Below, one piece after another: positions 1 through 34,469 of a stretch of 34,469 nt of DNA. The position numbers and the translations under genes are program-made. The notes below the pieces were generated by a model. It was not told where the DNA came from and did no database searches. It saw only the letters and a list, made by a program, of their open reading frames with translations. The stretch covers positions 1 to 34,469 of the forward strand of contig MFEJ01000019.1 in NCBI GenBank assembly GCA_001779915.1, given 5' to 3'. The DNA comes from Candidatus Doudnabacteria bacterium RIFCSPHIGHO2_01_FULL_45_18 (GTDB lineage: Bacteria; Patescibacteriota; Doudnabacteria; UBA920; O2-02-FULL-48-8). Numbering within the stretch: position 1 is the stretch's first letter; every line of letters begins with the position of its first letter.

Positions 1-1859
<1,859 letters not shown>

Positions 1860-1879
1860 AAGAAAAAGGCAGGAGTGGA

Positions 1880-2350
1880 TTACTCGTTGCCTAGTTTGCG
1901 AACCTGCTCTTTCAAGCCCTCGATTTCCGATCGCATCTGATCCCGGTCTCTCTTGAGGGACTCAATTTCTAGTTTGAGATCCGGGATCGTCTCTTTCCTG
2001 ACAATTGCGTTGTGCTGCGATAGCGTCAGGATGGAGAAGAGACGCTTGGCCGGGCCGGTATTCATCAGTCCCGTCAGACTACTTCGGCTGCTGTTGGCGC
2101 GTGTTGTAGTTCGGGCGAGCGCGTCAGCAGGAAGGGCGTTGTTCATGAAGACCCAGGCGAAACGCGCCGTGACCTCGATCAGATCTGCGTCGTCCAGGTC
2201 GTCGTTTTTCGGGACACAATTCTGTTTGTTCCGATCGCAGTTTTTCAGGACGAGGTTGTCCCGGACCTCCATCACATTGGCCGTTTGGCCAAGTCCGACA
2301 GAAGCGAACAGTAAAAGTGCCAATACAATCAGGCCGAGAAGCCTAGTCAT
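1880..2350 (-). CDS. Hypothetical secreted protein with an N-terminal signal peptide and C-terminal coiled coil
   Basis: A strong SD (AAGGAGG) lies 5 nt upstream of the ATG. The N-terminus MTRLLGLIVLALLLFASVGLGQT is signal-like. The C-terminus is heptad-like (LKLEIESLKRDRDQMRSEIEGLKEQVRKL). The gene is locally GC-rich. Confidence 0.7.
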   Translation of the reverse strand: MTRLLGLIVLALLLFASVGLGQTANVMEVRDNLVLKNCDRNKQNCVPKNDDLDDADLIEVTARFAWVFMNNALPADALARTTTRANSSRSSLTGLMNTGPAKRLFSILTLSQHNAIVRKETIPDLKLEIESLKRDRDQMRSEIEGLKEQVRKLGNE

Positions 2351-2428
2351 AAGATCCTCCTTATTTGCAATTTTACAGCAGATCCTATATAATATCTACA
2401 CAAGGCCCGGAAAGGCCTTTTAAAAGAG

Positions 2429-2572
2429 CCCAGTAATACAACTTCGATGCTTTTGCCGCAAATGGTTTTTATATATTAGCATCAAAATTATAGATTAAGA
2501 TTGATAATAGTTTTAGTCGTAAATCTTTGGCAAAAGCAGACAAAAACCATTTATCGAAGTTGATATACTGGG
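2429..2572 (+). mobile_element. MITE-like non-autonomous element, copy 1 (144 nt), flanked by AGAG/AGAG direct repeats
   Basis: The termini are CCCAGTAATACAACTTCGAT and ATCGAAGTTGATATACTGGG (17/20 inverted match). The first 28 nt and last ~30 nt are near-identical to the copy at 11402..11548. The flanking 4-mers 2425..2428 and 2573..2576 are both AGAG. Confidence 0.75.
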
Positions 2573-2582
2573 AGAGGCAAAA

Positions 2583-2771
2583 ATGGCGAATCCACTACAA
2601 TTCATCAGGGAAGCAAGAGCCGAATTAGGCAAGGTTGTCTGGCCTTCTCGCAAAGATACGATCCGTGTCACCATCGCTGTGATCGTTTTGTCTCTAGCGG
2701 TTGCGATGTTTTTGGGCGCTGTGGATTACGGCTTGACCAAACTTTTTGAGTGGGTAGTCAATAATCGATAA
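2583..2771 (+). CDS. secE: Preprotein translocase subunit SecE
   Basis: It is a 62-aa single-TM protein whose N-terminus (FIREARAELGKVVWPSRKD) is typical of SecE. It sits directly upstream of nusG. The RBS is GGAGAGG. Confidence 0.9.
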   Translation: MANPLQFIREARAELGKVVWPSRKDTIRVTIAVIVLSLAVAMFLGAVDYGLTKLFEWVVNNR

Positions 2772-2773
2772 TT

Positions 2774-3319
2774 ATGGCCAGGCAGCAAATCACAGGTGAA
2801 AAACATTGGTACGTTTTGCATACCTATTCCGGCTATGAAGATTCGGTAGCGTTTAATTTAAAACAACGTATTGAATCCATGGGCATGGAAGATAAAATTT
2901 TTAACGCCTTGGTGCCGAAGGAAAAAAAGATTAAGATTAAGGACGGCAAGCGCGTCACAGTGGAAGAAAAGATTTTTCCAGGCTACGTTTTAGTTGAAAT
3001 GATTGTCACGGACGATTCGTGGTATGTGGTTCGTAATACACCCAATGTTACGGGATTTGTGGGTTCTGGAACTATTCCAACCCCGGTGTCGGACACGGAA
3101 ATTGGTTCACTGCAGAAGCGTATGGGTGTGGAAGAACCGAAATATAAGATTGATGTAAAGGCCAATGACCTGGTTCGCATTATGGACGGACCGTTTAAAG
3201 ATTACGAAGGCAAAGTTTCGGAAGTTGATGATGAGAAGGGCAAGGTGAAAGTTTTGGTATCCATCTTTGGCCGCGAAACTCCGATTGAATTGGACTTTTT
3301 ACAAATTAAGAAACTATAA
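2774..3319 (+). CDS. nusG: Transcription termination/antitermination factor NusG
   Basis: [12 protein letters not shown] marks the NGN domain and the C-terminus has a KOW motif ([10 protein letters not shown]). The secE-nusG-rplK order is conserved. Confidence 0.95.
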
Positions 3320-3741
3320 TGGCGAAAAAAATTAAGACAATCGTTAAGATCCAACTCCCTGCGGGCAAGGCGGCACCCAGTCAGCAAACCGGAACCGCGC
3401 TTGGTCCCCATGGGATTAATATTGCTTCGTTTATAAAAGAGTTTAACGAACGAACTGCACCGATGGGTGATGTGATCATTCCAGCAGAAATTACGATTTT
3501 CGAAGATCGGACTTTTAGCTTTATCCTAAAAACCCCGCCAGCAGCTATTCTGATTCTGAAAGCCGCGGGGATTGATAAAGGTTCAGGCAATCCTCTGAAG
3601 AATAAAGTTGGGACCATTAGTAAGGCCCAGTTGCGAAAAATTGCGGAACAGAAAATGCCGGACTTAAACGCCAACAGCGTCGAAGCCGCTGAAAAGATCG
3701 TGGCAGGTACAGCTCGGTCCATGGGTGTGGAGATTAAGTAA
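3319..3741 (+). CDS. rplK: 50S ribosomal protein L11
   Basis: The sequence [18 protein letters not shown]..PPxGPALG-like and the TPPAA motif fit L11. Its start overlaps the nusG stop as TAATG. Confidence 0.97.
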
Positions 3742-3871
3742 AAGTTATTAGTTAATAGTTTTTAGTGATTTCTTAATAATTATTTACTAATAAATTCAAT
3801 AGAAATTATAAATTTTAAATTAGTTATTAATCAGTGGGAGCTCATTGAGCGCTCGCACCACAAAGGAATAT

Positions 3872-4546
3872 ATGGGAAAAAGATTAGATGCCGCGCTAAA
3901 AGAAGTTGACGCGATGAAAGTCTACGCGCTTTCCGAAGGGATTGCCTTGGCCAAGAAAACCGCAACCACGAAATTTGTGGGCAATATTGAAGTGCATGTC
4001 CGACTGGGCATTGATCCGAAGAAATCCGACCAGTCAATTCGCTCAACCGTCACCCTGCCGCACGGTACAGGGAAAACCAAACGGATCGCGGCATTCGTCA
4101 CATCCGGCAGAGAGAAGGAAGCCACAGATGCCGGTGCTGTAGTTGTGGGCGGGGAGGAACTGATAAAGAAAATTAAAGAAACCGAACAGTTAAACTTTGA
4201 TATCGCAATTGCCGAGCCAGCCATGATGGCGAAAATGTCAGCGATTGCGAAATTACTCGGTCCGAAAGGTTTGATGCCGAATCCAAAGTCAGGCACTGTC
4301 AGTGCTGACATTGCGAAAACCGTGAAAGAGTTCGCCACTGGCAAAGCGGAATTTAAAAACGACGAATCTGGCAATGTTCACATGATTTTAGGTAAAAGCA
4401 ATTTTCCGGATGAGCAAATCATTGCGAATTTCAAAACATTTTTAGACGCTCTCAATCAATCCAAGCCCGCGGGGCTCAAAAAAGAATATATCCAGGCAAT
4501 CAGCCTTAACGCCACCATGGGCCCCGGGATAAAAGTGAAAGTTTAA
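3872..4546 (+). CDS. rplA: 50S ribosomal protein L1; start placed at the ATG with an AAGGAA RBS, not the TTG at 3845
   Basis: MGKRLDAALKEVD..YALSEGIALAKK..PHGTGK..LGPKGLMPNPKSGTV is typical L1. Confidence 0.94.
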   Translation: MGKRLDAALKEVDAMKVYALSEGIALAKKTATTKFVGNIEVHVRLGIDPKKSDQSIRSTVTLPHGTGKTKRIAAFVTSGREKEATDAGAVVVGGEELIKKIKETEQLNFDIAIAEPAMMAKMSAIAKLLGPKGLMPNPKSGTVSADIAKTVKEFATGKAEFKNDESGNVHMILGKSNFPDEQIIANFKTFLDALNQSKPAGLKKEYIQAISLNATMGPGIKVKV

Positions 4547-4560
4547 AAAGCGATTTGCCA

Positions 4561-4590
4561 ATAGCACCGAATGGTGCTATTTTTGTTTGT
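4561..4590 (+). terminator. Rho-independent terminator after rplA
   Basis: The hairpin is ATAGCACC-gaat-GGTGCTAT, followed by TTTTGTTTGT. Confidence 0.75.
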
Positions 4591-4605
4591 ATTACGGAGG
4601 ACATA

Positions 4606-5139
4606 ATGACCGAAGGAAGGATGTCGCAATTTCGCGCTGCTGTGCAGGTGGCCAACAGGACCTTGGAGGTTTGCCGGCGGAGCGATATCCGTTTCGGATC
4701 TGGCCTTTTCTACTGGCACGATGGTGAAGACAAGCGGATGCAAAATCCTGACCCTTCTTGTCTGCCAACGGAAGAGGGGATCTTCATCGAGATGGTTCTT
4801 GGTAGTCCGCTCCATCCGCGTGCGATCCTCACGCCTTGGGGCGCGTGGTTCTGCTATCGGGGTTCGTTCATCCTTGATACCCGTCATGTTGCTGTTTTGA
4901 AGCTGATGGGGATTGTATTGGAGAAGGCGAGCAACGAGCCTCTGCACAACGAGCAAAATCAGCTCATCTACGAAGTGCGGGAGGTGGACCGACTTGCAAT
5001 GCCACGGGCTCGGCTGATGCCTTTCGATCAAGTCACGTACGGATCGGGAATGGAAGATCGACTCGAAGAATGGTGTACGCTCATGCGTCAGTACATTCCT
5101 AGTTACCGCCCCGACCTCGTGTTCGAAACTAAGAAGTAG
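4606..5139 (+). CDS. Hypothetical protein (177 aa) with no recognised family, in the GC-richer island
   Basis: GGAGG lies 5 nt upstream of the ATG at 4606. The ORF is bracketed by + strand terminators at 4561..4590 and 5145..5180. The competing antisense ORF runs through both terminators and looks compositional. Confidence 0.6.
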   Translation: MTEGRMSQFRAAVQVANRTLEVCRRSDIRFGSGLFYWHDGEDKRMQNPDPSCLPTEEGIFIEMVLGSPLHPRAILTPWGAWFCYRGSFILDTRHVAVLKLMGIVLEKASNEPLHNEQNQLIYEVREVDRLAMPRARLMPFDQVTYGSGMEDRLEEWCTLMRQYIPSYRPDLVFETKK

Positions 5140-5144
5140 AGTTT

Positions 5145-5180
5145 CTGGCAGCCGCACTCGCCCTGCCAGTTTTTTATTTT
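5145..5180 (+). terminator. Rho-independent terminator after the 177-aa gene
   Basis: The stem is CTGGCAG-ccgcactcgcc-CTGCCAG, followed by TTTTTTATTTT. Confidence 0.75.
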
Positions 5181-5224
5181 GTAGACCAATCACTGCCGAT
5201 GGTTCAAGGGTTGTACACTCAAGA

Positions 5225-5238
5225 TGGCCGATCGGCCA
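5225..5238. promoter_or_regulatory. Perfect 14-bp palindrome TGGCCGATCGGCCA, 15 nt upstream of a -35 box; candidate operator
   Basis: The palindrome was read directly. Its position relative to TTGACA at 5254 suggests an operator. Confidence 0.35.
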
Positions 5239-5253
5239 CCATGGAGGTACAAG

Positions 5254-5281
5254 TTGACATTTCTTTAACTGTATATAAAAT
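5254..5281 (+). promoter_or_regulatory. Sigma70-type promoter: TTGACA, 16-nt spacer, TAAAAT
   Basis: TTGACA lies at 5254..5259 and TAAAAT at 5276..5281. It sits in an otherwise non-coding gap. Confidence 0.55.
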
Positions 5282-5287
5282 AGTATT

Positions 5288-5459
5288 ATGTTAGTTACCC
5301 GAAACAAAAGGATTTGGTCGTCATACGCTGAACTCATCCTAGGACACTAGGACACTAGGGCAATTGTTATCTTCATTTTGTAGCTACCCTCTCCCTCTGG
5401 GAGAGGGGCTGGGGGTGAGGGTTACAATTTCAAAAGCTGCCCTAGTGGGCAGTTTTTTT
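5288..5459 (+). ncRNA. Candidate ~170-nt structured RNA, either a leader/attenuator of the NlpC/P60 gene or a stand-alone sRNA
   Basis: A promoter lies upstream and an intrinsic terminator at the 3' end. Inside are tandem octamers TAGGACAC/TAGGACAC/TAGGGCAA and a 9-bp C-rich/G-rich hairpin. No plausible ORF is present. The TSS position is estimated, not observed. Confidence 0.45.
5436..5459 (+). terminator. Rho-independent terminator, 8 nt upstream of the NlpC/P60 RBS
   Basis: The hairpin is (G)CTGCCC-tagt-GGGCAG followed by TTTTTTT. AAGGAGG begins at 5468. Confidence 0.7.
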
Positions 5460-5478
5460 GTTTGCTCAAGGAGGAGAA

Positions 5479-5979
5479 ATGATTCGTGGATACATGGCTG
5501 TCGGCAACAAGTGCGCGGTTGATTTGGAAGAATTGTGCTTGCCGATATCAACCAAGGCTGCGCTAGAGATTCTCTGGCAAAAAGGGTTTCGGGTCGCTGC
5601 AGTCGATGTCGTTAAACTTGCTCGTGGTTGCGTCAGCAGTAGTCGGTATCGTCGAGGGGCAAATTATTTCGAGGCACCATTCACGGTTGATTGCTCAACA
5701 CTGACCAAATGGGTTTACGCCAAGACAGGAATTTGGCTCCCAAGGCACTCTATCGATCAGCGTGAGATGGGCAAGCGAGTGTCAGATGTCAGAGCTGGTG
5801 ATTTGATTTTTGCGAATGGTGCTAAGCCATATTGGTTTACTGACCCAACCGACGGCGTGGGACACGTTGGTATTTGTACAGGACAGGGTACGGTGATTCA
5901 CGCGGCCAGTAAGGATCGTGGGGTTGTTGAGGATAGCATTGAGGATTTTCGCGATCCAGCGAGAGTTTTAGAGGAATAG
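5479..5979 (+). CDS. NlpC/P60 (C40) family cysteine peptidase / cell-wall hydrolase-like protein, no signal peptide
   Basis: The catalytic-type motifs are present: DCSTLTKWVY (Cys), GHVGICTG (His) and TVIHA (His). An AAGGAGG RBS precedes the ATG at 5479. Confidence 0.85.
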   Translation: MIRGYMAVGNKCAVDLEELCLPISTKAALEILWQKGFRVAAVDVVKLARGCVSSSRYRRGANYFEAPFTVDCSTLTKWVYAKTGIWLPRHSIDQREMGKRVSDVRAGDLIFANGAKPYWFTDPTDGVGHVGICTGQGTVIHAASKDRGVVEDSIEDFRDPARVLEE

Positions 5980-6078
5980 GGAGGTACATAACGGATAATA
6001 CAATCACCCTGGAATCTCCATCAACTCGCCAGGTCGAGTGGTCAGGAGAAATCAGGAACGTGATCGTGCAAACCCTTG

Positions 6079-6114
6079 GCTAACCGTATCAAAATCTCGG
6101 TTAGCTTTTTTTTT
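6079..6114 (+). terminator. Rho-independent terminator at the end of the island
   Basis: The hairpin is GCTAACCG-tatcaaaatct-CGGTTAGC followed by nine T. Confidence 0.8.
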
Positions 6115-6143
6115 ACAAATTTGTTATTATATTTAAGAATTTT

Positions 6144-6728
6144 ATGATTCTATCGGATCGAGATATCAAAAAAGCCCTCAAGAGTGGACGGATTAAAATT
6201 AAACCCGCGCCGGATTTGAAAGTCCAGCTTGGCTCCTGTTCGCTGGATTTGCATTTAGGCAACAACTTTCGCGTGTTTAAACAATCCTCACACCCGTTTA
6301 TAGATTTGAAAGGGCCGGTGGATACAGACAAAATTATGCAGGAGGTCATAGTGTCTGACGACGAACCTTTCATTATGCAACCCGGAGATTTTGCTTTGGC
6401 TACCACAGAAGAAAATTTGGAACTCGCCGATGATTTGCTTGGACGGATCGAAGGCCGGAGTTCACTTGGCCGGCTTGGAATAATTGTTCATGGCACAGCT
6501 TCAATTTTTGATCCTGGCTGGAATGGGAAACCTACTATGGAGCTTGGCAACTTAGGCGTGATGCCGGTTGCGCTGTATCCCGGCATGCGAATTTGCGCGT
6601 TTACCTTTGAGGAAGTTTCTAGTCCAGTGGAAGTGCCTTACAACAAGAAGAAGGATAATAAATATTCCGGCCAGAAAACCCCACTCGCCTCAAAATTGTC
6701 CATCGAAGTCCGTAAGCAAAAAAGATAA
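6144..6728 (+). CDS. dcd: dCTP deaminase (possibly the bifunctional dCTP deaminase/dUTPase type)
   Basis: The N-terminus MILSDRDIKKAL and the motifs SLDLHLG and GRIEGRSSLGRLGI are Dcd hallmarks. Confidence 0.92.
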   Translation: MILSDRDIKKALKSGRIKIKPAPDLKVQLGSCSLDLHLGNNFRVFKQSSHPFIDLKGPVDTDKIMQEVIVSDDEPFIMQPGDFALATTEENLELADDLLGRIEGRSSLGRLGIIVHGTASIFDPGWNGKPTMELGNLGVMPVALYPGMRICAFTFEEVSSPVEVPYNKKKDNKYSGQKTPLASKLSIEVRKQKR

Positions 6729-6768
6729 ACACTTGTTTAGGCAAGTGTTTTAGCAAGTGTTTAAATAT

Positions 6769-6951
6769 ATGCCAAGAAAAATTGATAATAAAAGAAAACT
6801 AACCCGAATCGGCAAATCTTCTCTAGGTTTGTTATTGCCTGCCCAAATGTTGCGCGATCTGAAATGGCGGGAAAAAGAAATGCTGATCGTGAAAAGAATT
6901 CCAGGCGGGTTGGCAATCCACAACGCGAAGACCAAGAAAAGGAAAAAATAA
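6769..6951 (+). CDS. Small AbrB/SpoVT-like DNA-binding protein (60 aa); the GTG at 6757 is an alternative start
   Basis: RIGKSSLGLLLPAQMLRDLKW..EMLIVKR resembles the swapped-hairpin AbrB/MazE fold and the tail is basic. Its stop overlaps the tmk start as TAATG. Confidence 0.5.
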   Translation: MPRKIDNKRKLTRIGKSSLGLLLPAQMLRDLKWREKEMLIVKRIPGGLAIHNAKTKKRKK

Positions 6952-7631
6952 TGTCTAAAGGTAAACTCATCGTAATTGAAGGGACAGATGGCTCCGGGAA
7001 GCGCACCCAGTCAGAGCTTTTATATAAACACCTCACAAAACTTCATATCAAATCCGCCATGATGCACGTGCCGGTTTACGAAAGTTTTACCGGGGAACTA
7101 ATTGCCAGATATCTGCGGAACGAATTTGGCCGACTTAATCCATATTTGGCCGCCACCCTGTTTGCGGTCAATCGGTTTCAGTTTCGGGATAAGATTGTAA
7201 ACTGGCTTAAGGAAGGGCGAGTTGTAGTACTGAACCGTTATGTGACGGCTAATCAAATTCACCAATCCGCGCACTTGCATGGCAAAGAAAAAGCGGAATT
7301 TATTAAATGGATTGGGAAAATGGAATATGAGATTTTCGCCATGCCCAAGCCGGATCTGACGTTGTTTCTAAATGTTCCGGTGCTTATCGCCTCGGGCATG
7401 ATTAAACGCAAGCCTGCGAAGGAGCGTAAATACGCGTTTGGCGGCAAGGAAGACATTCTGGAATCAGATTTGATGCATCAGCAGGAGGCTTTAAAGCAAG
7501 CGCTTCGGATGGCTGGAACTGATAAAAACTCCAGACAAATCAACGCGGCCGGCAAAACCGCCCTGCTTCCCAAAGCGGAAATCGCCGCCATGATTTGGAG
7601 TGAAGTTTCTAAATTTTTAAAGATTAAATAA
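6951..7631 (+). CDS. tmk: Thymidylate kinase
   Basis: It has the P-loop IVIEGTDGSGKRTQ. The start is set at the internal ATG because the upstream extension overlaps the AbrB-like ORF. Confidence 0.92.
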   Translation: MSKGKLIVIEGTDGSGKRTQSELLYKHLTKLHIKSAMMHVPVYESFTGELIARYLRNEFGRLNPYLAATLFAVNRFQFRDKIVNWLKEGRVVVLNRYVTANQIHQSAHLHGKEKAEFIKWIGKMEYEIFAMPKPDLTLFLNVPVLIASGMIKRKPAKERKYAFGGKEDILESDLMHQQEALKQALRMAGTDKNSRQINAAGKTALLPKAEIAAMIWSEVSKFLKIK

Positions 7632-8279
7632 ATGGCTTCATTTGAAATTGAAATCAAAAGTCTGCTCGGAATCAAAGACAATGCCGATAAACTGATAAAG
7701 AGACTACAACTAGATCCGTCGTTTCAATCTTTAGGAAGCCACATGCAGTTGAATCACTACTTTATTAATGGCGACCTGCATAAATTGTCTGACAAACTTA
7801 GCTTAAGCTTGGATTCGAGTTTCGGAAAAGCGAAAGATGTTTCTTTAAGAACCAGGCTGGCGGATGACAAAGTTCTGCTCGTGATTAAAGCGACAGTTGA
7901 TGATACGACTTCGAGCAATGGCACGGCCAGAATGGAATTTGAAACGGAAATCGGCTTAACTTTAGAAAAACTTGATCAAGCACTTCTGGACTGTGGGTTT
8001 GAATATCAAGCCAAGTGGTCGCGAGAAAGACAGGACTTTAAATATCAAGGCCTGAATGTAACTGTCGATAAAAACGCGGGCTATGGCTATTTGGCGGAGT
8101 TTGAAAAGGTGATTGATAACCAGTCGCAAGCTGATGCGGTGAAGGGCCAAATTCGGGAAATCATGGCCAACCTGGGGCTTTTGGAACTAAACCAAGATCG
8201 CCTAGCGCGCATGTTTGATTTCTATAACAAAAACTGGCAGGATTATTATGGAACCGAGAAGGTATTTAATATTGAATAG
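7632..8279 (+). CDS. CYTH-domain protein (triphosphate tunnel metalloenzyme, CyaB/ThTPase-like)
   Basis: The N-terminal ExExK signature (FEIEIKS) and a ~215-aa length fit the family. Later acidic strands (MEFETEI, AEFEKV) are consistent. Confidence 0.75.
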   Translation: MASFEIEIKSLLGIKDNADKLIKRLQLDPSFQSLGSHMQLNHYFINGDLHKLSDKLSLSLDSSFGKAKDVSLRTRLADDKVLLVIKATVDDTTSSNGTARMEFETEIGLTLEKLDQALLDCGFEYQAKWSRERQDFKYQGLNVTVDKNAGYGYLAEFEKVIDNQSQADAVKGQIREIMANLGLLELNQDRLARMFDFYNKNWQDYYGTEKVFNIE

Positions 8280-8281
8280 AC

Positions 8282-9226
8282 ATGGCAACCAAACATCCGG
8301 AATATCAATATCTCGATTTACTGAAGGACATTCTTCACCATGGATACAAAAAAGTTGACCGCGGCACCGGAGATGCGTCTTTCAGCGTGTTCGGCAAACA
8401 AATCCGATTTGATCTATCCGAGGGCTTTCCACTTCTGACCACCAAAAAAGTTTTTTGGCGCGGCATTGTGGAAGAATTGTATTGGTTTATGTCAGGGCAA
8501 ACAAATGTCGCATATCTGGCGCGTAAAGGTGTGCATATCTGGAATGATTATCCATATAAGATTTACAATAAGAAAAATCCCGGGATGACGAAGGATGAAT
8601 TTGTTCAGAAATTAATTGACGATGAGAATTTTGCCAAAGAACACGGCGAACTTCCGAGGATCTATGGTGAAATGTGGCGTCGTTGGCCAACGAGGACGCC
8701 GGGACGGACAATCGACCAATTGGCCTGGGCTATCAAGGAGTTGAAAGAGGATCCCAACGCGCATAATTTGATTATAAATTCCTGGAATCCGGAATATTTA
8801 TACACCATGGCCACGTATGAAGATGCGTCACGTTTTCCGATCTGTCACAATATGTACCAACTGGACATGATTGACGGTAAACTGAACTTACAACTCTACC
8901 AGCGTACAGCCGATATATTTCTAGGAGTACCGTTCAATATCGCATCATACGCTTTGCTCACCATAATTTTGGCGCAGGTGACTGGATATAAACCCGGAGA
9001 GTTTGTTCATACCTTTGGCGATGTGCATATTTATGAAAATCATCTGGAACAGGCTAAAGAACAACTAATGCGCGAACCAAAACCATTTCCGAAAGTGGCA
9101 TTGGATAAGTCAGTAAAAACCATTGACGATTTTACCCCAGACAAGGTCAAACTGATTGATTATGATCCTTATCCGGCATTGAAAGCGGATTTAAGCGTCT
9201 CCGGCGGTTTTTTTGAAAAACAATGA
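8282..9226 (+). CDS. thyA: Thymidylate synthase ThyA, long form with an insert
   Basis: The catalytic site is FPICHNMYQL and the motifs LYQRTADIFLGVPFNIASYALL and GDVHIYENH are present. Confidence 0.97.
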   Translation: MATKHPEYQYLDLLKDILHHGYKKVDRGTGDASFSVFGKQIRFDLSEGFPLLTTKKVFWRGIVEELYWFMSGQTNVAYLARKGVHIWNDYPYKIYNKKNPGMTKDEFVQKLIDDENFAKEHGELPRIYGEMWRRWPTRTPGRTIDQLAWAIKELKEDPNAHNLIINSWNPEYLYTMATYEDASRFPICHNMYQLDMIDGKLNLQLYQRTADIFLGVPFNIASYALLTIILAQVTGYKPGEFVHTFGDVHIYENHLEQAKEQLMREPKPFPKVALDKSVKTIDDFTPDKVKLIDYDPYPALKADLSVSGGFFEKQ

Positions 9227-9708
9227 AATTGATTTTAATCGCGGCGGTTTCGAAAAATGGTGTGATTGGCAAAGCCGATGCTTTGCCTTGGTATATCCCA
9301 GAGGACCTGAAACACTTTAAACAAATGACAACTGGTAAGGCGTGTCTGATGGGTAAGAGAACCTTTGATTCGATCATGAATCGGCTAAAAAAGCCCCTGC
9401 CGGAACGAGAGAGTATCGTGGTGTCTCGCCAGACTGATTGGCAACCGCCAGAAGGGGTAAAGGTTTTTCACAGTTTGGAAGAAGCGCTTAAGTATTTGGA
9501 GCACCACAAAGAAGTCATGGTTATTGGCGGCGGGCAAGTCTACTCGCAAACAATTGATAAAGCTGATAAACTTATCTTGACCGAAGTTCACAAAGAAATA
9601 GACGGTGATGTGCTCTTCCCTAAGTTTGACAAAAGTCTTTGGAATGAAGTTTTTCGCGAAGACCACCCGGAGTTTTCGTTTGTGGAATATGAAAAAAATG
9701 AGCAATGA
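9223..9708 (+). CDS. folA: Dihydrofolate reductase
   Basis: LIAAVSKNGVIGKADALPW and MGKRTFDSI fit DHFR. Its start overlaps thyA as ATGA. Confidence 0.93.
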   Translation: MKLILIAAVSKNGVIGKADALPWYIPEDLKHFKQMTTGKACLMGKRTFDSIMNRLKKPLPERESIVVSRQTDWQPPEGVKVFHSLEEALKYLEHHKEVMVIGGGQVYSQTIDKADKLILTEVHKEIDGDVLFPKFDKSLWNEVFREDHPEFSFVEYEKNEQ

Positions 9709-10291
9709 ACGCGATATAGATTTTCTATACGAAATTGGATCCTTGCGGAATGTCCCACGAGGTTGGCGACAGCATTTGGGTTTTGATGTGGCGTCTGATT
9801 TAGAGCACACTTATCGTTTGATTTGGTTGGCCATAATAATTTCGCGAATGGAAAAAATGGGTGACGAAAGCAAGATTATAAAGATGGCCTTGGTTCATGA
9901 TGTCGCCGAAACCAGAACCTCGGATTTAAGTTATGTTCAGAAAGTTTACGTCAAAGCTGACGAACATAAAGCTGCAGATGACATGTTTGCCGGGACTATT
10001 GTCGCGGATTATCGAAAAACTATTGAAGAATATGAGAGTCGAGATTCAATTGAAGCGAAGATTGTGAAAGACGCGGATAATCTGGATATTGATCTGGAAC
10101 TGAAAGAGATTGAGGAATTAGGTTCGAAATTACCCGGTAAATGGACCCAGAATAATCGAAAATTAGTCAGAGAACAAAAGTTATATACCGAGTCGGCGAA
10201 AAAACTCTGGGATGAAATCCAGACCTCGGATCCTTCGAACTGGCATCGCAATATGAATAAATGGCTCACTGACCCAAACGCGGGAAAATAA
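9689..10291 (+). CDS. HD-domain 5'-deoxynucleotidase (YfbR-like); alternative start at 9698
   Basis: It has the LVHDVAETRTSDL HD motif and DADNLD. The long 9605 start was rejected because it overlaps folA by more than 100 nt. Confidence 0.78.
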   Translation: MKKMSNERDIDFLYEIGSLRNVPRGWRQHLGFDVASDLEHTYRLIWLAIIISRMEKMGDESKIIKMALVHDVAETRTSDLSYVQKVYVKADEHKAADDMFAGTIVADYRKTIEEYESRDSIEAKIVKDADNLDIDLELKEIEELGSKLPGKWTQNNRKLVREQKLYTESAKKLWDEIQTSDPSNWHRNMNKWLTDPNAGK

Positions 10292-10292
10292 T

Positions 10293-11391
10293 ATGGAAGA
10301 ATTATTACGAGAAATTAAAACTTTAAAAGGCCAGTTGCTCGACCTGAAGGAGCATCTTTGACCTCGCCCAGAAGAAACAAAAAATTCTAGAGTTAGAAGA
10401 TGCCATGGCAGACCCGAATTTCTGGTCAGATCAGGGCATGGCAAAATTCAAAGCCAAGCGACTTTCGGAACTCAAAAACCAGGTTGCGGCTTGGTTTGAA
10501 TTTGAGTCAGATTTAGCCGATTTAGAAGAGCTGGCCAGTATGGCGGTCAAAGAGTCGGATAAGGCAATGGATGCTGATTTAAGGGCTAAATTTAGCGTCC
10601 TAAGGGCTGCTTATGAGCAGTTTCGGCTAACGACCTTTTTATCAGCCAAGTATGACAATCATGACGCGATTTTATCCATCCATGCGGGTGCTGGCGGCGT
10701 GGATGCGCAGGACTGGGCCGAGATGCTGCTGCGCATGTATTTAAGATACGCCGAGAAGAAAAATTTTAAAACCATGGTTGTAGACCAGAGCCGCGGCGGT
10801 GAAGCTGGGATCAAAAGCGTGGTCGTGGAAATTATCGGACCATTTGCGTATGGGTATTTTAAAAGTGAGGCCGGTGTGCATCGGTTGGTCCGGCAATCGC
10901 CGTATAATTCTACCCACACCCGCGAAACATCATTTGCCCTGGTTGAGATTCTGCCTGTGATTGAACAAGGTGAATACAAACTTAATCTTGATGAAGTTGA
11001 GATTGAAGCGAAAACTTCACGCGGGCATGGCGGACAATCTGTAAATACCACTTATTCCGCGATTCGGGCCACCCATAAACCCACAGGGCTGACCGTGACG
11101 ATTCAAAATGAAAGATCCCAAACACAAAATAAGGAACAGGCGTTGAAGATTTTAGCCGGCAAACTGGTACAACTGGAAGAGCAGCGCCAGCAAGAAGAAA
11201 AATTGAAGATTCGAGGGGAATTTCACAGCGCGGAGTGGGGGAATCAAATTCGCTCTTATGTGCTGCATCCATATAAATTAGTCAAAGATCATCGCACGGG
11301 ATACGAAACTTCGGACGCGGAAAGCGTCCTGGAAGGCAATTTAGACGAATTTGTAAAAAAATATTTAGAAAAGCATATAAATTTGATATAA
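10293..11391 (+). CDS. prfB: Peptide chain release factor 2 with programmed +1 frameshift: join(10293..10358,10360..11391)
   Basis: Frame 0 reads MEELLREIKTLKGQLLDLKEHL and then reaches CTT TGA C. The +1 frame continues DLAQKKQKILELEDAMADPNFW and carries the SPYNS-type and GGQ (RGHGGQSVN) motifs. Confidence 0.96.
10347..10362 (+). promoter_or_regulatory. RF2 autoregulatory frameshift site: internal SD AAGGAG, 3 nt, then CTT TGA C
   Basis: The sequence AAGGAGCATCTTTGAC was read directly. It matches the canonical prfB recoding signal. Confidence 0.9.
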
Positions 11392-11401
11392 TAGATAATG
11401 A

Positions 11402-11548
11402 CCCAGTAATACAACTTCGATGCTTTTGCTTTTTATGGTTTTTGAAACAAGTAACTTTAATCGCTATGATTTTTGATAATATTAATCTAATGCTTTTACG
11501 GTTCGCAAAAGCGGACTCAAAAACCATTATCGAAGTTGATATACTGGG
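11402..11548 (+). mobile_element. MITE-like non-autonomous element, copy 2 (147 nt), flanked by ATGA/ATGA direct repeats
   Basis: It has the same 20-nt termini as copy 1. The flanking 4-mers 11398..11401 and 11549..11552 are both ATGA, and the right one supplies the ftsE ATG. Confidence 0.75.
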
Positions 11549-12226
11549 ATGATTAAATTCGACCAAGTTACAAAAATCTACGACAACCTCACAGCGCTTA
11601 AAAATGTCTCTTTGGAAGTCCACAAAGGTGAGTTTGTTTCGCTTGTCGGCCAATCCGGCGCCGGCAAATCCACGCTCTTATCATTGATTATTGGCGAAGA
11701 CAAACCAAACAGCGGACGGATTTTTATTGATGACATTGACGTGGCGCAGATCCGCCGTTCAGATATTCCGTATTTGCGCCGCAAAATCGGTGTGGTTTTT
11801 CAAGACATCAGGTTGCTGCCCAAACGCACGGCCTATGAAAATGTCGCCTTTGCTCTAGAAGTGTCAGGTGAGAAAACTCACGTCATAGAAAAAGAAGTGC
11901 CAAAAATTTTAGAAATGGTCGGCTTGGTGGAACGCGCGCATGCTTTCCCGCATGAAATGTCCGGTGGCGAAAAACAACGGGTGGCTATTGCTCGGGCTTT
12001 ATCTCACCGCCCAGTTTTGCTTTTGGCGGACGAACCGACTGGTAATCTGGATGCGATTAACGCGGCGGACATCATTGATCTCTTGATAAAAATCAACAAA
12101 GCCGGGACTACGGTAATTTTAGCCACACATGCCAAGGAACTCGTTAACAGTGTCAAGAAAAGAGTCGTGACGATTGAGAAGGGTCAGGTTATTTACGATC
12201 AACAAAAAGGAAAGTACATGCTATGA
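11549..12226 (+). CDS. ftsE: Cell division ATP-binding protein FtsE
   Basis: It has Walker A GQSGAGKST, the ABC signature MSGGEKQR and Walker B LLLADEPT. ftsX follows it. Confidence 0.92.
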   Translation: MIKFDQVTKIYDNLTALKNVSLEVHKGEFVSLVGQSGAGKSTLLSLIIGEDKPNSGRIFIDDIDVAQIRRSDIPYLRRKIGVVFQDIRLLPKRTAYENVAFALEVSGEKTHVIEKEVPKILEMVGLVERAHAFPHEMSGGEKQRVAIARALSHRPVLLLADEPTGNLDAINAADIIDLLIKINKAGTTVILATHAKELVNSVKKRVVTIEKGQVIYDQQKGKYML

Positions 12227-13140
12227 ACTCCTCGGCTGTAAAACGTCTCATCCGATCAGGGTTTACGAATTTTTTTCGGAACATCTGGGTTTCACTTGCC
12301 GCCACATCCATGGTCGCGATTACTTTATTTATTATTTCTACAATTTTAATTTTATACACGCTCACCGTGTTGTCCATCCAAAATTCTACAGATAAAGTTG
12401 GCGTGGTGACGGCGTATTTTAAAGACACCACTACTGACCAAGAAATGACCAATGCGACAGCTGAATTGGAAAGGATAGCCCGCGTCAAATCCGTAAGTTT
12501 TACCTCACGGGAGCAGGCCGAAGCCTTGTTTAAACAGCGTCACGCGGATGAACCGATTTGGCTGCAGACACTTGGCGAATTCGCGGATTCGGAAAACCCC
12601 ATTCCGGCTTCCGTCGCAGTCAGAGCCGACAATCTGGATGACTACCCGGCGATTTATGACACTTTGAAAAACGACCGATTTACGCCCTATTTCCAAATGG
12701 TGCGTGACAATCAAGGCGTGATTGATAAACTCCATGCAATAATTAATTTTATCACGCGTTTCGGATTAATTCTCGCCGGAATTTTCATGATCGTGACGGT
12801 CATGGTGACTTTTAACACCTTGCGACTGACAATTTACAATCGCCGAGAGGAAGTGGAAATTATGCGACTGGTTGGGGCCACGAATTGGTATATTCGTTGG
12901 CCATTTATGATTGAAGGGATGATGTACGCGCTCTTTGCGACCTTGTTTGTGACTTTAATTGTCTATGGTCTCTTAACCTTGCTTTCCGGCAGAATTGAGG
13001 AATTTCTTTCACTCGGAAGCGTGGGAGGCGACCTTACGCAAACTTTGTTTTTGAAAATTACACTGATTAATTTTTTAGCCAGTATTGTGCTTACCTGGAT
13101 CGCGTCTACTATTGCCATGCGGAAGTATTTGCGCGTATAA
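12223..13140 (+). CDS. ftsX: Cell division permease FtsX
   Basis: It overlaps ftsE as ATGA. It has an N-terminal TM helix, an extracytoplasmic domain, and 3 C-terminal TM helices with the MRLVGAT motif. Confidence 0.88.
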   Translation: MNSSAVKRLIRSGFTNFFRNIWVSLAATSMVAITLFIISTILILYTLTVLSIQNSTDKVGVVTAYFKDTTTDQEMTNATAELERIARVKSVSFTSREQAEALFKQRHADEPIWLQTLGEFADSENPIPASVAVRADNLDDYPAIYDTLKNDRFTPYFQMVRDNQGVIDKLHAIINFITRFGLILAGIFMIVTVMVTFNTLRLTIYNRREEVEIMRLVGATNWYIRWPFMIEGMMYALFATLFVTLIVYGLLTLLSGRIEEFLSLGSVGGDLTQTLFLKITLINFLASIVLTWIASTIAMRKYLRV

Positions 13141-13147
13141 TGAGGGC

Positions 13148-13591
13148 ATGAAAGTGATTTTAACCAAGGATGTGGAAGGGTTAGGACGGACGGGCGATGT
13201 GAAAGAAGTTTCTGACGGACATGCCAGAAATTTTTTAATTCCTAAGCATTTCGCGCTGCCTGCCACAAGTAGCGTGCTGGCTCGTGTTCAGAAAGAAGCA
13301 CAGGAGCGAGTTGCTAAGATTGCCAAAGACCAGGGACGGTTATTGGATTTCAAAAAGAAATTAGAAAACAGAACCATCACGATTAAAGCCAAGGCCGATA
13401 AAACCCATTTGTTTGCCGCGATTCACGAAAAAGATATCGCGGACGCAGTAAATGCCAAATTGGGAGTCGAGATTAATCCCGACATCATCAAACTGAAAGA
13501 ACCGATTAAAACTTTGGGATTGCACAGCATCGAAATCCGATTTGCCAAAGACCAGGTAGCTTTAGTACAATTACAAGTAGAAGCAGTATGA
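13148..13591 (+). CDS. rplI: 50S ribosomal protein L9
   Basis: MKVILTKDVEGLGRTGDVKEVSDGHARNFLIP is typical L9. The internal ATG was chosen because the upstream extension overlaps ftsX. Confidence 0.93.
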   Translation: MKVILTKDVEGLGRTGDVKEVSDGHARNFLIPKHFALPATSSVLARVQKEAQERVAKIAKDQGRLLDFKKKLENRTITIKAKADKTHLFAAIHEKDIADAVNAKLGVEINPDIIKLKEPIKTLGLHSIEIRFAKDQVALVQLQVEAV

Positions 13592-15219
13592 CAGCCAAAC
13601 GAAAGAAGCCAAGCACAAAATTTATCTTTGTTTCCGGGGGCGTGATTTCCGGCCTCGGAAAAGGCATCACAGCGGCATCCATTGCCGCTATTTTAAAGAG
13701 TAAAGGTTATAAAATTTCACCGGTTAAAGTGGATATGTACCTAAATTTTGACGCTGGCACGATCCGGCCACAGGAACACGGGGAGGTCTTTGTCACTGAC
13801 GATGGGGTGGAAACCGATCAGGACCTGGGTCATTACGAGCGATTTTTGGGGACCAGCCTTTCCAAGGTTAACTACATCACCACCGGCCAGGTCTACTCGG
13901 AAGTTTTACGAAAAGAACGGGCTTTTGAATATGACGGTGAAGACGTGGAAGCCATTCCGCACATTACGGATGAAATCATTCGACGATTTAAAGCCGCCGG
14001 AAAGGATGCGGACATTGTGATCGTGGAACTGGGCGGGACAGTCGGTGAATATCAGAATGGCATTTTTTTTGAAGCCACTCGGATTATGAAACTTCGGAAT
14101 CCGGAAGATGTTCTGCAGGTTCACGTGGCCTACCTCCCAATCCCGGGTAACATCGGTGAAATGAAATCCAAACCAGTCCAGCAATCCGTGCGAATTTTAA
14201 ATTCCATGGGTATTGAGCCGGATTTTGTCGTGGCCCGTGCTGAGCACTATGTGGACGAACGACGCAAGGAACGGATCGCGCTTTTTTGTAATGTCCACAA
14301 AGAAGACGTGATCGCCAATCCCGATGTGGCCTCAATTTATGAAGTCCCGCTGGTCATGCAGGATCAGAAATTTGGTGAGAAAATACTCGCGAAATTAGGT
14401 TTTCCAGCCGGTCGAAAAGATTTGGAACCGTGGCGGAAACTTCTTCGGACTATGAAGACTGTGAAAAAAGAAGTGAATATTGCCGTGGTGGGTAAATATT
14501 TTAGCACTGGCAATTATCATCTTTCCGATGTTTATGTTTCCATCATTGAAGCGCTAAAGGCCGCGAGTTGGCAGAATAAAGTCAAACCGGTTTTGCATTG
14601 GATTGATTCGGAAAAAATTGAAAAACAGGGGACTGAACTTTTAGCGAACATGGATGGGATTGTGATTACACCAGGATTTGGCAAAAGGGGGATTGAGGGC
14701 ATGATCTCGGCAATCACCTATGCTCGTGAAAATCTTGTCCCATATTTAGGCCTTTGTTATGGGATGCAAATGGCAACTATAGAATTTGCAAGAAACGTTC
14801 TGAAACTTAAGAACGCGCACACGATGGAGGTTGATGATGACACTCCACATCCGGTGATTAATTTGATGCCAGACCAAGAAAAGAAACTTCTAAAAAAGGA
14901 TTACGGCGCGTCAATGCGGCTAGGTGCCTGGGCTTGCGTACTCAAACCAGGCTCACGAGCCGAGAAGGCCTATGGTTCACGAAAGATTGAGGAGCGGCAT
15001 CGCCATCGCTATGAATTTAATAATAAGTATCGCAAGCAGTTTGAAGCCGCAGGATTTATTTTCTCAGGCACCTCACCAGACGGTCATTTGGTGGAAATAA
15101 TAGAACTTGCCGATCATCCATTTTTCGTAGGCGTGCAATTTCATCCCGAGTTTAAATCAAGACCTCTAAACCCCGGACCACTATTTCGAGAATTTATAAA
15201 AGCCAGCATTAAGAAATAA
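13588..15219 (+). CDS. pyrG: CTP synthase
   Basis: KFIFVSGGVISGLGKG and the GATase motif GLCYGMQ are present, along with HRHRYEFN and VGVQFHPEF. Confidence 0.97.
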   Translation: MTAKRKKPSTKFIFVSGGVISGLGKGITAASIAAILKSKGYKISPVKVDMYLNFDAGTIRPQEHGEVFVTDDGVETDQDLGHYERFLGTSLSKVNYITTGQVYSEVLRKERAFEYDGEDVEAIPHITDEIIRRFKAAGKDADIVIVELGGTVGEYQNGIFFEATRIMKLRNPEDVLQVHVAYLPIPGNIGEMKSKPVQQSVRILNSMGIEPDFVVARAEHYVDERRKERIALFCNVHKEDVIANPDVASIYEVPLVMQDQKFGEKILAKLGFPAGRKDLEPWRKLLRTMKTVKKEVNIAVVGKYFSTGNYHLSDVYVSIIEALKAASWQNKVKPVLHWIDSEKIEKQGTELLANMDGIVITPGFGKRGIEGMISAITYARENLVPYLGLCYGMQMATIEFARNVLKLKNAHTMEVDDDTPHPVINLMPDQEKKLLKKDYGASMRLGAWACVLKPGSRAEKAYGSRKIEERHRHRYEFNNKYRKQFEAAGFIFSGTSPDGHLVEIIELADHPFFVGVQFHPEFKSRPLNPGPLFREFIKASIKK

Positions 15220-15220
15220 A

Positions 15221-15246
15221 AAAACCGCCCCGAGTGAGGCATTTTT
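15221..15246. terminator. Weak bidirectional terminator between convergent pyrG and rpmA
   Basis: An A-run is followed by GCCCC-gagt-GAGGC (one mismatch) and a T-run. The stem is short. Confidence 0.3.
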
Positions 15247-15260
15247 GGAATAATATTTAA

Positions 15261-15545
15261 TTATTTTACATGTGGCAAAACGTGTACGAAGCGGCGTTGG
15301 TGCAGGTTACCGTCAAAACCACGGACTTTCTTCGCTGTGAATTTTACTGATCCAACTACAACTGCGTACAAAGTGTCATCAGACCCGATGCGGACATTTT
15401 TACCCGGATGCCATTTTGTACCCCTCTGCCGAACCAAAATTGAGCCGACTTTAGCGATTTGACCGCCAAAGAGCTTGATTCCAAGTCGTTGTGATTGTGA
15501 GTCCCGGCCAAGGGCTGTAGAGCCGCCGGCTTTTTTATGTGCCAT
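15261..15545 (-). CDS. rpmA: 50S ribosomal protein L27
   Basis: The sequence [34 protein letters not shown] is typical L27. Confidence 0.96.
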
Positions 15546-15550
15546 AAAAG

Positions 15551-16852
15551 CTAGTTAGTAGTTGGTAATGAGGAGTTTGTAGAAGTATTGCCGAGCTGAA
15601 AGATAAAAATTTCGCGGGCGACGATTTGATCCCTGCGGTCATAAATCATAGATTTTCTTGGTGTGACGCGCAGGAAACGATATTTGGTTGTTAAACTTTC
15701 GGATAGCGGATCTAAGATAGTGTACCCGTTTTTCAGGACAAAGTCAAGACTCGGCATAAACTCGTAGTCAGATAGTCGGGTCTTGTAAGCCGGCAGGGAA
15801 ATGACGACCTTGCTGCCGGGAGCCAGGATTTTTTTAAATTCCTTAAAGACCTGATCGTATAGTTTTTCTAAGTTTTTAAAATTCGCTTGCATTTCAGTTT
15901 TCTTCGGCACCTTGCCGTAGATTGGACCAAGAGTTCCTTCGGTGACTACCGCAGCAACTTTATACTTGGGCAGTTGGATAGAAATTTCCGCAGCATGGGA
16001 TTTGAAAAGTTTATATCGGTTGGGTGGGACGTGATAGCGGTTACGGAACCATTCCAGGTTTTTTTCGCTGTTTTCAATCATCTTCTGTTCCAGGTCCGAG
16101 CCAATGGCTTGGTATCCCATCAGAATCGCTTCTTGCAAAATTGTCCCGCAGCCGCAGAAAGGATCTAGGATATATTCCAGAGGTTTTAAGGGCAAGGCCA
16201 GATTGAGCATGGTTTGCGCAACCTTCGGCGGAATCATGCCGACCTTTTCATCACGCGCGGGGCGTTGAAAATCGCGACGACCGTAATCCTCATAGTTTTG
16301 GACGATCAAAGTTTTGCCGACAAAGATTCTTTGATTACCACAGATGACGATAATCTCTGCTCCTTTTTGTAGCAGTTGATTTTCGTTGACTTGGACAGAG
16401 GATAAAGCTTGAGCGGGGAACTGCGGCAGTACAGCCCGCACACTTTGGGCCTGGTCTTGCAAGATTTTTTTTATCAAAAACGCAATCCTAGTTACTTCCT
16501 CACGAAATTGCAGAGTTGGATCAAGGGCATAGATGGAAACGCCGAATTGTTTCTTGCCGGAGTACTCCTGAAAGTAATCCTTGATTCGTTTGAAGGTAAA
16601 ATAGTTAATTAGGACTTGCGAAGGATATTCTTTACCCTTCTTTTGAAAAGTATCAAAAAGGCGTATAATCTTAATGATTCCGCCCAACCGCTGTTGCAAC
16701 GCTTGCGCGTTGAGCGGCTGATCGGTTTCAATCACCACGACTTCTGGGGAGCAGGCCATGATTTTAAAGATCACACCGAGTGAAGTGAGCACTTGCAAAA
16801 TTTCGGCCAGCGACATGGTATAGACCCTCCCTAAAATAAACGCGTACTGCAT
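15551..16852 (-). CDS. SAM-dependent methyltransferase, UPF0020/Trm11-like putative RNA methylase
   Basis: It has the SAM motif [13 protein letters not shown] and the acidic motif II GSDLE. The N-terminal YAFILGR..SLAEI module is typical of this family. Confidence 0.75.
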
Positions 16853-16855
16853 AGT

Positions 16856-17188
16856 ATGGATTATAAAAACATTCTAAGAATTCATGAACAAAAAATTATT
16901 TTAACTACCGGCTATTTGCTAGTGGCTGGGTTGGCTTTTGGACTGGGGAGATATACCCTGACAGATCTGCCACAAGAGCAGAGTAATTATACCCCAACAA
17001 TATCGGGTTTACAAACAAATTCGGAAATAAACAAAGAGACCGAGTGTGATGGAAAAATTAAAGGCTCTTCCAGCATGATTTATCATGTTCCAGGCGGCTC
17101 ATTTTATAGCCGAACTACAAACCCAATCCGGTGTTTTGACACCGAAGCGCAGGCGGAAGCCGCAGATTTCAGAAAGTCGTCAAGATGA
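16856..17188 (+). CDS. Membrane-anchored sunset-domain-like protein
   Basis: It has one N-terminal TM helix. The C-terminal CDGKIKGSSSMIYHVPGGSFYSRT..CFDTEAQAEAADFRKS matches the remembered sunset-domain pattern. Confidence 0.6.
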   Translation: MDYKNILRIHEQKIILTTGYLLVAGLAFGLGRYTLTDLPQEQSNYTPTISGLQTNSEINKETECDGKIKGSSSMIYHVPGGSFYSRTTNPIRCFDTEAQAEAADFRKSSR

Positions 17189-18363
17189 AGCGAATATATT
17201 TAGACTACGCAGCTACGACACCGCTTGACCCGCGCGTTGCCAAGACAATGCGTGGTTTTGAGTCAGAAATTTACGGTAACCCAAGCTCTGTCCATCGCGA
17301 GGGACAAGTGGCACGAGCCAAGATTGATTTTGCCAGAACAGAAATCGCCAGGTTTATTAACGCCAAGTCTCAAGAAGTTGTTTTTACCTCCGGCGCGACG
17401 GAAGCGAACAATCTGGCCATTCAGGGTGTGATAAACCACGTGATTCGGTATTCAAAAATTAAGCCGCATGTCATCACCACAAAACTTGAGCACCAATCTG
17501 TTTACAATTTAATAAAAGATCTGGAAAAGAGGGGAGTGATTGAAGCAACTTTTGTATCCCCTGACAAAAATGGTTTGATTAACGCCCAAGAGATAATTAA
17601 TGCTGTCAAAGATAATACTGTTTTAGTTAGCGTCATTTTTGTCTCAAACGAGATTGGCACAATTTTACCAATTCGTGAAATAGGGCAGACTCTTAAGGAA
17701 CTAAAACCTAAAACCTACAACCTAAAATCTGTTTATCACATTGATGCCGTCCAAGCTGCGAAATTCTATAACTGTAATGTTGAAAAACTCGGCTGCGATT
17801 TATTAACCCTTTCCGCGCATAAGCTTTATGGTCCCAAGGGAATCGGATCTCTTTACATTAAATCAGGGCTTAAAATGCAAAATTTGATGATTGGAGGCTC
17901 CCAAGAATATGGTAGAAGGCCAGGAACACAGAATACATCCGGAATTGTCGGCTTTGCAAAAGCTGTTGAACTTTTAGGATCACTTGAGAATCGTCAAAAA
18001 AGGTCTGAAAAAATTTTTGTGCTGCGCGACCTTTTGATCAAAGGGTTAAGCAAGATTCAGAAAGCAGAACTAAACGGACCAGTCGGGGAGACTCGTGTTG
18101 CGGATAATGTCAGCTTTACTTTTCATAACGTTGACCAAGACGCGCTGATGACCGCGCTAGATCTGGCGGGAATTGCCGCATCAACCGGTTCGGCTTGTGT
18201 TTCTGGTTCCTCGGAACCATCACATGTAATCCAAGCGCTTGGCAAAGTCAATACTGGACAAGCCAGCACAATTCGGTTTACACTGGGTAGCAGTACCAGC
18301 GCCATGGATATCAAATCAGTTATTAAAATCGTGTCTAAAATTATTAGTGAATTAAGCAAATGA
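17185..18363 (+). CDS. Cysteine desulfurase (NifS/IscS class V aminotransferase)
   Basis: It begins IYLDYAATTP. It has the PLP lysine motif SAHKLYGPKG and the catalytic loop STGSAC. Confidence 0.92.
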   Translation: MKRIYLDYAATTPLDPRVAKTMRGFESEIYGNPSSVHREGQVARAKIDFARTEIARFINAKSQEVVFTSGATEANNLAIQGVINHVIRYSKIKPHVITTKLEHQSVYNLIKDLEKRGVIEATFVSPDKNGLINAQEIINAVKDNTVLVSVIFVSNEIGTILPIREIGQTLKELKPKTYNLKSVYHIDAVQAAKFYNCNVEKLGCDLLTLSAHKLYGPKGIGSLYIKSGLKMQNLMIGGSQEYGRRPGTQNTSGIVGFAKAVELLGSLENRQKRSEKIFVLRDLLIKGLSKIQKAELNGPVGETRVADNVSFTFHNVDQDALMTALDLAGIAASTGSACVSGSSEPSHVIQALGKVNTGQASTIRFTLGSSTSAMDIKSVIKIVSKIISELSK

Positions 18364-19088
18364 AATTGCGATTTTCGTATAAATTTTTTATTCTAATCTT
18401 TCTGGCCTTCGTTTTCGCAGCCATTCTTTTCATATTTCAGAAACCACCACAAGTAGGGGAAGCCCCAGAAACGATATTTAATCCAGCCACCCCGGACGTG
18501 GTCTTGGCTGACCAGGTCCTTCTTAACGTACCATTCACGTCCCAGGCGCCCCTGGCCGACTGGATTGATCCTCGGCACCAAGAGGGCTGTGAAGAGGCCT
18601 CCTTGCTCATGGCCTGGCTTTGGATTAATGGTCAGAACATGACTAAGGACGAAGCGGAAAAGACCATTGAAGATATGGCTGACTTTGAACTATATACATA
18701 CGGCAATTTTCGCGATACGAATGCTTACGATACGGCAAGAGTAATGAAAGATTATTATCAATACGAAAAGACTGAAGTTAAAATTAATCCGACTATTGAA
18801 GATATAAAAAATGCTCTTAGGCAGGGGAAACTTGTTTTAGTTCCGGTTAATGGGCAAAAGCTTAATAATCCTAACTTTAAACGACCCGGTCCGACGACTC
18901 ACATGCTGGTAATCAAGGGTTTTGATAATTCCAAAAATCAATTCATAACTAATGATCCGGGCACGAGACTCGGTGAAAGTTATATATACGACTATCCAGT
19001 GGTTTACGATGCTATGGTGGACTATCCAACTGGTGATCATCTATCCCAGGATGACCGACCGAAATCCATGATCGTGATCTCAAAATAA
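18360..19088 (+). CDS. Secreted or membrane-anchored C39-like (YvpB-type) peptidase domain protein
   Basis: It has an N-terminal TM/signal segment and the motifs VPFTSQAP and GCEEASLLMA (Cys). A distal H is present. Confidence 0.65.
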   Translation: MKLRFSYKFFILIFLAFVFAAILFIFQKPPQVGEAPETIFNPATPDVVLADQVLLNVPFTSQAPLADWIDPRHQEGCEEASLLMAWLWINGQNMTKDEAEKTIEDMADFELYTYGNFRDTNAYDTARVMKDYYQYEKTEVKINPTIEDIKNALRQGKLVLVPVNGQKLNNPNFKRPGPTTHMLVIKGFDNSKNQFITNDPGTRLGESYIYDYPVVYDAMVDYPTGDHLSQDDRPKSMIVISK

Positions 19089-19106
19089 AAGAAGCAACAT
19101 CCTGTT

Positions 19107-19744
19107 ATGAACGAGCAATTAAGAGAAAAATACTCTAATCTTAAAAAACGTTCTAAGGAAAAACTTAATACGTCTTTCTGGTCTCTTGATAATATCCGAG
19201 ATGGCTTGAATTATTTCTTCGAGGTTTATAAAAGATACCCAACCGTCCCTGAAGTAGATAAATTTGAATTTTTGCCGACCGCCAGAACAATACAAAGATC
19301 CTTCGGTGGGCTGGTTAGTTTAAGAAGACAGCTAAACCTAGCTAGACCTACGAATTATAATTCCGGTGAAGCTAGAAGTATACTTGCCGGTAAGCTCTGG
19401 AAGAACGCTCGCGAGTACGAGGAAGCTTTTTACAATTATCTAATAGAAATATTACCAGAAGTTACCGTTCATGAACATAAAATACTAAGACCAGGCGGTG
19501 TCTCGTGCGATTTCTTTATATATAATTCGAAATATATAATTCGAACAGCAGAGGAACTGCAAAGGATAAAAGATATAAAAATTTAGTTTGTCCAGTGCTG
19601 TTTATACTAATCGGGAATGCGTCAATAACACAGGAACAAATCGATAGAATAATTAAGAATAAAAAAAACATACTTAGTAGTCACATAAAAGTACTGACTG
19701 AGGGAACATTCAAATCCAATCTACAGTTTTACCTACAAACGTAA
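19107..19744 (+). pseudogene. Homing-endonuclease-associated-repeat protein gene disrupted by a 14-bp tandem duplication; intact length would be ~207 aa
   Basis: The ORF stops at 19586. Deleting one copy of ATATATAATTCGAA joins it in frame to a continuing open frame ending at TAA 19742..19744. The N-terminus (FWSLDNIRDGL..YPTVPEVD..TIQRSFGG) resembles the HNH-associated repeat. Confidence 0.7.
19518..19545 (+). repeat. Perfect tandem duplication, 2 x 14 bp (ATATATAATTCGAA)
   Basis: It was read directly: unit one is 19518..19531 and unit two is 19532..19545. Confidence 0.97.
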
Positions 19745-20049
19745 ACGGTTTCACAGTTTCTACAAAAAAGGGGAGAAGAATATTTTGTTTATCAAATTCG
19801 GTAATACTAATACCTATAGCAGACGACCAGTTATCCTATAGTGACATGTGGGGGAGAGTCTATAAAGAGGTACATTTAGAGATATCGAGCTAGTCGCACA
19901 AGATACCTTTTGCGTCGCTTATAATAAAATACTGGTAAAGTAAGTAATTCGCAACGTTGCTACGGGAAGTTTAATGTTTGGGTATTCCCTAGCCTCTTTA
20001 TCGTAAAATGTCGTGTCTTATTTTTTGTTGTTTAAATAATAATTAGCAA

Positions 20050-20078
20050 ATTTAAAACGCCTCAGGGGTGAGGCGTTT
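20050..20078 (-). terminator. Rho-independent terminator of the M23 peptidase gene (hairpin usable in both directions)
   Basis: The hairpin is ACGCCTCA-gggg-TGAGGCGT. On the minus strand TTTTAAATTT follows it. Confidence 0.7.
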
Positions 20079-20092
20079 GAGGTCTCCCCTAC

Positions 20093-21400
20093 TTATAGAA
20101 AATCCAGGGGATTGTAAGTGGCGCCATAAGGCACTTGGTATGGTCCATAGAGGCTGGTATAGGTTCCTTCCGCCACGCCAAAGCCTCTGGCGTCAAAAAT
20201 CGTAAAGTGGAGATGGTAACCGCGGTGTGAACCGTAAAGCAGTCGCGTGGTATTGCCGGTATTACCCTCAAAGCCGACCAGCTCACCCTCTTTTACTGTT
20301 TGCCCTGATTTAAGTTTAAACGTACTCATGTGACCATAGACACTGACAATGGCCTTGCCCGCAAATTTTCCCACGTCATGTTTAATGGCGACCCAGTTGC
20401 CATATGCCCCACTGCCGGTTCCAGTTCCGACGACCGTACCATTGGCCGTAGCGTAGATTGGAGTACCAGGCGGACCCGCAATATCTATGCCATTATGATA
20501 AGTGTATCCAAGTTTGGTAAATCCGGTATTGCCATATCCTTGAGTCAAAATTCCCTGCATGGGCCAAGCAATCAAACCATGAATCGGTTTTAGTCGGTTG
20601 GCAGTTCCAAGCTTGGCCGCAATCTGGCTGTCCAGATCGTTAATTTCTTTGCTCAATTGCGCTTCTGCTGCCTCGGAATCAGCTAACAGTTTTTGATAAG
20701 CTTTCTCCTGACCCTTGGTTTGGTCTAATACTTGCTGCTTGGCCTTTTGCTGACCAGCCAATCCCGCTTTCGTCAAGTCTAACTGGGTTAATAAAGTGTC
20801 AAGATTGATTCGCTCGCGTTTTAAGTCGGCTTGACGCAAGTCCAAATCAGCCTTAAGCTGCTTGATTTTTGTCAGTGATTCCTGGCTTTGTTGCTGAATA
20901 CTGGAGATGTACTGAACTTGGTCTAAGAACTGTTGGAAGTTTTCGTTTTCCAGCGCAATCTCCAGGGGCGAACGCTGATCCAGATCGTTAATTTCGGCAA
21001 TCAAACTTTTGAGAATATTTTTTTGCTTGGCGATTTGGGCTTCGGTTTCAATAATTTGATTGGTGACATCTGCAATCTCTAGATTAGTCGTGGCGATTTT
21101 ATTCTCCGTGACTTCGATTTGCGCCTGCGTTTCTACAATTTGCAGATTAAGGATATTTAGGGTATTCTTCAGGGAATTAACTTGCGATTGGGCCTTCTTG
21201 ATCTGGCTTTGGTAATCCGTAATTTTAGATAAAATCGCGTTTAACTCCTCTTGCTTAGCTTGTTTTTGTTTGGCTAGCTCACTCGCGCTCTGACCGGTAA
21301 CATGCGGTTTGGCGCCCATGGCGAAAATAACACCAAGCAACAATAAGGCGATCATTACCTTTTTTATATTATGATTTTTTTGTTTCAAATGATAAAACAT
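20093..21400 (-). CDS. M23 family metallopeptidase with a long N-terminal coiled coil (EnvC-like)
   Basis: A signal/TM segment is followed by a Q/K/E-rich coiled coil. The C-terminus has HNGIDIAG and GYHLHF motifs. Confidence 0.9.
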   Translation of the reverse strand: MFYHLKQKNHNIKKVMIALLLLGVIFAMGAKPHVTGQSASELAKQKQAKQEELNAILSKITDYQSQIKKAQSQVNSLKNTLNILNLQIVETQAQIEVTENKIATTNLEIADVTNQIIETEAQIAKQKNILKSLIAEINDLDQRSPLEIALENENFQQFLDQVQYISSIQQQSQESLTKIKQLKADLDLRQADLKRERINLDTLLTQLDLTKAGLAGQQKAKQQVLDQTKGQEKAYQKLLADSEAAEAQLSKEINDLDSQIAAKLGTANRLKPIHGLIAWPMQGILTQGYGNTGFTKLGYTYHNGIDIAGPPGTPIYATANGTVVGTGTGSGAYGNWVAIKHDVGKFAGKAIVSVYGHMSTFKLKSGQTVKEGELVGFEGNTGNTTRLLYGSHRGYHLHFTIFDARGFGVAEGTYTSLYGPYQVPYGATYNPLDFL

Positions 21401-21424
21401 AGTTTCTATATTTTATCATAAATT

Positions 21425-22903
21425 TCAGATTTTGTAAAGGTTTGCTACGGCAGAATTAATCCGTTTTAGAATAATTTCTCGGCCATTTGGTAAAACCAGG
21501 AAAGCTTTCATAATTTCGAAAGGCCCCGGAGATGCCTCAACGCCAGTGAGCGCGACTCTTAGGGGCCAGAGCACTTCCCCGGTTTTCATCTCGTTGTCAC
21601 TAATAAATTTTTTTATATTGTCTTCTGTCGGTTTGGTTGTTTTCAAAAGTTCCAAAAGTTTTTCCAGATTCTGAATGATGATTTGCTTATCTGATTTTTT
21701 CCATATCAAGAGTTTGGCATCATAGGTTGGATCTTTGAAAAAATACATGACCCTCTCCCCTATTTCGGATAGTTTACGTAGCCGATCTTTCTCTAAAGCC
21801 AAAATTTCACTAACGAATTCAGTTGGATACATGCTGACTGGAATCTCGGCCTTAACTAGGTATGGCAAAGTTTTGGCAAAGAGCTCTTCGGGCTTCATTT
21901 TTCTGATATAGACGCTATTAAACCAGTCAAGTTTATCCAAATCAAACACCGCGCCGGCTTTGTTGACTTTTTCAAGCGAGAATTGCTCAATCAAATCTAG
22001 TAAGGAAAAAATTTCATCCTTGGTTTTCGGATTCCAGCCAAGCAGGGCGATGAAATTCAGCAACGCGTCCGGCAAGTAACCCTGCTCTAATAAATCCCTG
22101 ACAGCGACATCACCCTCCCGTTTGGAAAGTTTTTTGCGAGTTTTGGAAAGCAGGAGCGGTAAGTGAGCAAATTGCGGTGATTCCCAGCCAAACGCGGAGT
22201 AGAGCAAAATATGCTTCGGAGTGGACGGAATCCACTCATCGCCCCGGATCACATGAGTAATTTGCATCAGGTGGTCATCCACAACACTGGCTAAATGATA
22301 AGTCGGGAAGCCGTCTGATTTAAGTAAAACCTGATCATCCACTTCATTACTTGAAATTTTAATTTCACCATGCACCACATCGGTAAATCGAATTGTTTGA
22401 TCGGAGGGAACATTGAGTCTAACCACATGCGACTCGCCGGCGCGTAGTTTTGCCTCAATTTCTGGGCCAGATAAAGTCAAACACTGTTTATCGTATTTGG
22501 GCGGTAATTTTTGAGCTTCCTGATTTTTGCGCAGTTCTTCAAGTCGCGCGGGATTACAGAAACAGTAATACGCGGCCTTTTTTTCAATCAGTTCTTGTGC
22601 GTGCTTTTTATAGATATCTAACCGTTGGGATTGGGAATATGGACCAAAACCACCGCGCGACTGGGTCCCATCTTGCCAGTAGGGTCCTTCGTCCGCGTTT
22701 AGCTTGAAATCATTGAATGTCTGTAAAATATTTTCAAGTGATCCGGGTACAATCCGCGCCTGATCCGTGTCCTCGATTCGTAGGATGTACTTGCCCTGTT
22801 TTTTACGCGCAAACAAAAAATTATAAAGCGCCGTGCGCAATCCCCCGACATGCAAAAATCCCGTCGGACTGGGAGCATATCTAACTCTGACTTCTTTACT
22901 CAT
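21425..22903 (-). CDS. gltX: Glutamyl-tRNA synthetase
   Basis: RVRYAPSPTGFLHVGGLRTAL carries the HIGH-type motif and KLSKR the KMSKS-type motif. Confidence 0.96.
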   Translation of the reverse strand: MSKEVRVRYAPSPTGFLHVGGLRTALYNFLFARKKQGKYILRIEDTDQARIVPGSLENILQTFNDFKLNADEGPYWQDGTQSRGGFGPYSQSQRLDIYKKHAQELIEKKAAYYCFCNPARLEELRKNQEAQKLPPKYDKQCLTLSGPEIEAKLRAGESHVVRLNVPSDQTIRFTDVVHGEIKISSNEVDDQVLLKSDGFPTYHLASVVDDHLMQITHVIRGDEWIPSTPKHILLYSAFGWESPQFAHLPLLLSKTRKKLSKREGDVAVRDLLEQGYLPDALLNFIALLGWNPKTKDEIFSLLDLIEQFSLEKVNKAGAVFDLDKLDWFNSVYIRKMKPEELFAKTLPYLVKAEIPVSMYPTEFVSEILALEKDRLRKLSEIGERVMYFFKDPTYDAKLLIWKKSDKQIIIQNLEKLLELLKTTKPTEDNIKKFISDNEMKTGEVLWPLRVALTGVEASPGPFEIMKAFLVLPNGREIILKRINSAVANLYKI

Positions 22904-22926
22904 ATCTGATTACTATTTACTAATTA

Positions 22927-23727
22927 CTACTTAATAATTTTATATTTATAAATTTTCCAAATAAATACCGGAACCGCATTCCAGATCCGCTTAATTCTCC
23001 AAGGCTGGGTGATCAGGCGCCAAAGCCATTCTAGGCCCATCTGATGCATGAAATCGGGTCGTACAGCCCGCTTTCCAGCGAGATAGTCAAATGTACCACC
23101 TAGACCAATCGCGAGTTTAACGTCCAGTTTTGAGAGGTTTTCTGCAATCCACCGCTCTTGATGCGGCGGCGAATGGGCTATGATTAGTATATCAGAATTA
23201 CTTTCTGAAATCTCTTTTATTATCTGATTATCAAATGGGCGTCCTGATAACGCTAAATTTATTTTTACGCTAGGATAAAGTTTTTTTAATTCGTAGGCAG
23301 CCTGTGCCGCGACATTATCTTGGCCACCAACAAAGGCCAGAGAATAATTATTGTCAGCTGCAAGTTTTGCTAAATCATACGCGAGACGATTGCCTGGAAT
23401 TTGCTCCCGAATGACAGAACGAACGTAAGTTGGATTAAAAATAATTGCTGCGCCAGTGTAGATAATTTGCCAAACACTCGCTAACCAATTTCCCTTTAAT
23501 GATAAAAACTTTGCAGCCCAAAGAATGCCAATACCATCAGGTAAAGCCAGGCTGGACTTATTGAGCACTTGGAGATACTCTTTATCCTGAAGAGCAAAAA
23601 TTATCTGCTCCGAATATGGTGTCACAATATAGTGCGGTGAATCAGATTGGACAAAATTGTCTATCTGATCCAATGCCTCCCGTTTCGTAATATTGTCAAT
23701 CAAAACACCCGCGATATCTACTTTCAT
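22927..23727 (-). CDS. WecB/TagA/CpsF family glycosyltransferase
   Basis: The motifs LPDGIGILWAAKF, GGTFDYLAGK and GLEWLWRL..QPWR are characteristic of the family. Confidence 0.87.
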   Translation of the reverse strand: MKVDIAGVLIDNITKREALDQIDNFVQSDSPHYIVTPYSEQIIFALQDKEYLQVLNKSSLALPDGIGILWAAKFLSLKGNWLASVWQIIYTGAAIIFNPTYVRSVIREQIPGNRLAYDLAKLAADNNYSLAFVGGQDNVAAQAAYELKKLYPSVKINLALSGRPFDNQIIKEISESNSDILIIAHSPPHQERWIAENLSKLDVKLAIGLGGTFDYLAGKRAVRPDFMHQMGLEWLWRLITQPWRIKRIWNAVPVFIWKIYKYKIIK

Positions 23728-24254
23728 AAAAGTTTTTGCTCCATAAGGGGGATGTACTTTGGATGATGCAATAATAATTTGCTTTCGTAAAGCGTGATTG
23801 TTTCGGCGCGGAAGCTCAACTTCCGCAACTCTTCCTTAGGGAAATTTTCCACCTTCCGTTGTTGGTTCATGACATTATCCATATGGAGGTTGCCAAGTTT
23901 GACGTGCGCATAGTACTCGTGATCCTGAAACTTGTAACCCAAAGCTTGAAACTGTTTTTCTAGATAACCCTGAAGCTTGTTTAGCTCCGTGTTCGTCGCA
24001 ATAGTCATATGCAATTGATTCCGGAATTTTGTAATAGCCTCAAATTCGATATTGAAGGCTTCTTGGTTTGATGTAAACTGCAGAAAATTTTGTTTTATCT
24101 TTTCCAATTCTGGATCAGTCAGTTCGCCAAAAAAATTCAAGGTGATATGAAGGTTGGTCGTGTTGATATAAGGAATCGGCAAGCGGCCTCTTGTGATTTC
24201 ACCAACCATGTCTCTTGTTTTCTTGGGTAACGGGATAGCTGTAAAAATTCTCAT
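23724..24254 (-). CDS. thpR: RNA 2',3'-cyclic phosphodiesterase (2H phosphoesterase, LigT/ThpR)
   Basis: The first HxT motif is HITLNF and the second H-x-hydrophobic motif is AHVKLG. The size is ~176 aa. Confidence 0.75.
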   Translation of the reverse strand: MRIFTAIPLPKKTRDMVGEITRGRLPIPYINTTNLHITLNFFGELTDPELEKIKQNFLQFTSNQEAFNIEFEAITKFRNQLHMTIATNTELNKLQGYLEKQFQALGYKFQDHEYYAHVKLGNLHMDNVMNQQRKVENFPKEELRKLSFRAETITLYESKLLLHHPKYIPLMEQKLL

Positions 24255-24284
24255 AATGTCTTTTAATTATAGCATAATTCTGTT

Positions 24285-24554
24285 ATGCTTATTAGGATGA
24301 AAGTCGAGAAAAATTATCTTAAGAAAACTAAAGAGCAGCACCTCCACTCCCCTGCTCACGTGTTGGCGGATGAACTTTCCCATAAGTTCTCCGATAAAAA
24401 ACACTTTGGGTTTTATTTGAAAATGGCACTAACTCACGATCATAATTTATTACGTCGAATAGCCGGCGAAGTTTTAGAGAACCAATCTACCAAAATACCT
24501 GGAGCGCTTTTCGCCTTTTTGGTTAAAAAGCAGAAAGAGGTTAAAGATGCTTAA
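24285..24554 (+). CDS. Hypothetical small protein (start uncertain; ATG at 24297 is an alternative)
   Basis: It is an open frame overlapping the def start by 8 nt. No motif was recognised. Confidence 0.45.
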   Translation: MLIRMKVEKNYLKKTKEQHLHSPAHVLADELSHKFSDKKHFGFYLKMALTHDHNLLRRIAGEVLENQSTKIPGALFAFLVKKQKEVKDA

Positions 24555-25035
24555 AATTGTCACTGTTCCAAATTCAATTCTAACCAAGAAAACCGAGCCG
24601 ATTAAAGTGATTGATCAGGATCTGAAGAAACTTGTCACGCAAATGATTGAATCCTGTCGAAATGCTAATGGTATTGGATTAGCTGCCCCACAAATTGGAA
24701 AATCTATTCGTCTTTGCATTATCAACTTAGAACACCTTGGGTTGCCTGCCTTTGCCTTGGTCAATCCTAAAATCGTGAAAAAATCCTGGAAGAAATTGGA
24801 AATGGAAGAAGGGTGCCTGTCTATCCCAGGGGTGTTCGGTATCGTCAGGAGACCCGCGAAAATTACGGTTGCAGCGCAAAATTTACACGGGGAAATAAGA
24901 AAATTCCCAGCTCATGGACTACTGGCCCGCGTTATTCAGCATGAGGTTGATCATCTGGACGGCATTTTATTTACCTCAAAGATTAGTCGAAGAACTGATG
25001 GTGCAGAAACTACACGCAGAAAACTTTTAGAATGA
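24547..25035 (+). CDS. def: Peptide deformylase
   Basis: The motifs GIGLAAPQIG, EGCLSIPG and HEVDHLDG are present. Confidence 0.96.
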   Translation: MLKIVTVPNSILTKKTEPIKVIDQDLKKLVTQMIESCRNANGIGLAAPQIGKSIRLCIINLEHLGLPAFALVNPKIVKKSWKKLEMEEGCLSIPGVFGIVRRPAKITVAAQNLHGEIRKFPAHGLLARVIQHEVDHLDGILFTSKISRRTDGAETTRRKLLE

Positions 25036-25946
25036 AAATAATTTTTGTCGGCACAACTGTTTTTGGCATTCCAACTTTAGAAAAACTAAAAGCTGACCAC
25101 CAGCTTGTTTTGGTGATTACCCAACCTGATATGCCCACTGGTCGCAAACGAGTTTTAACTCCCCCGCCAATAAAAGTTTGGTCGCACAAAAATAATATCC
25201 CGCTCTCGCAGCCTGTGAAAATTTTAGATTGTCAGGAGGAGATTACAAAGAATAATCCCGATTTGATTCTGGTCGCAGCTTATGGTCAGATTATCCCTAA
25301 GGCTATTTTAGACATTCCTAAGTTTGGCAGCATTAACATTCATGGTTCGCTGTTGCCAAAGTACCGAGGCGCGTCACCCATCCAAGCCGCAATCTTAAAT
25401 GGTGATGGTGAAACTGGCATAACCCTGATTCTAATGGACGAGCAAATGGATCATGGTCCCATCATCGCGAAAGAAGTCATCAGACTTTCCGGAGACGAGA
25501 CATATCCTGTGCTATATGCAAAATTAAGCCAGCTGAGCGCGACTTTCGTACCAAAACTTTTATCTGATTGGTTTGATGGAAAAATGAAACCAGCCGAGCA
25601 AATTCACGCGCAAGCAACTTTCACCAAACTTTTAAGCAGGTCAGATGCTAAGCTTGATTGGACGCAACCCGCCAAAAAAATCGATCAAAAAATTAGAGCC
25701 TTAAACCCTGAACCCGGAACTTGGACAACCCTAGATGGCAAGACTGTTAAAATTTTATCCTGTAAACTTTTAACAGAATCAAAAATTGAATTGCCTGGTA
25801 AAATCTACCCACACTTAGGTCAACTCGCAGTGAAATGCCTTGATGGCAGCATCATTGTGACTCAAATCCAACCGGAAGGCGGGTCTATTATGACTGGCGG
25901 AGATCTCCTTAATGGTCTCAAATCTGGTAGCCGATTATTTATCTGA
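25032..25946 (+). CDS. fmt: Methionyl-tRNA formyltransferase
   Basis: It has INIHGSLLPKYRGASPIQ and sits in the def-fmt arrangement with an ATGA overlap. Confidence 0.95.
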   Translation: MKIIFVGTTVFGIPTLEKLKADHQLVLVITQPDMPTGRKRVLTPPPIKVWSHKNNIPLSQPVKILDCQEEITKNNPDLILVAAYGQIIPKAILDIPKFGSINIHGSLLPKYRGASPIQAAILNGDGETGITLILMDEQMDHGPIIAKEVIRLSGDETYPVLYAKLSQLSATFVPKLLSDWFDGKMKPAEQIHAQATFTKLLSRSDAKLDWTQPAKKIDQKIRALNPEPGTWTTLDGKTVKILSCKLLTESKIELPGKIYPHLGQLAVKCLDGSIIVTQIQPEGGSIMTGGDLLNGLKSGSRLFI

Positions 25947-27135
25947 GGCCTCGATAATTGATTTTATATATCACTCCGGCTTTGTCATCCGAGGCATACA
26001 TGGTCCCGCCGGATTGGATTAGAACATCAACAGGACGACCTAATGCAGAATTTCCTTGCAGCCAGCCGCTGATGAAATCTTCCTGACCCTGAAAATTTCC
26101 TCGCGCATCTAATTTAATCCGAACGAGTTTGTATCCAGTTGGTACGGTTCGATTCCATGATCCATGGAAAGCCACGATTAGATCGTACCACATGTCCTCG
26201 GGCCAACCTTCCTCGGGCACAAAGCCCAAGCCTAATGGCGCAGAATGCGCTTGCATTTCCACTTGTTGCGGGGTTTCAAACGGCTCCATGCATGGGTTTC
26301 TGATGTAGGTATTTTTATCAAAATTTGTATCATGGATGTTGTTACCATAACAAATCGGCCAACCATAGTTCCCACCCTCCTTGATCATGTTTATTTCTTC
26401 AGGAGGGACGTTGTCTCCAAGTAAATCCCGCCCCATATCTGTCCCCCACATTCGACCGTCAACATAACTCCAAGTAAAGAACACGGTATTACGAAGGCCT
26501 TTAGCAAATTGTTTGAAATCCGACCCATCACGATTCATGGAATAAATCGCGGCACGCCGTTCGTCCAATTCGTGACAAACGTTACAAGACGAGCCAATCG
26601 AAACATAGAGTCGATTATCCGGGCCAAAACCTAGTGTTCGAGTAAAATGTCCATTGCCAGAGGGTAAATCCGCAATCTTTTTCAAAGGCGCATCAGAATT
26701 CAGTTTCGTACGAACAATTCTGTGGGTTTCCGCGATGTAGATCGTGGTTGGGTCCTGGTAATCAAACGCAATCCCGTGCGGTTGTTTAAGATTTCTAAAA
26801 ATATCTTGCGCAGTCATGGTCCCGTCACTGTTTCGAACAAGTTTGGAAACGATACCTGCCGAAGTTCTGGAAACCCACATATTATTTTCCGGATCAAACG
26901 CAATGACGCGGGCACCTGACAAATTCTTTGCGTAAATTTCGATGCTAAATCCGTCCGGAAGTTTAAGTGGAAAATCAGTATTATTTCTTCCAGGCTCCAG
27001 AATATTTACGATGTCATCCGGTGGTGGATTGATAACCGGCTGGATGCCGCGGAAATTAGGCCAGAATATATAAACACCGTATAAAATCGTGGCCCCGATT
27101 ACTACAACGGTTAGATTCTTTAGAAATATTTTCAT
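25939..27135 (-). CDS. PQQ-dependent sugar dehydrogenase (sorbosone/aldose dehydrogenase family), membrane-anchored
   Basis: It has the GGNYGWP motif and beta-propeller-type repeats. The start was placed at the ATG preceded by GAGG (MKIFLKNL), not at 27147. Confidence 0.82.
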   Translation of the reverse strand: MKIFLKNLTVVVIGATILYGVYIFWPNFRGIQPVINPPPDDIVNILEPGRNNTDFPLKLPDGFSIEIYAKNLSGARVIAFDPENNMWVSRTSAGIVSKLVRNSDGTMTAQDIFRNLKQPHGIAFDYQDPTTIYIAETHRIVRTKLNSDAPLKKIADLPSGNGHFTRTLGFGPDNRLYVSIGSSCNVCHELDERRAAIYSMNRDGSDFKQFAKGLRNTVFFTWSYVDGRMWGTDMGRDLLGDNVPPEEINMIKEGGNYGWPICYGNNIHDTNFDKNTYIRNPCMEPFETPQQVEMQAHSAPLGLGFVPEEGWPEDMWYDLIVAFHGSWNRTVPTGYKLVRIKLDARGNFQGQEDFISGWLQGNSALGRPVDVLIQSGGTMYASDDKAGVIYKINYRGLR

Positions 27136-27136
27136 T

Positions 27137-27772
27137 TTATACCTCAAACGACTTACCTAGCTCTGGTAAAATTACTTCGATGGATCTCTTTGGGATCAGT
27201 AAGTTAAATGTATTATATAAAAAGCTTGTGGTTTTAAACATGCCGTCATGAACTGGGAAGCACTTTTTTGGCTTTAGATCAAAAACATAGTTTATCGATT
27301 CTTTCGTATTTGACCACGAGCCAGGAGTAGGAAAAGCCAAAATTTCAACCGGTCTTTGTGGATTATATAATGCATCGCCCGGATAAAACAGCCTGTTATT
27401 AAAAAAATATCCGGTATTTAGAACTTGGCCATACTCTTCAAAGATTTCCGCATGCTTAGTCCCATGACCTTCTATAAGCATGTCACCGATTTGTTTTTCT
27501 TGTCCATGTTCGACTAAGTCAAATCCAATACCTTCCTTTTCCAAGATCGCACCAACAGCCGAATTGCTAATAATTTTTATGTTGGGATTTCGTGATAAAA
27601 TCGTCTTTATCGAATCCAAATGTAAATGGTCGCCGTGTTCATGAGTAATCACAATACAGTCTATATCCGTGACGTCGTTTTGAGCTGTCGAATATATACC
27701 AGGATCAGTAAGGATTTTGACCCCAGCCTCTTCGATAATTAGACAACAGTGTCCTAGTTTTGTAATTTTCAT
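27137..27772 (-). CDS. MBL-fold metallo-hydrolase
   Basis: It has the ITHEHGDH motif and a distal H/D. Confidence 0.85.
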   Translation of the reverse strand: MKITKLGHCCLIIEEAGVKILTDPGIYSTAQNDVTDIDCIVITHEHGDHLHLDSIKTILSRNPNIKIISNSAVGAILEKEGIGFDLVEHGQEKQIGDMLIEGHGTKHAEIFEEYGQVLNTGYFFNNRLFYPGDALYNPQRPVEILAFPTPGSWSNTKESINYVFDLKPKKCFPVHDGMFKTTSFLYNTFNLLIPKRSIEVILPELGKSFEV

Positions 27773-27773
27773 C

Positions 27774-28568
27774 TCAATATTTTACCAGATTTAATGCGAT
27801 TTTTTTCCCAAACCATTTCTTTGCGGTTTTGCTAAAATTTTGATCAAGCCTGGTTACGTAAAATTTACGTTGCTGTTTTTTGCTTAGTTTGGATGCAATT
27901 TCTTCGTGTCTGGACAAATAATCAGCGAGTTTCTTGGGAACAATCTCGTCCTGGCTAATGACTTTAATCCCCTTGCCAATTTTTCTTGAAAATTTATCCT
28001 TGATCAAAGCGTAATGAGTACAGCCAAGAATTAAATTCTTAACATTTTTTGATTTTATCAAATCCGAGTACGTTTCTACTGCCAGCTTCAGCTTAGCAAG
28101 TTGCACATTTTCTATCAATTGGACCAATTCCGGCGCGGCGATTTCACTAACCTTCAGCTTAGGATTAAGTTTTTTAAGCTCTTTGGTATAAGCCTGGGCT
28201 TTAACTGTGCCATTCGTCGCTAGAATACAAACATCTCCGCCGCGAATCAATTCGACTGTGGGTCTGATGACTCCCAAAACTTTTCGATTAGCATAATATT
28301 TAGGCAAATAGTCGCGTTGAATTTTCCGAAGCGCTTGCGCGGAGGCGGTGTTGCATGCCACGATGACCAGCAAGCATCCTTGCTCAAATAAAAATTTAAC
28401 CGCGTTGGCGGTCAGGGCATAGATTTGTTTTTGTGATTTATTTCCGTAAGGCAGATGTTTGGTATCGCCAAGAAACACAAAATCATATTTGCGAAGTTTC
28501 TTGCTACTGAGCATGCTCCGGAGCAAGAAAAGCCCACCTAAGCCTGAATCGAAAACTCCAATCTTCAT
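27774..28568 (-). CDS. murI: Glutamate racemase
   Basis: The motifs IGVFDSGLGGL, VACNTAS and LGCTHY are present. Confidence 0.93.
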   Translation of the reverse strand: MKIGVFDSGLGGLFLLRSMLSSKKLRKYDFVFLGDTKHLPYGNKSQKQIYALTANAVKFLFEQGCLLVIVACNTASAQALRKIQRDYLPKYYANRKVLGVIRPTVELIRGGDVCILATNGTVKAQAYTKELKKLNPKLKVSEIAAPELVQLIENVQLAKLKLAVETYSDLIKSKNVKNLILGCTHYALIKDKFSRKIGKGIKVISQDEIVPKKLADYLSRHEEIASKLSKKQQRKFYVTRLDQNFSKTAKKWFGKKIALNLVKY

Positions 28569-28894
28569 AATTCATCAATTTTCGCTGCCATAATAAAATC
28601 GTTTTCTGAAAGGCCGCCCACGGCATGCGTCCAAAGTTCAATCACGACTTGGGAATATGCCACATGCATATCCGGGTGATGATCCTGCTGTTGGGCGAGC
28701 AAGGCGACCTGGTTAACGAAACTCATGGTCTTGATAAAGTTCTTGAACGTAAATTTTTTCTGAATTTTTTTTTCGTCTAAAACTACCCAACCTTTTGACA
28801 GCTTTGGTAAGTATTTCGCAATATCTTTTTTACTAAAAGCTAAAACACCCCCTTCGCACGGCACGCATTTTTTATTTGAGAGTTTTATTTCCAA
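28565..28894 (-). CDS. 4a-hydroxytetrahydrobiopterin dehydratase (PCD/DCoH)
   Basis: It has the core FVNQVALLAQQQDHHPDM..Y..V.IELWTH. Confidence 0.85.
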   Translation of the reverse strand: MEIKLSNKKCVPCEGGVLAFSKKDIAKYLPKLSKGWVVLDEKKIQKKFTFKNFIKTMSFVNQVALLAQQQDHHPDMHVAYSQVVIELWTHAVGGLSENDFIMAAKIDEL

Positions 28895-29319
28895 AGTGAT
28901 AGAATGACCCCGAAAATCAGAAGCTGCAGAAGATTGTAAGCGTTATTGAGTGTCCAGAGCTTCCAGGATTTACCTTCCCACAGGACAGAACCTAAGGTCA
29001 GCGGGGCTAAAAAGCCTAGCCAAATCCAGAAGCCGGCGGAAAGTCCAGCCGAAACTCCTTCGGTCCTCATGTAGCTGGTTGTAAAGATCAGGAAGTGGGA
29101 AAAAACATAAGCCATGACTAACGAGCCGACAAAAGTCAGCGAATAACTTTTGGTCATGCTGTTTTTCATCGCTTCCTGCTTGGAAGAATCTAACTTATCA
29201 AACCCCATCATTTCAATCCACATTTTTCCAAACAATGGACCGTACCACACGTAACCTAAAACCATGCTGGCCACGCCACAGGCCAAGACTGCCAAATAAT
29301 TTACATCAATTGCTTGCAT
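28885..29319 (-). CDS. DUF1761-like integral membrane protein
   Basis: It has four predicted TM helices. The N-terminus YLAVLACGVASMVLGYVWYGPLFGKMW matches the remembered DUF1761 pattern. Confidence 0.65.
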   Translation of the reverse strand: MQAIDVNYLAVLACGVASMVLGYVWYGPLFGKMWIEMMGFDKLDSSKQEAMKNSMTKSYSLTFVGSLVMAYVFSHFLIFTTSYMRTEGVSAGLSAGFWIWLGFLAPLTLGSVLWEGKSWKLWTLNNAYNLLQLLIFGVILSLWK

Positions 29320-29347
29320 ATTTTAAAATTAATTATAAACGAGTTTA

Positions 29348-29499
29348 TTAGACATTATCGTTCAGCGTTAAGCTGTGGCTACCGTCCGTGCAGACACACT
29401 GTTCCATTTGTTGTCCGTGAAGATGACAACCTTCGGTGTCGCAGGTTTTGGGACCATTGGAGGCCCCCCGCATTCTGGACACACGTAATGTGCGTTCAT
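29348..29499 (-). pseudogene. Small Cys-rich zinc-ribbon-like ORF needing a 1-nt correction in a G6 (plus-strand C6) run; the uncorrected ORF is 29368..29499
   Basis: It reads MNAHYVCPECGG up to the homopolymer at 29464..29469. The frame reached by adding one G reads ASNGPKTCDTEGCHLHGQQMEQCVCTDGSHSLTLNDNV, which adds five more Cys. The uncorrected frame has none. Confidence 0.5.
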
Positions 29500-29513
29500 A
29501 TGGATATAATTAA

Positions 29514-30287
29514 TTATTTGACCTCGAAAATTATTGTCATTTGAGCGATAATATCCTGACTCCCGGCTTCAATTGCCGGCGCCGTTCCGCCACCGCCCAT
29601 ACCATCCTTAGTTGCATCCAAGACGTAAGGCATGGGATACGGTGAATATATTGAGTTTTCTGAAATAGTCACGACTCTTCCCAGACGCAAACCAGAGGCT
29701 TGGGCTAGATCACTGGCTTTTTGTTTGGCTTTTTCAATGGCGATTTTTCTCGCTTCCTGTTTCAAATCATCCGGATCATCAAAACTAAAATTTACACCCT
29801 GAATTTGATTGCTGCCATTATCCACGGCACCGCTTAAAATTTTACCCAGAGTTTCGGTGCTTTTATCAACGCCGTGAACTTTAATCGTGAGAGTCTGGTT
29901 CGCTTGATAACCGTTAATTGTATTTCGACCATTATTATATTCGTAATTTGGATAGACACTGAAATTTGAAGTCACGATATCGTCATCCGCAAGGCCTTGC
30001 TTTTTTATAAAGTCAATCAGTTCGTTGGTTATTTTCGTATTTTGATCTTGCGCAGCTTTGGCAGTCGGTTCGTTGGTTAAGACCCCGACATTCACAGTTG
30101 CCAAATCAGGCCGGGCTGAGACCTTACCTTCCGCCGACATAGACAGGGTGTTTTTCGGCACACTATTTCTAAAGTCCTGGGAAAAATTATAGACCTTATC
30201 TAGGACACTTATGCCTAAAAAAGCGACTAGTAGCAAACCCAACGCTTGCCAAACCCACGGTTTTATTTGATCGGTGTTGATTTCCAT
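29514..30287 (-). CDS. SIMPL/DUF541 domain protein (periplasmic immunogenic protein family)
   Basis: An N-terminal TM helix is followed by the LSMSAEGKVSARPDLATVNVGV start that is typical of SIMPL. Confidence 0.8.
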   Translation of the reverse strand: MEINTDQIKPWVWQALGLLLVAFLGISVLDKVYNFSQDFRNSVPKNTLSMSAEGKVSARPDLATVNVGVLTNEPTAKAAQDQNTKITNELIDFIKKQGLADDDIVTSNFSVYPNYEYNNGRNTINGYQANQTLTIKVHGVDKSTETLGKILSGAVDNGSNQIQGVNFSFDDPDDLKQEARKIAIEKAKQKASDLAQASGLRLGRVVTISENSIYSPYPMPYVLDATKDGMGGGGTAPAIEAGSQDIIAQMTIIFEVK

Positions 30288-30341
30288 CTAATGTTTATAT
30301 TATTACTATAGATTATAACAAACAAAAACAGAGGGTCAAAG

Positions 30342-32054
30342 TTACGGCGCGTTCAGGATTTCATCGGGGACGAGCCACTGGCAGGACGTTTTATCTTTCT
30401 TCATGCGCTCGATGTCTTGTTGAATGTCCAACTCATGTTGCTTTAAAAATTGAGTCAAGGCCTGCTCAATGTCGCTTGGATCAAACATTATCAATGAATA
30501 GTCAGCAAGTTCGATCCTCACACCAGTCATAGCGAATTGCTCGGATTTGTTTATGACAAAATAAATATTGTTGTATTTCTGCTTGATTTTATTTAGGTCG
30601 TACCCAAAATGCATCTCCAGCAAGGTTTTGGATTCGGTGCCTGTGAGAAACAAAACATAGTATCGGAACCAGCAATCATTGTCAGAAACGCGGATAATGA
30701 CCAAGTCTTGCTCATTTACTCCTAGCCCCGACATAATTTCGGCACTGCCGTAAAACTTTTCGTGCTCGGATTGATAATCATAAGCCTGGGCTCGTTGGGC
30801 TTGAAACTGGCTGGCAAATCGGATTACTTCGTAGCCGGTCACCAGAATAAAGACGAAGAGTATTGTAATGATTGTCGTTCTGAGACGAACTCGAATAATC
30901 TGATCTTGAAGCAGATCCTTCGCTAATCGCTCAGGATGACAGGCAAGAACGACACTGTACACAATAAAAAATAAACTCAATAAATAACTTTGGTAAATAA
31001 AATTCGGAATCTTGGCCGCGCTCAAACTAATCGCCGCAAGATTCCACGCAAACCATCCTCCGGATAGCCATAAGAGAACTTTGTCGTGTCTGTTTACTGT
31101 TTTCTGCTTACTGATTACTAATCCTAAGATTAATCCCAGATAATACACCCAAGTCCACCCAAACAAGTATCGCTGTGGCAAATAATTTGTCAGGTACCAG
31201 TGCCACGGTCGCCCCCATCCTTCGTAGCCAGAGGCCGCATGAAAAATCGGCACAATGATTTCTTGTTTGAAGGTTTGGGGCGAACTTAGATATAACGAAC
31301 CATAGGAAACAACTAAAAGTCCTAAAAAAGATAGGATTGCAAACCAAATTTGTCCGGAAATTTTCTTATGATCATAAATCAACAACCCAAAAAAGGTTGT
31401 CGCTGGGATAGCGCCAAGCAGATTTTTAGTCATGATTGGCAGCGCGACAACTAAGCCTACTAATATAAGTTTCCAAAATGGGTAATCTAATCGCTCTTCA
31501 CTCTCCCCTGCCAAATACCAAAGGATGACACCAAATCCGCCGACCACGGTCAAGGCCAAAACAATATCGGAAACGCCAAAGGCATAGCCTGTTATTAACT
31601 CGTGTGTGAAAGGCGTATTAATCCAAAAAATCGCCGCAATCGCTGCGGCCACAGTCGCCCACAGGCTTTTTCTAAATCTGTACACGCAGAAAATAAAAAG
31701 TAATCCGATCAGTAAAGTGATAAATGCGTAAGATAAACGCTTAACCTCAATTGTGATTTGTCCATCCAACTGAAAAAACAAATACGGCACATATGCAAAC
31801 AGCGGCGGGATGTGTTGCCAGAATGGCCCTTCCATCCAGTTTCCTGATTTCTCGTTCAGAGGATTCACGCGGACCATCGGCGGAAAAAATTTGCGTGTCA
31901 CATTGGCTGCCACCACGGAATTTGATGACTCATCATGCGCGCGCAAATCTTTCTGAAAAATCAACGGAAGGTCCGACTTGGTATTGTACAAAAAATAAGT
32001 CGTAAAAATCAGACAAAGAATTACGACCACGATCGGCTTCTGGTATTTATGCAT
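30342..32054 (-). CDS. Polytopic membrane protein, GT-C fold (ArnT/PMT GT39-like) glycosyltransferase with a C-terminal soluble domain
   Basis: It has more than 10 TM helices. An acidic DE motif lies in the first extracytoplasmic loop (RAHDESSNS). Confidence 0.55.
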   Translation of the reverse strand: MHKYQKPIVVVILCLIFTTYFLYNTKSDLPLIFQKDLRAHDESSNSVVAANVTRKFFPPMVRVNPLNEKSGNWMEGPFWQHIPPLFAYVPYLFFQLDGQITIEVKRLSYAFITLLIGLLFIFCVYRFRKSLWATVAAAIAAIFWINTPFTHELITGYAFGVSDIVLALTVVGGFGVILWYLAGESEERLDYPFWKLILVGLVVALPIMTKNLLGAIPATTFFGLLIYDHKKISGQIWFAILSFLGLLVVSYGSLYLSSPQTFKQEIIVPIFHAASGYEGWGRPWHWYLTNYLPQRYLFGWTWVYYLGLILGLVISKQKTVNRHDKVLLWLSGGWFAWNLAAISLSAAKIPNFIYQSYLLSLFFIVYSVVLACHPERLAKDLLQDQIIRVRLRTTIITILFVFILVTGYEVIRFASQFQAQRAQAYDYQSEHEKFYGSAEIMSGLGVNEQDLVIIRVSDNDCWFRYYVLFLTGTESKTLLEMHFGYDLNKIKQKYNNIYFVINKSEQFAMTGVRIELADYSLIMFDPSDIEQALTQFLKQHELDIQQDIERMKKDKTSCQWLVPDEILNAP

Positions 32055-32074
32055 ACGCTAATTCTACCGTACTA

Positions 32075-32103
32075 TTGACAAAAACACTAAAAAGGAGTAT
32101 AAT
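32075..32103 (+). promoter_or_regulatory. Consensus sigma70 promoter: TTGACA, 17-nt spacer, TATAAT
   Basis: TTGACA lies at 32075..32080 and TATAAT at 32098..32103. The helicase ATG is 10 nt downstream. Confidence 0.7.
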
Positions 32104-32113
32104 TATAACTTAC

Positions 32114-33379
32114 ATGAATACCTTTGAAGGCTTAGGAATCGCGCCTAAACTGCTTGAAATCCTAAACCAACTAAAATTTACGGTACCGACACCCATTCAA
32201 TTCCAATCCATCCCGATTGGTATTTCGGGCAAAGACGTCATGGGCATTGCGCAAACTGGTACTGGTAAAACCATGGCTTTCGGCATTCCCATGATTCAGA
32301 GATTGGCGCAGGAAAAGGGTCGCGGCTTGGTGATTTTGCCAACTCGGGAACTGGCTTTGCAGGTAGATGAAGCTTTGCATAAAATCGGTAAACCATTGGG
32401 GCTCAAAACCGCTGTCCTAATCGGCGGTGAATCCATCAACCGACAATTCCGCGCTTTGCGACAAAATCCACACATCGTGATTGGCACACCAGGCAGGCTT
32501 AACGACCATTTGGAGCAAAAAACCTTAAACCTTTCGCAAGTTTCGATTTTGGTTTTAGACGAAGCGGATCGCATGCTGGATATGGGATTTGAGCCACAGA
32601 TCAAACGGATCTTGGCTAAAGTTCCGAAGACCAGACAGACCATGTTGTTTTCCGCCACCATGCCGGATGAAATTGTCAAAATTGCGACAGCCTACATGGC
32701 GCAACCCTTGCGAATTGAAGTCGCGCCCCAGGGTACGACGGCGCGCGATGTGGCGCAGGAAGTTTTCTTTGTCAGCCGTGATCAAAAATTGTCACTGCTC
32801 TCCAAAGTTCTTTCTGAACATAAAGGTTCGGTGCTGATTTTTATCCGAACCAAATTTGGCGCAAAAAAAGTCGCCCAGTCCGTGCGCAACATGGGTTATT
32901 CGGCCGCGGAAATTCATTCCAACCGATCTCTTGGTCAAAGAAAAGAAGCCCTGGAGGGCTTTAAGATCGGACGATATAAAGTTCTGGCTGCCACTGACAT
33001 TGCCGCCCGCGGCATTGATGTCACAGGCATTGAGCTGGTGATAAATTACGATTTGCCGGAAAACCCTGGTGACTATGTCCATCGAATCGGTCGCACCGGA
33101 CGAGCTGGAATGTCAGGCAAGGCCGTCTCATTCGCAACACCTGATCAGAGATACGATGTCCGATCAATTGAAAGACTGATTAAACTTTCTTTGCCAGTGT
33201 CGGAAGCCCGTGGACTTTCCTCTGCTCCTGTTTCCAGACCAAATAGCAGATCAGAACAGCCCAGACGACCATTCAAACCGCGACGCGACTTCAAACAGAG
33301 CCGTGGCGGGTTTGCTCAACGCCGACCTTTTCGTCGCGGTGCACCCCTTGATCAAGGCTTTGATCGAAACCACCGCTGA
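32114..33379 (+). CDS. DEAD-box ATP-dependent RNA helicase with an R/P-rich C-terminal tail
   Basis: It has the Q motif (TPIQ), AQTGTGKT, DEAD (VLDEADRM), SAT, and HRIGRTGRAG. The start is at M14 of the tracked ORF because the upstream part is the promoter. Confidence 0.95.
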   Translation: MNTFEGLGIAPKLLEILNQLKFTVPTPIQFQSIPIGISGKDVMGIAQTGTGKTMAFGIPMIQRLAQEKGRGLVILPTRELALQVDEALHKIGKPLGLKTAVLIGGESINRQFRALRQNPHIVIGTPGRLNDHLEQKTLNLSQVSILVLDEADRMLDMGFEPQIKRILAKVPKTRQTMLFSATMPDEIVKIATAYMAQPLRIEVAPQGTTARDVAQEVFFVSRDQKLSLLSKVLSEHKGSVLIFIRTKFGAKKVAQSVRNMGYSAAEIHSNRSLGQRKEALEGFKIGRYKVLAATDIAARGIDVTGIELVINYDLPENPGDYVHRIGRTGRAGMSGKAVSFATPDQRYDVRSIERLIKLSLPVSEARGLSSAPVSRPNSRSEQPRRPFKPRRDFKQSRGGFAQRRPFRRGAPLDQGFDRNHR

Positions 33380-33513
33380 ACCCAATCCCAAGCCGCCAGG
33401 CGAATTCCTAGCAATTCCAAACCAATAAAAATTAGCCACGAACCGGGTGTGAATGGTGTTAGTAGCGCCAAAACTCCGAGCATGATTAATCCGATTCCGA
33501 TAATTCTCTTCAC
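33352..33513 (-). CDS. Small two-TM membrane protein (PGPGW-like), GTG start overlapping the upstream stop as GTGA
   Basis: GGAGGG lies just upstream of the GTG. The sequence is VKRIIGIGLIMLGVLALLTPFTPGSWLIFIGLELLG. The long 94-aa version has an implausible N-terminus. Confidence 0.45.
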   Translation of the reverse strand: MKRIIGIGLIMLGVLALLTPFTPGSWLIFIGLELLGIRLAAWDWVQRWFRSKP

Positions 33514-33878
33514 AAGCCCTCCAAATCTGAAGGCCTGATTTGTTGGACTTGGTCCAGGCTCACTCCGGTTCCGGAGAATAAAAATTTCCCGAATAAAATC
33601 ACAAGCATAATTGACACCGTGGTCAGGATCCCACACATTAAGGCGGCTTGCTCCGCGTCATCTTTGCCGCTGAAATAAAATTTAACGGCAAAAATCAAAC
33701 CCAAAGGCGGGGCGACGAGCGAGACCAAATACGCCCAGCGTTTTTCTTTATCCGTCAGATTGTTTTGTTTGTGTTGCTGCAGCGCGTTAATCATGAGACT
33801 GGCCACGTCAATTTTTTTGTCAGCTTTAGCCAGCTCCTTGTATGTTTCAAGTTCTTTGGTCAATTTTTCTTCGTTCAT
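33510..33878 (-). CDS. Hypothetical membrane protein (charged N-terminal region plus two TM helices)
   Basis: It is an open frame with coherent hydrophobic segments. No family was recognised. Confidence 0.55.
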   Translation of the reverse strand: MNEEKLTKELETYKELAKADKKIDVASLMINALQQHKQNNLTDKEKRWAYLVSLVAPPLGLIFAVKFYFSGKDDAEQAALMCGILTTVSIMLVILFGKFLFSGTGVSLDQVQQIRPSDLEGL

Positions 33879-34044
33879 TTTGTTTTTGTAAAATATATTA
33901 CACTGCCACTGTTTCTATAAGTTTAGCACAAACTTGATACGGGTCCATATTCGCAGCCGGGCAGTTCGGATTAATTATTAAAAGCATGCTAGCATATTTT
34001 GGAATTCTTTGGCTAGTTCGCTCTCATCTATAACAATATTTTGC

Positions 34045-34077
34045 ACAAAAATAAAATCTCCACCATGTGGAGATTTT
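34045..34077 (-). terminator. Rho-independent terminator (11-bp stem)
   Basis: The plus-strand sequence is AAAATCTCCAC-cat-GTGGAGATTTT. On the minus strand TTTTATTTTT follows it. Confidence 0.7.
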
Positions 34078-34089
34078 ATAATATAAGTT

Positions 34090-34158
34090 TTATTTCTTTG
34101 GCTCGGGTGCTGGCGCTGGAGTTGGTTTGTCACCATTCGGTTTGGTTCCATCAAACAT
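34090..34158 (-). CDS. Candidate 22-aa proline-rich peptide MFDGTKPNGDKPTPAPAPEPKK
   Basis: It has its own promoter-like element, an AAAGGAA RBS 7 nt before the ATG, and a terminator 13 nt after the stop. It is too short to be confident about. Confidence 0.3.
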   Translation of the reverse strand: MFDGTKPNGDKPTPAPAPEPKK

Positions 34159-34196
34159 AGATTATTCCTTTCTTGAGGGTTAATTTATGCTAAGCC

Positions 34197-34225
34197 AGCA
34201 TAGCAAATCAGGCGTTAGCTGTCAA
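34197..34225 (-). promoter_or_regulatory. Sigma70-type promoter on the minus strand: TTGACA, 17-nt spacer, TATGCT
   Basis: The plus-strand TGTCAA at 34220..34225 is the -35 box and AGCATA at 34197..34202 is the -10 box. Confidence 0.5.
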
Positions 34226-34234
34226 GACTTTCTT

Positions 34235-34309
34235 TGGCTGGGGAGGAAGGATTCGAACCTTCGGATGATGGATTCAGAGTCCATTGCCTTACCACTTGGC
34301 TACTCCCCA
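34235..34309 (-). tRNA. tRNA-Gln (anticodon CUG) with encoded CCA
   Basis: The reverse complement is UGGGGAGUAGCCAAGUGGUAAGGCAAUGGACUCUGAAUCCAUCAUCCGAAGGUUCGAAUCCUUCCUCCCCAGCCA. It folds as a cloverleaf with a U1-A72 pair, a GGUUCGAAUCC T-arm and the anticodon loop CUCUGAA. It is very close to the remembered E. coli tRNA-Gln2. Confidence 0.93.
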
Positions 34310-34322
34310 ATTATACATAATT

Positions 34323-34469
34323 CTAACAAAAAACCGTATATTTCAAAAGTGCTAATAGTGACTCCACTTGCCCTTGGAAATTCATGTGTTTGCCTTGTTG
34401 ACGCGAGCGTGGGCTGTAGGAAACTTGAACCTCAAGAATTTTATAACCAAGTTTGGAAACTTTCGCTGT
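34323..34469 (-). CDS. C-terminal 48 aa of a GT2-type glycosyltransferase, truncated by the window edge
   Basis: The minus frame reads TAKVSKLGYKILEVQVSYSPRSRQQGKHMNFQGQVESLLALLKYTVFC*. The GYKI.EV.VSY..R..GK pattern is typical of GT2 C-termini. It is absent from the ORF track because it is short. Confidence 0.55.
   Translation of the reverse strand, partial: TAKVSKLGYKILEVQVSYSPRSRQQGKHMNFQGQVESLLALLKYTVFC

Follow-up and report, generated by a model that had tools for sequence, protein, structure and literature searches.

Two repeats in a contig of Candidatus Doudnabacteria bacterium RIFCSPHIGHO2_01_FULL_45_18 prove to be true copies, without coding capacity, of a very small mobile element from the ultra-small CPR bacteria. 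They lie directly upstream of secE and ftsE in contig MFEJ01000019.1, whose whole 34,469 nt (hereafter the window) were analysed. The data presented below demonstrate that the element is mobile, that its ends are common to elements carrying a nuclease gene, that its target sites follow a pattern, and that its internal pairing is conserved. We consider it likely that the window repeats are non-autonomous copies of a family of tiny Patescibacteria elements with coding relatives that encode a GIY-YIG nuclease.

The copies occupy positions 2429–2572 (copy 1, 144 nt) and 11402–11548 (copy 2, 147 nt), both on the plus strand, and are the only matches to the family covariance model in the window (127.9 and 140.3 bits, respectively). 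Alignment bore out the initial annotation, which had placed two copies at these positions in the same orientation, with the first 28 nt identical and the last ~30 nt differing by one indel. The 20-bp inverted ends that it described are also real. They read CCCAGTA-ATA-CAACTTCGAT and ATCGAAGTTG-ATA-TACTGGG; 17 of their 20 positions are complementary, and the other three form a central ATA/ATA mismatch. In copy 1, the left end (CCCAGTAATACAACTTCGAT, 2429–2448, plus strand) and the right end (ATCGAAGTTGATATACTGGG, 2553–2572, plus strand) are invariant across family copies; in copy 2, the end pattern is matched at 11402–11421 and 11529–11548 (plus strand). Its degenerate form occurs four times in the window, and none was expected from 100 shuffles. 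Neither end is complementary to itself; pairing takes place between the left and right ends, across the whole element. Throughout the family, the ends read CCCAGTA-ATA-CAACTT.. and ..AAGTTG-ATA-TACTGGG, the 3-nt mismatch gives the element a fixed polarity, and target duplications measure 3–4 bp, rarely 5 bp.

Each window copy is flanked by its own 4-mer, as had been reported: AGAG at 2425–2428 and 2573–2576 for copy 1, and ATGA at 11398–11401 and 11549–11552 for copy 2. The target of copy 1 is inside the ribosome-binding site of secE; the right AGAG together with the next G forms AGAGG, 5 nt before the secE ATG (2583). Copy 2 is inserted at the ATGA start of ftsE just past a TATAAT box, and its right ATGA is the start codon of ftsE (11549–12226). 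The left ATGA opens a mini-ORF, ATG ACC CAG TAA (11398–11409). A host promoter-like site, TTTAGA-17-(TG)TATAAT (11364–11392, plus strand), ends 5 nt before this left ATGA, so that ftsE was probably leaderless before the insertion. Another such site, TTGCAA-17-TATAAT (2365–2393, plus strand), lies upstream of copy 1 and secE. The promoter-like site TTGAAA-17-TATGAT inside copy 2 (11442–11470, plus strand) points at ftsE and is a subfamily feature only; an outward promoter was rejected as a family feature, since no more than about 17 of 84 copies have one at this position. The statement that both copies precede secE and ftsE in the same orientation holds, and position and orientation before genes prove to be a family-wide rule. 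The window encodes no transposase, and no transposase domain was detected in it, in agreement with the view that the copies are non-autonomous.

Several other features of the window were recorded. A GC hairpin followed by TTTT (ggcccggaaaggcc tttt) lies just upstream of secE at 2407–2424 and is kept in a relative (L055:2969-2986); it may serve as a terminator or in regulation and is independent of the element. Two public contigs of the same strain (L052 and L053, positions 1–24) start 24 nt before the ftsE ATG, inside copy 2, indicating that the element breaks short-read assemblies. AT-rich repeats (TTACTAAT-like) with 14-nt spacing occupy two intergenic regions (3738–3796 and 22896–22954), one of them between rplK and rplA. 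Long ORFs overlap on opposite strands at 4543–5337 (minus) and 4555–5139 (plus); the minus-strand ORF has no Pfam match, and only the plus-strand ORF is called in the gene table of the same-strain contig L049.

The cores of the two copies had been described as diverged, with one sequence clearly shared. Divergence is not the whole picture: the core keeps two complementary box pairs. In copy 1, box A (GCTTTTGCCG, 2449–2458) pairs with box A' (TGGCAAAAGC, 2528–2537), and box B (AAATGGTTTTT, 2460–2470) pairs with box B' (AAAAACCATTT, 2542–2552), with covariation seen in the latter pair. The corresponding boxes in copy 2 are A (GCTTTTGC, 11422–11429) with A' (GCAAAAGC, 11505–11512) and B (ATGGTTTTTGA, 11435–11445) with B' (TCAAAAACCAT, 11517–11527), all on the plus strand in both copies. 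The conserved core pairs GCTTTTGC/GCAAAAGC and ATGGTTTTT/AAAAACCAT thus stand in a non-nested order, and Doudnabacteria-type copies share helices A:A' (GCTTTTGC/GCAAAAGC) and B:B' (AATGGTTTTTGA/TCAAAAACCATT). The order A-B...A'-B' implies either a pseudoknot or two mutually exclusive alternatives. Wolfebacteria copies have the same helix topology with different sequences, and other subfamilies combine the same ends with quite different interiors, often with a GC-rich hairpin right after the left end.

Covariation was assessed in a model-based alignment of 40 distinct copies. The end helices are invariant across this alignment, and helix B:B' shows changes on both sides in 10 of its 12 pairs. 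The pseudoknotted helix A:A', to which the alignment was not fitted, is 95% paired, and cognate halves out-paired non-cognate halves in 2000 of 2000 permutations. The invariant end sequence suggests a protein-recognition site, and the conserved pairing, which is independent of sequence, suggests a folded single strand. Both window copies are predicted to form long hairpins, with z scores of −4.4 as RNA and −6.7 as single-stranded DNA for copy 1 and of −5.9 and −6.2 for copy 2; single-stranded DNA folding of either strand of both copies gave z scores of −5.8 to −7.2. At the gathering score, the single Rfam match in the window is a tRNA elsewhere, and a permissive Rfam scan of the element returned no match with an E value under 1.

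A scan for exact ends in one genome per prokaryotic species yielded 48 loci, nearly all in Candidatus Doudnabacteria with others in Wolfebacteria, Saccharibacteria, Azambacteria, and unclassified Patescibacteria; a few are chance matches in coding sequence of unrelated MAGs. Metagenomes added at least 116 further loci. Genomes and metagenomes together provided at least 152 elements paired end-to-end, mostly of 120–150 nt, and the further copies (at least 150) are almost all in Candidatus Doudnabacteria and other Patescibacteria. The genome-wide search proposed with the initial annotation therefore returned more than 150 additional copies; the best-sampled Doudnabacteria MAGs have roughly 5–9 exact-end copies each in the scan of genome contigs. 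A flanking direct repeat of at least 3 nt was present in 37 of 42 copies in a first set, compared with a mean of 7 and a maximum of 14 for randomly re-paired flanks. Among 84 distinct copies, 74 have a 3–5 bp duplication (4 bp in 59, 3 bp in 13, and 5 bp in 2). More than 20 different sequences are duplicated in this set, most commonly TATG (15), ATGA (13), TTGA (13), and TCAA (7). Flanking repeats are thus a property of the further copies as well.

Homologues of FtsE place the window in a Doudnabacteria genome. Empty sites were found for both window positions in the related Doudnabacteria loci L055 and L056, a comparison that had been suggested with the initial annotation. The element is absent from the site upstream of secE in L055, which is orthologous to the AGAG site of copy 1. 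The spacer between prfB and ftsE, 157 nt long in the window, measures just 27 nt in L056 and 3 nt in L055, and the relatives have a single ATGA within the empty site ...ATGAtc(a/c)aattcgac; in L056, TATAAT lies 8 nt before this ATGA. Nested insertions also exist among family copies. The copies range from 105 to 150 nt, and reading frames entering the non-coding element stop early. A small size (under about 600 bp) without coding sequence, inverted ends, varied duplications, dispersed copies, and empty sites are all present, as expected of a MITE, and a longer element with the same ends exists, which encodes a GIY-YIG nuclease rather than a recognised transposase. The element therefore has every structural attribute of a MITE and departs from one only in lacking a classical transposase as its partner. 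The duplications, empty sites, and dispersed copies support the original interpretation as a product of transposition rather than a conserved leader.

The scans also turned up decayed, variant, and misplaced copies. Only the left-end ~20–24 nt remain at L024:4816-4839 (minus strand), with the same situation in L133 and L137, and at L066:3602-3621 (minus strand), in-frame with the start of the host gene (MPSNTTSML...); the ortholog in L044 carries a full element copy. Decayed element ends can thus turn into N-terminal extensions of host proteins. A sibling family with the ends CCCCGTA...TACGGGG is represented at L082:~7882-8070 (also in L115), L130:437-551, and L192:1480-1788. Two of its copies, of 39 nt and ~115 nt, are nested within the right ends of other copies and are both flanked by a TTGA duplication, and its coding copy has the 5-bp duplication TAGGA. 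Three loci with true element copies (L039, L041, and L045) are on contigs of a non-CPR MAG (DATJFX01, labelled Methylomirabilota), and these contigs are probably mis-binned Patescibacteria. Single-end matches at L028, L032, and L036 were rejected as chance 20-mers in coding sequences of non-CPR MAGs, about nine of which are expected. The end pattern had no match in IMG/VR viral contigs, and a BLAST search of copy 2 against plasmids and phages gave only chance AT-rich matches. The initial annotation had not recognised the ends from any described IS family.

Insertion sites are strikingly non-random: the element enters (T)ATG(A) starts in sense orientation, and it also enters TTGAC −35 boxes. 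In 40 of the 84 distinct copies, about half, the element stops 0–1 nt short of a same-strand ORF and its ATG. Duplications of the ATG type are forward in 35 cases and reverse in 2 (p = 1e-8), whereas TTGA and TCAA occur 13 and 7 times, a ratio that differs from that of the ATG type (Fisher p = 0.006). ATGA sites often combine the stop codon of one gene with the start codon of another, or are gene starts 5–8 nt after a TATAAT box; a −10 box is found at 10 of 36 start-codon sites compared with 6% of control positions. At other start-codon sites, the left ATG is preceded by a ribosome-binding site of the GGAG type. TTGA sites are TTGAC(A/G) −35 hexamers, the majority with a −10-like hexamer about 17 nt downstream, and TCAA sites are TTGAC-type −35 hexamers on the opposite strand; copies at −35 boxes are found in either orientation. 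Orientation is fixed at ATG sites but not at −35 sites, and is thus of consequence in those places where the element is transcribed and translated. In every target class, the duplication rebuilds the host signal beside the right end, and the host gene thereby survives. A microhomology model in which the duplication is inherited from the donor was set aside: the concordance of nearest neighbours (26 of 72, with 15 expected) may be inflated by orthologous sites, and the mean identity was not significant.

The coding relatives of the element are only ~310 bp long. It had been proposed to look for a longer element with the same ends and a transposase gene; the longer element exists, and inside it is not a recognised transposase gene but only a gene for a ~95-aa GIY-YIG nuclease. 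The 312-bp element at L156:431-742 has the same ends in the same polarity, a TATG duplication, and a single ORF, and its locus carries one non-coding and one coding copy. Six further coding loci come from different lineages, and their anatomy was confirmed on the DNA (L173:2004-2315, L175:2004-2318, L181:1770-2081, L188:1504-1815, L190:1504-1812, and L192:1480-1788). All seven coding relatives have the family ends and a duplication, which reads TATG in four of them, ATG in another, and TAGGA in L192. The L192 element has compensatory variant ends (CCCCGTA../..TACGGGG), its TAGGA duplication is away from any start codon, and its protein is called from an internal Met; a placement like that of L192 could lie behind other 92–95 aa forms. 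In the 1.3 Mb around more than 150 copies, no end pairs 0.8–4 kb apart were present, and the only additional pairs belonged to small copies lying side by side or nested. The window and the same-strain contigs searched yielded no coding copy, so that mobilisation in trans is a hypothesis for this genome.

The coding form follows the same target rules as the non-coding one. Its layout places host signals so that they express the nuclease, and the start of the host gene follows the nuclease stop. In most close homologues examined, the nuclease gene starts at the duplicated host ATG and reads through the left end. The N-terminal sequence MPSNTT[S/F], found in 82 of the 120 closest homologues, is the translation of ATG plus the left end CCC AGT AAT ACA ACT TC.; the stop codon is the TGA within the right end (GTTGATA), and the C-terminus is ..GS or ..ES in about 87 of the 120 closest proteins. 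In L173, L175, and L181, the host gene is called from a start codon 10–11 nt past the nuclease stop. Among the closest homologues, S at residue 7 goes with C-terminal GS and F with ES, which amounts to base-pair covariation within the ends: the inner ends covary, despite being coding, as CAACTTTCAG/CTGAAAGTTG and CAACTTCCAG/CTGGAAGTTG. Only the closest nuclease clade (at least 65% identity) is bounded by the ends, and distant paralogues at the same loci are without them. The upstream host gene stops at a TAA in the left end of the element (CCCAGTAA) in two cases (L188:939-1511 and L190:1-1511), and in L190 the final few codons of this gene appear to have been lost to the insertion, which took their place. 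Distant small GIY-YIG paralogues without inverted ends were also seen between tRNA-like repeats or beside a tRNA gene (L035:5926-6737, L142:1001-1585, and L146:12848-13060), which suggests tRNA-gene targeting as a second invasion route of the GIY-YIG family.

The protein of the element is a single-domain protein of 93–101 aa with a core of 93 aa, in which PF01541 is the only domain (Pfam GIY-YIG match E = 1e-13 to 1e-17). A word-indexed search found 613 close homologues, and an exhaustive comparison with cluster representatives yielded 733 at E values up to 1e-10. The residues of the catalytic core are invariant. No NCBIfam model is specific to this nuclease. The predicted model has a pLDDT of 85, and the closest solved structure is UPF0213 BH0048 (PDB 1ZG2), followed by Slx1. 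Slx1 cuts branched and hairpin-like DNA and needs Slx4 and a RING domain; its substrate preference fits the recognition of paired ends. Slx1 and UPF0213 are the best structural and sequence matches to the element protein, yet they are cellular proteins with a repair or unknown role and are not bounded by repeats.

We infer that the nuclease moves the elements. The analogy with Slx1 and Ssn suggests that the two ends pair in single-stranded DNA and thereby form the structure recognised by the nuclease. A staggered cut of 3–4 nt in the target followed by host repair would then produce the duplication, and the nuclease may move the non-coding copies in trans. To judge from the sequence, the mRNA would gain a hairpin leader from the element. 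The left ATG would open a short ORF, such as ATG ACC CAG TAA in copy 2, whose translation may unwind the stem, and the host gene would be translated by re-initiation after this short upstream ORF. A more far-reaching proposal, which we advance tentatively and would not quite call probable, is that the elements of ~310 bp are autonomous, the smallest known among transposable elements of that kind, and form a new class. In these elements, the ~95-aa GIY-YIG nuclease, encoded between hairpin-forming ends and translated from a hijacked host start, would be the sole element-encoded function. Aided by host repair, it would bring about insertion at start codons and −35 boxes, with duplications of 3–4 bp, and the window copies would be the MITEs of these elements.

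The GIY-YIG domain is a domain of DNA hydrolysis. To our knowledge, it is not associated with strand transfer, and we know of no mechanism linking such a nuclease to short duplications. A transposase that has not been seen therefore stays a real rival to the nuclease as the moving enzyme, and the nuclease gene could be a passenger in an element moved by another enzyme. In its specific form, this alternative holds that the repeats are classical MITEs moved in trans by an unsampled IS with a DDE transposase, perhaps IS1380-like by the rules for ends and duplications, and that the GIY-YIG gene is cargo of one lineage. Inverted ends with 3–5 bp duplications are a hallmark of DDE transposition, GIY-YIG enzymes are hydrolytic, and the many paralogues without ends in the same genomes indicate that the gene family is itself invasive. 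We nevertheless regard this alternative as unlikely. No end pair at a spacing of 0.8–4 kb occurs in the 1.3 Mb around the copies, the window lacks a transposase, and the ends have no match in the viral, plasmid, and phage collections. Furthermore, the nuclease ORF starts in the left end and stops in the right end in more than 80 distinct proteins, unlike random cargo. The DDE families with 3–5 bp duplications (IS1380, IS5, IS3, and IS701) have a DDE gene between their ends; the 1.3 Mb contain no end pair at the spacing just given, and no transposase domain is present in the window. IS200/IS605 derivatives (PATE) and REPIN/RAYT have no target duplication, a subterminal hairpin at each end, and a fixed target tetranucleotide; they were rejected because duplications are present and variable and the ends pair with each other. 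Integron attC sites have R''/R' core sites (RYYYAAC/GTTRRRY) at their outer ends, lie at the 3' end of cassettes, and have no duplication. The CAAC/GTTG motifs of the element lie inward of a further 7-bp box, its copies are 5' of genes, and duplications are present, and an attC identity was rejected. A tRNA-like or RNase Z substrate, an IS110-type bridge RNA, and a BHB intron were considered together with the attC site, and each failed on the duplications, on motif position, or on the lack of target conservation beyond the duplication.

Two further explanations place the repeats in the service of the host. According to one, they are recruited recognition sites of a site-specific single-strand nuclease, as with NTS and SsnA in Neisseria, which shape recombination or DNA uptake or serve as leaders that modulate expression, and are no longer selfish mobile DNA. 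The conservation by covariation of pairing in the ends and inner helices agrees with this, as does the precedent of a 94-aa Ssn gene flanked by hairpin repeats with hundreds of dispersed copies (PMC11893778). However, the variable duplications, empty sites, and nested insertions are records of real insertion events, decaying remnants exist, and the counts per MAG are low (roughly 5–9 exact-end copies in the best-sampled Doudnabacteria). We consider host recruitment improbable; it and the mobile-element reading are not mutually exclusive. The other explanation is that the secE and ftsE operons have a cis-regulatory leader RNA of vertical descent, riboswitch-like or protein-binding. It could appeal to the fact that both window copies are in sense orientation just upstream of genes, past promoter-like sites, and have stable folds. 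The orthologous secE and ftsE leaders in relatives lack the element, and other copies precede unrelated genes, some of them upstream of −35 boxes in either orientation. No Rfam family was matched. The empty sites and flanking duplications already refute a leader RNA of this kind, and we give it virtually no credence.

The closest described system to the mobile element is that of Ssn with its NTS/SRM repeats. Ssn is a ~94-aa single-domain GIY-YIG nuclease that cuts single-stranded DNA beside a hairpin repeat; its gene is flanked on both sides by the cognate NTS/SRM repeat, and many gene-less copies with a defined polarity are dispersed (Chenal et al. 2025, PMC11893778). Its authors remarked on the resemblance of this layout to an insertion sequence. 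A single-domain GIY-YIG protein of ~94 aa, a repeat-flanked gene, and dispersed gene-less copies are therefore common to both systems. The Ssn repeat is a self-contained ~28-nt hairpin (criterion 20–50 nt), whereas the flanks of the element pair with each other and its gene-less copies are whole elements of 105–150 nt. Duplications, empty sites, an ORF start and stop embedded in the ends, and the targeting of start codons and −35 boxes set the element apart. Target sites and duplications were absent from the Ssn paper (PMC11893778) in a term search, and we saw no account of end-embedded ORFs or start-codon targeting in it. Ssn belongs to CDD family cd10448 and is mostly found in Pseudomonadati, whereas the element family is found in Patescibacteria, and the nearest solved structure to the element protein is that of UPF0213.

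Other small elements share particular features with the family. Correia/NEMIS in Neisseria and RUP in Streptococcus pneumoniae are non-coding MITEs of 100–150 bp with inverted ends and short duplications. They are gene-adjacent, co-transcribed as hairpins, and sometimes carry promoters, and they are linked to DDE enzymes and duplicate TA. The element differs from them in its GIY-YIG partner, its 3–4 bp duplications, its one-orientation insertion at start codons, and its covarying non-nested helices. IS900/IS110-type elements insert in one orientation beside a ribosome-binding site or start codon and exploit host expression signals; the IS110 family consists of kilobase-sized elements with RNA-guided DEDD recombinases and without long inverted ends or typical duplications. 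The element resembles them in its one-orientation insertion into start regions and is unlike them in enzyme, ends, duplications, and size. The T4 seg genes and relatives of I-TevI are small selfish GIY-YIG genes wedged between host genes. Homing copies such a gene into homologous alleles by repair and does not involve inverted ends, duplications, or non-coding derivatives elsewhere. A small selfish GIY-YIG gene is thus common to these and to the element, and inverted ends, duplications, and non-coding copies are found only in the element. In our literature search, we found no paper on MITEs of CPR bacteria or on GIY-YIG elements with inverted ends and duplications. Nor did the search turn up an account of this type of element in CPR bacteria, or of a tiny GIY-YIG-only element combined with start-codon insertion.

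CPR bacteria have genomes of about 1 Mb with almost no spare DNA. The element can persist in these compact genomes by landing where its own duplication rebuilds a start codon, ribosome-binding site, or −35 box, and it has its gene expressed from a borrowed host start codon. The insertions change the 5' ends of essential operons, e.g., secE-nusG and ftsEX. The element also misleads gene callers, which annotate 101-aa proteins whose first eight residues come from the element end. If the nuclease is the mobilising enzyme, it would represent a new catalytic class in prokaryotic transposition, and the element would provide a mechanistic context for Ssn nucleases and their repeats.

Follow-up and report, generated by a model that had tools for sequence, protein, structure and literature searches.

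Close to the locus described here are the amino acid leaders of Enterobacteria. In trpL, hisL, pheL, thrL and leuL a short leader ORF has the 5' arm of an antiterminator at its end, an intrinsic terminator directly precedes the first gene, and termination becomes more likely once a ribosome has reached the stop codon. Our locus shares this layout and, in the mechanism proposed below, also the effect of the ribosome, whereas the genes that it appears to control form a folate/one-carbon regulon rather than an amino acid biosynthesis operon, and its hosts are CPR/Patescibacteria. TnaC (tryptophan) and SpeFL (ornithine) are similar in other respects: conservation at the amino acid level, an essential-looking tryptophan, presumed action in the exit tunnel and control over transcription of the downstream operon. 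However, TnaC and SpeFL start with the help of a Shine-Dalgarno (SD) sequence and employ Rho-dependent termination. The leader described here is combined with an intrinsic terminator/antiterminator switch, its motif has a fixed distance from the N-terminus, and it is sequence and geometry that suggest an arrest of the ribosome.

ErmCL, ErmBL, Cat86L and CmlAL are likewise very short leader peptides, in which the N-terminal 5–19 residues sense inside the ribosome. They respond to drugs and mostly control translation via exposure of the ribosome binding site; our leader is proposed to act on transcription termination and to serve a metabolic regulon. THF-I, THF-II and ZTP riboswitches resemble our leader in that they act in cis on genes for the transport and metabolism of folate and for one-carbon reactions (such as glyA and folD), often by an intrinsic terminator. 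They are RNA aptamers, none of which was detected here, whereas the conserved element of our locus is an ORF with coding periodicity that is predicted to be translated. Finally, leaderless polycysteine short ORFs of mycobacteria, with runs of Cys codons and a response to cysteine, attenuate operons (bioRxiv 10.1101/834739). They too are short ORFs at the 5' end of a transcript that control the genes behind, but our leader has a specific peptide motif without codon runs and occurs in another phylum with another regulon.

CPR/Patescibacteria represent a large share of bacterial diversity, with minimal genomes and scavenged cofactors, and their gene regulation is almost uncharted. We analysed a contig of 34,469 nucleotides from one member, Candidatus Doudnabacteria bacterium RIFCSPHIGHO2_01_FULL_45_18, referred to as the window. 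Positions 5254–5478 of this window probably constitute a ribosome-mediated (leader-peptide) transcription attenuator that belongs to an undescribed family widespread in CPR/Patescibacteria. All features described below are located on the forward strand, apart from one palindrome that has no orientation.

The upstream gene, an ORF of 177/194 amino acids, is followed by an intrinsic terminator at positions 5145–5175, read from the sequence as CTGGCAG (5145–5151) and CTGCCAG (5163–5169) with 11 nt in between and a run of six T. Its loop exceeds the length range of the terminator scanner. This element is expected to insulate the leader from upstream transcription. A sigma-70-type promoter (positions 5254–5281) consists of TTGACA (5254–5259), a spacer of 16 nt and TAAAAT (5276–5281). 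With 11 of 12 consensus positions it is the best among 12 promoter-like sites in 6 kb, and transcription is predicted to start at or beside A5288, which would yield a leaderless mRNA. An intrinsic terminator at positions 5432–5459 (−16.1 kcal/mol) comprises the core CTGCCC (5437–5442), the loop TAGT, GGGCAG (5447–5452) and seven T (5453–5459); its stem can be extended to 11 bp (5432–5457). The T-run is followed after 8 nt by the SD sequence AAGGAGG (5468–5474) and by the start codon (5479–5481) of an NlpC/P60 gene, the N-terminus of which aligns with those of its homologs (5468–5481 for the whole start region).

All of these elements, namely the upstream terminator, a palindrome, TTGACA-16-TAAAAT, the terminator, AAGGAGG and the NlpC/P60 ATG, had been listed in the original prediction and are present. 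It had also read the layout as an attenuator with expression by read-through only; promoter, leader and a terminator flush with the ribosome binding site agree with that, and a matching, covarying antiterminator was found. The palindrome (TGGCCGATCGGCCA, positions 5225–5238) is indeed a perfect one of 14 nt, but its significance did not hold up: the window contains three perfect 14-nt palindromes versus 2.1 expected, and this one was not found in the relatives. The palindrome probably lies outside the attenuator system.

The approximately 170 nt between promoter and terminator had been described as free of any credible ORF. This turned out to be incorrect. An unannotated ORF of 20 codons (MLVTRNKRIWSSYAELILGH*, positions 5288–5350), conserved across the family, starts with an ATG located 6 nt after the −10 box TAAAAT, without an SD sequence. 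The family became apparent when the window leader was compared with homologous loci by blastn-short and nhmmer; only the terminator core CTGCCC..GGGCAG matched, which led to the related leaders. Our genome set comprised 80 CPR/Patescibacteria loci encoding NlpC/P60 homologs, 77 of them with a determinable start. A leader ORF was found 120–165 nt upstream in 48 of the 77, with tryptophan at codon 10 in all cases. We defined the family by a start codon exactly 27 nt before TGG, the residues W10-S11-[SG]12-[FY]13 and an ORF length of 14–28 codons. The consensus of residues 1–13 is M-[LI]-x-[NT]-[KH]-x-[IL]-x-[TI]-W-S-[SG]-[FY], or M-x8-W-S-S/G-F in short form. A scan with a DNA pattern, blind to the downstream gene, added 120 metagenome loci with a leader ORF. 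Neither the leader peptides nor their motif were found in Rfam, Pfam, NCBIfam, a collection of 15 billion proteins (exact look-up) or literature searches. By these comparisons the family is previously undescribed and widespread in CPR/Patescibacteria; hundreds of such leaders have no entry in protein catalogues.

Several observations bear on the coding nature of the leader. In an unbiased search, 43 of 46 candidates had an in-frame ATG exactly 27 nt before TGG, the remainder being GTG starts or wrong anchors, and the reading frame of the family is open for at least 14 codons in every case. Over codons 2–14 the first codon position carries 1.06 bits of information, the second 1.20 and the third 0.51. 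Ser11 uses all four TCN codons and Ser12 is encoded by AGY or TCN. The pattern indicates that the leader is conserved as a peptide and not as a nucleotide sequence. In contrast to trpL and its kin, the leader ORFs lack a series of regulatory codons for a cognate amino acid; instead, they have a conserved peptide of 13–14 residues with tryptophan fixed at codon 10. Whether residue 12 is Ser or Gly was not associated with the class of the downstream gene.

These data also bear on a different reading, in which the ORF is incidental and a regulator binds to UAG repeats or to the conserved AAAACNTGGTCNRGNTT block, acting by protein-mediated antitermination or at a DNA operator. HutP and TRAP are RNA-binding antiterminators that come to mind with UAG triplets, and three such triplets with 8-nt spacing (5340–5358) in the window resemble sites of this type; the conserved block, too, might represent a binding site. 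Yet the repeat is specific to the population of the window, and the closest relative has only two UAGs. Moreover, freedom at the third codon position and switching between Ser codon families would not preserve a nucleic acid binding site, and an incidental ORF would not be expected to have its ATG at a constant 27 nt upstream and an open frame of 14 codons or more in every case. We regard this reading as very improbable.

The start of the leader ORF is unusual in that SD-like 4-mers precede only 17 of 165 leader ORFs versus 103 of 160 main genes. Hexamers similar to the −10 box peak 6 and 9 nt upstream of the leader ATG, and 72 of 157 leader ORFs have such a hexamer within 5–10 nt of the ATG, compared to 23 of 157 at control offsets. 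The 6-nt gap in the window is one of the two preferred spacings. Other leader ORFs start directly after the stop codon of a long ORF (46) or after the 3' end of a tRNA (21). The lack of an SD sequence and the predicted leaderless start distinguish the family from trpL-type leaders.

Membership of the window copy is supported by its peptide. The family motif occupies codons 1–14 (5288–5329) with W10-S11-S12-Y13, and the pattern of a start 27 nt before TGG followed by W10-S11-[SG]12-[FY]13 has a single match on both strands of the window (ATG at 5288, TGG at 5315–5317). A peptide HMM built without the window copy ranked this ORF first of 2063 ORF starts (E = 0.052; next best 2.1). With a DNA profile of the leader ORF the window copy was not found significantly. 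The peptide is divergent, with I9 and Y13 instead of the T9 and F13 of the family. Both variants recur in the closest relative (locus L093, leader peptide MLITRNKRIWSSYQESALAH), whose gene is intact. Between these two loci, four of five changed codons are synonymous in codons 1–13, while all four changes in codons 14–20 are non-synonymous. We interpret the window leader as a divergent family member marked by a hairpin insertion, an 8-nt duplication and a frameshifted target gene. Translation of its ORF is a prediction, as are the transcription start and termination at position 5459.

The stop codon of the leader ORF is embedded in an 8-nt tandem repeat (CTAGGACA, CTAGGACA, CTAGGGCA; positions 5339–5362) which contains both TAG (5348–5350) and the 5' arm of the antiterminator. 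This arm (CACTAGGGCA, in RNA CACUAGGGCA; positions 5353–5362) begins 2 nt downstream of the stop codon. It is complementary in 10 of 10 positions to 5438–5447, the 5' arm of the terminator plus the loop, and the pairing is part of the MFE structure. Inside the antiterminator a variable hairpin, P2 (AATTGTTA...TTACAATT), extends from 5363 to 5429. In the closest relative P2 is short (6 bp), and the helix covaries in the relatives. In the window it is enlarged by a nested G-rich hairpin, ACCCTCTCCC-TCT-GGGAGAGGG-GCTGGGGGTGAGGGT (positions 5386–5422), an inserted copy of a small element that is widespread. This insertion is missing in the closest relative and does not belong to the conserved attenuator.

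Across the family, a terminator was recognised at the equivalent position in 106 of 151 leaders; approximately 30% are without a recognisable intrinsic terminator. The antiterminator arm covers positions −3 to +16 (median) relative to the stop codon of the leader ORF. Pairing of this arm within its own locus is stronger than across loci (−14.4 vs. −10.0 kcal/mol, p = 2e-24). In an alignment of 28 sequences the antiterminator is paired to 87%, and seven of its 12 pairs are changed on both sides; for the terminator plus P2 the corresponding values are 87% and eight of 15 pairs. The scores were reached in none of 500 shuffles in either case. Thus two alternative helices covary, and both steps proposed along with the original prediction, a search for homologous leaders and a covariation test, gave a positive outcome: leaders were found upstream of NlpC/P60 genes, with covariation of antiterminator and terminator. 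A pairing of the ORF body with the antiterminator arm, similar to the 1:2 anti-antiterminator of trp, is not general in the family (median z of −0.2), which is another difference from trpL-type leaders.

A switch of this kind next to a ribosome binding site is also an expression platform used by riboswitches. The original prediction had placed a riboswitch among its favoured readings and had noted at the same time that the RNA belonged to no riboswitch class it recognised. In such a case an aptamer in the leader of approximately 150 nt would bind a metabolite (a folate, a cyclic dinucleotide or a precursor of the cell wall, for instance) and would operate the switch without translation. The strong fold of the leader (z = −5.3) and the overlap of the regulon with those of THF and ZTP riboswitches are compatible with this. 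With Rfam covariance models, however, the window and 30 related loci gave no riboswitch match at a family's threshold, in line with the RNA not being of a described class. The whole window at gathering thresholds contained only a tRNA, and the best match to the leader (E ≤ 10) was Phe_leader with 29 bits versus a gathering score of 55, driven by the terminator. Twenty homolog loci (gathering thresholds) and ten metagenome loci (E ≤ 1) gave only tRNA, tmRNA and chance-level matches. Furthermore, upstream of the switch helices the family conserves just one segment, 42 nt long; its codon periodicity, invariable ATG position and exchange of synonymous codons mark it as a short ORF conserved at the amino acid level, the outcome for which the original prediction itself had been prepared to give up its claim. 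P2 varies in length and sequence and tolerates an insertion of approximately 60 nt, and the inserted hairpin accounts for much of the fold z-score. A metabolite-binding riboswitch is therefore improbable.

Based on the comparative data we propose the following mechanism for the leader-peptide attenuator. The strong promoter would start the transcript at or beside the AUG of the SD-less leader ORF of 20 codons. Segment 5353–5362, just past the leader stop codon, could then pair with the terminator 5' arm and loop (5438–5447); once this antiterminator is formed, RNA polymerase would continue into the NlpC/P60 gene. A ribosome translating up to the stop codon would cover 5353–5362, so that the terminator (5437–5459) forms and transcription ends 20 nt before the NlpC/P60 gene. 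The gene would hence be on whenever translation fails to reach the end of the leader ORF early enough. The first 13–14 residues of the leader, located inside the ribosome, may slow or arrest translation around codons 13–15, and a ribosome stalled there would end just short of the antiterminator arm. The geometry of the family is in line with this: a ribosome at codons 13–14 ends at approximately nt 52–57, and the antiterminator arm starts at nt 62 (median).

Calculated folds of the window leader show both states. The original description as a structured leader is borne out by a free energy of −70.8 kcal/mol (z = −5.3 against shuffled sequence), much of the z-score being due to the inserted G-rich hairpin (5386–5422). 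The antiterminator forms in the unmasked leader as well as in the growing transcript, and masking up to position 5360, corresponding to a ribosome at the stop codon, yields the terminator. At equilibrium the two conformers are nearly isoenergetic (terminator −68.0 vs. antiterminator −70.8 kcal/mol). The copy number of the 8-nt repeat varies within the population, contigs L001 and L006 having one unit fewer, and the allele with two copies folds preferentially into the terminator, whereas the MFE structure of the three-copy allele is the antiterminated form. The default state therefore depends on a kinetic argument. Small local hairpins exist in the two-copy allele of the window and in the closest relative.

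The layout of the region had also given rise to the suggestion of a locus similar to type III toxin-antitoxin systems, with a promoter, a repeat RNA as antitoxin, a terminator and a toxin gene. The order of promoter, short tandem repeat, terminator and gene is superficially alike, and this order is all that the locus has in common with ToxIN; the size and number of repeat units and the family of the downstream protein differ, and a conserved ORF is present here. ToxIN, CptIN and TenpIN contain several copies of a repeat unit of 34–45 nt. The only tandem repeat here has 2.6 copies of 8 nt and no array of units of ~34–45 nt, and one copy arose by a recent duplication, which the relatives and some members of the population lack. 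The protein encoded downstream is a peptidase of the NlpC/P60 type whose catalytic triad is conserved; it is not an RNase of the ToxN/AbiQ/CptN/TenpN type, and a PADLOC search gave no match for it. Elsewhere the same leader heads transporters and folate enzymes. For these reasons a toxin-antitoxin function has next to no probability.

The NlpC/P60 (C40) gene (positions 5479–5979) encodes 166 amino acids with a match to Pfam NLPC_P60 and is truncated by a frameshift. The rest of the C-terminus (…FRGIGRYITDNTITLESPSTRQVEWSGEIRNVIVQTLG*) is encoded in the −1 frame at 5943–6083. Approximately 40 conserved C-terminal residues are lost in all 19 contigs with this protein, and the catalytic Cys, His and His upstream of the frameshift are kept. 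The 19 contigs are almost clonal; the protein is identical and they differ only by the 8-nt indel and by poly-G assembly artefacts, which made them unsuitable for a covariation analysis. Two other explanations of the short protein were discarded. An N-terminal truncation by the leader, considered as the homologs are longer, disagrees with the aligned N-termini and with the loss of the C-terminus by frameshift. Programmed frameshifting at 5959–5984 would lack a canonical slippery heptamer, and we treated the frameshift as a mutation.

A damaged gene raises the question whether the locus is a decaying relic, that is, a leader of attenuator descent in front of a pseudogene, in which the insertion and the duplication have locked the switch into a single state. 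The frameshift shared by all 19 contigs would fit, as would the G-rich element in P2, the 8-nt duplication, the departure of the peptide from T9 and F13 and the antiterminated MFE structure of the three-copy allele. On the other hand, the leader ORF is intact, the antiterminator complement (10/10) and the terminator are perfect, and the promoter is near consensus. The I9/Y13 variant also occurs in the closest relative with its intact gene, and the catalytic residues are retained. Loss of regulation thus appears unlikely to us, and we continue to read the locus as an attenuator.

A hint at the signal comes from the genes behind the leader. Among 112 first genes from the downstream-blind scan, Vut_1 is the most frequent (44), followed by NLPC_P60, the family of the window (27), and F420_ligase/CofE-like (10); FGase (3), SHMT (2), FolD (2) and HPPK (1) are rarer. 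The next genes are CofE-like (39), DHFR/RibD_C (8), SHMT (4), FolD (3), ThyA (1) and DHPS (1), and a CofE-like (FolC2-type) ligase follows Vut_1 in 31 of 34 cases. By its gene content this is a folate/one-carbon regulon. E. coli YhhQ, a member of Vut_1, is a queuosine-precursor transporter, and Vut_1 is therefore tied to folate solely via its operon partners. Chlamydia has a CofE homolog that takes over the function of FolC (PMC1971073). Since the leader heads operons of Vut_1 with a FolC2-type gamma-glutamyl ligase, DHFR, SHMT, FolD, HPPK and NlpC/P60, we infer that folate/one-carbon status is the sensed signal. The closest PDB relatives of the NlpC/P60 protein of the window are peptidoglycan endopeptidases; we take it to be a cytoplasmic gamma-glutamyl hydrolase. 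This leads to three predictions: CPR Vut_1 proteins would be transporters of folate (or pterin), CPR CofE-like proteins folylpolyglutamate synthases, and the NlpC/P60 family without signal peptide a folate gamma-glutamyl hydrolase and not a cell-wall enzyme.

The regulon points to an undescribed, translation-based regulation of folate genes. As the leader is a compact (approximately 120 nt), sequence-defined cis-regulator with a clear regulon, folate sensing becomes testable in vitro. A more speculative step, doubtful in our own estimate, is that the leaderless, SD-less peptide M-x8-W-S-S/G-F is itself a direct translational sensor of one-carbon status. Initiation at the leader would need fMet-tRNA and hence 10-formyl-THF. 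Inside the exit tunnel, the fixed distance from the N-terminus to Trp might enable the nascent chain to detect whether its own N-terminus is formylated, or else to detect a folate species. With folate in short supply, the ribosome would be absent or arrested and the folate-salvage operons would be switched on. Such a sensor would be a functional analogue, based on protein synthesis, of THF/ZTP riboswitches in bacteria unable to make ZMP, and the first arrest peptide linked to a vitamin cofactor.

In the window, def and fmt are present, and thyA and folA are located 2.3–3.7 kb downstream. Beyond the point where the NlpC/P60 gene ended ancestrally, a terminator-like hairpin followed by nine T was read from the sequence at positions 6080–6114, and the regulated unit itself is probably monocistronic.

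The NlpC/P60 gene of the window (forward strand, ATG at 5479; the product is a Pfam NLPC_P60 protein) is preceded by a real regulatory leader. A sequence read of positions 4900–5800 and consensus scans recovered the upstream terminator, promoter, leader terminator, AAGGAGG and start codon of the original prediction, all on the forward strand. The upstream ORF ends in a terminator formed by CTGGCAG (5145–5151) and CTGCCAG (5163–5169) followed by T6. The promoter TTGACA-16-TAAAAT (5254–5281) scored 11/12 in the consensus scan and ranked first among 12 promoter-like sites in 6 kb. The intrinsic terminator of the leader (5432–5459) has the core CTGCCC-TAGT-GGGCAG and T7, and the Shine-Dalgarno (SD) sequence AAGGAGG is located at 5468–5474. 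The leader folds with −70.8 kcal/mol, far better than shuffled sequences (z = −5.3). The perfect 14-nt palindrome TGGCCGATCGGCCA (5225–5238), also listed as an element, is at chance level, with three such palindromes in the window (starting at 754, 5225 and 8680) vs 2.1 expected. The architecture had been read correctly and its defining ORF overlooked: the 170 nt described as having no credible ORF contain a conserved one at 5288–5350.

This leader ORF emerged from a comparison of homologous loci. A protein database search yielded 38 relatives of the NlpC/P60 protein, every one from a CPR/Patescibacteria-type source. We fetched 80 genome loci and compared their upstream regions. A conserved block, ATG-N24-TGG-TCN-(AGY/GGN/TCN)-TTY, is located 120–140 nt upstream of the NlpC/P60 genes. 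In an unbiased search, 43 of 46 candidates had an in-frame ATG exactly 27 nt 5' of the TGG; the others had GTG starts or a wrong anchor. The leader ORF is present in 48/77 loci and encodes the consensus peptide M-[LI]-x-[NT]-[KH]-x-[IL]-[KQT]-[TI]-W-S-[SG]-[FY]-[IVA], followed by 0–14 unconserved residues. The window peptide (5288–5350, forward strand) is MLVTRNKRIWSSYAELILGH; its closest relatives, from loci L093 (MLITRNKRIWSSYQESALAH) and L091/L092 (MLLTHSKQIWSSF...), bridge it to the consensus. Some leader ORFs comprise only 14 codons and end right after W-S-[SG]-F-x (loci L022, L028, L059, L073, L086, L128, L164 and L205), many of them without an intrinsic terminator. These may act by translational control via access to the ribosome binding site, or at the termination step, instead of by transcription control.

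The substitution pattern of the ORF is that of a coding sequence. Over codons 2–14, the information content of the first, second and third codon positions is 1.06, 1.20 and 0.51 bits, respectively. Ser11 is encoded by all four TCN codons and Ser12 by AGY or TCN. Within codons 1–13, L093 differs from the window at five codons, four of them synonymously; within codons 14–20 it differs at four, all non-synonymously. A peptide HMM built without these two sequences gave +5288 the best score among 2063 ORF starts (E = 0.052 vs 2.1 for the runner-up), and a DNA profile of the leader ORF did not find the window copy, as conservation at the amino-acid level predicts. By this comparison, the leader ORF has the appearance of a translated one.

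The repeat finder identified CACTAGGGCA (5353–5362) as a perfect 10-nt complement of TGCCCTAGTG (5438–5447). Since the latter comprises the 5' arm and loop of the terminator, we assigned 5353–5362 as the antiterminator arm; it encloses a variable hairpin, P2 (5363–5429). Both the free leader and the nascent RNA transcribed up to 5446 adopt the antiterminator pairing in their minimum free energy (MFE) structures. Masking of positions up to 5360, to mimic a ribosome whose A site is occupied by the stop codon, resulted in folding of the terminator. The two modeled conformers differ little in energy (−70.8 vs −68.0 kcal/mol), as would be expected of a switch.

This geometry recurs in the family. 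An intrinsic terminator separates leader ORF and gene in 106/151 leaders among the loci listed. For 101 non-identical leaders, the segment pairing best with the terminator 5' arm and loop extends from −3 to +16 (medians) relative to the first stop-codon base and begins at median nt 62 from the ATG. Its pairing is stronger than in shuffles (median z = −4.1) and stronger within its own locus than across loci (−14.4 vs −10.0 kcal/mol, Mann-Whitney p = 2e-24). In a MAFFT alignment of 28 leaders, 87% of the antiterminator cells are paired vs at most 60% in slid controls; 7 of 12 pairs, including terminator-loop positions, are changed on both sides, and 0/500 shuffles reached the covariation score. 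The terminator together with P2 gave 87% paired cells, 8/15 pairs changed on both sides and again 0/500 shuffles. A general pairing of the ORF body with the antiterminator arm was not found (median z = −0.2). Comparison of the family shows predicted, mutually exclusive helices tied to the leader stop codon.

Among the loci listed, SD-like 4-mers precede 17/165 leader ORFs vs 103/160 main genes. Hexamers resembling a −10 box peak 6 and 9 nt 5' of the leader ATG and occur 5–10 nt before it in 72 of 157 distinct upstream regions listed (23/157 at control offsets); −35 matches are enriched as well. In the window, TAAAAT is followed by 6 nt and the ATG, so a leaderless mRNA is predicted, in agreement with the originally proposed 5' end near 5288. 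Other leader ORFs in the loci listed closely follow either a long ORF, often rplA or rplK (46 cases, at most 40 nt past its stop codon; 11 nt after rplA in L093), or a tRNA 3' end (21 cases, at most 31 nt from it). Loci L080, L011, L027, L091, L050 and L065 are among those with one or the other arrangement. In two of the tRNA cases the A of the ATG is the last base of the tRNA. Processing of the tRNA 3' end or re-initiation may take the place of a promoter-proximal 5' AUG. Between rplA and the window leader lies an ORF of 177/194 aa (4555–5139) without Pfam or PADLOC match; in L093 and the contig of P0006, leader and NlpC/P60 gene directly follow rplA with no intervening ORF. The G+C content is 0.49–0.50 in the 4–6 kb stretch of the window vs about 0.43. 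The stretch with this ORF may be an insertion through which the leader acquired its own promoter.

A DNA pattern of the leader ORF only, blind to the downstream gene, matched at least 120 metagenome loci; the matches listed are nearly all genuine family members of 14–28 codons. Pfam analysis of their first downstream ORFs (n = 112) yielded Vut_1 (44), NLPC_P60 (27), CofE-like F420_ligase (10), FGase (3), SHMT (2), FolD (2), and one each of HPPK, a FolC-like Mur ligase and a SerA-like dehydrogenase. Second or third ORFs in these matches encode CofE-like proteins (39), DHFR/RibD_C (8), SHMT (4), FolD (3), ThyA (1) and DHPS (1). The commonest operon consists of Vut_1 (PF02592) and a CofE-like gamma-glutamyl ligase (PF01996; e.g. 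L102, L126 and L104, within loci L094–L213), sometimes followed by DHFR, SHMT or FolD; a CofE-like gene comes directly after Vut_1 in 31 of 34 cases among the matches listed. In Chlamydia, FolC is replaced by a CofE homolog (PMC1971073). The recurrent Vut_1/CofE-like operon suggests a role of CPR Vut_1 proteins as folate or pterin importers and of the CofE-like proteins as FolC2-type folylpolyglutamate synthases. Judged by gene content, the leader family is the predicted control element of a regulon for folate salvage and one-carbon metabolism. The NlpC/P60 gene of the window has its own terminator-like hairpin (6080–6114) and is followed by co-directional genes (6144–10291) for dcd, tmk, a CYTH-like protein, thyA (8282–9226), folA (DHFR, 9223–9708) and an HD-domain 5'-nucleotidase, a cluster serving dTMP synthesis and folate recycling. 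The synteny rplKA-NlpC/P60-dcd-tmk...thyA is also found in relatives; def and fmt are located in the window as well.

Proteins of the NlpC/P60 family have no signal peptide, and their Cys-His-His triad is intact. By the related structures and what is generally known of family C40, their solved relatives cut gamma-glutamyl bonds of peptidoglycan stems. We therefore infer a putative gamma-glutamyl hydrolase acting on folates. The window gene is frameshifted and ends at 5979 (166 aa; homologs about 190–245 aa). The missing conserved C-terminus of roughly 40 residues (FRGIGRY...ITLESPSTRQVEWSGEIRNVIVQTLG) can be read in the −1 frame (5943–6083); the frameshift zone is at about 5959–5984. The identical 166-aa product occurs on 19 contigs from several samples, so the frameshift is not a sequencing error. 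No canonical slippery heptamer was seen at 5959–5984.

We propose the following mechanism. By the geometry of the leader, a ribosome at the leader stop codon would mask the antiterminator arm and favour termination. A ribosome held at codons 13–14 would end at about nt 52–57, leaving the arm free and favouring read-through. The conserved N-terminal 13–14 residues would slow or arrest the ribosome from within the exit tunnel, and the condition sensed would be folate/one-carbon shortage. The N-terminus is a suspect because the distance from Met1 to Trp10 is invariant. Initiation on an SD-less or leaderless AUG depends on formylated initiator tRNA in E. coli. Two non-exclusive read-outs are conceivable: such initiation via formylated initiator tRNA, or a nascent-chain arrest that responds to the N-terminal formyl group or a folate species.

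The leader would work in the way of the trp, his and phe leader attenuators but has none of the codon runs that define them. TnaC and SpeFL share the sequence-specific peptide, but the present leader relies on an intrinsic terminator. Leaderless short-ORF control is shared with mycobacterial Cys ORFs (10.1101/834739). THF and ZTP riboswitches occupy the same niche, whereas the present leader is not an RNA aptamer. A type III toxin-antitoxin locus, the other layout originally considered, was excluded by the NLPC_P60 product, the lack of a PADLOC match and the repeat content, the only tandem repeat being 8 nt × 2.6 copies. Rfam, Pfam, NCBIfam and a collection of 15 billion proteins gave no match to the leader family, nor was it found in the literature searched. 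It is a new family with a known kind of mechanism, widespread in CPR and with a coherent folate regulon; its sensing step is possibly novel.

Compared with L093, the window copy has an insertion of roughly 60 nt within P2 and an additional copy of an 8-nt unit (CTAGGACA), which increases the distance between stop codon and arm by 8 nt. Together with the frameshifted target gene, these changes make a relic a real rival to a working attenuator, although uORF, promoter and both helices are intact. The 8-nt unit (5339–5362) varies in number within the population: the window, L002 and L009 have two full units, L001 and L006 one. The peptide is the same across these alleles, but their spacing from stop codon to antiterminator differs by 8 nt. 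The MFE structure of the allele with one unit fewer contains a small CCUAG/CUAGG hairpin and the terminator, and the predicted MFE fold switches between antiterminated and terminated forms from allele to allele. In a working attenuator, the modeled effect of copy number could tune the switch, possibly phase-variably.

The window contains a single copy of a G-rich nested hairpin, (A)CCCTCTCCC-NNN-GGGAGAGGG-GCTGGGGGTGAGGG(T), located in P2 at 5386–5422, which L093 does not have. Exact matches to the pattern, with 32 specified bases, were found in 11 IMG/VR viral contigs unrelated to each other (L214–L224), where the flanks are unrelated and the 3-nt loop is the sole variable part. In some copies an additional CCCTCACCC lies upstream and would pair with GGGTGAGGG, and translation yields PLPLGEGLGVRV-like strings. 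The literature searched held nothing on this sequence. It is a widespread small element, for which a mobile nature, a recombination site or convergence are all conceivable. Contigs of the same organism from other samples (L003, L005 and L010) break in this hairpin at their 5' ends (about window 5350–5420) and end in long poly-G, which looks like a sequencing or assembly artefact.

Follow-up and report, generated by a model that had tools for sequence, protein, structure and literature searches.

A MITE on the start codon of ftsE in a Doudnabacteria genome, and a family of copies that most commonly abut gene starts

The prfB–ftsE locus

The window analysed here is a stretch of 34,469 nucleotides from Candidatus Doudnabacteria bacterium RIFCSPHIGHO2_01_FULL_45_18 (contig MFEJ01000019.1), in which prfB, ftsE and ftsX follow one another and a short element lies between the first two. 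The features are listed below in window coordinates.

2429–2572 (2425–2576 with its duplications), + strand: MITE copy 1, 144 bp
10293–11391, + strand: prfB (RF2), an ORF with Pfam PCRF/RF-1, upstream neighbour of MITE copy 2; start ATG at 10293, stop TAA at 11389–11391
10357–10363, + strand: programmed +1 frameshift site of prfB, CTT TGA C, read in the sequence
11364–11392, + strand: promoter-like site in the 3' end of prfB, TTTAGA-17 nt-TATAAT with TG upstream, 10 of 12 matches
11398–11401, + strand: left copy of the target-site duplication, ATGA
11402–11548, + strand: MITE copy 2, 147 bp, no coding capacity
11402–11421, + strand: 5' TIR of MITE copy 2, 20 nt, CCCAGTAATACAACTTCGAT
11442–11470, + strand: internal rightward promoter-like site, TTGAAA-17 nt-TATGAT, 10 of 12 matches, 78 nt from the 3' end
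11529–11548, + strand: 3' TIR of MITE copy 2, 20 nt, ATCGAAGTTGATATACTGGG, the start-codon-abutting end in the family
11549–11552, + strand: right copy of the duplication, ATGA, made up of the start codon of ftsE and the first nucleotide of its second codon
11549–12226, + strand: ftsE, 225 aa
12223–13140, + strand: ftsX, overlapping ftsE by 4 nt (ATGA)

Read directly, the prfB stop is followed by tagata (11392–11397), the left ATGA and copy 2, and on the 3' side of the element the right ATGA runs into ATGATTAAATTCGAC. Copy 2 is organized as 5' TIR, GCTTTTGC, ..ATGGTTTTTGA, a variable centre, GCAAAAGC, TCAAAAACCAT and 3' TIR. The TIRs are imperfect, with pairing at 17 of 20 positions, and the pattern CCCAGTAWWWCAACTTCGAT has four matches in the window at up to three mismatches, versus none in 100 shuffles. 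Together, the left ATGA and the 5' TIR form a three-codon mini-ORF (ATG ACC CAG TAA). Copy 1 is flanked by a different 4-nt duplication, AGAG (2425–2428 and 2573–2576), the right copy of which restores the secE Shine-Dalgarno (GGGAGAGGcaaaaATG; secE ATG at 2583). The prfB/MITE/ftsE junction is the same in five independent assemblies (ENA, JGI) and is thus not an assembly artefact. It is confirmed, from the TIRs and the ATGA repeats, that 11402–11548 is a MITE inserted at an ATGA exactly on the ftsE start codon, the duplication preserving the ATG, as the original prediction had it.

The ftsE start codon and the site before insertion

The ATG at 11549 is the true start of ftsE. The 225-aa product has the length of most homologues among the 120 listed, MIKFD or MIRFD is found at the start or onward in 10 of the 10 FtsE homologues read, and residues 1–213 align to positions 1–214 of the NCBIfam FtsE equivalog profile. 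Use of another start would have undone the original prediction; the N-termini of the homologues and the profile led us to reject any alternative.

Relatives with 80–82% FtsE identity have prfB–ftsE spacings of 3–9 nt and no MITE. The element is absent from locus L008, where the gap is 9 nt (..ggTATAATaaaacaaaATGATCAAG), and from L010, where it is 3 nt, and the ancestral spacer of 6 nt that had been proposed fits both. A comparison with relatives had also been suggested as a check, and these genomes share the prfB–ftsE synteny and lack the 147 nt, which contradicts an ancestral origin of the insert. The exact empty site of the source species gave 0 hits in the metagenome collection, so that the insertion is dated only against relatives at 82% FtsE identity. 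L008 carries in addition a homologous TATAAT..ATGA site, the position of TATAAT being conserved.

There is no GGAG-like motif before the present ftsE ATG (..GATATACTGGGATG), nor in the reconstructed ancestral site (..TATAATAGATAATG). It had been correctly noted that ftsE now has no Shine-Dalgarno, but the proposed loss of a native Shine-Dalgarno context does not hold, since the reconstructed ancestor had none and carried a -10 instead. In the Doudnabacteria loci a Shine-Dalgarno-like motif precedes only ~16% of genes, so its absence at ftsE is normal there, and a -10 hexamer precedes another 16%, mostly 6–7 nt from the ATG with a peak at N = 6. At ftsE, an extended -10 (TGATATAAT, 11384–11392) lies 5 nt upstream of the ancestral ATG, the reconstructed site reading TGATATAAT-agata-ATG, and the -10 of the promoter-like site in the prfB 3' end stops 5 nt short of the left ATGA. 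A -10 hexamer 5–8 nt before the ATG, our criterion for a leaderless-type start, is therefore present at the reconstructed site. Judging from its sequence, 11364–11392 is a candidate ancestral promoter of ftsE of this type, and ancestral ftsE expression would have been leaderless-type.

A family of short non-coding elements

Scanning with the 20-nt end, we have found 98 distinct insertion sites with differing flanks, mostly in Doudnabacteria, falling into 33 sequence clusters and with at least nine copies in a single Doudnabacteria MAG (MFEQ01); as the copies share descent, with a few of the sites orthologous or nearly duplicate, these counts somewhat overstate independence. Members of the family also occur in MAGs labelled as Saccharibacteria (L024, L026, and L028). 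The elements measure 105 to 183 bp (deletion derivatives 66–76 bp), their only ORFs are short decoys, and their 20-nt ends are invariant or almost so, several divergent subfamilies having only these ends in common and not the long palindromes. A duplication of 3–5 nt was found in 86 of 97 copies (exactly 4 nt in 66, 3 nt in 17, and 5 nt in 3), perfect over at least 4 nt in 69 of the 97 and over at least 3 nt in 86, and its sequence varies, being mostly ATGA, TATG, or TTGA. Small and non-coding, with TIRs, a short duplication, many unrelated loci and, at ftsE, an empty site in relatives, the family shares these properties with MITEs. Its repeats also break assemblies (L004, L005), and two Logan contigs end within the 3' repeat of MITE copy 2.

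As to an autonomous partner, the loci examined contained no TIR pair 0.3–5 kb apart and no transposase partner, and a scan of viral contigs for the 20-nt end gave 0 hits. Solo ends, inspected individually, were remnants or chance matches. L157, a candidate for an autonomous element or solo end, is an ordinary copy with a 1-nt deletion, and among the partner candidates L034, L135, and L139 correspond to the remnant at secF, while L038, L042, L046, L059, and L098 represent 20-mers that occur by chance within coding DNA (by our own estimate, ~9 such matches are expected in 596 Gb). Rfam gave no relevant match for the whole window at gathering score or for the element at E ≤10, where the best was a plant miRNA hairpin with 23 bits against a threshold of 140, and nothing for three loci with a shared CCTA-site copy.

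These data bear on whether the 147 nt might instead have been inherited from the ancestor, as a structured leader or a regulatory RNA of ftsE, flanked by a coincidental ATGA repeat. Its strongly stable fold would suit such a role, but the stretch is absent from relatives with the same prfB–ftsE synteny, the same element occurs at unrelated genes with duplications that differ in sequence, and no Rfam family matches it, all of which makes this origin extremely improbable.

Position and orientation of the copies

In 47 of the 98 sites the 3' end of the element (..GTTGATATACTGGG) lies directly against an ATG or GTG that opens a long ORF, with an offset of 0 or 1; for the 5' end there is one such case at most. 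The abutting ATGs are real starts in 47 of 52 cases, compared to the 12–27% expected for non-genic ATGs (p <1e-21). Genes hit at their start include dnaA, nusA, ruvA, murD, ftsW, secF, rfbB, pilC, and ftsE, and the N-termini of these nine align to NCBIfam profile positions 1–3. This placement is found in 17 of the 33 sequence clusters and in 11 of the 16 youngest copies (those with a nearest neighbour at least 90% identical), and three species have the element at the start of secF, one of them as a remnant only. Abutment of the 3' end to a start codon is the commonest state of the family, and the earlier wording, that ftsE "tolerates or exploits" the element, understates it.

In 20 further sites the element directly adjoins a -35 hexamer on its upstream side, in either orientation and with TTGA duplicated; these hexamers read TTGAC[A/G], most with TAnnnT 17 nt downstream. 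At start codons the two orientations stand at 46:1 (p = 7e-13), versus 13:7 at -35 hexamers (Fisher p = 6e-4). The longest match between the interior of an element and its own target equalled that in permuted pairs, and we rejected an element-encoded guide to the target.

It is at this point that a one-off neutral accident has to be weighed, a MITE that chanced on the ATGA at ftsE and is merely tolerated there, its position being nothing special. The duplication alone accounts for the survival of the ORF, and most genes of the lineage manage without a Shine-Dalgarno. However, 47 independent-looking sites with the same arrangement and the same end, far above expectation, contradict this explanation, which we hold to be very unlikely, and as they lie at different genes a single inherited event is ruled out.

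RNA structure, promoters, and decoy reading frames

The RNA of MITE copy 2 has a predicted fold of -46.2 kcal/mol (z = -5.65). In the model the hairpin stops 1 nt short of the ftsE AUG, which would lie just outside the stem, and the 20 nt 5' of the AUG have a predicted probability of being unpaired of 0.10 in the read-through RNA versus 0.60 in the reconstructed ancestor; for a transcript starting inside the element the value rises to 0.35. The structural occlusion originally proposed for read-through RNA would thus apply to these 20 nt, and not to the AUG itself. No asymmetry in hairpin stability favours the forward strand, the reverse being slightly more stable, and strand-specific RNA structure was rejected as the cause of the orientation.

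Of the 41 main-cluster copies, only 20 carry the internal promoter-like site at 8 or more of 12 matches, with no difference between start and non-start copies, and it is missing from several divergent start-codon subfamilies. It therefore cannot explain the family-wide orientation rule, and we rejected it as a general cause. Among start-class copies the forward promoter-like score exceeds the reverse in 29 and falls below it in 6. The 3' TIR includes TGATATACT, which resembles an extended -10, but the -10-like TATACT of this repeat is 3–4 nt from the ATG versus mostly 6–7 nt in native promoters, so that a role as leaderless promoter of the adjoining gene was rejected.

In every ATGA-type site, ftsE included, the left ATG opens a three-codon ORF (MTQ) and retains all the native initiation signals. 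In other site types the ends of the decoy ORF are scattered. Only 5 of the 40 traceable sites have a decoy that ends in the vicinity of the real ATG (5 nt past it in L054, 13 nt before it in L026, L086, and L143, and 26 nt before it in L017), and decoy-ORF coupling was consequently rejected.

These observations are relevant to the idea that the element acts as an RNA module, transcribed together with the gene, its hairpin being cut (e.g., by RNase III) or opened up by ribosomes translating the decoy ORF, so that the AUG is left on a short or absent leader, which a translation system proficient in leaderless starts would use efficiently. The stable hairpin ending 1 nt before the AUG, the left ATG with its signals and MTQ ORF, and the frequency of leaderless-type promoters in the lineage are all compatible with it, and RNase III is known to act on the Correia elements of Neisseria (PMC2649163). 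Even so, hairpin stability without strand asymmetry cannot explain the orientation rule, decoy ends scatter outside ATGA-type sites, several subfamilies share the 20-nt ends and no long palindrome, and there is no ribozyme or other Rfam match. We regard it as unlikely.

Origin of the arrangement

The account that we favour, with a probability of about 0.7, is that a cut-and-paste MITE inserted at ATGA, that its placement reflects mainly target choice plus selection, and that the element now acts as the ftsE leader. The target would have been the ATGA with which ftsE opens, 6 nt beyond the prfB stop; a non-autonomous cut-and-paste-type transposon would have integrated there by a staggered cut of 4 nt, and gap repair would have duplicated these bases so that the ftsE ORF retained its start codon. 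Such a site is characteristic of the family, in which about half of the copies lie with the 3' end on an ATG and about a fifth at the upstream edge of a -35, the 3–4-nt duplication rebuilding the split signal (ATG, or TTGA of TTGACA). We infer that this pattern arises mainly from target choice by the transposase, rather than from retention, and that it is sharpened by selection, with orientation fixed where the element would be co-transcribed with the gene. The leader of the ftsE mRNA would then be the element itself, translated without a Shine-Dalgarno like most genes of the lineage. The transcript probably comes partly from the 11442–11470 site, with a leader of ~72 nt that would not include the 5' arm, and probably also partly from read-through of prfB.

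The alternative to target choice is that insertion is loose and that copies persist where they are useful or indispensable (as promoter, leader, or operator), piling up in the productive orientation. About a quarter of the duplications lack WTG and are heterogeneous (AGAG, CCTA, CACG, TAAA, and others), which argues for a loose DNA specificity. A fixed orientation is confined to places where gene and element are transcribed together, and the excess of forward over reverse promoter-like scores (29 versus 6 start-class copies) points the same way. At shared sites (L054/L062, L091/L102) the terminal 45 nt are 91–100% identical, compared to 71–77% for flanking coding sequence and 63–65% for the centre; however, paralogous copies within one genome are more alike than same-site copies across species, so the ends may owe their similarity to recent spread or to gene conversion and not to constraint in place. 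Retention is also at odds with the youngest copies, which already lie on start codons (11 of 16), with the few copies in presumably neutral 3' intergenic DNA, and with an internal promoter that is neither universal nor enriched in start-class copies. We consider it possible but doubtful as the main cause.

More tentatively, this could be a CPR transposon family that homes to gene starts and -35 hexamers in a fixed orientation and supplies housekeeping genes, among them dnaA, ftsE, ftsW, murD, and nusA, with a portable leader. Gene starts might be recognized by promoter or leaderless-start architecture, or by transcription of the target. If this were true, a start codon directly 3' of a 20-bp-stem hairpin, with no Shine-Dalgarno, would be used efficiently in these bacteria in a manner so far undescribed, possibly through processing to a leaderless mRNA, hairpin-mediated transfer of ribosomes from the decoy ATG, or the internal promoter.

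MITEs are known to sit near genes. In the family described here the commonest position is a base-precise abutment, by one end, to the start codons of core genes. We found no published description of such a family in the searchable prokaryotic MITE literature, in which a 2024 review does not contain the phrase "start codon," and no papers linking MITEs with CPR bacteria in the literature searched. Target choice would point to a means by which a DNA transposon finds gene starts, and retention would mean that, in bacterial genomes of the most reduced kind, mobile DNA rewires essential genes at their 5' ends. On either reading, at least 47 genes are available as a natural test set for translation start without a Shine-Dalgarno beside a strong hairpin, and gene callers could misplace start sites beside its repeats.

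Comparison with known systems

IS200/IS605-derived palindromes and REP/REPIN sequences are recognized by the lack of TIRs and duplication, by subterminal hairpins and by insertion 3' of a fixed tetra- or pentanucleotide; the clear TIRs and varied duplications place the family outside them. With nothing found in Rfam at gathering score, it does not belong to a described structured RNA family either.

The Correia elements of Neisseria (CREE/NEMIS) resemble the family in general appearance, both being MITEs of ~100–150 bp with TIRs and many copies, most of which lie immediately 5' of genes and are co-transcribed as hairpins. Correia elements duplicate TA and carry an IHF site, and we know of no reports of start-codon abutment or of an orientation lock among them. 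Sigma-70-like promoters lie at the ends of Correia elements or close by, and the elements undergo processing by RNase III (PMC2649163; reviewed in PMC10969869). There is no sequence similarity between the two, and the Doudnabacteria element duplicates 3–4 nt, usually ATG-containing or TTGA. Its duplications of 3–5 nt and the unrelated sequence of its ends set it apart from the Correia family.

IS5 in E. coli inserts upstream of glpFK, flhDC, and bglGFB with a 4-bp duplication, at specific promoter-proximal sites and in one orientation, and how it affects the gene downstream depends on sequences close to one of its ends. It is, however, a 1.2-kb autonomous element and its sites are ~100 bp or more upstream of the promoter. 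To our knowledge, IS5 does not sit on the -35 edge or the start codon, and its terminal repeats are unrelated to those of the MITE.

Putative mobile promoters are near-identical upstream sequences found before unrelated genes within and between genomes (PMC3575422). They are defined by sequence reuse alone, without the TIRs and duplications, the base-precise abutment to ATG or the orientation rule described here, whereas the promoter in the Doudnabacteria MITE is putative and not universal. Finally, Rickettsia palindromic elements (RPE) are palindromes of ~150 bp tolerated in or at essential genes with the frame or gene preserved (PMC10969869). RPEs are located within ORFs, with which they are translated in frame, whereas the Doudnabacteria MITE stays outside the ORF and rebuilds its start codon.

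Insertion on the ftsE Start Codon

The ORF upstream of the insertion is prfB (Pfam PCRF and RF-1 domains), which opens with an ATG at 10293 and carries the classical programmed +1 frameshift site AAGGAGCAT CTT TGA C (CTT TGA C at 10357-10363), so that ORF callers miss whatever precedes 10405. Its stimulatory AGGAG suggests that the canonical anti-Shine-Dalgarno is present, though few genes use a Shine-Dalgarno (SD). Downstream lie ftsE and then ftsX. The junction, read from the sequence, agrees with the layout originally predicted:

11389-11391, +, stop codon TAA of prfB
11392-11397, +, spacer tagata
11398-11401, +, left ATGA
11402-11548, +, MITE copy 2, 147 nt, starting CCCAGTAATACAACTTCGAT and finishing ATCGAAGTTGATATACTGGG
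11549-11552, +, right ATGA, running on into the 225-codon ORF of ftsE

The ends of copy 2 are 20-nt inverted repeats, complementary at 17 positions, and the degenerate end pattern CCCAGTAWWWCAACTTCGAT matched four times in the window (both ends of two copies) and never in 100 shuffles. Copy 1 (2429-2572) is flanked by another 4-nt direct repeat, AGAG, and is like copy 2 over about 45–50 nt at each end, with a different centre; it belongs to another subfamily, and its nearest neighbour is only 73% identical. The sole Rfam match in the window is a tRNA gene (34238-34309, minus strand).

The ATG at 11549 is the true ftsE start, as homologue lengths, N-termini and profile alignment agree: most of the 120 listed FtsE homologues have 225–226 aa, MIKFD or MIRFD begins or continues all ten homologues read, and residues 1-213 align with positions 1-214 of the NCBIfam FtsE equivalog. 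Longer homologues carry unrelated extra residues upstream, attributed to gene calling. In relatives with 80–82% FtsE identity the gene order is the same, the 147 nt are absent and prfB and ftsE lie close together: the gap measures 9 nt in each of two contigs, and 3 and 44 nt in two others. The junction in contig L008 (..ctggTATAATaaaacaaaATGATCAAG) aligns with the reconstructed window site (..ttgaTATAATagataATGATTAAA) over the 3' end of prfB, stop-containing TATAAT included. The ATGA repeats, the homologue N-termini and these element-free relatives bear out the original prediction that a MITE inserted on the ftsE start and that the duplication kept the ATG.

Five independent assemblies of the population (ENA and JGI) show one and the same element–ftsE junction. 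Two Logan contigs (L004 and L005, positions 1-24 in each) break 24 nt upstream of ftsE within the 3' repeat, the expected effect of a repeat on assembly; the repeat family here breaks short-read assemblies at gene starts. The element appears to be present on all 14 contigs whose FtsE is identical, and a search of the metagenome collection for this species' exact empty site gave none. Within the sampled population the insertion is therefore fixed, and its age can be set only against relatives that are fairly distant.

A Family of MITEs in Doudnabacteria

Candidatus Doudnabacteria, to which the source names of the FtsE homologues assign the contig, is a lineage of the Candidate Phyla Radiation (CPR, Patescibacteria). 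Scans with the 20-nt end pattern yielded 48 loci in one genome per species and more than 116 loci in JGI metagenomes. The named matches were mostly Doudnabacteria MAGs, the others being labelled Wolfebacteria, Saccharibacteria, Azambacteria or Patescibacteria (labels that may be unreliable). One 'Methylomirabilota' MAG held several complete copies, on contigs suspected to be mis-binned. Single matches in 'Micrarchaeota' and Methylococcaceae MAGs were discarded as chance, lying within coding DNA without a partner end; by our own estimate about 9 chance matches are expected in 596 Gb. Once copies with identical flanks were removed, at least 98 insertion sites were left, although the copies are kin by descent and independent events are somewhat fewer, a few sites being orthologous or near-duplicate (L091/L097, L032/L124, L082/L130 and a site with a CCTA duplication). 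Three asymmetric positions in the ends allowed 90 of the 98 to be oriented.

Among the matches listed, the perfect flanking direct repeat is exactly 4 nt in 66 of 97 copies, 3 nt in 17 and 5 nt in 3, with varied sequences, as is characteristic of non-autonomous transposons with inverted ends. A longer element bounded by these ends did not turn up in the loci examined, and viral contigs scanned for the ends gave no match. On every point tested the element fits a MITE, except for a known autonomous partner.

Divergent subfamilies (L069, L073, L086, L128, L133, L096, and L041) have a GC-rich hairpin directly after the 5' repeat, similar in shape but different in sequence between subfamilies, and an otherwise AT-rich interior; these copies are not long palindromes. 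Copies may also cluster: at L160 (4094) one with a TTGA duplication directly adjoins the 5' repeat of another, and L132 (266-751) holds two inside 486 nt. The old copy at the CCTA site is common to four genomes (L018 3392, L019 2451, L039 7690, and L130 1515). A TTGACG-17-TAAGAT-type promoter precedes it by about 20 nt, no long ORF follows immediately, and Rfam gave no match here; the copy may belong to the 5' part of a transcript that is unannotated.

Insertion Sites and Orientation

We call the end ..GTAATAC.. 5' and the end ..GATATACTGGG 3'. Among the matches listed, the 3' end abuts (offset 0 or 1) an ATG or GTG opening a long ORF at 40 sites; counting unorientable copies and ORFs truncated at contig ends as well brings this to 47. 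The 5' end abuts a start codon once at most, at a doubtful 68-codon GTG ORF. The duplications at these sites are ATGA, TATG, ATG, CATG or AATG. Nine of the abutted ORFs (dnaA, nusA, ruvA, murD, ftsW, secF, rfbB, pilC, and ftsE) have N-termini aligning to NCBIfam profile positions 1–3, by which their ATGs are judged real start codons of core genes; the other gene starts are based on ORF length. As a control we took ATGs in these loci that lie outside any ORF of 100 codons or more; 12% of them were called as starts (crude value; about 27% allowing for uncalled coding space), vs 47 of 52 element-abutting ATGs among the matches listed (p below 1e-21). Of the 33 sequence clusters listed, 17 show this habit, some of the 17 being alike in their 20-nt ends and nothing else.

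A second class of sites concerns promoters. In the matches listed, the 3' end abuts TTGA then C at 13 sites, nine of which have TAnnnT exactly 17 nt after a TTGAC[A/G/C]-type hexamer, an arrangement whose sequence marks a putative canonical sigma-70-type promoter, and at seven further listed sites the 5' end abuts the same -35 motif on the opposite strand. TTGA being the duplicated sequence, the -35 hexamer is rebuilt. The third variant is window copy 1 (window 2425-2585), 10 nt upstream of the secE ATG, where the AGAG duplication restores the SD GGGAGAGGcaaaaATG. The theme common to these site types is that the duplicated 3–4 nt restore the signal split by the insertion.

Orientation among the matches listed is 46:1 at start codons (binomial p = 7e-13) and 9:1 at 4–25 nt upstream of a start, but only 13:7 at -35 hexamers (Fisher p = 6e-4 vs the start class); therefore, there is constraint where the element is co-transcribed with the gene, relaxed upstream of the promoter. 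Several causes of this rule were considered and rejected: hairpin stability is without strand asymmetry, the internal promoter-like site is missing from several subfamilies and from half of the main cluster, and is no more frequent in start copies than in non-start ones, and the ORF that begins at the left ATG copy has no consistent end point. No guide-like match was found between the element interior and its own target. The sole universal asymmetry of the ends lies at positions 8–10 and makes TGATATACT, an extended -10-like motif, at the 3' end only; it also puts TAA into the 5' end, so that every ATGA-type site, ftsE included, begins with the 3-codon mini-ORF ATG ACC CAG TAA.

Target Choice or Retention

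We favour, at a probability of about one half, target choice sharpened by selection as the origin of the site pattern. Of the 16 youngest copies, defined by a nearest neighbour with at least 90% identity, 11 already occupy start codons, and 3' intergenic DNA holds few copies. Retention, whereby the pattern arises from which copies persist, is the less probable reading, a minority possibility to which several observations lend weight. About a quarter of the duplications are without any WTG. At sites shared between species (L054/L062 and L091/L102) the terminal 45 nt are 91–100% identical vs 71–77% for flanking coding DNA, and the secF start is occupied in three species, in one of them by no more than 18 nt of the 5' end, joined to secF in frame. 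The element is present at secF in two species (L054 6786 and L062 4750); in the remnant species (L034, reverse strand; same site in L135 and L139) an ATGCTT repeat in the element and another at the secF start apparently bounded the deletion of the remainder. As a result the former ATG, with its SD, is in frame with secF and would extend the protein by 7 residues (MPSNTTS).

Paralogous copies within a genome are more alike than same-site copies of different species, a pattern compatible with gene conversion or with bursts, specific to each lineage, into the same hot sites. Site class also segregates by genome: 8 of 9 copies in MFEQ01 (L011, L014, L016, L022, L033, L052, L054, and L058) and none of 5 in JAHFJG01 (L018, L047, L048, L056, and L057) are on start codons, and nearest-neighbour copies are mostly of the same site class, a segregation that hints at lineage-specific target preference.

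Expression of ftsE

That ftsE has no SD, also part of the original prediction, holds; the reconstructed ancestral site had none to lose. That site has instead a promoter-like TTTAGA-17-TATAAT with TG upstream, inside the prfB end, with 5 nt between its -10 and the ATG. The same leaderless-type geometry is seen at about 15–18 other start-class sites among the matches listed and in about 16% of the genes of Doudnabacteria loci, where the spacing peaks at 6 nt; SD-like motifs precede only about 16% of genes there. Such sequence features suggest that leaderless mRNAs may be common in this organism. In the window, a TATAAT-like hexamer 6–7 nt before the ATG, without SD, is seen at 13148, 16852(-), 27772(-), and 32054(-).

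A transcript from the ancestral promoter-like site would now start with the left ATGA and carry the MTQ mini-ORF, and the real ftsE AUG would come after a stable hairpin (predicted fold, -46.2 kcal/mol, z = -5.65). The mean probability of being unpaired over the 20 nt upstream of the AUG is 0.10 in read-through RNA, 0.60 in the reconstructed ancestor and 0.35 in RNA from the internal promoter-like site (TTGAAA-17-TATGAT, 11442-11470). As the foremost candidate for the present route, we tentatively propose SD-independent initiation on the element-made leader, some transcripts starting inside the element.

Comparison with Known Systems

The inverted repeats and duplications rule out an IS200/IS605-type or REP identity, and the element is none of the described RNA families. 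No paper on MITEs in CPR bacteria turned up in full-text literature searches, and the phrase 'start codon' is absent from a 2024 review of prokaryotic MITEs. Closest in behaviour are IS5 insertions upstream of certain E. coli promoters, which are site- and orientation-specific, together with promoter-proximal MITEs such as Correia elements. The latter bear terminal promoters and are RNase III substrates (PMC2649163, PMC10969869). The present element is not a Correia element, its duplications and ends being different; new are the base-precise abutment to start codons and -35 edges, the duplication that rebuilds the signal, and the orientation locked at start codons.
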